NCBI RefSeq assembly: GCF_009914755.1
Contig: NC_060928.1
Length of the DNA stretch: 64,000 nucleotides
Origin: the human T2T-CHM13v2.0 reference genome, Homo sapiens
Direction: 5' to 3' (one strand)
Positions 1 to 64,000 of this stretch are shown one piece after another; within the stretch, counting starts at the first letter, position 1, and each line of letters begins with the position of its first letter. The notes below the pieces were generated by a model. The model made no database searches. It saw only the letters and a list, made by a program, of their open reading frames with translations, and was not told the origin of the DNA. Made by a program: the position numbers and the translations under genes.

Positions 1-357
1 CTGGGAGGAACCTGTTTCCAGTTAACAAGGAAACAGACCAATGAGTGACTACATGAAAAAAATTAAGGAGAAAATCCAGACACCTCTTGGTGCATGGATA
101 GTATAGAATAAACTAATCAACAGAATTCCCTTTTGACATTTGATTTAATTTAGTTTTACAGAATTCAAACGGTGATGTAATTCATTCACAAAAAATACTC
201 CCATCTCCTTGATATCTTATATTTTGTTTATTCAGGTTTGTTACACCATTCATCCAGTGCTTAGATGTGTTGTCTCTTTAATGGAGCAGATTTGTCCGGG
301 TGGCAATACTGTATCAGTGACAGAGCATTCATTTCCTCTGCTCTTCTTGTCTTACAG

Positions 358-545
358 ACTTGGATTCACTTGCTGGTCATCATTGGTAGCATCTTGTCTT
401 ATTTTTTATTTGCCATAGTTTTTGGAGCCATGTGTGTAACTTGCAACCCACCATCCAACCCTTACTGGATTATGCAGGAGCACATGCTGGATCCAGTATT
501 CTACTTAGTTTGTATCCTCACGACATCCATTGCTCTTCTGCCCAG
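358..545 (+). CDS. ATP10D: ATP10D penultimate coding exon (C-terminal TM helices of P4-ATPase)
   Basis: Pyrimidine tract + cttacag|ACT acceptor, CCCAG|gtatgg donor. Encodes TWIHLLVIIGSILSYFLFAIVFGAMCVTCNPPSNPYWIMQEHMLDPVFYLVCILTTSIALLPR, typical of the ATP10 family. Phase 2 end matches the next exon. Confidence 0.95.
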
Positions 546-874
546 GTATGGTATTTATTTTATCATTGAGAGAATAAATGGAATCATAGGCTAAGAATCC
601 TTCAAGCAACTACACTACTAAGAATGGTTGGCAGCCCACCCTGTTTAGTAGTGAGAAAGTCAATTTGTGTCCTAGTTAAAATATTGGTTTTTAACTCTTT
701 TATCAGAGAACAAAAGTGGCTTAAGCAAACCGAGAGACTGATTTATCTCTCATGAAAAAGTTTATCTGGTTGACAGTTTACAGGGATAGGGTAGCTTTGC
801 TTCACAGGGTTATCTAAGGACCTAGATCCTTTTCTCTATCTTTTTACTTTGCTGTCTCCCAAGGGTCAGGCCCT

Positions 875-1201
875 TGTTTGGGTCCATTTCGTGCTGCCAC
901 AGTGGAATTTATAAACAGAAATTTATTGGCTCACAGTTTTGGAGGCTGAAAAGTCTAACGTCAAGCCACCAGAAGATTTGACGATCCCAATTCCAAGATG
1001 GCACCTTGAACACTGCACCTTCAGATGGTGGAAGGGCAAAGAGGCAAAAGGGGATCAAACTCGCCCTCTTATAATGGCATTAATCTCACTCAGGAGGGCT
1101 CTGCCTTATCACCTCTTAAAGGTCCTATCTCTTAATATTGTAAAAACAGCCGCTAAATTTCAACATGAGTTTTGGAGGGAATAAACATTCCAACCATAGC
1201 A
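875..1201 (-). mobile_element. MaLR solo LTR (MST/MLT-like)
   Basis: aatttattggctcacagttttggaggctg...ttccaagatggcacc...tttcaacatgagttttgg...aaccatagca. Confidence 0.75.
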
Positions 1202-1717
1202 GCCCTCATCTCATGACAGAAGGTGACTACTCAGCTGATCCTCAGCCCTGCTTGCCCCTGTATACAGGAATGGGAAAGTTGAGGGCAAGCAGCTTTGTTT
1301 TTATATTTTTGTTTGTTTGTTTGTTTTTCATGTAGTGGCATGAACCTACATATGTACATTGTAACTGAGTGGCTAAAATCTTGGAGTTTCTAAAAGGAAG
1401 AAAGGGAGGCTGGGTGTTGAGGGACAAGTAGCAGTCTCTACTACAATCTGTAAGCACTGAACACTTTTCAACTTTCCTCCCTTATCTGAGTTCAGTTACT
1501 CCCCCAGTTCTAGTTTAATCTGATTTATAGTATTGTATGGGATGGAAATGACTAAGAAGAATACATGGGTTTTTAATATATAGATTCTTGGAACTCAGAA
1601 CTCATCATCTCTGCAGTTTCACAAAATCTGTTTAGTTGAAAATATTATAACAAATAGTTGTTCTGCTTTTTTAAACATAAATGAGAGTCATAATGGTAAG
1701 TTCATGTTATTCTATAA

Positions 1718-1934
1718 CAGCGTCAACAAACTGTGGCAAACAGGCCAAATTTGGCCTACTGTCTGATTTTGTAAATAAAGCTTTGTTAGAATATAGCCAT
1801 ACTCACTTATATATGATCTATGGCTGCTTATGCAATACAACAGCAGAACTGAATAGTTCCAACAAAGTTTGTCTGGCTCCCAGTGCCTAAAATATTACTA
1901 TCCAGCCCTTTACAGAAAAGGTTTGCCCGCTCTG
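1718..1934. mobile_element. MER58A-like hAT-Charlie MITE
   Basis: ggccaaatttggcc...ttttgtaaataaag...ccctttacagaaaaggtttgcc. Confidence 0.75.
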
Positions 1935-2212
1935 ATCTGTAGCTGTATCATACGGCACAGTGGACACAATCCTTTGTTGCTGATGAATGTCTCTTCCAGA
2001 AATGCATTAAAAAACCCATCTGAGTTACTCAATGGTACTTATATATAACAATATCACTGTGAAACGAAGATACTTCTATAGTGCTCACTGCTATTGCCAG
2101 CTTCCAGATTAAAAACTGACAAGATGAACTTACAGAATTTCTGAAAAAACAATTACTTAAAGGTTTTAGCTTTAAAAATTCTGGGCCTTTAACAGTATAG
2201 TTCTAATATTAT

Positions 2213-4012
2213 CGTGGTATGCTAAAAAATGACTCCCTAAAAGATTTCCATGTCCTAATCCCTGTAACCTGTAAATTTTATCTTATGTGGCAAGAAAAGA
2301 ACTTTGCATGAGTGATTACATTATGGATCTTGAGACAAAGAGATTAGTTATCCAGGTGGATCCTAAATGTAACCACAAGTGTCCTTATAAGAAAGAGGCA
2401 GAGGGAGATTTGACACAGAAGAGGAGAAGGTACTATGACTATGGGATCATGGATTCCTTAGCCACAAGCCAAGAAATGTCAGAAGCCACCAGAAGCTGGA
2501 AGAGGCAAGGAATAGATTCTCTACTAGAGGGTCCAGAGGGAGCATGCCCTTTCCAATACCTTGATTTTGGCCCAGTGAAGCTAATTTCATAATTTTTTGC
2601 CTTGAAAACATTGAGAGAATAATTTTTGTAATTCTAAGCTACCAAGTTTGTAATAACGTGGTATAGCAGTCATAGGAAACTAATACAGATTTGGGTACTC
2701 AGAATAGGTTTCTGCTATAACAAATGCCTAAAACTGTGGAAGTGGCTTTGAAACTGGATAATGGGCAGAGGCAGGATGAATTTTGGCACATAATAGAAAA
2801 ATTCTCCTAGACTTCCTTACACAGGCTCTTGGTAGAAATATGGACATTTAAGTTGTAACCAGTGATCTTGATAGCTACATTTACTTATTAGTTCCAATAT
2901 TTTATTTTAGGTTTTCTACATATACAGTAATGCCATTAGCAAATAATGACCAGTGTGTTTCTTTCTTTCCAATACATAGGCACTTAATTTTTCTCATTGA
3001 CCTGGCTAGGGAAGCTTGTCTTGTTTCTGATCCCAGAAGGAAAGGTTTCCATATTTCTCTGTTAATTATGATGTTTTATATAGAATTTTATGACTATACC
3101 ATTAACCAGATTAAAGAAGTTCCATTCTATTCCTTATTTTCACATTTAAAACATATATAAATTTGTGTATCCATTGAGATAAGATTTTCTTTGTCACACT
3201 GTTAGTGTAGTAAATTACATTAATTGCTTTTATAATATGAAAACAATCTTGCATTCCTGAAAAATTAAGTTACTGTTGGTGAGGTTTCAGAAGAAAATGA
3301 AGAAGTCAGAGAAAGCCTGTATCATCAGATGCAGAGAATACATATATCATCATACACAGAAAGTTGCTAGAAATATGAATTTTCAAGTACACTGATGAGG
3401 ACTCGGAAGAAAATGAGGAACATGCTTGGGAATTTGAGGGAAGTGGATCTTTCAAATACTGGCAGAAAAATTAGCTAAATTGTGTTCTACAGTAATATGG
3501 AAAGCAGAATTTGTAAGGAATGAACTTGGATATTTGGCAGAGGAGGTTTCTAAGCAAAGTGTCAAAGTTGTGTCCTGATTTACTGCTTATAGTAAAATGT
3601 GAGAGGAAAGAGACTGAAGGGAAAACTGCTAAGCCACAAGGAACTTGGTTTAGGAAATTCTCAGTCTATCCAGATTGCAAAAGTTGCTAAAATTAGGAGA
3701 TTGACTGTTAGTAGTATGCTCTGGAGAGAAGTCTGAGAGCATAGCTGGACAACCTTTCTGCTAGTGCTGAAGAGATTAGTTATGTGATTCCTAGATCTCC
3801 TCAACCATTGCAGTAGTAACCAGGAAAAGAAATGAGGTTATACAGGAAAGATCTGTGGTGGCCCCTCCTATTTAGTGGCATAAATCCAAGTGACATACAT
3901 AGGAGAGTCACAAGACTTTTGAGAATGTTATACCAGAAGAAACACTGCCAGCTTAGCCTACAAAGGGACACATTTGTGGTACTTTGTTACAATAGCCATA
4001 GGAAACTGGTAC
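2213..4012 (+). mobile_element. MLT1 (MLT1D-like) LTR plus MLT1-int internal region, interrupted by an old L1 fragment (~2860-3260)
   Basis: LTR catgtcctaatccctg...ggaaactaataca (ends 2687) runs directly into internal-type gatttgggtac...gtggaagtggctttgaaactgg; LTR 3' remnant at ~3970-4012. Confidence 0.7.
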
Positions 4013-4381
4013 AAATAGCATTTTTAACACCTACTATGTGTCAACACTCTGCCTGCTTTGTATGTATTGTCTCATTTAACCTAACATTAAGCCTATGTAG
4101 CAACTATTTATATCTCTACTTTTATAGATGCTATTTAGTTTTGCTTTTTAATAAACACTTATATGGCAATTACTATTTTCTAATTGCTTTACAAATATTA
4201 ATTTATTTAATATTGTTTTATCTCCATTTTGTATTAGAGTTCGGTTACCCTCCCCCTTTATTTCAGGAGCCAAGTGGCCACCAGACCCTTTTACTTTTTT
4301 AATTCGTTAGTATTTGGGGGGGGGGGGTTCCGTAATGCATTTGAGATGAATTTAATTCTAATGATGTTCCTTGTCACCTAG

Positions 4382-4721
4382 GTTTGTATACAGAGTTCTT
4401 CAGGGATCCCTGTTTCCATCTCCAATTCTGAGAGCTAAGCACTTTGACAGACTAACTCCAGAGGAGAGGACTAAAGCTCTCAAGAAGTGGAGAGGGGCTG
4501 GAAAGATGAATCAAGTGACATCAAAGTATGCTAACCAATCAGCTGGCAAGTCAGGAAGAAGACCCATGCCTGGCCCTTCTGCTGTATTTGCAATGAAGTC
4601 AGCAAGTTCCTGTGCTATTGAGCAAGGAAACTTATCTCTGTGTGAAACTGCTTTAGATCAAGGCTACTCTGAAACTAAGGCCTTTGAGATGGCTGGACCC
4701 TCCAAAGGTAAAGAAAGCTAG
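4382..4721 (+). CDS. ATP10D: ATP10D last coding exon (cytoplasmic tail to TAG)
   Basis: cctag|G acceptor completes the AG|G Arg codon; FVYRVLQGSLFPSP...GPSKGKES*; stop TAG at 4719-4721. Confidence 0.95.
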
Positions 4722-6480
4722 ATACCCTCCTTGGAGTTGCAAGTATTCTTTCAAGGTTGGAAGAGGGATTTTGAAGAGGTATCTCTCCAAGCAAGAATGA
4801 CTTGTTTTTCCATAAGGGACATGAGCATTTTACTAGGCTTGGAAGAGCTGACATAATGAGCATTATTGTATGTTTGTATATACATTTGTGATAGAGGGCT
4901 AGAGTTTGACCTAGAGAGAGTTTAAGGAAGTGAAATATTTAATTCAGAACCAAATGCTTTTGTAAAACTTTTTGGATTTTGTAAAAGCATTTTCATTCTC
5001 TTAGAAATTCAAGTATTTTCAAGGGGAGTCATTTGAGATATATTTATTTTACTAGGAGATCTTATATTCTAGGGAAATGCTTTAAATGGTCAGGCTCCAA
5101 TCGGAATTTTTTTAAGAAAAAAGTAGTTTTTAATACATTGGTTAGGACTCAGAGGAAATACGGAAAAAACATTGTAGATGGTTAATTTACAGATAAAATC
5201 CCAAGAGCCTTTTAAACAACAAGGTACCTAAAATAGGGTATAATTATACTGCTTAAAATACAGTTAGTGCCTATTAATAGCTTTTTATTTCCTATGGGAA
5301 GATGCTTTTGGTCTTCTGGCTGAAGATGTAGGCATACCTCTCACTCATTTCAATGTTTTCCTGAGGTGGAGCCTTCATTGGAAAGGGGAAAGAGGGATTC
5401 TAGGGTTTCATCAGGGACCAGGAATGCATTCCTCTGTCAGGTTCCAATCAAGAGAAGACCTTTTATGAGATCTGCCTCTGTATAGATGTTGTCAGTTAGG
5501 AAACTGAAGCCATAGGTCAGGCAGACATCAGCTCAGCCTGTGGCCCATTGGGTGATTTCCTGTATTTTAAAACTGACAGTAGCCTGATCAAAGTGATACA
5601 ATCAATTTCAAAACAATCTTCCAGAGACCACTTGAAGGTTCATAGTTTTTACAATACCCTGAGACTTTTCAGGTGTTGGAGCCTCTAAAATATGAGATAT
5701 AAACAGAAACTAATACAAGTTGTTCTCTGGAGGTTTCTATGAGGTTCTTAGAAAAATTTGGTTTTAAAATCATTTGAGGACAGGAATGTCTATAGCAAGT
5801 TTACTCCTATTGCGAATCATGTATGCTGGCTTTAGTTGTAACAAACGATTTTATTCTAAGTAAGGCCAGGTGCTACTATAAAATCATATATTCCTGTTGA
5901 AGTTCTTTTGAAGTCCTATCTCTATTTATTATATTTGAAAGTTGTCAGCCACCAGTCATCCAGAATTTCCTTCCTGAATCTCCATGCTCATATGCAATGT
6001 CTACATCAAGGTCTTCTTAATGACTATTATTCTCAGGGTTTAGTTTTCTACCTTCTGCCTACTATTTTGGTCTGACATTTTTGTAGCCTTCTGTTATTAT
6101 TGGAAATAGTCTCTTACATAAGCTGATTTCGAGAACTTTCAAAATCTCACATAGCTAATGGAAGTTGCTTTCTGCTTTCTTATGACTGTTTTTATAAATA
6201 AACTGTTTCATAAATAATGTATACTGGAAAATTGTCATCACTCTTGTAAACATTTGCCAAATCCAACTGTAATTAGTACCAGAACTTAGAAGGAAAGTCA
6301 CAAAGCATGCCTTTTACCAGAATATTGCTTTGCCTTTTCTTATATGGAAAATCACTGATGTCATATCATTTATTATCCTCACAGCAGCTGGCATTCATTC
6401 CCTGAAATCGTCGTCTCCTGATAAACAATAATTTAGAGATATGTTCACTTGTAAATAAAAAGGTTAGAATCTAAGGACAA
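4722..6480 (+). other. ATP10D: ATP10D 3'UTR (end uncertain)
   Basis: AT-rich sequence after the stop; AATAAA at 6197-6202 and 6454-6459; true end not determinable from sequence. Confidence 0.65.
6197..6202 (+). terminator. Candidate ATP10D polyadenylation signal AATAAA
   Basis: Canonical hexamer in AT-rich context; second candidate at 6454-6459. Confidence 0.55.
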
Positions 6481-7355
6481 AGAATGATCCAAAAATACTA
6501 AGGAAAAAGAACAATTTTCAATTTTCAGAAATGAATTATCTGTACATATGAATAGAGGAAAATACTGAGTGCTAATGTTACAGGGCCACAATCTCATATC
6601 CACAATTCCAAAATCTCCAAACCTCTGAAAACTGAAATATTTTTCATAAATTAGGCGTAAATTCTATGCCCTGAACAAATGTAAAGCTATTTATGTACTT
6701 TGCTTAATGTAATCATTCATATACTTTGCTACAAAAATATTAATATATTTCATTACTGAATGCTAAACTGTATTTCTTTTTAAAATTTGGAAAATTTTTA
6801 ATTCTGAAACACAATCTAGACCTTAGGCTAAAGAGGTTGGGATCTGTATGAAGCCTTTAAAGGGTCACATTTACAAGTCAATAACTCTTTTACATAAAGT
6901 TACCCAAGTTGATGTGATCTGGTGTTCAGTGTATTTCACCAAATTTGGGGGGGACCAAGTATTATATCATTGCTCTCAGTAGATAAGAACATTGATTAAT
7001 ATATACATTTTGGGATATAATCTTATTACAAAAGATGTATAAAATAATTGTATTGGGTTCCCAAAATGTACTCTGGATGTTAAAGATCTGTGTGCCCTTA
7101 CGAGGACTAAAGTTCTCACTGGACACTTAATGGGCAATTTGAGACTATTAGCAACCTCTAATTTCAGACCAGTCAAGGAGCCATTGATCCTCTAAAATAA
7201 AAGAGCATGTATCTGTGAGAGTGAGATATAAGGGAGGTGAATTGTGATTGGTAAGCAGGGTGCCAGCATGCTGTTATAGAGACAGAAACAATTTCTTAGG
7301 ACTTGCCACCCATATCCATCCAAAAAAAAAAAAAAGGTGATTAGACCATTACCAT

Positions 7356-7361
7356 TTTATT
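7356..7361 (-). terminator. CORIN distal polyadenylation signal AATAAA
   Basis: TTTATT on +; U14 downstream element on - strand (A-run 7322-7335) about 20 nt further on. Confidence 0.75.
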
Positions 7362-8464
7362 TGTATTAAGAATTATTTAAAATAAGTATAATATATATAT
7401 TTCACTGAGCCTAAGTTGAGCAGGCTAAAAGTTGATACATTGAGTATGTAGCTACAACTGTAACAAAACTGACATATGTTCTTGAACTTTCATACAATCG
7501 TGACCACAATTCAGTTGCTGGATTTCACACTCTCCTTAGGTTTATACAAACTGAAGGACAGGAGATGAATAGTATAGAAATTGCTACAACTTTTTGAATT
7601 TCAACTATGTTTACACACAGAAAAGATACAAAAATACATGTATAAAATTGCAGGTAGTATCTATTTGGAATGCTGAGGCAGTCCAGGTTGCTGGTGGAGG
7701 TTAGTAGGGAATCCTAGTTGTTTAAAAGGCAAAATGGATGCCTGACTAATTAAATTAAGTATATATGAAGATTTGTGTTTTAAAGTTTTTTAGTGGGGAA
7801 AAATACTTTTTACCACTAATTGCTTCAGAAATTGAGTTGCGTAAAGTGGCCTAGAGCTAAAAATCATTTCTAAAATTTTAATTACCAATGAGAAGAAACC
7901 AGATATTAAACATCTTTTGAGGAAAATTACAAAATGTTTTACTCCATGCAAAGTCTTACTGTGCTCTAAAATATGCTCTTTATGACTTTGTTGGTATGGA
8001 TGAACGCAAGAAAACTGAAAAATAAATTTAGTTAAACGAGGGATGCAAATTAATTTTCTTTTTAAAAAATTGCATCTCTCATCTAAATTCTCTTTTGCAA
8101 AGTTTAATATCCAGTTCTTTGCCACATAAGTAAAACAAAATATTGCCCATAAATATAGATGTAGTTGTTGCAGTCTCAATCAGCCAACTCATATATCCTG
8201 AACAAACCCAGCTATGAGGACAGTTCTATAGAGACTCTTCTATAAAATTATGATCTTGATATACATCCAGAATGGGGGGTCCAATAATGTCAAGTGTTAA
8301 TATTGATATCTAAAGAACTTTGCATTCAATATGTCTTGCTACCTAAATGGATGACACTGGTCTTTTATTGCTGTCTTTTATCAGTTCTCAGAATTATGCA
8401 AACATTAGAAGGGGGTAATAGTAAATACTTTAAACATGTAAATTATCTTGGCTTTTAATAAATC

Positions 8465-8604
8465 AAATGACGAGTTACTGGGTTCAGCACACCAACATGG
8501 CACATGTATACATATGTAACTAACCTGCACGTTGTGCTCGTGTACCCTAAAATTCGAAGTGTAATAAAAAAGAATTGTGGGGTATAAAAAAAGAAAAAGA
8601 AAAG
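8465..8604 (+). mobile_element. L1PA 3'-end fragment inside the CORIN 3'UTR (antisense to CORIN)
   Basis: aaatgacgagttactgggttcagcacaccaacatggcacatgtatacatatgtaactaacctgcac...aataaaaaa. Confidence 0.88.
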
Positions 8605-9060
8605 CAAGTCTCCAATGTTAACACTGAAATTTACCACTATGCACTGAGCTTGAGAAACAAAAACTGGTAGAGATAATTAATCAGCCTAAATATCTATGTC
8701 TTTTTTTGTGATAGGATAAAAGAGACCATTCCATAACCTGTTACTGTAGCACCTGATTTTAAATCTCGCCAGAGTCGATAATTTTGTGCTGCAGTCATGG
8801 TTAGGCCTGGCAAAAGGACAAAGTCTGCTTTGTTTGCTTTTGTAAAGTCTTTCATTGAACTTGAAATAAGAGAAAAATGAAGGTGAAAAAATAAATTGAA
8901 AAAAATTAGTCCGAAACAAACATGCAAATTTGCAGTGCACGATTGAGCATTTCTGTCCATGAAAAGTGCTTCTGTACAGCTCTCTGCAGGCAGCTCTTCA
9001 CAGTCAAGAAGGCCATTTTCTTTTAGTGTAGCTGGCAAAAGTCTCTGATCATCCTTATAA

Positions 9061-9318
<258 letters not shown>

Positions 9319-10189
9319 CTATAAAGCTAAACCCAGATTAACCAACTTGGAAAGTTTCAACAAAGCTTTCCTTGTCAGCCTGTGGAGGAGTTGTGCTTTC
9401 CACTGTAAAAACAGAACTTTCAAATAAACATCTTAAACTCTGATCATTAAAAGGGTGGAGTGGCTTGGGAAGAAATTATATTTTTCCCCCAGGAAATTAC
9501 CTTTTTCAGGCATTTTCTGCACTTATAAAAATATGTCATAAAGTTTTTAAAAAGTATCAGAACTAATTACCTCAAAATTGACCTCATTCTAATTTAAGCT
9601 TGACTTATGACTGTGGAAAGTACCCAAAATGGAATAAAGATCCCCCCCACACACAGTACTGCAAACATATTCTAAAATATCTATTTTCAAGATTCTTGCT
9701 TTGTGAATGAATACATTAAGCATAACACAATTTGGGGTCCCTTACTACACTTCTTAATAGTTCTTAGGACTTTTTAATTTGGCATAGTTGAATACAAAAT
9801 AAGACCACTTAAAATTATAATGAATCATTAATAGCCTGTATTTTATTTCATATATATAGGGATTTTCATTCATGATATTTAAGGATTCCAGTTGAACTAT
9901 ATTCAGTTTTTCCCCCAAATATAGTTAATGATAAAATGCTATGGCATTAGAGATAGCAATACTTGCTACATCTGAAAACAAAGGTGTATTCTGCACTGCC
10001 TCAAAAAAGAAGAGCTGATATCATGGAAAATAAAAGAGTAAATACGTGAATTCATTGTGGAAGGTTACAAATACTCCTTGACCTACAAGACTTTCAAAAT
10101 TAGAAGCATATCTATGGTCTTCCTACTTGGTATTGTTGAAGAACATAGGACTAATGTTTCCTGATCCTCTTCTAAACATTTTCCACATA

Positions 10190-10350
10190 TTAGCTCATTT
10201 AATCTTTACAAAATACCTAAGAGTTTATATTATTTATTATATCTGTTTTGGAGATGATGAAACAGAAGCACAGGTTAAATAACTTATTCATTGGCAGAGG
10301 CTAGATTTGAATCCAGGCAGTCTGGTAACAGGATTCCAACTCTATAACTA
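10190..10350 (-). mobile_element. MIR
   Basis: ctcatttaatc...gatgatgaaacagaagcacaggttaaataactt...gatttgaatccaggcagtctgg. Confidence 0.7.
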
Positions 10351-10409
10351 CTAGGCTACCCTGCTTCTTAGGAATATTAGGGAATATTATTGCTATGAAA
10401 GAGAAATTA

Positions 10410-10849
<440 letters not shown>

Positions 10850-12014
10850 CTAATTGAATTTTTTTAAAGCAAAATTTCTTTGTTACATGTATATAATGCT
10901 TAGACGAAAAAGAAAAATTTCCTGGAAACATTTCACAAATTATTTTCACAAATTTGTTTTCACACATTTCATATGCATAGGGTATTTCATTCTTGATCTC
11001 TCCTTATATAAAATAAATAAGATGCTCAGCTATTGAAGTGGAACTATTATGTCAGAGGGTGATTAAAATGGAATGTGTTTAGAATGTCAGCACATTTTCA
11101 CTTCCAGATCAGACATTTAGTAAAATAATTATTTAGCATCTACTCTTTGCAAAGTTCTGTGCTAGTGTATAAACAAACGAATAAGGCACTGTTTTTGTCC
11201 CAGAACAGCCAAAAGTCAGCTTGGGTAACAAGGATAACCACATGAAAGCAAAATCTAATGGCTAGAAAGAGGAGGTCAAAGGAATGAGTGATGACTTCCA
11301 GGTGGAGAGGAATAAAAAATGCCTTCCTGAGATGTGGGTTTTGAGTTAGGCTTAGTGAGTCAGGTAGGCACCCCATTAAGTGCAAAATGAAAGGTGAAAA
11401 GCAAGCAATTAAAAATGAAAGGGAGACTACAGCTAAAGGCACAACTGATCTGGTCTGTTCTTTTGGTCCTCTTTGTAATATTGGGCTTGAAACCAACATT
11501 TATATTTGGCTTCAGTATTCAGTATTCAGGTTTATAGATTGTCACGGAGTAACTCACGCTTCATTATGTCCTGTTGATACAATTAAGGAAAATAATATCT
11601 GTCATATAATAGAGGTCTAAGTAGAAAAATTTGCTTCTGATATAGTAAAAAGTAGGTTTTGTTTGGTTTTCTACCTGAAGTTGTGTTAGAGAATATCTGG
11701 TATGCATTTAGTATACCCAGTACTAAATGAACTTCCACTGAACTCAGTATACACCACTGAACTCCCACTACTAAAGAAGTCGGCAAGACCTGGTTCCTAT
11801 TAGGCATCATGATAAGAACATGCCCATGCCTGTGTCTGTGGGCCTTCAGCTCTCTGTCAAGGAATCATCTCCCTTCCCCTCCTTTAGCAACTGCCAAGAG
11901 ATGATCTTGAACATGTGCCAAGAGGTGCTAGTTTTTGGTAAACCTCCAAATGACATTGGAGAGAGGAAGAAATGTAGTTATATTAATCATTGCTGCCAGA
12001 CTGACTGGTTTCAT

Positions 12015-12460
12015 GTCCTCAGTCTACCACCTTCATGCTGGCTGATTTGGGGCAAATTACTTAACCTCCTGTATTCTTGATCTGTTTAGGGAAAATAAAG
12101 ACACTGCCATATGGGTTGATTGTGATAATTAAATGAGTTATTAGAAAGCGTTTTGCAGAGAGCCCGAAACATAATAAGCACTAAATTGATAGCTGTTAAT
12201 ATTGGTGTAATTACTATTCATTGAATGTCTAAGTATGTGCCAGATATCATATACAGATATGTGAAAGATATGGGCTTCCAAATACATTCACTTAGTTAAT
12301 CCTCATGGACAGAATTAGTCCCATTTTACTCATGAGAAAGCTATCTAGAGAGGTTAGATAACTTCCCCGGGTTATACTGGTCTCACTGGCAGAGATGAAT
12401 TCCAACCCAGATATTTCAGGCTTCAAATCCTGTGCCCCACACCCACATCATGCTGCCTCC
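12015..12460. mobile_element. Two MIR fragments in opposite orientation
   Basis: ttggggcaaattacttaacctc (+) and cccattttac...gaggttagataacttccc (-). Confidence 0.6.
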
Positions 12461-13554
12461 TACAACACTTTATTTTGGGCCTGGGAAATCAAACCCAGTC
12501 CTCCTGTAGAGAAGGGAGGGATTCCTTTACCACCATCCACGTCAGCAGGATGACTTGTGGCCATGAAGCAGAAAGGAGGGTGGTCTCAGCGAAATGCCAA
12601 GGGAGCTGTCTGCCTCCCTCTTTCCCATGACAACTATCTAAGGAATCACCACAGGGCCATTTTCAATACCCTGATTTTTCCATTCTAAAATGGATCATCA
12701 AAAATATAGTTTATTTAAATTGAGTTAGTACTTAAGAGCACTGTTGTATCTTTTCTTCATTACTAAACTGTAGGGAGCAATTTACTCCCAATTAAAGGTG
12801 CTTCACAGCAGCATAGTATAATAACTGTCTTCCCCAGTTTTTGTTACAAGCTTATTTGAGCACTTGCACTTTTCCCTCCTTTCCTGGGAGCCAGTCCAGT
12901 ATAATGTTCGATGTGTGTCTATTAAGTAAAAATAAAAAGGCACCTCTACACTATTATGTTAATATGTTCTGCAAACTCTCATGGCCATGAATCCTGAGTA
13001 TCTAAAGGTTGAGTTCAGTGACATTTGAGGACATGCTGGCAATCAAGTGAGGGCCCAGACAACACCAGTGTGATGACCCCTGAGACAGAGGTAGTCCTGT
13101 CTCACACCCTGGAAGTTGGGGTGTTGATGTGTGGCTTCCTGCCATCACCCTAATGGCTGACAATGTCCTTTCATGCCTTCCCTGCTTCCCCAGGGCAGCC
13201 AGGTGGAAGCCATGGTTACTACTAGCTCCTCTTAGAACCTCATTTATCCTAGCCACTAAAATGGTTGAATGAGATGAACAGGAAAAATTGTTTTTCTCCT
13301 GTTGCTGAACAAGGGTGATGTTCCCCATATAGTAGATGAGACAGTAGAAGGCACCCTGAATAAAGAGGATGGGTGTAATTGTGGGGATTGCTTGTGTACC
13401 AGCTGCAGGAAAATGTGCTGTTAATAATTAAACATTTGGCAACAAATGATTTTCAAAAAATGTTTCCAAAGGGCCATACGTAATAATGAGTTTATAGGAA
13501 TCCACTGAAGTTATTGTTGAACTGAATCTCCTTGGTAACCAGAAAGCAACTTAC

Positions 13555-13688
13555 CATGCATGAATCAACTGTGCCAGACTCATAGCCAGCACATATCATC
13601 CGAGTGGTGATGGTCTTCATGTCAAAGTAGGACTGACAATGTTCCAGAGAAATAATGCGGACCTCTCCCTCTTGCAGCTTAAATGGCA
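13555..13688 (-). CDS. CORIN: CORIN exon 21 (protease domain, S1 Asp in DSC)
   Basis: ttcag|TG CCA ... TGC ATG|gtaag; (M)PFKLQEGEVRIISLEHCQSYFDMKTITTRMICAGYESGTVDSCM; 134 nt. Confidence 0.97.
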
Positions 13689-14661
13689 CTGAATTTTTAA
13701 AAAATAAGAATATATATATGATGATAAAATGACTCAAAAGTGAGGCTAGTGAGGCTAGCCAAATATGAAATGCAAATATAATATAAATATTTTTATACCA
13801 AGAGAGGCATATTCTTTACTTGAAATGCCATTTTAAAGACATGGCTGGTTTGGAATCAGAATTTTCTAGTTAGAAGCATTCATAGCAATTATCCGGTGAA
13901 ACTCCTTTATTTTATTAATGGGGAAACCAAGGCCTAGACTGGTTAAGTAAGTTGGTTCATCCTTACCATATGCTACAACCAAAACAATAGCTACTACAAA
14001 GAAAAGAAAAAAATCAAGCCAGAGCTCTGCTGGCTGCCAGATAGGAGGCTGCCAGCTCGGCGTCAACTCAGCATGATAGTCCTGCTCTGCTAAAGTAGAG
14101 AAAACCTGTTTAATCTAACAGGGAAGGGTTGTCCTATTCTTGATGAAAAGAATATGCCTCAATATGTGCCCCAGCAGCCATTACTTGATGTAAGAACCTC
14201 TAATCCTAGAGGATATGACAGAGAGATATCGAAAAGCACAAAGCCATCCCTTGGTATTGACAGAGAGAATATGTGAATTCCATCTTGCTTAAAAGTTCTT
14301 GAAGAATGACAATGGATTTCTTGAAGCAAGACAGCATGAATCTTTCACTGTTTAGCCATTCTGCAAAATTATACACACTGTTCTTCTTTTAAACAGTGAT
14401 GGTGAAGCACTACTGGGTACCTTATTGGAAGAAAGAGCCATTTTTAGGAAAATCAATGTGATGCAGACAGTGGATGTTTCACAGGTTGTCAAAAGAATAA
14501 GAACAATAGCTAACATTTATTGGGCACTAGTGGGTCTCATTGCCTTTAATCTTTACAATACTCCTGTGAGTTAGGTAGTTGCTATTTTTTTCCATTTTAT
14601 AGTAAGCTTGAAAGTTATACAGTCAGATCAGTCAGGTCTTTCTGACTGAATTCAGCAGATC

Positions 14662-14916
14662 TTTTTTTTTTTTTTTGAGACAGGGTCTCATTCTGTCACC
14701 CAGGCAGTGGTCACTTGCTTACTGCAGCCTCCACCTTGGCTCAAGAAATCCTTGGCTCACTGCAGCCTCCACCTTCAAGGCTCAAGAAATCCTCCCACCT
14801 CAGCCTCCCAAGTAGCTGGGACTACAGGCACACACCCCCATGCCAAGCTAATTTTTTTTTTGTAGAGACAGAGTTCCACCATGTTGCCCAGGCTGGTCTT
14901 GAACTCCTGGGCTCAA
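14662..14916 (-). mobile_element. AluJ with internal tandem duplication
   Basis: polyT-gagacagggtctc...; ctgcagcctccacctt..gctcaagaaatcct occurs twice. Confidence 0.88.
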
Positions 14917-15374
14917 TTCATGCTATACTACATGTGTGGAGTGTGCGTTATGTTGCACTATTGCTCTGAGTTCAATATGGATATTGTAGGAGGAATATAA
15001 GCAGAAACAATATCAAGCATAGTCTGCTCTTAAATTACAGAATTAATCATAGCTTTGAAAAAAAACAGATGCATAGGAGTGGTGACAGCATGTCTAACAT
15101 TGCCTTCAAAATTGTTACATGTGAGTTTTTTTGAAAAAGTCATTGACTTCTGCCTATTGAATTTCCTTTCTGTTCTGTAATTGATGAAATAGAAAAGAAA
15201 CTCAATGTAAGTCAAACCTTATCTGACTAAATTTTAAGAAAAAATTCCTTCAAATATACAATTTCTAAGGCCAATAACAGAATGCCAATATACATTATTA
15301 TTCTTGAAAGCCATGGCATTATACTTGATATGGACAGAGTAGGCAGCACTTACAGTTTTTTTTTTTTAAGTTTC

Positions 15375-15659
<285 letters not shown>

Positions 15660-16232
15660 TCAAACTGAATGAGAGAGTCCATTATAGGGGTTTAGAGTAA
15701 ATACAGAGTACACATTTTAAATTTCTATGTGTTTTATATGTTAAGTCATCTACAGAGCCAAACTATTTTAATCAATTTAAATAGTCAAATAGCAAATCAA
15801 TATACTTTCTTGAAGGACTTATAGTTTGTACTACAGATGTTGATAAGACCAAATCACAACATAGAATTGGAAATATGACCATGCAGCTTGACTGCAGAGA
15901 TTCCCAGTGACTGTCTCTATCATTGGGCTATCTGCAGGCAGATAGAGAGAGTCCAAAGCACAGTTCAGTGACAGGTCTCCTCCTGCCACAAGGAAGCTCC
16001 AAAACATTAATAGTAAGCTCCCAGAGAGAGATTCTGAAGTGTGGAGAGGGATTTTTGAGATTGCATCTGAGCTTGGCCATTTTAAATGCCATGGTTCATT
16101 ATTAATGTCTATGATTTGCACAGCAGATGAAGTGTGACACATCGCTAAGTATTTACCATTTGTGGCTATATTTTTGTAAGAGAAAATGGGAAATTACGGC
16201 CAAAAGCTACCTAGCTTTTGGGTCTGGGTACT

Positions 16233-16327
16233 GGGTCTCATTCTGTTACCCAGGCAGTGGTGAGATCTTGGCTCACTGCAGCCTCCACCTTCCAGGCTCA
16301 AGAAATCCTCCCACCTCAGCCTCCCAA
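16233..16327 (-). repeat. 95-bp Alu fragment sharing private variants with the AluJ at 14683-14811
   Basis: Shares the deletion cccagg[ctggagtg]cagtgg and the variant ctcaagaaatcctcc. Confidence 0.75.
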
Positions 16328-16368
16328 CTGAGGAACACAATGTTTCTCAGGCTCCTGAAGATCCTGGC

Positions 16369-16729
16369 TGATATGGTTTGGCTGTGTTCCCACCCAAATC
16401 TCATCTTGAATTGTAGTTCCCATAATCTCCACGTGTAATGGGAGGGATCTGGTGGGAGGTAATTGAAACATGGGGGGCAGTTACCCTCTTGATAGTGAGT
16501 TCTCACGAGGTCTGATGGTTTTATAAGGGGCTTTTCCCCCTTTTGCTCAGTACTTCTCCTTGCTGCTGCCATGTGAAGAAGGACATGTTTGCTTCCCCTT
16601 CCGCCATGATTGTAGGTTTCCTGAGGCCTCCCCATCCCTGCAGAACTGTGAATCAATTAAACTTCTTTCCTTTATAAATTACCCACTCTCAGGTATGTGC
16701 TTATAGCAGCATGAGAATGGACTAATACA
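16369..16729 (+). mobile_element. THE1 (B/C-like) solo LTR, TSD CTGGC
   Basis: tgatatggtttggctgtg...ggactaataca; CTGGC at 16364-16368 and 16730-16734. Confidence 0.93.
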
Positions 16730-16738
16730 CTGGCTTAC

Positions 16739-17010
16739 TTTTATTGCCCATGTGGCCCCAGCCTGTGATATAGCAGTACGTGTCAGGCTCTAGCCACTGC
16801 TCCGGGTTGGGCAAGCAGACAGGCCGGACGTAGCCAGTCTCACTGATGTCTTCACTCAGCTCAACGATGCTGATGTCATAGTCCACCACTGCTCGACTGT
16901 AGCGGGGATGCAGGATGATGGTCTTCACAAAGCGTGTCTGCATGAACACTGATGGATGGTCTAGATTGTTGATGCCAAGCACCACTTTCCAAACTGCAGC
17001 ATTCTCTCTC
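16739..17010 (-). CDS. CORIN: CORIN exon 20 (catalytic Asp, DYDISIVEL)
   Basis: ttttag|G AGA GAG ... AAT AAA A|gtaagc; RENAAVWKVVLG...PVCLP...TGWGHMGNK; 272 nt. Confidence 0.97.
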
Positions 17011-17459
17011 CTAAAATTATAATTCAAGAGCTATTGGCATCTTAAACTCTAGTTTATCATGTGAAATTCACATGTAATTTTAAAACATTTTATTTATGTA
17101 AATAATGGCCATTTTCATGCCCACCTCTCAATGTATTCATATAAGTGGCATTTATATAATAGCCTGAGTGATTAGCAAGTAAGTATTATTGTTGCAGAAA
17201 GCATAGCTCATGATTCCTGAATGGGGCTAGTCTTTAACATAAAACTTCTTCAGTTTTAAAGGCAGGCAGAGTTAGTTACTTGCTTCACAGAATGAGCAAG
17301 ATAATGAAAAGCTATGAAGAAGAGAGAGGAGCAAGAGGAAAAGTGAAAAAGAAGAGGAAGCCAAGACTAAGAGATTCCTCCAAGAAAGAGCAAGTGACTT
17401 GAAGAAATGCCAGGGGAACCTCCTACAGATTTCCAGCTCAGGGCTTAAAAAGGTCACCC

Positions 17460-18735
17460 ACAACCTCCAATGGTCATTCCCATACTCCACTGTTTTTGAA
17501 TACTTGTCAACAATATTTTAGTCGATTCCCACCTTAAAACACTTTCTTCACTTGGCTTCCAGGTCTTGCCATGCTCCAAAATTTCTTCCAATCTCATGGA
17601 CCTTTCCCTCTCAGTCTTTTCTTCTGGGTTCTCCTCTTTGGCTCTCAGTCTCCATGTTGAAATGCTCTGGAATTTCACTCTCAGCTGTCTATTCTCACTC
17701 CATACTCCCTTGATTTCATCTAGTCCAATGGTTTTAAATCCCACCATACGCTGGTGACCCCAAATGTATATCTCCAGCTCTGTCCTTTCCCTGAGCTGCA
17801 GACTTAATGTTCAATGGTCTATTTAACACTCTCAGTTGGATGTTTCAGCCAACATTTATTGAGGGCTTACCATGTATGCCACAGTATTTAAGCATTCAGG
17901 ATTCAGTTTACAGGAACTTAATACTATAATCAACCCAGGTGAATCTTCTCTTTTTCTTACACCCAACACTGAATGCATCAGCAAGTCTTTGCCAATCCTG
18001 CTTTCAAATATATCCCACATCTTACTGTTTCTCCCTCCTCCATGGCTATAATCCTAATCTAAGCTACTCTCAACTACATGGACCATGCAATGGCCTCCCA
18101 AATCATGGTCCTTCTTCTAATCTTAGTCCCTGTAGTCCATTTTCCTTACTATCAGGATATATATTGACTATATCCTCTATATTAGTCAGAGCAATATTTA
18201 AAAAAAATTAGATCAATCCATCTTCTGCTCACTATTCTCCAAAAGCTTTGTATCACACTTGAGACAAATCCTAGACTCCCCTGGCCTCTGAGGCCCTACA
18301 CCATATGTTCATTCTCAACCCAAGGACTTTCTTGCTAATTTTGAACATGCCAAAAGCATCCTCAACTCAGGAGCTATTTCCCCTGATGTTCCCCCAGCTC
18401 TCACATGGGTCCTACCATTACTCCTTCTCTTCATCCAGGTCTCAACTCAAGCATCATCTGCTCAGAGCTGTTTCCCCAGCCAACCTGTCTCACCCTTACT
18501 CTGCCCCCTTCACTCTACTTGACACTGCTTTACTTTTCTTCTCATACTATCCATTGATATCAATGACATTGATATAACCATTTGTCTATTCTCTGTCTTG
18601 GCCCCTAGAATATAGTTATCTCTGTGAAGGCAGGGATTTGGCTGGTCTTTTTCACTGCTTTATTCACAGGGCTTGGTACCTGGCCTACAGTAGGTCCTCA
18701 ACAAGTACCTATTTAATGATGGCTCAATGAATGTT
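17460..18735 (+). mobile_element. L2 (3' part)
   Basis: cccaaatgtatatctccagc...gaaggcagggatttg...cctggcctacagtaggtcctcaa...atgaatg. Confidence 0.75.
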
Positions 18736-18994
18736 TTTGACTCTAACCACAAAGTCAAGGTCTGTTCTTCATCACTCCCTCCATCCCTTCCTTCACTCCC
18801 AGTCTCTCCTCCACCAGAGTGGTCAGGATCAAAAATGTGGACATTTATTGGACCACATTGTTGGGGCAAGGGTAGAGCTTTAATTGTGGGCATTTCCTTA
18901 TACTCTGGTAATGTGAGTCAGCCACACTACCACTGTTCCTGCTTGGGAGCTTGTGATCAAATCAACTAAAGTAGGTTGATTTGACCAGCTAGAC

Positions 18995-19130
18995 CAATTG
19001 TTTTTCAACCCAGGCTGAACACTGAATCCTCTGGGAGCCTTTAAAATAGTGATTCTCTGGGCGTCACTTCTAAACAGAAGCTCATGGACTGGGGCCTGGG
19101 AGTCTGTATTTTTAAGAGCTCTCTAGGGAA
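18995..19130. mobile_element. MER5-like DNA transposon fragment
   Basis: ttttcaacccaggctg...gaatcctctgggagcctttaaaa...ggggcctgggagtctgtatttttaa. Confidence 0.55.
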
Positions 19131-19535
19131 TCTTAGGCAAAACCCCACCCACAACCCTTCTTTTCTTGGCACGCCTTTCTTTACCATCAGCATGCCAAAG
19201 ATTCGAAAGGCTGAGATTTCAAGGGAGTTAGGAAGGAGGAGCCAAGGTAGGCACTCACTTGGTTTTTAGTATTGTTGGATACTTGGGGCAGACTCTACTA
19301 ACAGACCCCCTCTATATAGTCATGCATGTTGTCCTTTTTCCATTAAACAAATAGTAATTTCAGGGATATCAGAGGAACGGACATCATTCAGTGAATAGAG
19401 AGATAGAGATATATAGCAATTTTCTCTATGCCAAGCATTGTGTTAGGGATTACAAGAATAAGCAAGAAAAGCATGATTCCCTGCCTATACAAACATTGTA
19501 ATTGAGTGAAGGTAGACAATTAAATAAACAATTAG

Positions 19536-19897
<362 letters not shown>

Positions 19898-19941
19898 GAA
19901 GAATTATTTTTCATTACATAAAGCCGTCACTAGAAGAACAT

Positions 19942-20137
19942 GCTTTTCTTATCCTTCCTTCCTTCCTACCTTCTTTCCCTCCTTCCTTTCTTCCCTCCTT
20001 CCTTCCTTCCTTTCTCTTTCCTTTTTTCCTTCTTTCTTTTACTTCTTTCTTCCTTTCCTTTTTTCCTTCTTTTCCTTATTTCTTCCTTCTCTTCCTCCCT
20101 TCTCTCCTTTCTTCTTTCTCTCGTTCCTTCCTTTTTC
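19942..20137. repeat. (TTCC/TTTC)n pyrimidine-rich low-complexity tract
   Basis: ~195 nt almost entirely C/T. Confidence 0.9.
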
Positions 20138-20517
20138 ACTAAACAGTAATAAGTGCATTACCATCTGAGAAGTTCAATATGTATTTGTGATTCTATTGTT
20201 TCAGACACCTGAAATCAAGCAATAATTTATTTCAAATTTCTGACTACTTAATAGCTTCTTGCCCTTGAATAGCGTTACTAAGTTTTGGCTGTGAAAAACA
20301 TTCATCCACATGCTTAAATCATAAGCAGTATTTTGAATAATCGAACATTCCAAATTATTTGTAACAAAATTGAATAACATCAAAATTCTGGACTTAATTA
20401 CTGTATTGAGATTAATGTAATTCTAATTATAAAAAATTAGTGTCAATAAAACTGCTGAACATTAATTTGTACCCAGTAGTCTCTTGTTACATAAGCTACT
20501 GGCCTTATGGTATAGAC

Positions 20518-20891
<374 letters not shown>

Positions 20892-21134
20892 TCAACCCGG
20901 GTATGGCAGAAACCAAAAACAGAACAAGAAAAAACCCAACCTGTTGTTTGAAAGAGTCTCCTGGGGTGAAGGACATGTACATACATGGTGATTGTTACAT
21001 CAAGCAAGTGCTAAAAAGAAGGAGTCAGGAGTAATGGCAAAGACAGCCCTGTGTCTGGGTAGAAGCAAAAAGAAGGAGGACAATTTCAGGCTACATGAAT
21101 GCCACATGAGTTTAGTATCAGTTCTAAAGTACGA

Positions 21135-21304
21135 ATTAACCGGATGTGGTGGCGTGCACCTATAGTCCCAGCTACTCAGGAGGCTGAGGCAGGAGAATCA
21201 CTTAAACCCTAGAGGTGGAGGTTGCAGTGAGCCAAGATCATGCCACTGCACTCCAGCCTGGGCTACAGGGCTAGACTCCATCTCAAAAAAAAGAAAAAGA
21301 AAAA
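21135..21304 (+). mobile_element. Alu right arm
   Basis: attaaccggatgtggtggcg...ctccatctc + A-tail. Confidence 0.88.
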
Positions 21305-21375
21305 GTACCATTGGAGAAACACATGGAAACAGACTCTGATCATATGACTATTTTAGTAAAAACCATTAAATTATG

Positions 21376-21670
21376 GCCAGGTGCGGTGGTTCACACCTGT
21401 AATAACAGCACTTTGGGAGGCTGAGGCAGGCGACTCACCTGAGGTCAGGAGTTCAAGGCCAGCCTGGCCAGCATGGCAAAACCCCGTTTCTACAAAAAAT
21501 ACAAAAATTAGCTAGGTGTGATGGCAGGCACCTGTAACCCCAGCTACTCAGGAGGCTGAGGCATAAGAATCGCTTGAACCTGGGAGCTGGAGGCTGCAGT
21601 GAGCTGAGATCGGCCATTGCACTCCAGCCTGGGTGACAAGAGCAAAACTCCATCGCCAAAGAAAAAAAAA
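21376..21670 (+). mobile_element. AluS
   Basis: Full dimer. Confidence 0.93.
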
Positions 21671-22524
21671 GAGCTAAATTAGGCTACCAAGAAAAGAAAG
21701 CCAAGTATAGCAGCTGAAAATCTTCAGTTTAAAGGGAATTACTTGCCATTTGGCTGTCAAGCCTCAAAGCAGCAGCAAGGAGAGCTGGCACATCTGAAGT
21801 GCAAAGAACTTCAGACTGTGAGAGGAAGGAAGCAGGCCAAGGTGAAGCCAGGTGAGAATCCACCAATCCCAGGGAAAACAACTGAGGAAGATGTTAAAAC
21901 ACCTTATTCTTCTTTGTCCTCACTGTGGTTAGTATTTTATTCCTTGAAATCACATTTAGAGTCTAATTTGCTTCACGTTTACACTATTGTTTTAATAATA
22001 AATGTACTTCATAGACAATATTGAGCTTGTATGATTTCAACTTACAATTCTTCAATTATTAACTCTAGAGAAAAACAAAAACTCAGCCACTTACATATGT
22101 CAGACACACTATAGCATCCAGAGGAATTTATACAGAATTGCAGGCACAATGTCTCTGGAGGCAAAAATCAGTCTCTTTGGTTTGCAATTTGCCACACTCA
22201 GCTCTAGTTTAGACATGAAATTTTTCACTCAATTCAGCTAGTCAAATTTAAAGATTTCTATCTTTATCTTTTCTTAGGAGTGAAAAATTTCCCTTCTCTC
22301 ACCCTCTCTGACTTTGCTTAGAATATCTTATATTTAATATTTTTCCTGTTTAATAAAGTTAATATTATAATTAACAACTATGATAGAAATTTATCTATTT
22401 TACAAGACTTACTCCAGAAATAGCATAGCTAAGTGGTGATTTGGAGATCATCTGAAGGTTACCAAATCTGCACTAAATAAAGATATACCACACTATGGCA
22501 TCATTGCTGTTCTACAAATCTTAG

Positions 22525-22875
<351 letters not shown>

Positions 22876-22923
22876 ATCCTTGGTATTTTTAAAAAATTAT
22901 CTGTAACAGGCAAGGTAAACGGA

Positions 22924-25521
22924 TTTTTTTTTTCTTGAACTGTTATTTTAAGTTCCGGGATACATGTGCAGAAAGTGCAGGTTTGTTACATAGGTAAACG
23001 TGTGCCGTGGTGGTTTGCTGCACAGATCAACCCATCACCTAGGTATTAAGCCCAGCATCCATTAGCTATTCTCCGTGATGCTCTTCCTCACCCACCCCTA
23101 CCCCCAACAGGCCTCAGTGTGTGTTATCTCCCACTATGTGTCCATGTGTTCTCATCATTCAGCTCCCACTTATCAGTGAGAACATGTGGTATTTGATTTT
23201 CTGTTCCTGTGTTAGTTTGCTGAGGATAAGCCTTCCAGCTTCATCCATGTCCCTGCAAATGACATGATCTCATTCCATTTTATGGCTGCATAGGATTCCA
23301 TGGTGTATATGTACCACATTTTCTTTATCCAGTCTATCATCGATGGGCATTTGGGTTGATTCTATGTCATTGCTATTGTGAATAGTGCTGCAGTGAACAT
23401 ATGCATGCATGTATCTTCATAATAGAATGACTTATATTCCTTTGGGTATATACCCAGTAATGGGATTGCTGGGTCAAATGGTATTTTTGCTTCTAGATCT
23501 TTGAGAAATTGCCACACTATCTTCCACAATGGTTGAATTAATTTACACTCCCACCAATGGTGTAAAAGCATCCCTTTTTCTTCACAGTCTTGCCAGCATC
23601 TGTTGTTTCTTGGCTTTTTAATAATTGCCATTCTGACTGGTGTGAAATGGTATCTCATTGTGGTTTTGATTTACATTTCTGTAATGATCAGTGATGTTGA
23701 GCTTTTTCTCGTATGTTTATTGGCCACATGAATGTCTTCTTTTGAGAAGTGTCTGTTCATGTCCTTTGCCCACTTTTTAATGGGGTTTTTTTTTTCTTGT
23801 AAATTTAAGTTCCTTATAGACTCTAGATACTAAACCTTTGTCAGATAAATAAATTGCAATTATTTTTCTCATTCTGTAGGTTGTCTATTCAATATGATGA
23901 TAGCTTCTTTTGCTGTGCAGAAACTGTTTAATTAGATCCCATTTGTCAACTTTTCCTTTCGTTGCAATTGCTTTCAATATTTTTGTCATGTAATCTTTCC
24001 CTGTGCCTATGTCCTGAATGGTATTCCCTAGGTTTTCTTCTAGGGTTTTTGTAGTTTCGGGTTTTACATCTAAGTCTTTAATCCATCTTGAGTTAATTTT
24101 TGTATAAGGTGTAAGGAAGGGGTCCAGTTTCAAATTTCTGCATATGGCTAGCCAGTTCTCCCAGCACCATTTATTAAATAGGAAATCTTTTCCCCATTGC
24201 TTGTTTTTGTCATGTTTGTTGAAGATCAGATGGTTGTAGGTGTGTGGCCTTATTTCTGGGTTCTCTATTCTGTTCCATTGGTCTATGTGTCTGTTCTTGT
24301 ACAGTAGTACCATGCAGTTTTTGGTTACTGTAGTCTTGTAGTATAGTTTGAAGTTGGGTAGGGTGATGCCTCTAGCTTTGTTCTTTTTGCTTAGGATTGT
24401 CTTGGCTATATGGGCTCTTTTTTGGTTTCATATGAATTTTAAAATAGTTTTTTCTAATTCTGTGAAGAATGTCAATGGCAGTTTAATGGAAATAGCATTG
24501 AATCTATAAATTACTTTGAGCAGTATGGCCATTTTCACAATATTGATTCTTCCTATCCATGAGCATGGAATTTTTTTCCATTTGTTTGTGTCCTCTCTGA
24601 TTTCCTTAAACAGCGGTTTGTAGTTCTCCTTGAAGAGGTCTTCACTTCTCTTGTTAGCTGTATTCTTAGGTATTTTATTCTGTTTGTAGCAATTGTGAAT
24701 GGGAGTTCATTCATGATTTGGCTCTGTGCTTGCCTGTTGTGGTGTATAAAAATGCTAGCAATTTTTGCACATTGATTTTGTATCCTGAGACTTTGCTAAA
24801 GTTGCTTATCAGTTTAAGAAGCTTTTGGGTCAAGACAATGGGGTTTTCTAGATATAGGATCATGTCATCTGCAAACAAAGATAATTTGATTTCCTCTCTT
24901 CCTATTTGAATATCCTTTCTTTCTTTCTCTTGGCTGATTGCCCTGGACAAAACTTCCAATATTGTGTTGAATAGGAGTGGTAAGAGAGGGCATCCTTGTC
25001 TTGTGCTGGTTTCCAAGGGGAATGCTTCCAGTTTTTGCCTATGCTGCATGATATTGGCTGTGAGTTTGTCATAAGTGGCTGTTATTATTTAAGGGATGTT
25101 CCTTCAATACCTAGTTTATTGAGAGTTTTTTAATATGAAGGGATGTTGAATTTTATCAAAGGCCTTTTGTGTGTCTATTGAGATAATCATGTGGTTTTCG
25201 CCTAGTTCTTTTTGTATTGAACCAGCATTGCATCCTAGGGATGAAGCTGACTTGATCGTGGTAGAAAAGCTTTTTGATGTGCTGCTGGATTTGGTTTGCC
25301 AGTATTTTATTGAGGATTTCAACATCAATGTTTATCAGGGATATTGGCCTGAAGTTTTATTCTTTTGTTGTGTTTCTGCCACGTTTTGGTATCAGGATGA
25401 TGCTAGCCTCATAAAATGAGTGAGAGAGGAGCACCTCCTTTTCAATTTTTTGGAATAGTTTTGGTAGATATGGTACCAGCTCCTCTTTGTACCTTTGGTA
25501 GATTTCAGCTATAAATCTGGT
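22924..25521 (-). mobile_element. L1PA (about PA10-13 age), 5'-truncated, degenerate ORF2 RT/C-terminal fragments
   Basis: ORF fragments [41 protein letters not shown]; polyT at 22924. Confidence 0.95.
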
Positions 25522-26507
25522 GAATAGACTTTAGAATAGAGACTTCAAAGTAAATATATGAAGTGGCTGGGGTAAATTCAGTAAGTACAGACTGTGTCAC
25601 ATCACAAGCCCTGCCCATCCTGAGGGCCATTCGCCTCTCAGCTCCAGAAAATTGTTGTCATGTTGGAATGCTCAGTGGAATCTGACCTTCCAATTGTCTA
25701 AGGAAAGCCAAAGTTCTGGATTTTATGCAAAGTATCTGTGGTTTTAAATGCTACCTAAAAATTTAAAAATGGATACAACAAGCAAACTAGATTGGCAGCC
25801 TGGATGTCTCATTAGTATACAATCTCAATAGTTTTCCAAGTGTTTCTACACACTTTATTCCAAATGATCCTCACACCGACTGTGAGATGTAAACAGGGAT
25901 TCATTGTTCCATTTTAGAGAAGAGAAATCAGTGACTCAGAGGAGATGAGCAACTCATCTAAAGTCACAGAGACAGCAAGTGATGGTAACAGACTAACTTG
26001 CTGGTCCTTTGAACCTGCTACACCACATCCTTACAACTAAACTTCTCTGAAACAAAGACAAGGGTCCACAGGCATCAAAAAGGATTTAGGTACTGGGCAC
26101 AGGAGGGAAAGCATGTAGGATGGATGGAGACTCTTGTGAGTCATAAGGTGACAGATAGCAGGAAGATGTGTGCTCTTTCCTGAATGTATCCCTCAAATAT
26201 GATAGAAAGCTAGCCGTCAGTGATAAAATTACAGGAAATGAACAATTCTATTATGCTAGGTTCCAAAAAATGCAAGAGAAGGGTTTAGTCACATGCATAT
26301 TCTAGACCTTCAAGAATCAAGTTTCAGAATGTTTCAGGGGGAAAAAGCTATGATAATATGTCCAGAGATTCTTAAAGCAGTCATGGCTCAACAAAGTTGG
26401 GAGAGTTTAAGTGCCAAATTCTGATACTACCATCACAAATAGTTGCAGTATGCAAGAAAATGAAGAATCAGTTGAACAGTAAATGTGACTACATAAAGAT
26501 TTCAGAG

Positions 26508-26803
26508 CAGGTGAGTGCAGTGGCTTACACCTGTAATCCCAGCACTTTGGGAGGCTAAAGCGGGCAGATCACGAGGTCAGGAGTACGAGACCAGACTGGC
26601 CAACATAGTGAAACCCCATGTCTACTAAAAATGCAAAAATTAGCCGAGTGTGGTGGCACGTGCCTGTAGTCCCAGCTACTTGGGAGGCTGAGGCAGGAGA
26701 ATCACTTGAACCTAGGAGGTGGAGGTTTCAGTGAGCCGAGACCGTGCCATTGCACTCCAGCCTGAGCAACAGAGCGAGACTCTGTCTCAAAAAAAGAAAA
26801 AAA
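26508..26803 (+). mobile_element. AluS
   Basis: Full dimer. Confidence 0.93.
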
Positions 26804-26856
26804 ACTCAGAGCTTTGAAGTCTATCATAAAAGAAAGGCATGAAATCAAAGTAATTG

Positions 26857-27305
26857 CAGCATTATTCACAATAGCAAAGACTTGGAACCAACCCAAATGT
26901 CCAACAATGATAGACTGGATTAAGAAAATGTGGCACATATACACCATGGAATACTATGCAGCCATAAAAAATGATGAGTTCATGTCCTTTGTAGGGACAT
27001 GGATGAAATTGGAAATCATCATTCTCAGTAAACTATCGCAAGAACAAAAAACCAAACACCGCATGTTCTCACTCATAGGTGGGAATTGAACAATGAGATC
27101 ACATGGACACAGGAAGGGGAACATCACACTCTGGGGACTGTTGTGGGGTGGGGGGAGGGGGGAGGGATAGCATTGGGAGATATACCTAATGCTAGATGAC
27201 GAGTTAGTGGGTGCAGCGCACCAGCATGGCACATGTACACGTACGTAACTAACCTGCACAATGTGCACATGTACCCTAAAACTTAAAGTATAATAAAAAA
27301 AAAAA
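26857..27305 (+). mobile_element. Young L1 3' end (L1PA2-like) with 16-bp TSD GAAATCAAAGTAATTG
   Basis: TSD at 26841-26856 and 27306-27321; ctagatgacGAGttagtgggtgcagcgcaccagc (GAG, not the Ta-subfamily ACA). Confidence 0.93.
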
Positions 27306-27522
27306 GAAATCAAAGTAATTGTCCAAAAGTCTTACTTATTGAATGAGCAGGGCTTTGTCTAAAAAGAAACAAAGTGGGAAAAATAAAAATGGCTTCTTGG
27401 CAAAATGATGTGCAAAATAGAACAAGAAAAGAGGAAAATTGTTGTCTGTAGCAGATAATTTAAATGTTTGTAGATAAGTAAGACAAAGCAGAATGATTTG
27501 AAGCTTACTTTACCCCCAATTT

Positions 27523-27864
<342 letters not shown>

Positions 27865-28094
27865 TAATCTTCAGACAATACCCAGATGATTAATCTATGT
27901 GATGAAAACATACAGGTGCTTAATACATTGGAAATGGTGAATTGATGTGCGGTCCAAGGCATGGGAGGAGCTGGTGAGATCACTGACTCTCTGTAGAAGA
28001 GTTAACATTTCTAGTTTGAGACAAATTACAGCCCTACATACTGAAATGACTACAGACATGATTACTAAGAAACACCAAGAAGAGGCTGACTTGT

Positions 28095-30100
28095 CAACTA
28101 ACAAGTATTTATTGAGTGGCTGCTGTATGCCATGCTGAAAGAAATAAAAACTCAAGAGTGAGGAAGGCAGATGGAGTTCATGTCTTCATAGAGTTTTCAT
28201 TCCACTAAACTAGATAGTAAAAAAAAAGTACATAAACAAATAAGATTATCTCGGGCACTTAGAAGTAAAAAAATATATTTATGGTAATGTAATAGAAGAT
28301 TTGATGGGGCAATCACTTTGGCTAGGTTGGTTAGGGAAGGTCTTTGAGAAAGTGACACTCAAATTGAGACTTGAACAATGAAAAGGAAATAGTTTTATGA
28401 CTCTATGAAAGTATTCCAAACTGCAGAAACAGCAAATACAAAAGTCCTGAGGCAGGAATGAGCTTGGAGGATTTCAGGAGCTGAATGAAAGCTAGCATGG
28501 TTAGAGCCCAGTGAGTGATGGGAGACTAGAAGGAGACACAGTCAAAGTGCTGGGACTAGACCTTAATAGGCTCCAATGAAAAGATTTTATTCTTGTTATA
28601 ATGGGAAGCCAATGTAGGGTTTTAAGCAGGGGAGTGACATGGTGTGATTTACATTTTAGAAAGTTCACTATCTTACTGTGTGGATAATAGGTAATAAGGG
28701 AACAAGAGAGTAGTCAAAAAAAGCCAAATAGGAAACTGTTTCAGTAGTCATTATGGATTGGTCGTGTCCCTCTAAAATCTATATGTTGAAGTTGTAACTC
28801 CTAGTATATTATAACTTTATTAGGAAATAGGGACTTTATGGAGGTAATCAAGTTAAAATAACCTCATCAGGATGGGCTTGAATCCAATATGACTAATCCA
28901 CATCCAGTATAATGCCGGCAGGCACACAAGGAGAACACTGTCTGAAGAGGAAGGCAGACATTAGGGTCCTGCTTCTACAGGCCAAGGAATACCAAAAATT
29001 GCCAGGAAACCACCGGGATCTAGGCAACAGGCATTCTCTCTCAACACTCAGAAGGAAGAAACCCTGCCAGTACCTTGATCCTGAACTTCTAGCCTCCGGA
29101 ACTGTATGGTTCAAATCACCCAGCTTGTGATACTTTGTTATGGCAGCCCTAGGAAATAAATAGTCCAGAAGTGAGAGATGATGGTGGCTTGGAGTAGGAT
29201 TATAGCATTAGGATGGGAGAGATGCTTGGCTTCCACTTTTTTGGAAGAAGATTCTACAGGATTTACTGATAAAGTAAATGTGAGAAGAATTAAGGATGAC
29301 TCCTAGGTTTGGTATATTAGCGAACCGATGGATGATGCCTTTTACTGAGATGGGGGAAGTTTGTGAAGCAACAATTATTTGCTCAGTGGGAGAAGTGAGA
29401 AATCAATAGATTTGTTTAGGTCACATAAAGTAAGATGTTTATTACATGTTCAAATGAACATCTTATCTTCACAGTTAAATGTATTCATGTGAAGTTGGTG
29501 GGTGGTGGTGATTGGGTGGAAATCTGGGCTGGGCTGGAGATATAAATTTAAAAGTTATGAAGAAATATTTCATATATTTGATATTCAAGTATATTCATAT
29601 TAATATTCACATACTTTATATTCATATTAATATTCACATACCTTATATTCATATTTTTCAAATATGAACAAGTATTTGTTCAAATCAGGACAGGTATATA
29701 AACCATGTGATGAGATGAGTGAGTGTAGACATACAAGAAAGCCAAGAATTTGGTCCCTAGGAACTAAAGCATTCAGTAGCCTAAAAATGAGCTGAAAAAA
29801 GAGAAAAAGAGTTAGTCTCTGACATATGAAGAAAACAAGGAGTTTTTGTGTTATTTTAGAAGAAAATGAAAGTATTTCAAGAAGGATGTAGTGATAAAAT
29901 ACTGGAGAGGGTTCCAGTGGGTTGAAAACTGAAAATACATCATTGGACTGCAAGATGGAAGTCATTAGAGATTTTAACAAGCGTCACTTCTGTAATGATC
30001 TTGACAAGAACGCAACCAGAGTGGGCTGAAGAGAATGTGGGACATGGAGAGGTGTAGACAGTGACTGTAGGAAACTCTTTTAGGAATTTTTCTGTGAACA
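28095..30100 (-). mobile_element. L2, interrupted by an MLT1 LTR (~28750-29160)
   Basis: aacaagtatttattgag...gttttaagcaggggagtgacatgg; MLT1 motifs tatgttgaag...ctttgttatggcagccctaggaaa. Confidence 0.7.
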
Positions 30101-31337
30101 GTGGCTGGAATGGAGCAACAGATGAAGAGGGATATGAATTCAAAAGAATGGGGCTCAAGTTTGTGATATTAAGACATGGCATGGTTGCTGAAGGGAGTGA
30201 TCCAACAAAAAAAGATAAATTAATGATGCAAAATAAAAATGATAACTTTAGGAGTAAAGTCTTTGAAAAGATGAAAGGGGATATGCTTGTTTTAAAATGG
30301 GAGCAAAGACATGTCCTCCACCATACTCAAGGGAAAGCAGTGAATGTGGCCAAAGAGGCAGGTGATTTGTTGGAATTGGGGGTGAGACAAGGTGAAAGAC
30401 ATGATGGCATCTATTTTATTCATGAAGTATAAGGTGAGATCAGTAAAGGATGACAAAGATTTGGAGACAGAGAATAAGCTGTCAAATAGTTGTCTATTCA
30501 CAATCAGAGTAGAAAAGTGACTTTACTGTGGAAGTATATTGAAAGTGTCTGATTGTGTTAGATGCTCATTTGGGGTTTATGATCATATATTTTATGTGAC
30601 CTCAGTTAGCAGACAGGTGTATGATATTCTCCAAAGTGGGTCAGGTGTTCAGGTGCAGATGCAACATACATGACTAGGGAGTGACAAGACTGAAAGACAC
30701 AGGCAAGTAACCACAACAATTTAAAACGAGAGAGCTCCAAGTTTCTGAAAGCCCCCCAAAACAATGGGATTGCACGTTAGGCCACCTGCTAGCTATATCC
30801 TAGACCCAGACATTTTCCAGTGGAGAGGAGAGGGTGACGGAAAACATTTCCATAGAGGGCAGGGCAGTGGGGAGTATGACGTAAGGTCAGAGTCACCTAG
30901 GGATTTTTAAATCCACACTTGCTCACTCCCCAGTGATGCTGAGAAACAGCACCCCATGGGAGGTATGGAGCTAAAATGGAAAATTTTTCTTTTAGTGGAC
31001 ATTACTATTGATGGGAATGGGCCAAATCCTTAGAGTAGATGGAATAGAAAGACAAATTGTGAGTGACTGGCACAGTTCATACACTCCTAGAAGATAAAGA
31101 AGTAGGCAGAAGGACACAGCATAAGCTCAGTAATAAAAAGTCAAACCAAACTTCTCACTTCCTTTTCTCAGTGCATTAAAAGACTGACAGAGCAGGGCAG
31201 GTGGGCAAGCAAGAACAAAGATTTTGTTCTTGGGAATAGGAGAGAGAGATGTTTAGAAATAGGTGGAAGATTATTGAGTAATATTAAGGGTCCAACTGAT
31301 GTTGAAAGTCAGGCATGGCAGTAATCTGCATTCTTCA

Positions 31338-31735
<398 letters not shown>

Positions 31736-31876
31736 ATGTGATCTTGACTTTGGAGGTCTGCCCAGTGTGTTGGAAAAATCTAGGGAGGAAGAAGTCTAAG
31801 GTCCTAGTGAAAAGACTGAAGTGAGAAGTGATGAACCCAGGGAACGAGGTAAGTTGAGGGAAGGAAAGGAGGCGAG

Positions 31877-32282
<406 letters not shown>

Positions 32283-33589
32283 TCAAGACATGGGTGACAT
32301 GGCAGGAGTATGGGTTGTGGTCATATAGTGGGAGGACAGTTTTTCACGTGGGTTTCCTGGAGAGGAATCAGATGTTTCTGACCATTACTAGCTGTGTGCC
32401 AGCCTAGGAAGTTCATTCTTAAGTCTTTCAGAAGTGGAAGAAAGCAGGAAAATTGCTTGCTAAATTACCCATGAAAGTCAAAACCATTCTTCCTTAGAAC
32501 TTTTGAAAGCGAATTGTCACTAGGACATATGGGGCTTGATCTGGTCAACCATCTCATGATTTTAAATTTTCATTTGGGATTTTTATCTACCTCTTCATAG
32601 CAGAGCAAAACAAACTTGTCTTTTTCCCATAAATATAATTAAAAAAGAGACAGGCTGAGGATACCCACCAATGGGTCACTCTAGGCCCTATCAAAGTATG
32701 GGATCAGGATATGAAGTAAATCCCATTAATTGCTGTAATTGATAGCTCCAAAAGGGAGTATGGCATACAATTAGAAGTTCCCAAAAGTTTGCTACTCCCC
32801 TGGAGATGTTATAAAATAGAATCAGGGTTATTAGCCCACATTCAAGCAAAAGCTTGTTTAAAGTGGGGCATTTTCTAACTTCTTCTGGATAGACTAGGCC
32901 TCTCTTCACAGTTTTGTTAAATTTAGTGTTTCATGAAACTTACCAAGGCCTTTAATATTATGTACGTGCCTTTAATTATAAGCACATATTTCTTCTCTAT
33001 TGCAAGATTTCTCCTGAACTTTACAGATCTGTCAGTGAAAGAGGAAACTTGGATACCACATGTGGAAATAACAAAAGTGGGATATGAACCTCAATTAACT
33101 AGCACATAAAGAGTGCTGTTCCCTGAAAAAAACTGTTGGATTCATTTAGGTAATCATCGCTTGATGAATGTACTCTTGCTAGTGTAACCTTCTTATTACC
33201 ATGGAGTTACAAATTAGGTCTGCAAAAGACATCTGGAAACATCTGGCCCCTTCTAAAGCAATAACATTCCAGTGTGTTTTTTGACATACTATGCAGACTC
33301 TTCCAATAATTCTGGATCTTACACATTGAAAGCTCTCAAGCGAAGGTGCTAGTTAGATTTTTTTAATGCTTTATTTCCCCCAAAATAGCAATCAAATAAC
33401 TGGATATACACATTTCCATTTTATAATCACTATCACACTGTAATCTAATTACTTGTTTAAAAGTGTGTCTCCTCACTAGATTAGCCCCTTAGAGAACAAA
33501 ACATGTATCCATCTGTGTAACTTCCTTATGAAACTACAGGTATGTGCTGGAACTGTATCCTCTACAAACAAGAGTACTAATAGGTGAGT

Positions 33590-33930
33590 AGCTTTCTTTA
33601 AGAACATTTATTGCAGTATTGTTAAAATGGCAGCAAACTGGAACTAAACCAAATGTCCATCAAGTGGGGAATAATTTTAAAACTTATAATAAATCTATAG
33701 ATAGAATATTATTTGGCTTAAAAAAAATGAGTTAGAGCTGCATCAGTTGACCTGGAGAGATGTCCATGATATATTGCTACATGAGAAAAGCAACTAACAA
33801 ATGGAATTATAGAGTGTTATTCCAAATTGTAAAAGTAAACAATGACGGCTTGTGAAAAAGATAGGTGTTTATGATTGTGGGAGAATATTCATAATGCACT
33901 AACAGGGGTTACCTTAAGGATGATCAGGAA
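33590..33930 (+). mobile_element. Old L1M 3' fragment
   Basis: tttattgcagtattg...ccaaatgtccatcaa... Confidence 0.6.
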
Positions 33931-34434
33931 TTAAGGTAAATGAGTGTGGGAGAATAGTGCTAGCAAAATGCAAAAATACTCATGCCATAATGCTAAGGGA
34001 AAATGCAGAATGCATGATTTTAGCAATAGTTTTTTTAAAAGAAAAGTTTACCTTTCGGTGTCTTACTGGTTGATGCCAGGCATAGTTCTTAAAGCTCTAC
34101 ATAGACTGTTTCACTTCCTGCCCGCACCAACTCTGTGAGGTAGGGATTATTATTTCTTTAATTTCACATAACAGAAAACTGTGGTCCATAGAAGTTACTG
34201 AGCTGGCCAGTGGTCACACAATAATTGGCTAAGCTAAGACAAAATAATAACAGGCAAATAGGCAAAAAATGAAATTGCATTTTTTTCCTAGAAACTAATC
34301 AGATCAAATGAAAAGTATCCATTTAATTAAGTAATAGACCTGTGGATTATTTTTTGCCTCGAATTTTTGCTATTATTTAATATTACTTCATTTAAATAAA
34401 GTAAAATTACTAAAAATAAATACAATAAAATGGC

Positions 34435-34830
34435 TAGTATGGTGGTTTTCAAAACCTGTCCTCAAGTCCTTTGATGTGGGAGGTCTGTGTTTCTTCCCTT
34501 TGAATTAGGTGGGGCCTGTGACTGATGGCTCTGGGCAACCACATAGGAGAAGCAACATTTTGTGCTTTTGGATGCTGAGTCAAAAAAGGTAATACAACTT
34601 CTTCCTGGCTTCCTTTTTGGGAAGCTTGCTTTGGAGGATGCCAGCCACCATGAAGTGAGTCTCATACAGAGAGGAACTGAGGCCCCAGCCAACAGGCAGC
34701 ATCTACTGTCAGACTTCAGATGGTGCCAGCCTCTCCCTAGCTTTGGAATCTTCTAGCTGAGGCCCCAGAAATCACAGAGCAGAGACAAATTACGCCAACT
34801 ACACTTTGTCTGAATCTTCAGTGAGCATAA
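34435..34830 (+). mobile_element. MLT1-family LTR
   Basis: cttcccttt gaatt...ccagccaccatg...gaggaactgaggcccc. Confidence 0.6.
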
Positions 34831-35002
34831 TAAATGTCTGAGTTTTTGTTTGTTGTTATTGTTTTGTTTATGTTTGGTTTTGTTTGTTTTGTTTTGCTAC
34901 AAATTACATAGCAACAGATAGCTGGAAGAGATTCTGCAGTGATGTTCGTCAGTTTGGGGTAGGTTTTCCCTTAGTTTTATTCTTCTGCTCTCTTTAGGCA
35001 TA

Positions 35003-36190
35003 TTGTGGTGGTTAATTTTATGTATCAATTTGGCTGGGCCACAGCACCCAAATATTTGGCCAAACATTATTCTATATGTTTCTGTGAAGGTGTTTTTTTT
35101 TATGAGATTAATATTTAAATCAGCGGACTTTGAGTAAAGCCGATGACATTCCATGATGTGGATGGGCCTTACCCATTCAGATAAAAATCTTTTTTTTTTT
35201 TTTATACTTTAAGTTTTAAGGTACATGTGCACATTGTGCAGGTTAGTTACATATGTATACATGTGCCATGCTGGTGCACTGCACCCACTAACTCGTCATC
35301 TAACATTAGGTATATCTCCCAATGCTATCCCTCCCCCCTCCCCCCACCCCACAACAGTCCCCAGAGTGTGATATTCCCCTTCCTGTGTCCATGTGATCTC
35401 ATTGTTCAATTCCCACCTATGAGTGAGAATATGCAGTGTTTGGTTTTTTGTTCTTGCGATAGTTTACTGAGAATGATGATTTCCAATTTCATCCATGTCC
35501 CTACAAAGGACATGAACTCATCATTTTTTATGGCTGCATAGTATTCTATGGTGTGTATGTGCTACATTTTCTTAATCCAGTCTATCATTGTTGGACATTT
35601 GGGTTGGTTCCAAGTCCTTGCTATTGTGAATAATGCCGCAATAAACATACGTGTGCATGTGTCTTTATAGCAGCATGATTTATAGTCCTTTGGGTATATA
35701 CCCAGTAATGGGATGGCTGGGTCAAATGGTATTTCTAGTTCTAGATCCCTGAGGAATCGCCACACTGACTTCCACAATGGTTGAACTAGTTTACAGTCCC
35801 ACCAACAGTGTAAAAGTGTTCCTATTTCTCCACATCCTCTCCAGCACCTGTTGTTTCCTGACTTTTTAATGATTGCCATTCTAACTGGTGTAAGATGGTA
35901 TCTCATTGTGGTTGTGATTTGCATTTCTCTGATGGCCAGTGATGATGAGCATTTTTTCATGTGTTTTTTGTCTGCATAAATGTCTTCTTTTGAGAAGTGT
36001 CTGTTCATGTCCTTCGCCCACTTTTTGATGGGGTTGAATAGAACAAGGACTGACCTCTCCAGCAAGAAGGAATTCTGCCAGCAGATTGAACTGCAACTCT
36101 TGCCCGATCTTCCTGCCTGCCACCTACCTCATCAGGTTTTGGATTCACCAAGCCTCCAGAATCACATAAGCCAATTATGTCAAAACAAAC
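35003..36190 (+). mobile_element. MLT2 (ERVL) LTR split by an L1 insertion
   Basis: tgtggtggttaattttatgtatcaatttggctgggcc...; resumes at tgaatagaacaagg (~36035). Confidence 0.8.
35190..36036 (-). mobile_element. Young L1 3' end (L1PA2-like), ~850 bp
   Basis: ORF2 C-terminus [19 protein letters not shown]...[13 protein letters not shown] intact; 3'UTR nearly identical to the 26857-27305 copy. Confidence 0.95.
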
Positions 36191-36324
36191 CTTTGTTTGT
36201 CATCATTGTTTTGTCTGTGTTTTGGTTTGGTTTGGTTTGGATGGGCTCAAGTGATCACTCTTCCTCGGAGCCAATCCAGTTCAATTAAGTTCATTTCCCA
36301 TTGCTACCCCTCTAATTTTCTCAC

Positions 36325-36374
36325 CTTGTTCAGCACACAGAAGAGAAATCTTACTTCTGCTATGACAAGGCTGC
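36325..36374 (-). pseudogene. Duplicated pseudo-exon copy of CORIN exon 18 in intron 19
   Basis: aatctag|G CAG CCT TGT CAT AGC AGA AGT AAG ATT TCT CTT CTG TGT GCT GAA CAA G|gtgaga; part of a 158-bp direct repeat, 36248-36405 vs 37171-37328. Confidence 0.9.
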
Positions 36375-36406
36375 CTAGATTTGGAAACATAAAATGGCAT
36401 AACATA

Positions 36407-36408
<2 letters not shown>

Positions 36409-36482
<74 letters not shown>

Positions 36483-36490
36483 TCTCTCTG
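36409..36490. repeat. Compound microsatellite (CT)n(AT)n(AC)n
   Basis: Read directly from sequence. Confidence 0.97.
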
Positions 36491-36919
36491 AATAGCACAC
36501 ATATTACACACATTATACCTTTAACTCTGCTTCCCAAACTACTCACCAGTTGCGCCTGCATCCAAACCTCATTGTAGTATCCAAATAAATCACTTCTGTT
36601 TAAGTTATTATATATGTGATATATTTAAGAGGTCTAGAAAAGAGACTAATAGTAGCATAGAGTCAGTCTTCTAAACTTCTTTCTCTCTCTTAGGACAAAA
36701 ATTGGAAGCAATATGCAGCCATTTCCAACAAATGAGCAGCCCACATATTAGATGGCAACATCAAGGATAGAAAACTTTAGGAAGATAAAGGCCTGGGAAG
36801 TAGATTAGCTGTGGCTTTCGCCTGGATGTGGCTTCATGGAGTTACATATGCCACTGAGAATTCCCGAGTGACAAAGTGATCAAATCCAGGCAAAGGAAAA
36901 AAGGAAAGGTGCAGCTTAC

Positions 36920-37094
36920 CCCTCGAAGCAGTGGGCAACTGTCAGAACCCACTTCTTGGCAATGAGGACACAGCCACAGATATGTCCACTGGGTTCACTC
37001 TGCAGAGAACACTGCCATGGCCACCTTCCAGGGCGACTCGTCCGACCTCCAAGGATCCTTTTGTTCATTCGGGCAGCAGGGCGGCGCCCACAGT
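36920..37094 (-). CDS. CORIN: CORIN exon 19 (activation site KR|ILGG, catalytic His in TVAHC)
   Basis: ggtag|AC TGT ... GAG GG|gtaag; CGRRPAARMNKRILGGRTSRPGRWPWQCSL...VLTVAHCFEG; 175 nt. Confidence 0.98.
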
Positions 37095-37247
37095 CTACCA
37101 AGGAGCAGAAGACACAGTTTGTGAGTTGATGCCAAACCTTGCTAAATGCTTAGCTCTTTGCTGTCACTTACAAGCGATCACTCTTCCCCTGAGCCAATCC
37201 AGTTCAATTAAGTTCATATCCCATTGCCACACCTCTAATTCTCTCAC

Positions 37248-37297
37248 CTTGTTTAGTACACAGAAGAGAAATTTTACTTCTGCTCTCACAAGACTGC
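37248..37297 (-). CDS. CORIN: CORIN exon 18 (end of SRCR domain)
   Basis: aatccag|G CAG TCT TGT GAG AGC AGA AGT AAA ATT TCT CTT CTG TGT ACT AAA CAA G|gtgaga = QSCESRSKISLLCTKQ; 50 nt; phases join exons 17 and 19. Not in the ORF track. Confidence 0.93.
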
Positions 37298-39753
37298 CTG
37301 GATTTGGAAACATAAAATGGTATAACATTAAGTTACATATTTCTTGTTCAATTCAAACACTTTACCAGTGAAATACAAGACAGCTCCAACTGTTACCACC
37401 AGAAATCACATTCTCTGAGCATTTCCTGTGTTACCACAGGAAAGCACATTCCTCTTGGTGCAGGAATTCTCAAGGCAGGAGTGTGGTCAGATATTAATCA
37501 TGTTGTAGGCAGGAGTATATGGAATATATATACTTCTTTTTTTAGTTTATTTAATGTCATCATAATTTAATTTCACATTTGTGGGAAAAGAAACTATTTT
37601 AACAAAATTTCCCACATCATTTTGGCTGGTGGAACCACCACAATGCAAATTCAAACTACAGTTCTCAAGGGGAGATGGGAGTACTTTTTAGAGTCAGTGG
37701 TGAGGAGGCAGCATGTCAGATTTTTATGCTTATACAAAGTGGTGTGTGCTCAAAACAAGTTGAGAAATACTACAAGATGAGTAAAATATGACTTCAGAAA
37801 TTTGAAGAACAGATTAAGAAATGGAATATTTAGACTGGAAAGGAGTCTTACCAAGACTCTCAAGGTTAAATTTCTGCTATATGAGAAGTTGACAAGAGGA
37901 AAAGTAGCTTAAATTTGCTTCATATAACTTTAGACGACATGATCAGAACTAGTAGGTGCAATTTACAAGAATTGTGGGTTCAGGAAAAGAATTTTCTAAA
38001 ATCTAAATTCAACTTTGAATGCAAGAACATGGTCCCTGTTAAAGGATCTTTCAATGTGATGGCACAAGATAATTCAGTTTGGGGTAGAAATTTTAATCAC
38101 TAAGTTCTCTTCCAACCATGAAACATTTACATTACAACCTCAATGTAAATGAAAAAGGACAATAAAAATCCATATTGGGACTTTCAAAAATACTATGATG
38201 TACTTAGAATCCTAGATCTATCAGATTGAAAAAAAAAAATGCAACCCTAAATATATAATTTCCACATTCCTTTCTGAAGATTTACTGTATTTTCATTTCT
38301 TGCTAAATTTATGTAGGGGCAAGTGCAATTATTTGCATACAATAAATTATGTAATACAGGAAAAGCTCATTTGCTTTCTACCCTCCCACAGTCTAAAATC
38401 CTCTCTTCCTTACTCTCTATTACATTATTCTAAATTTATTTGCAGCACTTACCAAAGCCTAAAATTATTTTTACTAATTTATAATCTTTATTTTCACCCC
38501 CATATAGTGTATGTTCCCTGAGATGAGGGCCTTCATTTCCCCTCATTCACTTCTACATCCCCTCAAAGCCTAATACTGAACTTGGCATTAAAGAAATACT
38601 TAATAATTAGTTGTTATTTGTTAGATTGAAAACACATAGCTCTTAGGAATAGGAAAAGTCATCAAAGACTATTCATCCAACTTCTTAGTGGAAATTGCAG
38701 TTATATAAGATAACACTTGTAGTTAGTAAACCAGGACTAGAACCAAGTTTACCAACTCCCAATCTAGAATGCATTATTTATTTATTTATTTACTTGACCT
38801 GAAAGGTTTTTTCTGGAATTACAGGTTTGGGGAAACAAATCACTTGGTTAAAAGATTTAGGTCATTGTTTTAGAGGAAGTACTTCAATTGACAAATATTC
38901 AGAAATTTGGCTGCAGAGTTTGTTCTATGAGGAAAATGTCAAGAACTTTTTAAGAGGAAATGGTCCATTTTTAGTTTTCCTCTTTAAAATTCTTAAGAAG
39001 TAGCAACATTTATGAGCTTCAGAGTCAGATATATTTATTTAGAGTTCAGACACTATCACTTAGCATCTGTGGGCTGTGAGATTTGAGCAAGTTATTTAAA
39101 TATTCAAGCTGTAAAATATTGGATAATCATCCATGGTTCACAAATCTATTATGAGGTTTAAATGAGTCAGTGTATATAAGATTACCTAGCTGTGTGCCTA
39201 TAAAGTAATAAGAACTTAGTAAGTGTAAATTTCCTCAATTTATCTTCCTCCTACACCCCACCCATAGACAAGGGAAGCAACCCTGTTTAAGATGCAATGA
39301 TTTTTTAGGGTAAACTTAAGTGTACTTTCAAGGCAACTTGATTATAATTTCATTTTTGTGTCTATTCCTCTCTTAGACATTCCAAGTTTTCTTAGTTATC
39401 ATTACTTCAGTTCCCTCTGTTTACTAGTTCTATGTAGCATCTGCAGGAAATGCAGACATGAGGGTTTATTTTGAATAAGATATTAAAAGTAATCCAAGAT
39501 TAGAACCCAAGTTCCTCTCTCCTCGCCATGATAGTTTCTGTAATCGTGAATAAAAGAGAAAAAAAATCTATGTCTAGAAAGAAGAAATAAAAGCAACCAA
39601 TGTTGAAATGTAAAGGCAATAGTAAATCTATGGAAACTCTTTACTGATATGACAAATTTGGATTATCTTAAGTTAAAAAATGGAAGAAAGGCCCAATGAT
39701 AAACTCTTGCTCTGTAATCTGACTCTACACAGCTCTTATGAATGCATTCTTAC

Positions 39754-39870
39754 CCATTTACTAGAAGTTCATGTAAAGTGGTCCCATTGAGGCTCTCCCA
39801 GTTGGAGTGTAATGTCAGCCACCGCGGCTCTTTCTCCTGTTCCTGTATCAATTTGGTCACAGATGGTTCT
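39754..39870 (-). CDS. CORIN: CORIN exon 17 (SRCR domain)
   Basis: tatcag|A GAA CCA ... AAT GG|gtaag; EPSVTKLIQEQEKEPRWLTLHSNWESLNGTTLHELLVNG; 117 nt. Confidence 0.94.
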
Positions 39871-40321
39871 CTGATACAAGGCAAATACTGGATAAGTATT
39901 CAAAGTACAATGATCTTTGAACAGGCATTATCATTATTTAGCACTCATTCCCTTTCAAAAAGAAGCACTAAATCATGTCAACATTTCAAGAGGAGAATTT
40001 GGACTGTTACAAATTGTTAGAGCTGTTTTAGTCATTCTCCCTGCTGACCTGTGTTTGAACTGCATGAGGTGTTAGGATTATAATGTGTATGATACAAAAG
40101 TTCCAACAGGTAAAACATAAGAATAACTTTAGGCAGAGATCAAAAGTAAAATAAAATGTATCTAGCTAGGTTTTTTTCCTCCTCTTTTCTTGTCCATTGT
40201 AATTCTGCAATATAGCAATATAAAATAAAATAAACAACACATAAAGAGAATCAGTGGCCATTTAGCATTTATTTAGACAGCATAAAAGTTGTAAGAATTG
40301 TAATATTTCTATGTTTGTAGG

Positions 40322-40630
40322 TTGTTGTTGTTGTTGTTGTTTTTTTTTTTTGATGAAGTCTTGCTCTGTTGCCCAGGCTGGGGTACAGTGGTACAATCTC
40401 GGCTCACTGCAACGTCTGCCTCAGGGTTCAAGTGCTTCTCCTGCCTCAGCCTCCCAAGTAGCTGGGATCACAGGTACATGCAATCACGCCCAGCTAATTT
40501 TTATATTTTTAGTAGAAATGAGGTTTCACCATGTTGTCCAGGGTGGTCTTAAACTCCTGACCTCAAGTGGTCTGCCCACCTCAGCATCCCAAACTGCTAG
40601 GATTACAGGCATGAACCATGGCACCTGGCC
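40322..40630 (-). mobile_element. Alu (S/J) with (TTG)n tail
   Basis: Antisense dimer. Confidence 0.9.
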
Positions 40631-41634
40631 TCATCTGATTATTATTTTTAAACTATTGTAATCACATAATAGAAAATGGACAAAAACTTCCCCTAACTCA
40701 TACTTTTAAAAAGGCAAGGAAGAACCCTCTAAAGGGAATACTTGATGATAGAATAAGAGCCAAAGATTAAAAACACAAGAGTATTTCATAATGAATGAAT
40801 TATAAACATTTGATTTTAAAACAAATGTCATACATCCTAGCCACAATGAAGAAGAGTGGCTTAAGATATAAATTTATTTAGAAATTTGAATTGACTGTTA
40901 GATTACCGAAGATATCAAAAAAACCTCTTACAAAAATAAGAATTTTTCTTTTTCTTGGCCAAAATGAATCCGGCTCTCCATCAATTCCAGAAGTTCTGAA
41001 TGCAGAGGCAAAGTGAGATGGAAAGTATAAAAGTCAGAGGCCACACATACTGGTCATGGTGTTTCTCCTGATAACCTGCATCCTGAGAATTCCCTTCTGC
41101 GATAGAACTACCTATGGACCTCCTAAATCCAGGTAAAGCCAAAAGAAGATAAACTTTAGATTTTGTTATTTAATCAGGTCATTCTTAAATCAGGTATTCA
41201 TAGGGCAACAAGATACTTGCATGGGGAGTGCAATTAGGAGAGAGTGTGCACTGATGCTGGATAGGAAAATCATTGCAAGGAACACCAGCCTTTCAACTCA
41301 AAAGGCCCCCAGCTGCCCTGAGGAAGGGCTCCACAGACATCCACAGGATGTTTTTGCATTTCATTCATTAGCTTCCAAGAGGAAAGGCAATCTAGATGGA
41401 ATTTCTCAGTTATAAGTGGAAAATTTAAGAAATTAATCATCAAGGATAGGGGAGTATCATTATGAAAATTAGGTTTCCATGAAATTCTTGAACACTGGCA
41501 TGTTTCTCATGCACAAACATAAACTTTCAGCACCAGAAATGTCATCCAATGGCCCATTTAAAAAAGTCAGTGAATTTGTTTGGTTGTATTTCTGCCATCG
41601 TACAGAATCTGAGCATCTCCATAACTTCAATTTC

Positions 41635-41783
41635 CCTTTCTTTTTTTTCCAGCTTTATTGAGGCATTCTTAACAAATAAAAATTGTACGTATTTAAGGGG
41701 TGTAATGTAATGTTTGATATATGTATACCTTGTGAAATGGCTACCACAATCAAGCTAAGAAGCATATCTATCACCACATAGTT

Positions 41784-41821
<38 letters not shown>

Positions 41822-42810
41822 AGAACACTAAGGCCAAGAATCTTAGCAAATTTCAAGTATACAATTTAGCATCGTTAACTATAGTCACCATGTTGTACAT
41901 TAGATCTCCGGAACTTATTCATTCCACATTACCAAATCTTTGTACCCTTTGACCATCTCCCCATTTTCTCCATCCCCTAGTTTTTGGCAACTAACATTCT
42001 ACTCTCTGCATTTACAAGTTGACTTTTTTAGATTCCACATATAAATGAGATCATGCAGTGTTTGTCTTTCTGTGCTTGGCGTATTTCACTTAATATGTCC
42101 TCCAAGTTTATCCATGTTGTCTCAAATGGCAGAATTTCCTTCTAAGAATACTGAGTAGTGTTCTATTGTGTAAAGAAAATGTAGTGTGTGTATGTGTATT
42201 CTTTGCATAAAATTTCTATTGTATAAAGAAATATATATTCTATTGTGTAAAGAAAATGTGGCATCACATTTTCTTTATCCATTCACTTATCAGCAAACAC
42301 TGAAGTTGTTTTCATATCTTGGGTATTATGAAGAGTGCTGCAATTAACATGAGAGTGCAGATGTCTTTTTGAGATAATTATTTCCTTTAGATATATACCC
42401 AGAAGTGGGATTGATGGATCATATGGTAGGTAGTTCTATTTTAAATTTTTTGAGGAATCTCCATACTGTTTTTCATAAGTACTGTACCAATTAACATTTC
42501 TACCAAGAATATATAGGGTTTCCCCTTCTCCACTTCTCCCCAACATTTTTTATGTTTTCTCTTTTTGATGATAACCATTTTAACAGATATGAGGTGACAT
42601 TTCATTGTGATTTTAATTTGCATTTCCCTGATGATTAGTAATGCTGAGCACCTTTTCTTATATTTGTTGGCCATTCTATGTCTTCCTTTTAGAAATGTCT
42701 GTTCAGGTCCTTAGTCCACTTTTCAATCAGGTTATTTGGCTTTTTGCTGTTGAATTATTTTAGTTCCTTATGTATTTTGGATACTAACCTCATTGGATAT
42801 ATGGTTTTTT
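41635..42810 (-). mobile_element. L1MA/MB 3' region containing (TG)n at 41786-41818
   Basis: cagctttattgagg...; ORF remnant REMQIKITMKCHL. Confidence 0.85.
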
Positions 42811-43109
42811 TAAATAACTTTGAAAATTATAAAAGTAATACTTGTACACAGAAAAATATATCGACAATTATAAAATGATAAAGTTGTTTTCTTCTCCTAT
42901 CATATCAACAATTATAAAATGAAAAAGTTGTCTTCTTCCTATCTTAGATGCATAGAAACAACCACTGTAAATAGTGTTTGAGTATCTTTGTCAAGCTCTT
43001 TCTACAATTCATGTATACATTTCCCTCCTTTGCTACACACGTTGTTCTGTGTGGTCTTGATACTTTCACTTAGCGACTTATCTTAGAAGTCTTTCCACCA
43101 TAACAGCTA

Positions 43110-43330
43110 ACAGGTGTTAACTGTTTTCTATATGACAAGCACTAAAAGACTAACTTGTTTTATTTAATCATCTCAACAACTCTGTGACGTAGACTTTATA
43201 ATTATTTCCCATTTTGGAGATGAAAAAATTGAGGTAGAGAAAACAAGTAACATGCCCAAGGCACAAAACAAGCAGACGGCAAAGCTGGTAATTTAATCCC
43301 TATGGTCTCATGTCAGAGTACAGTTCTTAA
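43110..43330 (-). mobile_element. MIR
   Basis: cccattttggagatgaaaaaattgagg...aagtaacatgcccaagg. Confidence 0.65.
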
Positions 43331-44097
43331 AGTGTGAACCCTACACAGTTCTCCCCCATTGACAGCACACCATGTTCTTTTGATAGCTGCATAGTGTTTG
43401 TTACATGGATGTTCATACATTTACTTAACTAATCTCTGCACACATAGGTTTGGGGGTATGATAAAATAGCAGCAGTTAATATCGTAAACATTCACCTTCG
43501 CCTACATGCAAAAGTATGATTTTGGAATAAATTCCTAGAAATAAAATCATTGAATCAAAATTTGAATTTTTGATTGGTATTATGAACTTCCATTTCAAAG
43601 AATAATAGTAATATACATGCACATCAAGAATATGTGTGCCTGTACTTCTCCATTTTTAAAACTATGTAAATCATCTTACGTAAAAGGTGGCTGGAACTTA
43701 AGAGCTGCTCAAATTTTGTTTGATGATTGGGATTGCTTTTGACTTAAATAATTGAAACCGTTTTGTATTATATGAAAAGACAAAAAAGTCCTGTTGTGTA
43801 GAAAGCAAAAGAGAAAATTTAAGCATCAAAGTCACTGTATCCTAACTGAGTCTGTGCAGGTAATACAGACTCAAAATGCTTCCATAGCATCTATGGATTC
43901 ATACACGGAGAAGGAAATTTTAGCAATGATCTAATCCAGCAGCTAGGGCAAGAGTACCAGTGGAGGCCCAATTGCCATTTGTCTACATATTTAGAAGTTA
44001 TAAATCAAGTTATCAAGCTGTTAAAGAAAATTTCTCTCCTCCTCTCTTGACAAACACATCTGTTAGGTTCAAATACAGAACTCTTGGACTCCTGAGA

Positions 44098-44290
44098 ACA
44101 GTGGGTTTCAAACTTTAGCATTCATCAGAATCACCTGGAGGACCTGTTACAACACAGATTTGTTGGCCTCATCCCCAGATTTTCTGATTCAGTTAAGTCT
44201 CAGATGGGACCCAAAATCTGTCTCTCTACCAAGATCACAGGTGATGATGATGATGCTGGTCTGAGACCGCACTTTGAAAGCATCACTCTA
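44098..44290. mobile_element. MER5A
   Basis: cagtgggtttcaaactttagc...cagaatcacctggagg...ccgcactttgaaagcatcac. Confidence 0.8.
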
Positions 44291-44389
44291 GAAAAGGGAT
44301 GAGGCTCCATGTGAGCAGAACTCCTTGGCTAACAGAGTCCTTACCCCATGGGGTGAGCTAGAGGAGGAGGGCCGGAGGGTGCCTATAAA

Positions 44390-45128
44390 TCAGGGTTTCT
44401 CACCCTAAATGCTATTGACAAGTTATACCAGTTAATTAATTGCTACGTAGAGTGATTCCTGTGCACTGCAGGATGTTTTGTAACATCCCTGGCTTCTACC
44501 CACTAGCAAGTAAGACCCCATCAACCCTGGATTTACAATTTAAAAAATAATGTCTACAGACATTCCAAATGTCCCCTAGGACAGGGGTCCCCAGCCCCAG
44601 GGCCCCTGTTAGGAACCAGGCCACACAGCAGGAGGTGAGTGCGGGGCAAGCCAGCAAAGCTTCATCTGTGTTTACAGCTGCTCACCATCACAGGCATTAC
44701 TGCCTGAGCTCCGCCTCCTGTCCAATTAGTGGCCTTAGATTCTCCCAGGAGTGTGAATCCTATTGTGAACTGCGCATGCAAGGGATCTGGGTTGCGTGCT
44801 TCTTATGGGAATCAAATGCCTGATGATCTGTCACTGTCTCCCATCACCCTCAGATGGGACCATCTAGTTGCAGGAAAACAAGCTCAGGTTTCCCACTGAT
44901 TCAACATTATGGTGAGTAGTATAATGATTTCATTATATATTATAATGTAATAATAATAGAAATAAAGTGCACAATAAATGTAACGTGCTTGAATCATGCC
45001 AAAACCATTCCCCCCATCCCATCCCAGTCTGTGGAAAAATTGTCTTCCACAAAACCAGTCCCTGGTGCCAAAAAGGTTGGGGATTGCTACCCTAGGGGCA
45101 AAGTCACCCCTGGTTGAGAACCACTGCT
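44390..45128. mobile_element. MER20, split by MER1A
   Basis: gtgcactgcaggatgttt...catccctggcttctacccactag...aaatgtcccctagg | ggggcaaagtcacccctggttgagaaccactg. Confidence 0.8.
44582..45089. mobile_element. MER1A hAT element with 8-bp TSD
   Basis: caggggtcccc...aaaaggttggggattgcta; TSD ccctagga / ccctaggg. Confidence 0.85.
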
Positions 45129-46066
45129 CTAAATCATGGAGCCCAGGGCAAGGCCCCTCTGCTCTGGGCCTGAAGGCAGTGCTATACAGAGAAGCAAAAG
45201 GATTTGCCTTATATTTGCTTCTTGAGGAATTGTGTAGTCATAAGACACACATACAAATATATCACTTTTCTGATGCTGAAATGAGAGAACAGAGCTCATT
45301 AGGAGTTCTGGAACATCCTGACATTATGAGAGGGATTAAATATTTCAAGGCTTAGGAGAACAGCCAGATCCCTAGACAATTTGGCCTACTCTCCCATCCT
45401 CAAGTCACTTCGTTTAGTAATAAATATCCCATGCTTGAATTATGATTATGTTGGGGCTGCTTACTTAAAAAACGAAGGTCATCACAAATTCCCCCAAAAC
45501 CAGGGCTTTTTTCTTACCTCTAACAACAAGACAGAAGTGCAGGAATTACCTAGACATGTAACACACTTCAGTTGAAGGATAAGGTTTGTCCTCTTCCATC
45601 TATTGATGGGGGAAAATAATCTAAGCATCCAGCCTCAGTCCTTGACAGTTCATCTTGACATATAAATGCCTTTCACAGTGGATAAGATAAATTTTTTGCA
45701 ATTCTAAATATCCTGTTCCAAACTTGAAACATTTATACTAAACATTTTGTATCTGATTTCAAAAATCTCTTCTTGAATCTTGTCATATTCTCCCTGTTTG
45801 GGTCCCATAGATTTGACATACTAATAACTGAAAGTTATTGTGTCAAGTAGAAATTTTAACAGGCAGGTACTAATAGGTTTCAAACAAAACATGAATGAAC
45901 TCTGCTACAGAAACATTTCTCAGGCTGGATAGCTCAGTTCAATGGGAGTTTATACAGCAAAACTTTCATCAATAGAAATGCTTAAAGCAGAGCATAAGTT
46001 CTGAGCTTATTTTTCTAGTTAACTCAGTATTTTAAAAACACTTTTTATTGCAATCCTAACTGACAA

Positions 46067-46491
<425 letters not shown>

Positions 46492-47684
46492 TAGTAACTG
46501 TATTAGGCAAGGATCTATAGGTACAAATGACAAAACTATCTCAAAGCAAAGGGGGGAGGTTAATGGATCATAAAATTAACTTGCAGAGTATTTATATTTC
46601 ATAAAATAAACTAATAAACAAAACTAAATATTTAATCCATTTCCAATATAAAAATTACAAAATTGTAATGTGAACTAAAATTTAAATTTATAAAATATGA
46701 CTGTTAAATATACATTATCATTCTAATATAAATTAGAAAACAAAATTAATAAAATAAAGCACCATTTAAAATAAACATCTTATTAAAAGTGTAAAAATAA
46801 TCAATCATAAACATTTTGAATGAAAATATCATTTGAACATATATAAAATTCAGTCTTATAAAATAAACATGTTGTAAGAATATTTTTGAGCAGAAGTGTC
46901 TACCTCTTTTGGAATCTATGCCAGTCCAGATATTTCCTTCTGGCTATTTTATTTTCAAAAATCTCATCTCCTTTTTTCGAGAACTTGACCTTTTGGGACA
47001 ACACTTTTTTTTGAGAGACAGAAATGCAACATTTTATTGACAATTTAATTTTAGTTTCAAAGAAAATATTTCTTGTTTATCTTCACATCTTTTGTTTCAT
47101 CATGTAAAGCTAGAGATTATCAGTTTCAATTTCAACATGACTTTTTAAATTCCAGTTCTTCAGAAAGACTGTGAACCAGAGTAGAATGTATTTTTCTAAC
47201 ACAAGTCTTGCTTTGTTGGCTGCTCTTCTCTTCTTCTTGAGTATAACAGGAATATAAAAATGCTTTCTAAAAATACGTGCATCACTTTTCACTTCAAAGT
47301 TTTAAGTCAGTATATAACTATATGGATCCATTACAAGATAAATTAATTCAAAATTCAAAAAAAATTAAACAAATATTGAATTAACTAAAAAATCGGCATT
47401 TTAAAAATGCCTAAAATAGTGCTGGAATATATGAGTATCAAAAAGTGGAAATGTAATTGATTACTAAAGAGATGTGGATGGTCTTCAGGATGATTGATGC
47501 CAGGGAACCAGTACCCTCAAGGCTCTTCAGCTCGTCTCCACTTCCTTCTGTGTTGTGGGGAGGAGGGCAAAGGGGATGGCAGCTTGATTGGCTTAAAGTA
47601 ACTTTTCTGCAAGCCAAAGGACTGGTTGCCTACAGCTCTAAACTCACAGGCATTCGTCTTTATAACCAAAAAAGAAAGAAGTCA

Positions 47685-48016
<332 letters not shown>

Positions 48017-49824
48017 CCTTGTTGAAGATACAAATAAAAATCTTGTTGAAGAAACAAGTATCCCAAAACCAATTACTTTGGCCTGGCAGTAAGACACTTT
48101 GATTGGTCCATCTTGGGATAGGTACCTACCCCTCAACCAATCCCAGACCCAAAAGAGAAAGTCATGTACAAAGAAGGTTGCTCCCATTTGGAGCCCAAGG
48201 ATAAAATGGGAAGTGAAGTAAATATCGAGAAGGAAGGGATGTAGGTCCCAAAGGAAGGGAGGAATGCAGAGAAGCAACACAATATGTGCCCGCTGCATGT
48301 GATCTTAATTGAAATGTGTTAGTTCATTGTTCTTGAGAGTCAAGATTCTACATGTTCTTCAGTTTGTATGTTAGTTTTAAGAAGACATAGGAAATGTAAA
48401 AGATTAGGTTGAAATTAGATTTGACATGTTTATTAATGATACAATGGGTTAATCAGTGAGTGTTCAAGCTGATATAAAGTGAGTTGGAGCTCAGAAGAAA
48501 CATTATAGTGACACTTTAAACAAGTGACAGAGCCAGATAGACAAGGGTTAAAACTGATGCTTACAGGTTAATGAGGTGGGACAGAAATGGAGACAACAGA
48601 TTGGTGTTGTATCAGATGGAGTCCCTCTCTGAGGAGCTATTATTTTAGTTAGAGGAACAAATTACAAACGTAAAAAACTATTTTGGATACTGATAAGTTG
48701 TTGGAATAAGACAAAATAACCAAATGTGATAGAGTTACATGCTGAGACTGAAAGCTGCCTCAAGTAGGATTGTCAAAGAAAGCCTAAGTCACAGATGTAT
48801 GAGCTGAGACATGAATGATGAAGCCCTAGAGTTCTGTATTCTATGCAAAAATAACGGTGAAGGAAAGTTTGAAATGTTTTATGCTTGAAATGTTTTAACA
48901 TCAATATTAAGGTCAATGTGTCTAAAGTTTAGTGGGCAAGTGGAGAATACTAGGATATGTATTGGGTCAGAGAGGAAGGCAGGGGCCAAATTATGCAGTG
49001 TCTGACAGGTCAGAGTAAGAAATCAGATTTTCAGTCCAAACTGTAAAATAGTAAGAAAAGAAGACCAAAGGCTTTTGCATGTTGGTAATATTATTGCTGT
49101 CAGTCCTGTCTTTCAGGTAAAAGCCAGATTGCAGTAGGTTTTGAAGACAACATGAAAAAGACACCTTATCAGAAGTTAAGTCATTACTAAGGGTCTCCTG
49201 GCATATCTAGCTTCAAAAGCAGACTGCTTCCTTACAAGGGCTTCTAACAGAAATAATACAAGCCCTCTTTGGTCAACTCCTGATGGATTATTCAAGTTAT
49301 AAATCATGTTCTTATTTACCCAGGATCCATTCATATCATGTCCAAGACAATGCTGCAACCATGGTGATGACTGGGAGTAAATTTTAGGAGGAAGTTAAAG
49401 TGTAAACCCTTATACCAGGGATTATTAGGGACTAGTAGGTAATATAATAGATGTTGTCTTTGTGGTTTTGCCCAGATACAGAAATATTCTTTGAAAACAA
49501 TGTTTGACCAACTTCTATTGACCAACACTAAAAGATTAGGGCATAAAATCAAATTGCAACTAACTCCATAAAAGCATTTTTGCCAAAATCATATGACCCA
49601 GACACACTGTTTCCCGATTATCTAACTTTAGATAAAGCTTGTGGAGCCCAGAGATATAAAGAGTCACCTTTCCCTTAGACTAACTCACTCAAATACCAGA
49701 TGTTTCAACTGAGCATTTGGCAAATATTAGAAGGCAGTCTAAACTCTGATTTGTATCATCAATTAAATAAATGTCCATAGGTTTTTTGATACTGAACATG
49801 CAAGTAGCAAAGTCAATATGCTGT

Positions 49825-52117
49825 TGACATGATTTGGCTGTATCCCCACCCAAATCTCATCTTGAATTGTAACTCCCACAATTCCCACATGTCATGGGAG
49901 GAAACTGGTAGGAGGTGATTGAATTATGGGGGTGGGTCTTCCTGTGCTGTTCTCATGATAGTGAATGAGTTTTAGGAGATCTGACAGTTTTAAAAATGGG
50001 AGTTTCCCTGCACAAGCTCTCTCTTTTCTGTGTGCTGCCATCCACGTGAGATGTGACTTGCTCCTTCTCACCTTCTGCCATGATTGTGAGGCCTCCACAG
50101 CCATATGGAACTGTAAGTCCATTAAACCTCTTTTTTTCTTCCCAGACTCAGGAATGTCTTTATCAGCAGTGTGAAAATGGACTAATACAGTAAATTGGTA
50201 CCAGTAGAGTGGGGTGCTGCTGTAGATACCCAAAAGTGTGGAAGCAACTTTGGAAGTGGGTAACAGGCAGAATTTGGAAAAGTTTGGAGGGCTGAGAAGA
50301 AGACAGGAAAATGTAGGAAAGTTTGGAACTCCCTAGAAACTAGTTGAATTGCTTTGATCAAAATGCTGATAGCGATATGGACAATAAAGTCCATGCTGAG
50401 GTGGTCTCAGATGGAAATGAGGAACTTGTTGGGAACCGGAGCAAAGGTGACTCTTGTTATGTTTTACCAAAGAGAGTGGTGGTATTTTGCCCCTGCCCTA
50501 GAGATTTGTGGAACTTTGAACTTGACAGATGATTTAGGATATCTGGTAGAAGACATTTCTAAGCAGCAAAGCATTCAAGAGGTGACTTGGGTGCTGTTAA
50601 AGGCATTCATTTTCATAAGGGAAGTAGAGCATAAAAGTTAGGAAAATTTGCAGCGTGACAATGCAATAGAAAAGAAAATACCATTTTCTGAGGAGAAATT
50701 CAAGCTGGCTGCAGAAGTAACGAGGAGCAGAATGTTAATCCCCAAGACAATGGGGAAATGTCTCCAGGACATGTCAGAGGTCTTCATGGCAGCCCCTCCC
50801 ATCACAGGCCCAGAGGCCTAGGAGGAAAAAGTGGTTTCATGGGCTGGGACCAGGGTCCTTGTGCTGTGTGCAGCCTAGGGACTTGGTGCCCTGTGTCCCA
50901 GCCATGACAGCTATGACTAAAAGGGGCCAAGGTACAGCTCAGGATGTTGCTTCAGAGGGTGGAAGCCCCAAGCATTGGCAGCTTCCACATGGTGTTGAGC
51001 CTGTGAGTGCACAGAAGTCAGGAATTGGGATTTGGGAACCTCTGCCTAGATTTCAGAAGATGTGTGGAAATGCCTGGATGCCTAGGCAGAAGTTTGCTGC
51101 AGGGGTGGGGCCCTCATGGAGAACCTCTGCTAGGCAGTGTGGAAGGGAAATGTGGGGTCAGAGACCCCCACAAAGAATCCCTACTAGGGCATTGCCTAGT
51201 GGAGCTGTGAGAAGAGGGCCACCATCCTCAAGACCCCAGAATGGTAGATCCACTGATAGCTTGCACCATATGCCTGGAAAAGCCGCAGACACTCTATGCC
51301 AGCTCATGAAAGCAGCTAGGAGGGAGGCTGTACCCTGCAAAGCCACAGGGGCAGAGCTGCCCAAGACCCATGGGAACCCACTTTTTGCATCAGTGTGACC
51401 CAGATGCAAGACATGGAGTCAAAGGAGATCATTTTGGAGTTTTAAGATTTGACTGCCCTGCTGGATTTCAGACTTGCATGGGGCCTGTAGCCCCTTTGTT
51501 TTGGCCAATTTCTCCCATTTGGAATGGCTGTATTTACCCAATGCCTGTACCCCCATTGTATCTAGGAAACTAATTTGCTTTTGATTTTACAGGCTTATAA
51601 GATGGAAGGGACTTGCCTTGTCTTAGATGAGACGTTGGACTGTGGACTCTTGAGGTAATGCTGAAATGAGTTAAGACTTTGGGGGACTACTGGGAAGGAA
51701 TGATTGGTTTTGAAATGTGAGGACATGAGATTTGGGAGGGGCCAGGGGCAGAATGATATGGTTTGGCTGTGTCTCCACCCAAATCTCATCTTGAATTGTA
51801 ACTTCCATAATTCCCACATATCATGGGAGGAAACCAATGGGAGGTGATTCAATTATGGGGGCAAGTCTTTCCTGTACTGTCTTCATGATAGTGAATAAGT
51901 TTCACAAGATCATATGGTTTTAAAAATGGGAGTTTCCCCACACAAGCTCTCTCTTTTTTGTGTGCCACCATACACGTGAGATGTGACTTGCTCCTCCTTG
52001 CCTTCCACCATGATTGTGGGGCCTCCCCAGCTCTGTGGAACTGTAAGTCCATTAAACCTCTTTTTCTTCCCAGTCTCGGGTATGTCTTTATTAGCAGCAT
52101 AAAAATGGACTAATACA
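49825..52117 (+). mobile_element. Full-length THE1 (THE1A-like) MaLR: LTR 49825-50189, internal 50190-51753, LTR 51754-52117
   Basis: Two TG...CA LTRs; internal region starts gtaaattggtaccagtagagtgggg and ends at the PPT ggccaggggcagaa; TSD gctgt/gctgc. Confidence 0.95.
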
Positions 52118-53569
52118 GCTGCCATGAGAATTTAGGGGCTTGATTTATGCATTCTTCTAATCAGAGAGCCATCATACTTCCAATCTGGGCTGAACTCTTG
52201 AGATAGCAACAGATGAAAGCAAAAAGTTTTCAAATTCAACAAAGAACTCTAAATCTTCTCATCTAGACAAGCACTGAGTTGAGAGCCTAGCATTTGAGCA
52301 GCAACACATGAAAGGCATAATTTGGGTCTAAAACATCCTAAGTGCAGGTGTTTTAAATCAACTGCCTCTATCATGAAAGCATTTCAGTAGAATCCCTGCA
52401 ACCCATGAAATTTGGGAGACCTGCATTCTTGATAAATTCCCTCCAAAATATACCCCCTGAAGTAGAAGAATGATCCACTTGGAATTAGGGTATGCTGGTT
52501 CCGGACCCTACATACACTACAATGCCGTTCTCTATAAATGTTTACTGAATGAACGGATGAATGAATGAGTGATACAACAAATTTATACTATCAAGATAAG
52601 ATTAAAGTTTTATGTTTTTCTTGTATAATTTTAATAGAAATGCCATGTTCTATGCAATAAGTCTACACCATTCTCTGATGGCAAAATATCTGGACTTTTT
52701 TCTAACTTTGTGTTCTTGGCTGTTTACCTACATGTCTTCCCCACTCCATTATAAACTCTGATGATGTTATTCACTTTTGCATCCTCGACCCAATGCCTAG
52801 TCCAGTACAAGGCCCATAAGCAGATACTCAAAAATAAAAAGGGAAGGGGAATGCTGAATGGAATTAGTTGGGAGTTGCTTTTTAAACTTCAAGTTTTTGA
52901 TGCAGAATATGTCTGAATGTACAAAGGCAGGCTGGCATAAACTCCACTCCAGAAGCTAAGAAGGAACACCATTCCCACTTCCCTCCTTGTGCAGCATAGG
53001 CCAATCATGGCCAGACAAACCCTTCTAGCAAGGGCTTTGATCTGGAGGAAATGACTCAAAGGTGCAGGGTGACTTAGAGTTTATTTGAGGCATCGGTGGC
53101 AGAATCATGAATTTGCAGCACAGCAGCTGGTCTCGAGAGACAGTGGTCACATGGCAGCTGCCTGAGCCTGTTCCCTCAGCAGGAAGATAGCCTCATCTTG
53201 ACCATTACCATCATTCCCGGCATAGCCTGGCTCTCCAGATTTCTGTCAATTCATGAGCCACTCAAGTCAACTAAAGAGTAAACTTCAAGGCAACTAAAAA
53301 GTTCAAAAACTACTAGTACTCATTTCTTTGGAGGACTTATCACCACTTACCCATTTTTCCCATTAAATCAGTCAAATAATGGATATGGGTTTCCAACCAC
53401 ACCTCTATCTCAGATTTTCCTAGTCCTTCTGTGAAATAAAATAATCTAAAATAAAAAGTATCTGCACGTCTATTTGAATTTTATATATCTAAAGATATCT
53501 AAAATACTGAAGTTTCATTTTCCAGCTATGTTGAGAAAATGGAGCAAATGGAGTACATAATTTTTTAAA

Positions 53570-54030
53570 AATCCACTGTGCACACAATAGCCAAAGGTGG
53601 GAATAATCCAAATGTCTGAATGGATAAACAAAATGTATATCCATTTAATGGCATATTATTCAGTCACAAGCAGGAAAGAAGTACTGGTACATGCTACAAG
53701 ACAGATGATTGAAAATGTGCTAAGTAAAAGAAACCAGATGAAAAGGCCTCATGTTGTATATTTCCATTTATATTGAAATATCCAGAATAGGCCAATTTAT
53801 AGAGGCAGAAAGCAGATTAGTTGTTACCTGGTCCAGTGGGTACGAGAAAATGGAGAGTAACTGCCTAGTGAGTACACAGTTTCCTTTTGGGATAATAAAA
53901 GTGTTCTAAAACAAAGAGTGGTGATGGTTGCACAACATTGTGAATAAAGTAAATGCCACTGAATTATACACTTTAAAGTGGTTAAATGGTGAATTTTATG
54001 GATGTGTATTTTAACACAATAAAAATCCCA
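53570..54030 (+). mobile_element. Old L1M 3' end
   Basis: cacaatagccaaaggtgg...ggtgatggttgcacaacattgtgaat... Confidence 0.75.
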
Positions 54031-55276
54031 ATATGCAAATATTTAGAAGAAACATAAAGAAGCATATTTAAAAACAGGAACCTTTCTATTTACAATAGAA
54101 CAGCTATGTTCAGGGTGGCTTGTCAAAAGGACTTTCTGGTTGTAAAATCTTTGCAGTTTCAACCTTATACCAATAAGGTTTTATCGAGAAGAAAAATAAA
54201 AATAACCATATTCAAAAGATTTTTCATTTATCTCTGAACACAATCATAACCTATTTCATTTAGACACAATAAGGAAGTTGTGAGAATGAAGTCTAATTTA
54301 ATAGATCTTGGCAAATATAATTTTTCCACTCTCACAAAGTTTAAAATTCCTTTATTATAGATGAGCATTAGTTATTCAATTCCTAAAGATGTTGGTCTTC
54401 ACATGGGAGAAATGGACTCAAGATGGTGGGAGCTGCATATTAGTAATTCTTTAAACTAGGATAACAAAAATGTGCTGCTAGTTGCTATCCCATAACTGCA
54501 TGACTCATTATTGTAAAATTGTTTCAAGTTTGTTCAATGGATCTTAGGAAATGGCATTTACTCAATTTTTTATTTAGTCTAGAATTTTAGAACTCCTTTG
54601 TCTTCAATTTCTCTAATTTCTACATTTCCCCCAAATCTCAAATACATCAATGGTAAAAGAAATACTTACACATTCTAAGACCCTGAAAATTATTGCTTTC
54701 CACCCCCAATGGAATTGAAAAAGAAAAACCTCACAAAATAGCAAGTATCTAACTTTCAAAGGATCCATTTCAGTATATCTGTATCAAAGCCAGAGTGAAT
54801 CTTTTCATTCTACTAAGAAGCAAATATACTGAACTATTTCTTGATTTACATTTACTGCCTTACTTAGAGTAAACAGAAATGCCAGCAACTTCAGCTTATT
54901 TAAAAATGTGTGTTGCTTAAGAAGAAATTTTCAATAACCTCTTGGGGGGAAATTACAAGATATTTTCATCCAGATTCCTCAAAGGAAATGATTGTAATGC
55001 TTTTATAAATAATGAAAGCATTTCATTGCAGAAGTACTTAAAATACAATTACTTCATTTACTTTTAGAGGCTTCATCAAAGTACATTTCCAGCACACACT
55101 CTTCAGGGCAGGTGCCTATAATTAAATATGGTCCTCTCACCTGATTCATTTCCCGGGTTTTGAAGGACTCTTTGTTTGAGAGCACTAACTCTCTGTGCAT
55201 CCTAAGGAAGATATTACTGCCAAGTTCCACAAAGCCTTCTGAGAAATTCATCAGTGCTACAAACTACTGACCTTAC

Positions 55277-55406
55277 CCTAAACCCATCTGCTTGCAGGCC
55301 AGCTGACTCAATATCTCCTGCCAGCCATCTGCACACACATGGTGTTCTGTGGCAGCTCTGTGAACCATCAGAAAGGAAGAGGAGTTCACATTTATAGAGA
55401 GGGTCA
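55277..55406 (-). CDS. CORIN: CORIN exon 16 (start of SRCR domain)
   Basis: ccctag|TG ACC ... TTA GG|gtaagg; (V)TLSINVNSSSFLMVHRAATEHHVCADGWQEILSQLACKQMGLG; 130 nt. Confidence 0.95.
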
Positions 55407-56502
55407 CTAGGGAAAGAAAAGACAAGGGAAACCCTAATTAAAAACATTTCTTCCCATGAAAGCACATAACTTTACATGCCTCTGCTTCATTGGCATACAT
55501 TCATTTTCATTTATTTTAGTTAATCATTTGATGTGTACCTACCCTGTGCAAATCACTGCCTTCAGTGTGCTAGAGGGCTAAAAAAAAAATGAATTAGAAA
55601 TGTTCTCTACCCTCAAAGAACCGTAGACTCTAATGAAAGAGACAGGCAGTTCTTAACTTTTCTTAATGAGTTAGAAGACAGCCAGAGCCAGGCCTCATCC
55701 CATGAGTTAACCAGGATTTGCATAATTACAAGAAGCGAGTTGTAAATCTATTTCTATCATTTCCTTCAAGAAAGTATACGAGAACGCAAGTGCGTGAGAG
55801 GGATGCAAATTTAGGATTAATTTGGTATATGTGTTAATTCCTATTATATAAAGGAGAATCCTCTGTACTTAACCAGCCTCAGAGCACTTAGGAAACGCTG
55901 CACAATTGATCACAACACACATGAGAATCATGATTTGGCTGGATGATGCAAAGGACTGAGAAAGAGCTGAGTGAATGGAAGGAGTGATGAGTGTGGGATG
56001 AGGAAATTAATCAAACTCAAGATCACAAACTGCAACACTGGAGGTGCTGGTAGGAGATGTCTTTAATTCCTGTCTGTGTAAGGAGCTAGACAGTTAGAAG
56101 TCTTGGACCTGAAGAGTGTAGGGAAGGCAGAGGGGCCACTTGACTATTCTATTCTAGCAGGTAGAGGTGACAAAAGAATGGCAGACTATCATTAAATTTA
56201 TTGAAGTTGGGTTTTAATGAAGAGTTTTTAAATCCTCTCCCAGCAATTATATGATTACAACATTTTGAACCCAAACGTTTTTCCATACAATATAGATATT
56301 TCAAATAGAGAAGTAGCTTCGTGGGGAAATTTTCTGTGAGTTGGAAATAACACACATAGATCAGCACTATCAGCTTTTATAACAGTAAAACAAAATAGAT
56401 GAACTTGGTCAGTAAAATCCAGGAAGTAATTTAGGATCCATTCAGCTTCAGTGGCTGACAGGCATGAGAGAGTACAACAGATGGCAGAAACAAGTAGCTC
56501 AC

Positions 56503-56613
56503 CACAGTCCCATTCATCTGAACTGTCTGAGCAGTCGGCTTCACCATCACACCACAGGTCACGTGACACACACGCATGGTTTGCACATTCCAGCTCATCA
56601 TCTTGGCAAAATG
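56503..56613 (-). CDS. CORIN: CORIN exon 15 (LDL-receptor class A repeat 8)
   Basis: ccag|CA TTT TGC ... TGT G|gtgag; FCQDDELECANHACVSRDLWCDGEADCSDSSDEWDC; 111 nt. Confidence 0.97.
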
Positions 56614-58437
56614 CTGGCATGGGGAACAAAAAGTGAGAAGGAAAACATTTTAGAAATAAATGTGATTATCACTAACATGCATATCTTCATGTGCCAGCAG
56701 GAGCATGGAAAGAAGAAAATATGTGATCACTGAGGCTTCCAAACGGGCATAAAAACAGAATAACATAATTTGTAAAATATCATTTAATAGACATCAATAC
56801 ATACAAAGAGCATTTAAACAGAATTACTATGTTCAAGTGACTCAATGTTCTGGTTCTAACAATCAGACTGAATAAACAGTACTCACAGCTGCAGAAATAC
56901 CAAAGATCAGAGAACGGGGTTAAAATCTGCATGAGCAGAGCATGAGGGATGAACAGACTGAAGCCGCCTTAGATAGAAAACAATCTCTGTCCACAGAGAT
57001 GCATAATAAGTTTTTTTTTCCATCTCTATTATTAAATGACTCTCTGAGTCATACATAGTTCTCTTTTGGGTTTTAAAAATTATAGTAAATCTCCTTGATT
57101 GCCTACTTAACAACCATTTCCTTTCTCCCTCCTTTCTTTAAGGGAGCCCGATTTTGTTCAGGCCCCTACACCAGCCATCCCCACTTCCAAAGGAAGATCC
57201 TGATTAGTTTAAGCTGGGCATGGCATTTTTCTGTCTACAGTTTTTTTGTTTGTTTGTTTCTGAATACAATTAGTAGTCCAGGAGTAAACATGTGCTCCGA
57301 TATCAGGGCCTTGACCTACGGTTGTGTGATTGTGCTTCACAGGACAGCTCCTGCCCAAACTCTGCTGCTGTGCCATGTGCCCTAGCCTGGGACAGGAACA
57401 ACCTGGAGAAAACAGCACCTTTTTTTTGATTGGTTCTCCCTGCGTGGTGCTTCTTTTTGCAGTTCAGCTGTTTGTAGGAAGTGTCTTTTCTAACTACACA
57501 AAGACTCCTGACGGCTAGCTGTGACTCCGCCCAAAGTTGACCTGAGCGAATCCCTTAATGATATCTTGGAGATATGAACACAGTTCTTCCTCCTTCCAGC
57601 TGGACATGATCAAGGAAGCATGGTGCCCCAGATGCCCTTGGTAATGTCATATTTTCACCATTGTGGGAGCCAGCCTGAGTTGAAGCTGAACTGAAAAAAT
57701 CACAGACAAAGTGCTAAACTGCTGCATACAGCCTCAAGAGTCCACCTACTTGACTCTATATGATAATATAAAACATGTGATATGTATATGATAATAAAAG
57801 ATAAATGTCTTCATTATTTGTCATTTTGATTTGGGCTTTTCTGTTATTTGTAGGTAAAACATCTTAAGAGACATAATTATTTTCTGGCTCTAAAAGCAAT
57901 GGCCATTCACTTAGAAAATGTAGAAAAGATAGAAAAGCACAAAAATTTAATAATTATACCACCCAAAGACTATAACTGTAAACTTTTAAATATGACTTTC
58001 TGATCTTTTTCTATGTGTAGATATATGTACTTTCAAAACTCAGGACAATAGTGCACATAATACTGAATATTCTGTTTTACTCAACTAATGACATATAATG
58101 AATCCAAGAGAAATTTTTCTTCTCTAATTTAATTTTAATATTTGTATATTATTTTCTTTTATGATTGTAGTTTATGTTCCCTATTATTGGATATTTGGAG
58201 GTATTTTGATTTTCTCATATTATAAATAATGCCAGAAGAATATTATAGTGTATATATTTTACACATATTTAGTTGGCTTCTTAGAATATGTCTTTACAAG
58301 TGGAGTTTGATCAAAAGATGTGAAAATACTAAAAGATTTGTATGCATATTTACACACTTTTAGCTTGTATTCAAAATGAGACTTAACTGGTGTTTAAAAT
58401 AAAAATGCTCTGTTGACAAATTCGCATAAGCACTTAC

Positions 58438-58551
58438 AGCAGTTTTTCTCGTCCATGTAATCAGGGCAGTCTGGGAACCCATCGCAGATCACTGTGTGCT
58501 TCAAACATTGTTTATTGGATGGACATTCCCAAAGATCTCTCTCTTTACAAC
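58438..58551 (-). CDS. CORIN: CORIN exon 14 (LDL-receptor class A repeat 7)
   Basis: tctag|GT TGT AAA ... TGC T|gtaag; CKERDLWECPSNKQCLKHTVICDGFPDCPDYMDEKNC; 114 nt. Confidence 0.96.
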
Positions 58552-58650
58552 CTAGAGACAGAAGAAAAGGTTATTTGCAATAGACGTGGAATTGAAAATA
58601 ATGATAAATTCAATCAATGTAGAAAAATTACGCTATAAAGGCATGATGTT

Positions 58651-58821
58651 GGCAGGGCGCAGTGGCTCATGCCTGTAATCCCAGCACTTTGGGAGGCTGA
58701 GGTGGGCGGATCACAAGGAATCACTTGAACCCGGGAGGCGGAGGTTGCAGTGAGCCAAGATCACACCACTGCACTATAGTCTGGGCAACAGAGCGAGACT
58801 TTGTCTCAAAAAAAAAAAAAA
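58651..58821 (+). mobile_element. Internally deleted (monomer-length) Alu with TSD
   Basis: Left-arm 5' part joined to right-arm 3' part at ggatcacaag|gaatcacttg; TSD aaaggcatgatgt / aaaggcataatgt. Confidence 0.88.
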
Positions 58822-58964
58822 GGCATAATGTCTTTTTTCTTAAAAAGTTTTGACCTCTGCATACCATGAATAATATAATTTTGAAAGTAGAAATAACCAA
58901 TAATATTCATATTGTGATATAAATTGTACAGCTCTCCTAACAGAAGATCAAAGGTGACATATGG

Positions 58965-59426
<462 letters not shown>

Positions 59427-60899
59427 GTGACATAGGGGACATGGAGAAAAAAATTTAAAAGCATACATTAACATTCATCTTTAACTGTTCCCTTTTCTTT
59501 CTGAGTGAAATTGCTGTCAATGCATAAGACTTATCTATAAAATAATGTTATGCTTTTAAGCAAATATGCCAAAGTCTAGTGATCTAAATGCATATCACCT
59601 TAAAATGTAATTTCATTCTACAAATCAGGAGGCCATCTGTTTTTTTAGCAAAAGAGGCTCCTTCTATGCCAAACAAAACTAGTTTAAGAGCCAGGTGCAA
59701 AAGCTATTACTTTATGGTAGTCAGAGATCTAAAGTTGGAAACTTCATCAATTAATAAGAGAAATGAATATAATTTGTACAACATTAATGTAATAACTTGA
59801 ACTGTAATTTGCCTATGAAATAGCAAGCACTTGTGATGTATTTAATAAATGCCATTGATGATTCATGTGCAGTGCATTTCATATGCCTGCTAAAGTTTGA
59901 CAAGAGTCTAATATGTTTATGTCATTCCGGTCAGATCCCTGGCCCCGGCCAGGCCGTGAAGTACATGAAGGAAGAGACTACATGGCAAAAAAAATTTGAG
60001 TACCTTCCACCCCCTTGGCTGGAACAATGGCTAGCATGTAGCAGGCCCTCAACATGTGTGTGTTTTAAGTAGAACTTCATTTCATGTAAGGAACAAAATG
60101 TCTCTGGCTCTCAGGAAAATATAATTTATTTTAAGGTCAGTGAAATGCAAAGCAGTGATCAAATAAGAAGTTTCTTAAACAATGTTATTGTTCATCTAAC
60201 CTACTACAAATAAGTCGAATAAATTATGTAGATGATTGACTCAGGTTTCTTGGAATCCATTATGAGAAAAAAAATTGGTTTTCAAACTTTTCATTAAAAA
60301 CAATTATAAAAATAAGTGACCCAAAATGCTTACTATAAGCTAAAATTAGATTTAGTGTGTTTCATCATCCAAAGATATAGGAAATAAATAGTGAGAGTCT
60401 TTCACTGGCTGATAATCCGGGGGGGTCTTAGGCCCAGGGACATCCATTCCAAGAACTCACAGGGACATTATTTAGAGTTTTCAGCTAGTAGAGGATCCAG
60501 ACAGCATCTGAAAAGTTCTGACAATAAGAGTCTCTTGAGATTTGAGAAAGAGCCTGAAGTCTGTCCTCTGTGACCCAGCTCCCGCCAAATGGTACAGTCT
60601 GCTCATTCTACCAGAGAGCAAAAGACAACAAGAAAGAGGACTCAACACTCCATGCATGGTGCTGACCCTTCTCCAGGGCTGCTCCTCTGCTCACAAAACA
60701 TACCACTTGCTAATAGAGAATGAAATAAAATAGCATGAGTTTTTCCTGACGATTCCCAAGGCCCATTCTTCTTAAGACTACAAGGAAGAACTTCGACATT
60801 TGGAATGAGATGATGAAATACCACAGAAATAGATCATCTGGGACAGAAGGCCGCCTAAAGTGCATCCTCACAAATAATAATAATAATAATGATGATAAT

Positions 60900-61330
60900 G
60901 AGATAACATGTATTATCCACTATGTATCCACATTCCAGATATTAGCTTTAATTCTTAAAATAACACTATAATGTCAGTATTATGCTCACCATTTTATAAG
61001 TGAGGAAACTAACATTTAGAGAAATTGAATCCCTCCACATCACAGCTCTACGGAGAAAGATCTGGATGGGATCCAGGTACAAGTCATCAGTTGCAGTCCT
61101 TTGTAAGATGCGAACATGAAGTATGCGTAAGGGGTAGGAGCAGTGGAAGCACAGCTTTAGAGTCAGACAACTGGATTTGAATCCTAGTTCCAAATCTCAC
61201 TAGCTGTGTGAGCTTGGGTAAGTTACTTAACTTCTCCAAACTTTGGTTTCCATACATCTTAAATACAAATAATAATGCCTGCTTCATAGGGTTGCTATAA
61301 ACATTAAAGGAATACTCCATAAGCATTCAC
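60900..61330. mobile_element. Two MIRs in opposite orientation
   Basis: ccattttataagtgaggaaact (-); ttgaatcctagttcc...gcttgggtaagttacttaacttctc (+). Confidence 0.7.
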
Positions 61331-61702
61331 TTTTCACCTCTCCATGTCTTCTCTTTTCTCATAAAAGTTTGCATAGCATAATACCTCCTTTGTGGAGTTA
61401 CAGTGAGCACAAAAGAAGTAGGATAAAAAGAGAGAGATATTAGTTACATGGGAGATAGTATTATTTTGAGAAGAAACCACTTTCTTTGTAAAGTGACATT
61501 TTGGTGCAATTATGTTTTAAATGTATATTCTAAAAGGAAAAGGATATGATTCCATCAAAAATTAAAAACAGGCATGGATGGGATGGGCTGTTTAATGCAC
61601 CTGTAGGTTATGAAACCAAATAATTGTTGATGTCAGAATAATAACCTCTCCAGCACAGAGACAATAGCAACAACCAATAATTGAGGATACAGTGTTCCAA
61701 AA

Positions 61703-61816
61703 AAGTGACCAACTCACCCCAGTTTGCCAGGGATTTAATTGATTTGAGCACAAAGTGTCCCTTGTTCCAAAAGATCCCCATCAGTCCCAGGCAGATCTGG
61801 TTGACTGGTCACACTA
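61703..61816. mobile_element. MER81-like hAT-Blackjack MITE
   Basis: Terminal inverted repeats gtgacca...tggtcacacta, about 114 bp. Confidence 0.65.
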
Positions 61817-64000
61817 AGTGTGCTAAGCATTCATCTGGGTTTTTTGCTTACTCTATCTCTCATTTTCACAAAAACTCTGTGAAACAGGCTGCCCTGACAG
61901 AGGCAGTACCCCCCCACCCCCAAATGGAATACCTTGTTTCTCTATAAAAACAGTTGTCATTACAAATAAAGTCAGCAAATCACCTCAAAGCAGATGCTTT
62001 TTGTTCTGTAAGAATCTCTTAGCTATGCAGCTATAGAGTAAGTAGGTCCACTCATCCTCTTGAGTTGAGCTGCATGAAATTTTTAAATTCTCACCCTTTG
62101 GAGTGGAGCCGCTCACAAGGAGGAAGGAGACAAGGTAATACTGCATTATTGAGCTGACAAAGGCTGGAACAGTCTGGATCCAGCCATCCTGGACCAGTGT
62201 CTGCCCCAGGAAGTGGCTGTGGATGTGACCTATAAGGAGCTGTAGCAGCCAGAGTACAGGCCTAACAGGTGTGAAGAGCCTTCTACAGCATGCAGGATCC
62301 TGGACAACAAAGCCCCTTCCCTCAAAGCATGGCTGCAAAGGGCTCTGCCTCTGCACCTGCTATAGCAGCTGGAACAGAGGACCTGCTTCCCACTGTGGTC
62401 TAGGCCTGATTATCAGGGCAGCCATACCAGCACAGGCCATCCAGCCACCATCCAGCTGGAAAGTCGCAGCAGCCTACCCAATTCCTGAGTCACTTCCCAC
62501 TCTTAGCAGTGCCATTGTTATGGCATGCTCTTCACATATGGGTGGCCCAGTCTCCCGTGAAAGAGGCAGGATGAAGGAATGGATGGGACTTTAAACTGCA
62601 TGGCTCTAATCCTAAAAAGAGAGAACATCCAACCCAAAACCAACACTATCTCCAGGAAAAGACACCATCCATCTACCTGAGTTTACTATGTGAGCCAGAG
62701 ACCTCCCCCAGCCCATGCTTTAGCCTGACAGACCAGCCCACTCTCTTTTGCCATAAACAGCTGTCAGAAACAAGACTATGCTAGACAGGACTCCTTCCCT
62801 CAAGGGAGATGGCTGGGGCAGCCTTTGAAAGGAATCGCCTCCTGATTTTCCACCACCACAGCAGGTGAGTTCCCAGTTATTAGCTTCTGAGGATGAACAG
62901 GGCATGTTATAAGCATTCCAAGCTGTGAGAGATAATGCGGGTGTTCTCTGCATCTTACCCAGAGAAGTAAACTGACTGGCCAAACGTCACACAGCCTCTA
63001 AGGCTAAGTAAGGATGTAAATTCAAGTCTAAGTCTACGCAGGACACTCTGCCATTCCAGCCTGCCTTCCCAAGACACCACAGAAGACGATGAAACAGTTA
63101 ACCAAGTATTTAAAGGGAAGGAGAAAATTTCCCCCTTAACATGGAAAATTAAACCCTACTGAGTGATGAGAAATCAATCCTGAAAATTCCTCCTGAAAGC
63201 ACATTTGTGGATATGCCAAAGCTATGGACATAATGACTCTCACTCTTCTGCTAGCTACAGAGCAAAGAGTGGTCTCCTCCCCAGACAAAGAGACACAAAA
63301 GCATAGAGACTGGTAGTATTTGGAGTGTTAAGAAAGCCAGTTAAGCCCTTCTGTGAGATAACTCATAGAAATGCTATCCAAGAATCCAAAAAGAAAACAT
63401 GCCTTTTGGAAACTCTTTGAAATCAAGCTGTAAAACCTGTAAATATCAGAGTCAGATCTTCTAATACAACCTAAGGGGATTCTGACTTGAAGAAATGGCT
63501 CAGGTTATATTTAAAGGTTTTATTTTATTTAAGATCAAGAGGAGACCAAAGATAGGTGAAGAACTGATTTTTGGTCATCTGAAGATAAACAGAAAGTCAC
63601 TTAATGACACTCAGACATTTGCATTGCTGTCAATCTTTTCTCCATATGATGTATACCATTTTACTTAGAATAGTGATCAATTAGTAATTTTGATTCTGTG
63701 TTCATGTAATAAAGGATTTTATTTTGACAGTCGATATAAAGCACCTGTTGTAGCTATATTTTCATGTGACTGCTCCACTGGGAGTTGCTGCTTGCTTGCA
63801 TCACAGCCCAGGTACCACCTGCTCTTGTAGCTGACCCAAATCGTGGAGGTAAAGCCTAGCAAGAGATAACCTCAGCCTCACACACTCAAATCTATAGAGT
63901 GATAGAACAGCTGAAACATACAATCCCTTTGTTGTTTTCCTTAGCTCTCCTTTCTTTGATGTCATTCTTGATCATTTATTTTCCCATGTCTTTCCCTCAT

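What the first reader, a model, noticed from the sequence alone, without database searches (positions are those of the whole stretch)
36248..37328. Out-of-order duplicate of CORIN exon 18 with intact splice sites: candidate poison exon
Seen: 36248-36405 and 37171-37328 are an ungapped 158-bp direct repeat (15 mismatches by hand count, ~90% identity, offset 923 bp). The upstream copy contains the real 50-nt exon 18 (QSCESRSKISLLCTKQ). The other copy lies in intron 19, about 545 nt after the exon-19 donor, and keeps the acceptor (CAG->TAG), the identical donor AAG|GTGAGA, an open frame and both Cys (QPCHSRSKISLLCAEQ). Exon 19 ends in phase 2, so the copy would be read in frame, but 50 nt then shifts exon 20 to a TAG at 16961-16963, about 220 nt before the next junction. 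Inference: inclusion would trigger NMD or give a corin with the catalytic His but no Asp/Ser, i.e. a possible splicing off-switch for the ANP convertase. Caveats: 5 of the 6 exonic changes are nonsynonymous (looks like neutral decay), and the likely branch point of the original (CTTAAT) is replaced by a GA repeat.
Basis: partly seen in the sequence, partly recalled or inferred. Interest (0 to 1): 0.8.

Follow-up and report, generated by a model that had tools for sequence, protein, structure and literature searches.

The report
Decaying intronic copy of CORIN exon 18
A 158-base copy of CORIN exon 18 with both splice sites sits in the next intron and would break the reading frame if spliced in, but it looks like an old, drifting relic and not a regulatory switch.

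Summary
Window 36248-36405 and 37171-37328 are an ungapped 158-nt direct repeat with 15 mismatches (90.5% identity). They are the only two copies in the 3.1-Gb assembly.

The copy carries a 50-nt latent exon (36325-36374, minus strand). Its 9-nt donor window is identical to that of exon 18, and its 23-nt acceptor window differs at one position (CAG to TAG). Splicing it in after exon 19 keeps the frame through the copy, then shifts exon 20 to a TAG at 16963-16961, 222 nt before the next junction.

Nothing supports the "off-switch" reading.
- Keeping AG, GT, the open frame and both Cys is expected by chance (P about 0.34).
- Mismatches are not depleted in the exon or in the splice windows.
- At least 3 of the 4 residue differences arose on the copy's lineage.
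- No RefSeq transcript and 0 of 120 vertebrate corin protein models contain it.
- Equally good consensus decoys are common in these introns (19 in the CORIN part of the window).

It belongs to a described class, unannotated intronic exon duplicates (PMC9013439, PMC12343006). Whether it is ever included could not be tested here. The most likely reading is a neutral relic, at most splicing noise.

The parts
37171..37328 (-). Source segment: the last 31 nt of intron 17, exon 18 (37248-37297, 50 nt) and the first 77 nt of intron 18.
   Evidence: Exon coordinates come from the hub's RefSeq table and fit the splice-site strings printed.
36248..36405 (-). The 158-nt duplicate in intron 19, ungapped, with 15 mismatches to the source.
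36325..36374 (-). Latent 50-nt exon inside the duplicate. Its acceptor is ...aaatctag|GCA and its donor is AAG|gtgaga. It is open in the frame set by exon 19.
   Evidence: It is not in the RefSeq table supplied by the hub.
16961..16963 (-). TAG stop reached in exon 20 if the latent exon is included. It lies 222 nt upstream of the exon 20/21 junction.
36409..36482 (.). Compound microsatellite that reads (UG)8(UA)14(GA)16 in the pre-mRNA sense. It ends 4 nt upstream of the duplicate and takes the place of the sequence that holds the likely branch point of exon 18.
   Evidence: (TRF on the plus strand: CT x16, TA x14, AC x8).
36199..36247 (-). 49-nt A/C-rich stretch (26 A, 16 C) including a (CAAAC) repeat, directly after the duplicate. 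It belongs neither to the source nor to the old repeat that follows.

Best explanation
This is a short, dispersed intragenic duplication. A 158-bp piece of CORIN was copied once into intron 19, 545 nt past exon 19. The piece holds the end of intron 17, the whole of exon 18 and the start of intron 18. From the divergence, the copying probably happened in an anthropoid or catarrhine ancestor. Since then the copy has drifted neutrally. Because it is short and only about 10% diverged, it still carries an AG, a GT and an open frame, so it is a latent exon. The spliceosome most likely skips it almost always. It has lost the upstream branch-point context of exon 18 to a purine microsatellite. It also lacks the 153-nt intron that couples exon 18 to exon 19, and it faces a 19.3-kb downstream intron. 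Any transcript that does include it would be frameshifted and removed by NMD as splicing noise, not as regulation. Shown here: the duplication, its uniqueness in the genome, its limits, the frame consequences and the lack of any signature of constraint. Inferred: the age, the neutrality and the low or absent inclusion.
For: 1. There are two copies only in the genome, with sharp limits at 158 nt.
2. The differences look neutral. There are 10 transitions and 5 transversions. The exon has 6 of 50 mismatches against 9 of 108 in the intron flanks (Fisher p 0.56). Five of the 6 exonic changes are nonsynonymous, against about 67% nonsynonymous and 28% synonymous expected for random changes.
3. Simulation scattered 15 random changes over the segment. 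AG and GT survive in 67% of runs, the open frame in 81%, both Cys in 63%, all four together in 34%, and an unchanged 9-nt donor in 40%.
4. The splice windows are not significantly protected: 1 of 32 positions against 14 of 126 elsewhere, two-sided p 0.31.
5. Polarising with 120 vertebrate corin proteins: all listed primates have T and K where the copy has A and E. Chimpanzee, bonobo, orangutan, Old World monkeys, marmoset and a lemur have Q where the copy has H and human has E. So at least 3 residue changes are on the copy and 1 is on the human/gorilla exon.
6. Zero of 120 stored protein models contain the copy's peptide or two exon-18-like motifs, and 115 of 120 continue HCFEG with RE.... The hub's RefSeq table lists no exon there in any of the 3 CORIN transcripts.
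7. A crude consensus count finds 19 intronic AG..GT pairs of 30-250 nt in the CORIN part of the window that score as well as the copy (donor at least 8 of 9, acceptor at least 11 of 16 pyrimidines). Only 1 of the 8 real internal exons reaches that score. Consensus quality alone therefore does not predict use.
8. The class is known and mostly silent. Ivanov and Pervouchine report 4,027 intronic, unannotated, non-repeat targets homologous to exons of the same human gene, with the median expression signal near zero in some tissues (PMC9013439, section 6).
Against: The splice-site windows are as good as those of a constitutively used exon. The donor 9-mer is identical, and the acceptor 23-mer differs only at position -3 (C to T), which is still a pyrimidine. 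Candidate branch A's at -31, -26 and -16 lie inside the copied part, so some inclusion is plausible and I could not measure it. The one-sided test for protected splice windows gives p 0.15; 158 nt is too short to exclude weak constraint. The absence from RefSeq and from protein models is weak evidence, because NMD targets are rarely annotated as proteins, the protein database is clustered at 90% identity, and only 120 of 435 hits were stored. No primate DNA could be examined, so neutrality rests on a within-genome comparison and on protein outgroups.
Confidence: 0.72

Rival explanations
1. One reading: the copy is a functional poison exon. Regulated inclusion after exon 19 introduces a premature stop and lowers corin output through NMD, or produces a truncated His-only protease.
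For: The frame logic holds. The copy is read in frame, and the stop comes 222 nt before the next junction. The donor window is identical and the acceptor window nearly identical to those of a constitutive exon. Regulated poison exons with this frameshift logic exist, for example SCN1A 20N (64 bp, stop in exon 21) and SCN8A 18N (PMC7790302, passages).
Against: There is no signature of constraint. The residue changes sit on the copy. The branch-point context is replaced by a (GA)n run. There is no annotated transcript and no protein model (hub table). Established poison exons such as 20N are conserved as strongly as coding exons across vertebrates, whereas this copy is, from its divergence, probably no older than the anthropoid primates. 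Library searches for corin with 'poison exon' returned 3 papers. I opened one, where 'corin' is part of an author's first name; the other two I saw only as listings. The search for corin, TDP-43 and 'cryptic exon' returned 1 paper, where Corin is a person's name in the acknowledgements.
Confidence: 0.05
2. Splicing noise with latent clinical relevance. The copy is included at a low, unregulated level (well under a few percent). It matters only as a pre-formed pseudoexon that a single variant, for example a better branch point or enhancer, could activate to give a CORIN loss-of-function allele.
For: The splice windows are near-constitutive. At least some unannotated exon duplicates have split-read support in GTEx, more so at higher identity (PMC9013439 section 6). 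The 36350 A-to-G change also creates an internal GTAAGA that could compete as a donor.
Against: No transcript data are available here. Nothing in the searched literature reports a CORIN deep-intronic splicing allele. This overlaps with the best explanation and differs from it only in degree.
Confidence: 0.2
3. On the origin only: the copy is what is left of a 923-bp tandem duplication of the exon 18 to exon 19 block, whose remaining 765 bp were later deleted. The alternative is a one-step insertion of 158 bp.
For: The 923-bp offset places the start of the copy exactly where a second tandem unit would begin.
Against: There is no trace of intron 18, exon 19 or intron 19 homology after the 158 nt. 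Instead a 49-nt A/C-rich stretch follows, then an old interspersed repeat with at least 38 other genomic matches that all start at or after window 36198. This model needs two events. A retro-insertion model is not supported either: the only shared flank word is a 5-mer with a chance probability of 0.21.
Confidence: 0.1
4. Chance similarity, assembly artefact or a member of a repeat family.
For: None found.
Against: The match has E 1.2e-54. There are exactly two copies in a gapless assembly. The window contains no N. The upstream flank 36380-36919 is unique in the genome.
Confidence: 0.01

Closest known systems
Unannotated intronic exon duplicates: the 'targets' of Ivanov and Pervouchine 2022 (PMC9013439; outline, sections 5 and 6 read) and the 'intronic match / degenerate (pseudo) exon' class of Exonize 2025 (PMC12343006; passages read).
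   Same: An annotated coding exon has a significant homolog in an intron of the same gene. The homolog overlaps no annotated exon and is not an interspersed repeat.
   Different: It is not strictly tandem. Exon 19 lies between source and copy, and only 158 bp were copied. I could not check whether CORIN is in their Zenodo tables; the paper's main text does not mention CORIN (0 occurrences).
Conserved regulatory poison exons, SCN1A 20N and SCN8A 18N (PMC7790302; passages read).
   Same: A short cassette (64 bp there, 50 nt here) whose inclusion shifts the frame and gives a stop in the next exon.
   Different: 20N is conserved like a coding exon across vertebrates, is demonstrably included, and its use runs inverse to expression. 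The CORIN copy shows no constraint and has no inclusion evidence.
Tandem-duplicated mutually exclusive exons (PMC8373072 and PMC5740500; search listing and abstracts only).
   Same: Origin by exon duplication, with equal length (50 nt).
   Different: The copy cannot substitute for exon 18. Exon 19 lies between them, and skipping exon 18 breaks the frame, because exon 17 ends in phase 2 and exon 19 starts in phase 1.
Known human corin isoforms: the cytoplasmic-tail isoforms of Qi et al. 2011, seen only as cited and used in PMC4260221 (passages).
   Same: Same gene.
   Different: Those isoforms differ at the 5' end (Met-1 and Met-30 tails). None involves intron 19.
Pathogenic pseudoexons as defined by Keegan and colleagues (PMC8819188; passages).
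   Same: An intronic tract bounded by acceptor and donor motifs.
   Different: Their definition excludes tracts that duplicate a canonical exon and requires observed splicing in a proband. Neither condition is met or known here.

Membership tests
Unannotated intronic exon duplicate (degenerate exon) | Significant sequence similarity between an annotated exon and an intronic region of the same gene. | tested here: met
   158 nt, 90.5% identity, E 1.2e-54.
Unannotated intronic exon duplicate (degenerate exon) | The target overlaps no annotated exon. | tested here: met
   The hub's RefSeq table has no exon of CORIN or of LOC105374444 within 36248-36405. GENCODE was not available.
Unannotated intronic exon duplicate (degenerate exon) | The target is not an interspersed or low-complexity repeat. 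| tested here: met
   Only two copies in 3.1 Gb. TRF reports no array inside 36248-36405.
Unannotated intronic exon duplicate (degenerate exon) | Tandem arrangement next to its source exon. | tested here: not met
   Exon 19 lies between the two, and no other part of a 923-bp unit is duplicated.
Poison exon (NMD switch exon) | Inclusion creates a premature stop more than about 50-55 nt upstream of the last exon junction (rule recalled). | tested here: met
   TAG at 16963-16961, 222 nt before the exon 20/21 junction, with a further junction downstream.
Poison exon (NMD switch exon) | Measurable inclusion in transcripts, raised when NMD is blocked. | not testable with these tools
   No RNA-seq is available. 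Indirect evidence only: absent from the 3 RefSeq transcripts (hub table) and from 120 of 120 stored corin protein models.
Poison exon (NMD switch exon) | Sequence conservation above the intronic background. | tested here: inconclusive
   Within-genome proxies show no constraint: exon against flanks p 0.56, splice windows p 0.31, and 3 or more residue changes on the copy. No orthologous primate DNA could be examined.
Poison exon (NMD switch exon) | Regulated inclusion that runs inverse to gene output. | not testable with these tools
   Needs tissue and condition RNA data.
Mutually exclusive duplicated exon pair | Either copy alone keeps the reading frame. | tested here: not met
   Phases. Exon 17 ends in phase 2 and exon 19 starts in phase 1, so dropping exon 18 shifts the frame. 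Adding the copy shifts exon 20.
L1-mediated retro-insertion of an RNA fragment | A poly(A)-derived tail and target-site duplications. | tested here: not met
   An A/C-rich 49-nt stretch follows the copy (26 A of 49). The only shared flank word is the 5-mer AGGTT, with chance probability 0.21. The copy also contains intron sequence.

The most novel reading that the evidence does not exclude
A primate-specific duplicate of exon 18 has been co-opted as an NMD switch exon for the ANP/BNP convertase. Inclusion in cardiomyocytes or decidua, perhaps modulated by proteins bound to the adjacent (UG)8(UA)14(GA)16 tract, would tune corin output. If so, it would be a target for antisense blocking to raise corin in heart failure or pre-eclampsia.
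Probability: 0.05. Interest if true: 0.6.

Novelty: new member of a known kind. Interest (0 to 1): 0.2.

Why it matters
Corin activates ANP and BNP, and low corin accompanies hypertension, heart failure and pre-eclampsia. A real poison exon in CORIN would give a handle for raising corin with splice-blocking oligonucleotides. It would also be a clean case of an exon duplicate recruited as a switch.

As the evidence stands, the practical value is smaller:
- The site is a ready-made pseudoexon worth including when deep-intronic CORIN variants are interpreted.
- It is a mapping hazard. Reads from exon 18 and from the copy differ at only 6 of 50 bases.
- It is a tidy example of how intact splice sites and an open frame persist by chance in a young duplicate.

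Tried and rejected
- Extension of homology: blastn with word size 7 on 3-kb contexts found nothing beyond the 158 nt.
- Other genomic copies: none.
- RNA structure: 146-nt folds around either acceptor do not differ from shuffles (z -0.15 and -0.48). A hairpin between the GA repeat and the exon's UCU-rich run is therefore not supported.
- Target-site duplication for a retro-insertion: only a 5-mer, chance probability 0.21.
- Pfam on the open frame of the neighbouring interspersed repeat (35565-36038, minus strand): 0 families. My reading of it as the 3' end of an L1 rests on recall alone.
- Literature:
  - 'corin' with 'poison exon': 3 papers. I opened one, where the match is an author's first name. 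The other two were seen only as listings.
  - 'corin', 'splice variant', 'natriuretic' and 'exon': 16 papers. I opened one, which held nothing relevant.
  - corin, cryptic exon, pseudoexon and NMD at 2 of 4 terms: 726 papers. None of the 15 listed holds 'corin', so this search was uninformative.
  - corin, TDP-43 and 'cryptic exon': 1 paper, where Corin is a person's name.
  - The corin isoform search found only the cytoplasmic-tail isoforms.
The supplementary and Zenodo tables of PMC9013439, which may list this CORIN target with GTEx read counts, were therefore not seen.
- A second protein-database search with the copy's own peptide was considered and not run. A 16-17-residue match cannot reach significance in 5.8 billion sequences, and clustering at 90% identity would hide a truncated isoform.
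Full report
**Observation**

Reading the minus strand and running repeat finder on 35000-38500 confirm a single direct-repeat family. It has two 158-nt copies, at 36248-36405 and 37171-37328, spaced 923 nt apart. No inverted repeat was found.

A base-by-base comparison gives 15 mismatches of 158 (90.5% identity), 10 transitions and 5 transversions. Two fall in the 31-nt acceptor flank, 6 in the 50-nt exon and 7 in the 77-nt donor flank.

A search of the whole 3.1-Gb assembly finds only these two places (E 4e-75 for the copy against itself, 1.2e-54 for the exon 18 locus). This is therefore neither a repeat family nor a chance match. A sensitive blastn (word size 7) between the two 3-kb contexts finds nothing beyond the 158 nt; the next hit is 29 nt at E 0.077.

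**Anatomy**

CORIN is on the minus strand. The copy at 37171-37328 holds the real exon 18 (37248-37297). The other copy lies in intron 19, 545 nt after the exon 19 donor, and contains a latent 50-nt exon at 36325-36374.

The donor 9-mer, AAG|GTGAGA, is identical to that of exon 18. The 23-nt acceptor window differs at one position, -3 (CAG to TAG).

Joining the annotated exons by coordinates shows three things:
- Exon 19 ends in phase 2.
- The copy is read in frame as QPCHSRSKISLLCAEQ.
- Exon 20 is then shifted to a TAG at 16963-16961, 222 nt before the exon 20/21 junction.

The hypothetical product would keep the AHC histidine and lose the Asp of exon 20 and the GDSGG serine of exon 22.

**Surroundings**

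In transcript order the region reads as follows:
- Intron 19 sequence that is unique in the genome.
- A compound microsatellite, (UG)8(UA)14(GA)16, at 36482-36409.
- Four bases, GGTT.
- The 158-nt copy.
- A 49-nt A/C-rich stretch that includes a (CAAAC) repeat (26 A of 49).
- An old interspersed repeat. The 38 matches elsewhere in the genome, at 71-83% identity, all begin at or after window 36198 (40 of 129 candidates were scored).
- A younger polyadenylated element at 36039-35190 that splits the old repeat. From recall it reads like the 3' end of an L1. Pfam found no family in its open frame.

In the copy this hexamer reads GGTTAT, preceded by the GA run. Three A's, at -31, -26 and -16, are shared by both copies.

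**Origin**

A 923-bp tandem duplication followed by a deletion would explain the offset, but no second trace of the unit remains.

A retro-insertion would explain the A-rich stretch. However, the only candidate target-site duplication is a 5-mer that arises by chance 21% of the time, and the copy contains intron sequence.

I leave the mechanism open. A one-step templated insertion of about 158 bp is the simplest reading; this is inference.

**Is there any sign of selection on the copy?**

There is none.
- Mismatch density in the exon (6 of 50) is no lower than in the intron flanks (9 of 108; Fisher p 0.56).
- If the real exon had been frozen, 6 or more of 15 differences falling in the exon would be slightly unexpected (p 0.047). 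If both copies drift, it is ordinary (p 0.33).
- The two splice windows (32 nt) hold 1 mismatch, against 14 in the other 126 nt (two-sided p 0.31, one-sided 0.15).
- In 100,000 simulations, 15 random changes were all placed on the copy. AG and GT survive in 67%, the 16-codon frame stays open in 81%, both Cys survive in 63%, all of these together in 34%, and the 9-nt donor is unchanged in 40%.

The features that made the copy look preserved are therefore what drift leaves in a segment this young and this short.

**Polarising the changes**

A protein search with exon 19 (57 aa, longer targets) returned 435 corin-like proteins at E <= 1e-5. The best 120 were stored.

The exon 18 peptide differs among species as follows (names):

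| Species | Peptide |
|---|---|
| Human and gorilla (9 proteins) | QSCESRSKISLLCTKQ |
| Chimpanzee, bonobo, orangutan, Old World monkeys (34 proteins) | QSCQSRSKISLLCTKQ |
| Marmoset | QPCQSRSKISLLCTKQ |
| A lemur | QSCQSRSKISLLCDKQ |
| The intronic copy | QPCHSRSKISLLCAEQ |

From these:
- Q is ancestral at the E/H site, so there was one change on each lineage.
- T to A and K to E happened on the copy.
- S/P is ambiguous, because that site flips repeatedly in mammals.

At least 3 of the 4 residue differences are therefore on the copy, which fits unconstrained decay.

**Age**

The Kimura two-parameter distance is 0.102 overall and 0.089 for the intron parts. The exact 95% interval on 15 of 158 is 5.4-15.2%.

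With recalled primate per-lineage rates of 1.0-1.2e-9 per site per year, this centres on roughly 37-51 Myr, within a wide range. That places the event around the anthropoid or catarrhine ancestor. This is inference from recalled rates.

**Is it used?**

I cannot measure that here. The indirect evidence is as follows:
- The hub's RefSeq table lists no exon at 36325-36374 in any of the 3 CORIN transcripts.
- Zero of 120 stored corin models contain the copy's peptide or two exon-18-like motifs. 115 of the 120 continue HCFEG with RE.... The other 5 are partial or odd models from manatee, muntjac, tenrec and two unnamed sources.
- Both absences are weak, because NMD targets are seldom annotated as proteins and the database is clustered at 90% identity.

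As a base rate, a crude consensus count over the CORIN part of the window finds 19 intronic AG..GT pairs of 30-250 nt that score as well as the copy (donor at least 8 of 9, acceptor at least 11 of 16 pyrimidines with YAG). Only 1 of the 8 real internal exons, exon 18 itself, reaches that score. Motif quality alone therefore does not predict use.

The context also differs between the two copies. Exon 18 is coupled to exon 19 by a 153-nt intron. The copy faces a 19.3-kb downstream intron and has a purine repeat where the upstream branch region should be. RNA folds around both acceptors are no more stable than shuffles.

**Comparison with what is known**

The class is described.
- Ivanov and Pervouchine aligned every human exon to its own gene. 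They found 4,027 intronic targets outside annotated exons and repeats. Read coverage was above flanking controls only in some tissues, and there were more split reads at higher identity (PMC9013439, sections 5 and 6). CORIN is not named in their main text. Their tables could not be opened.
- Exonize classifies the same situation as an intronic match that may be an unannotated or degenerate exon (PMC12343006, passages).
- Established regulatory poison exons such as SCN1A 20N share the frameshift logic. They are, however, conserved like coding exons across vertebrates and are demonstrably regulated (PMC7790302, passages).
- The pathogenic-pseudoexon definition of Keegan and colleagues excludes duplicates of canonical exons (PMC8819188).
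- The corin isoforms I found in print differ only in the cytoplasmic tail (PMC4260221, passages).
- My searches found no paper linking CORIN to a poison, cryptic or pseudo exon. The limits of those searches are given under Tried and rejected.

**Verdict**

The frame and NMD logic is right. The functional claim is unsupported, and the available evidence favours a neutral, primate-age relic that is skipped or contributes only splicing noise (confidence about 0.72). A regulated switch remains possible at about 5%. This is a new member of a known kind and of low interest unless RNA data show inclusion.

Noticed in passing
window 37285-37287 (codon GAG in exon 18); proteins P0016-P0036 and others: Human and gorilla corin have E at this exon 18 residue (9 proteins). 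Chimpanzee, bonobo, orangutan, Old World monkeys, marmoset and a lemur have Q. The human-plus-gorilla pattern suggests incomplete lineage sorting or a recurrent change.
   Followed up: partly
window 36345-36352, minus strand: The A-to-G difference at 36350 turns GTAAAA of exon 18 into GTAAGA inside the latent exon. This is an internal donor-like site that would give a 20-nt exon, again shifting the frame by +2.
   Followed up: no
window 36409-36482: A perfect compound microsatellite, (CT)16(TA)14(AC)8 on the plus strand, abuts the copy. In the pre-mRNA it reads (UG)8(UA)14(GA)16, and the UG run is the kind of motif bound by TDP-43 (recalled). A literature search for corin, TDP-43 and 'cryptic exon' found nothing relevant.
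   Followed up: partly
window 35190-36039, minus strand: A 5'-truncated, polyadenylated interspersed element in the same orientation as CORIN splits an older repeat whose halves lie at about 36198-36040 and 35189-35000. From recall it reads like an L1 3' end. Pfam found no family in its 158-aa open frame.
   Followed up: partly
window 37034-37120, plus strand: According to the hub table, the first exon of lncRNA LOC105374444 is antisense to CORIN exon 19. The exon 18 copy and the microsatellite lie about 550-790 bp upstream of that lncRNA's start, in its putative promoter region.
   Followed up: no
window 36547-36633, minus strand: A second consensus-quality AG..GT pair (87 nt) lies between exon 19 and the copy. 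It is one of the 19 decoys counted.
   Followed up: no
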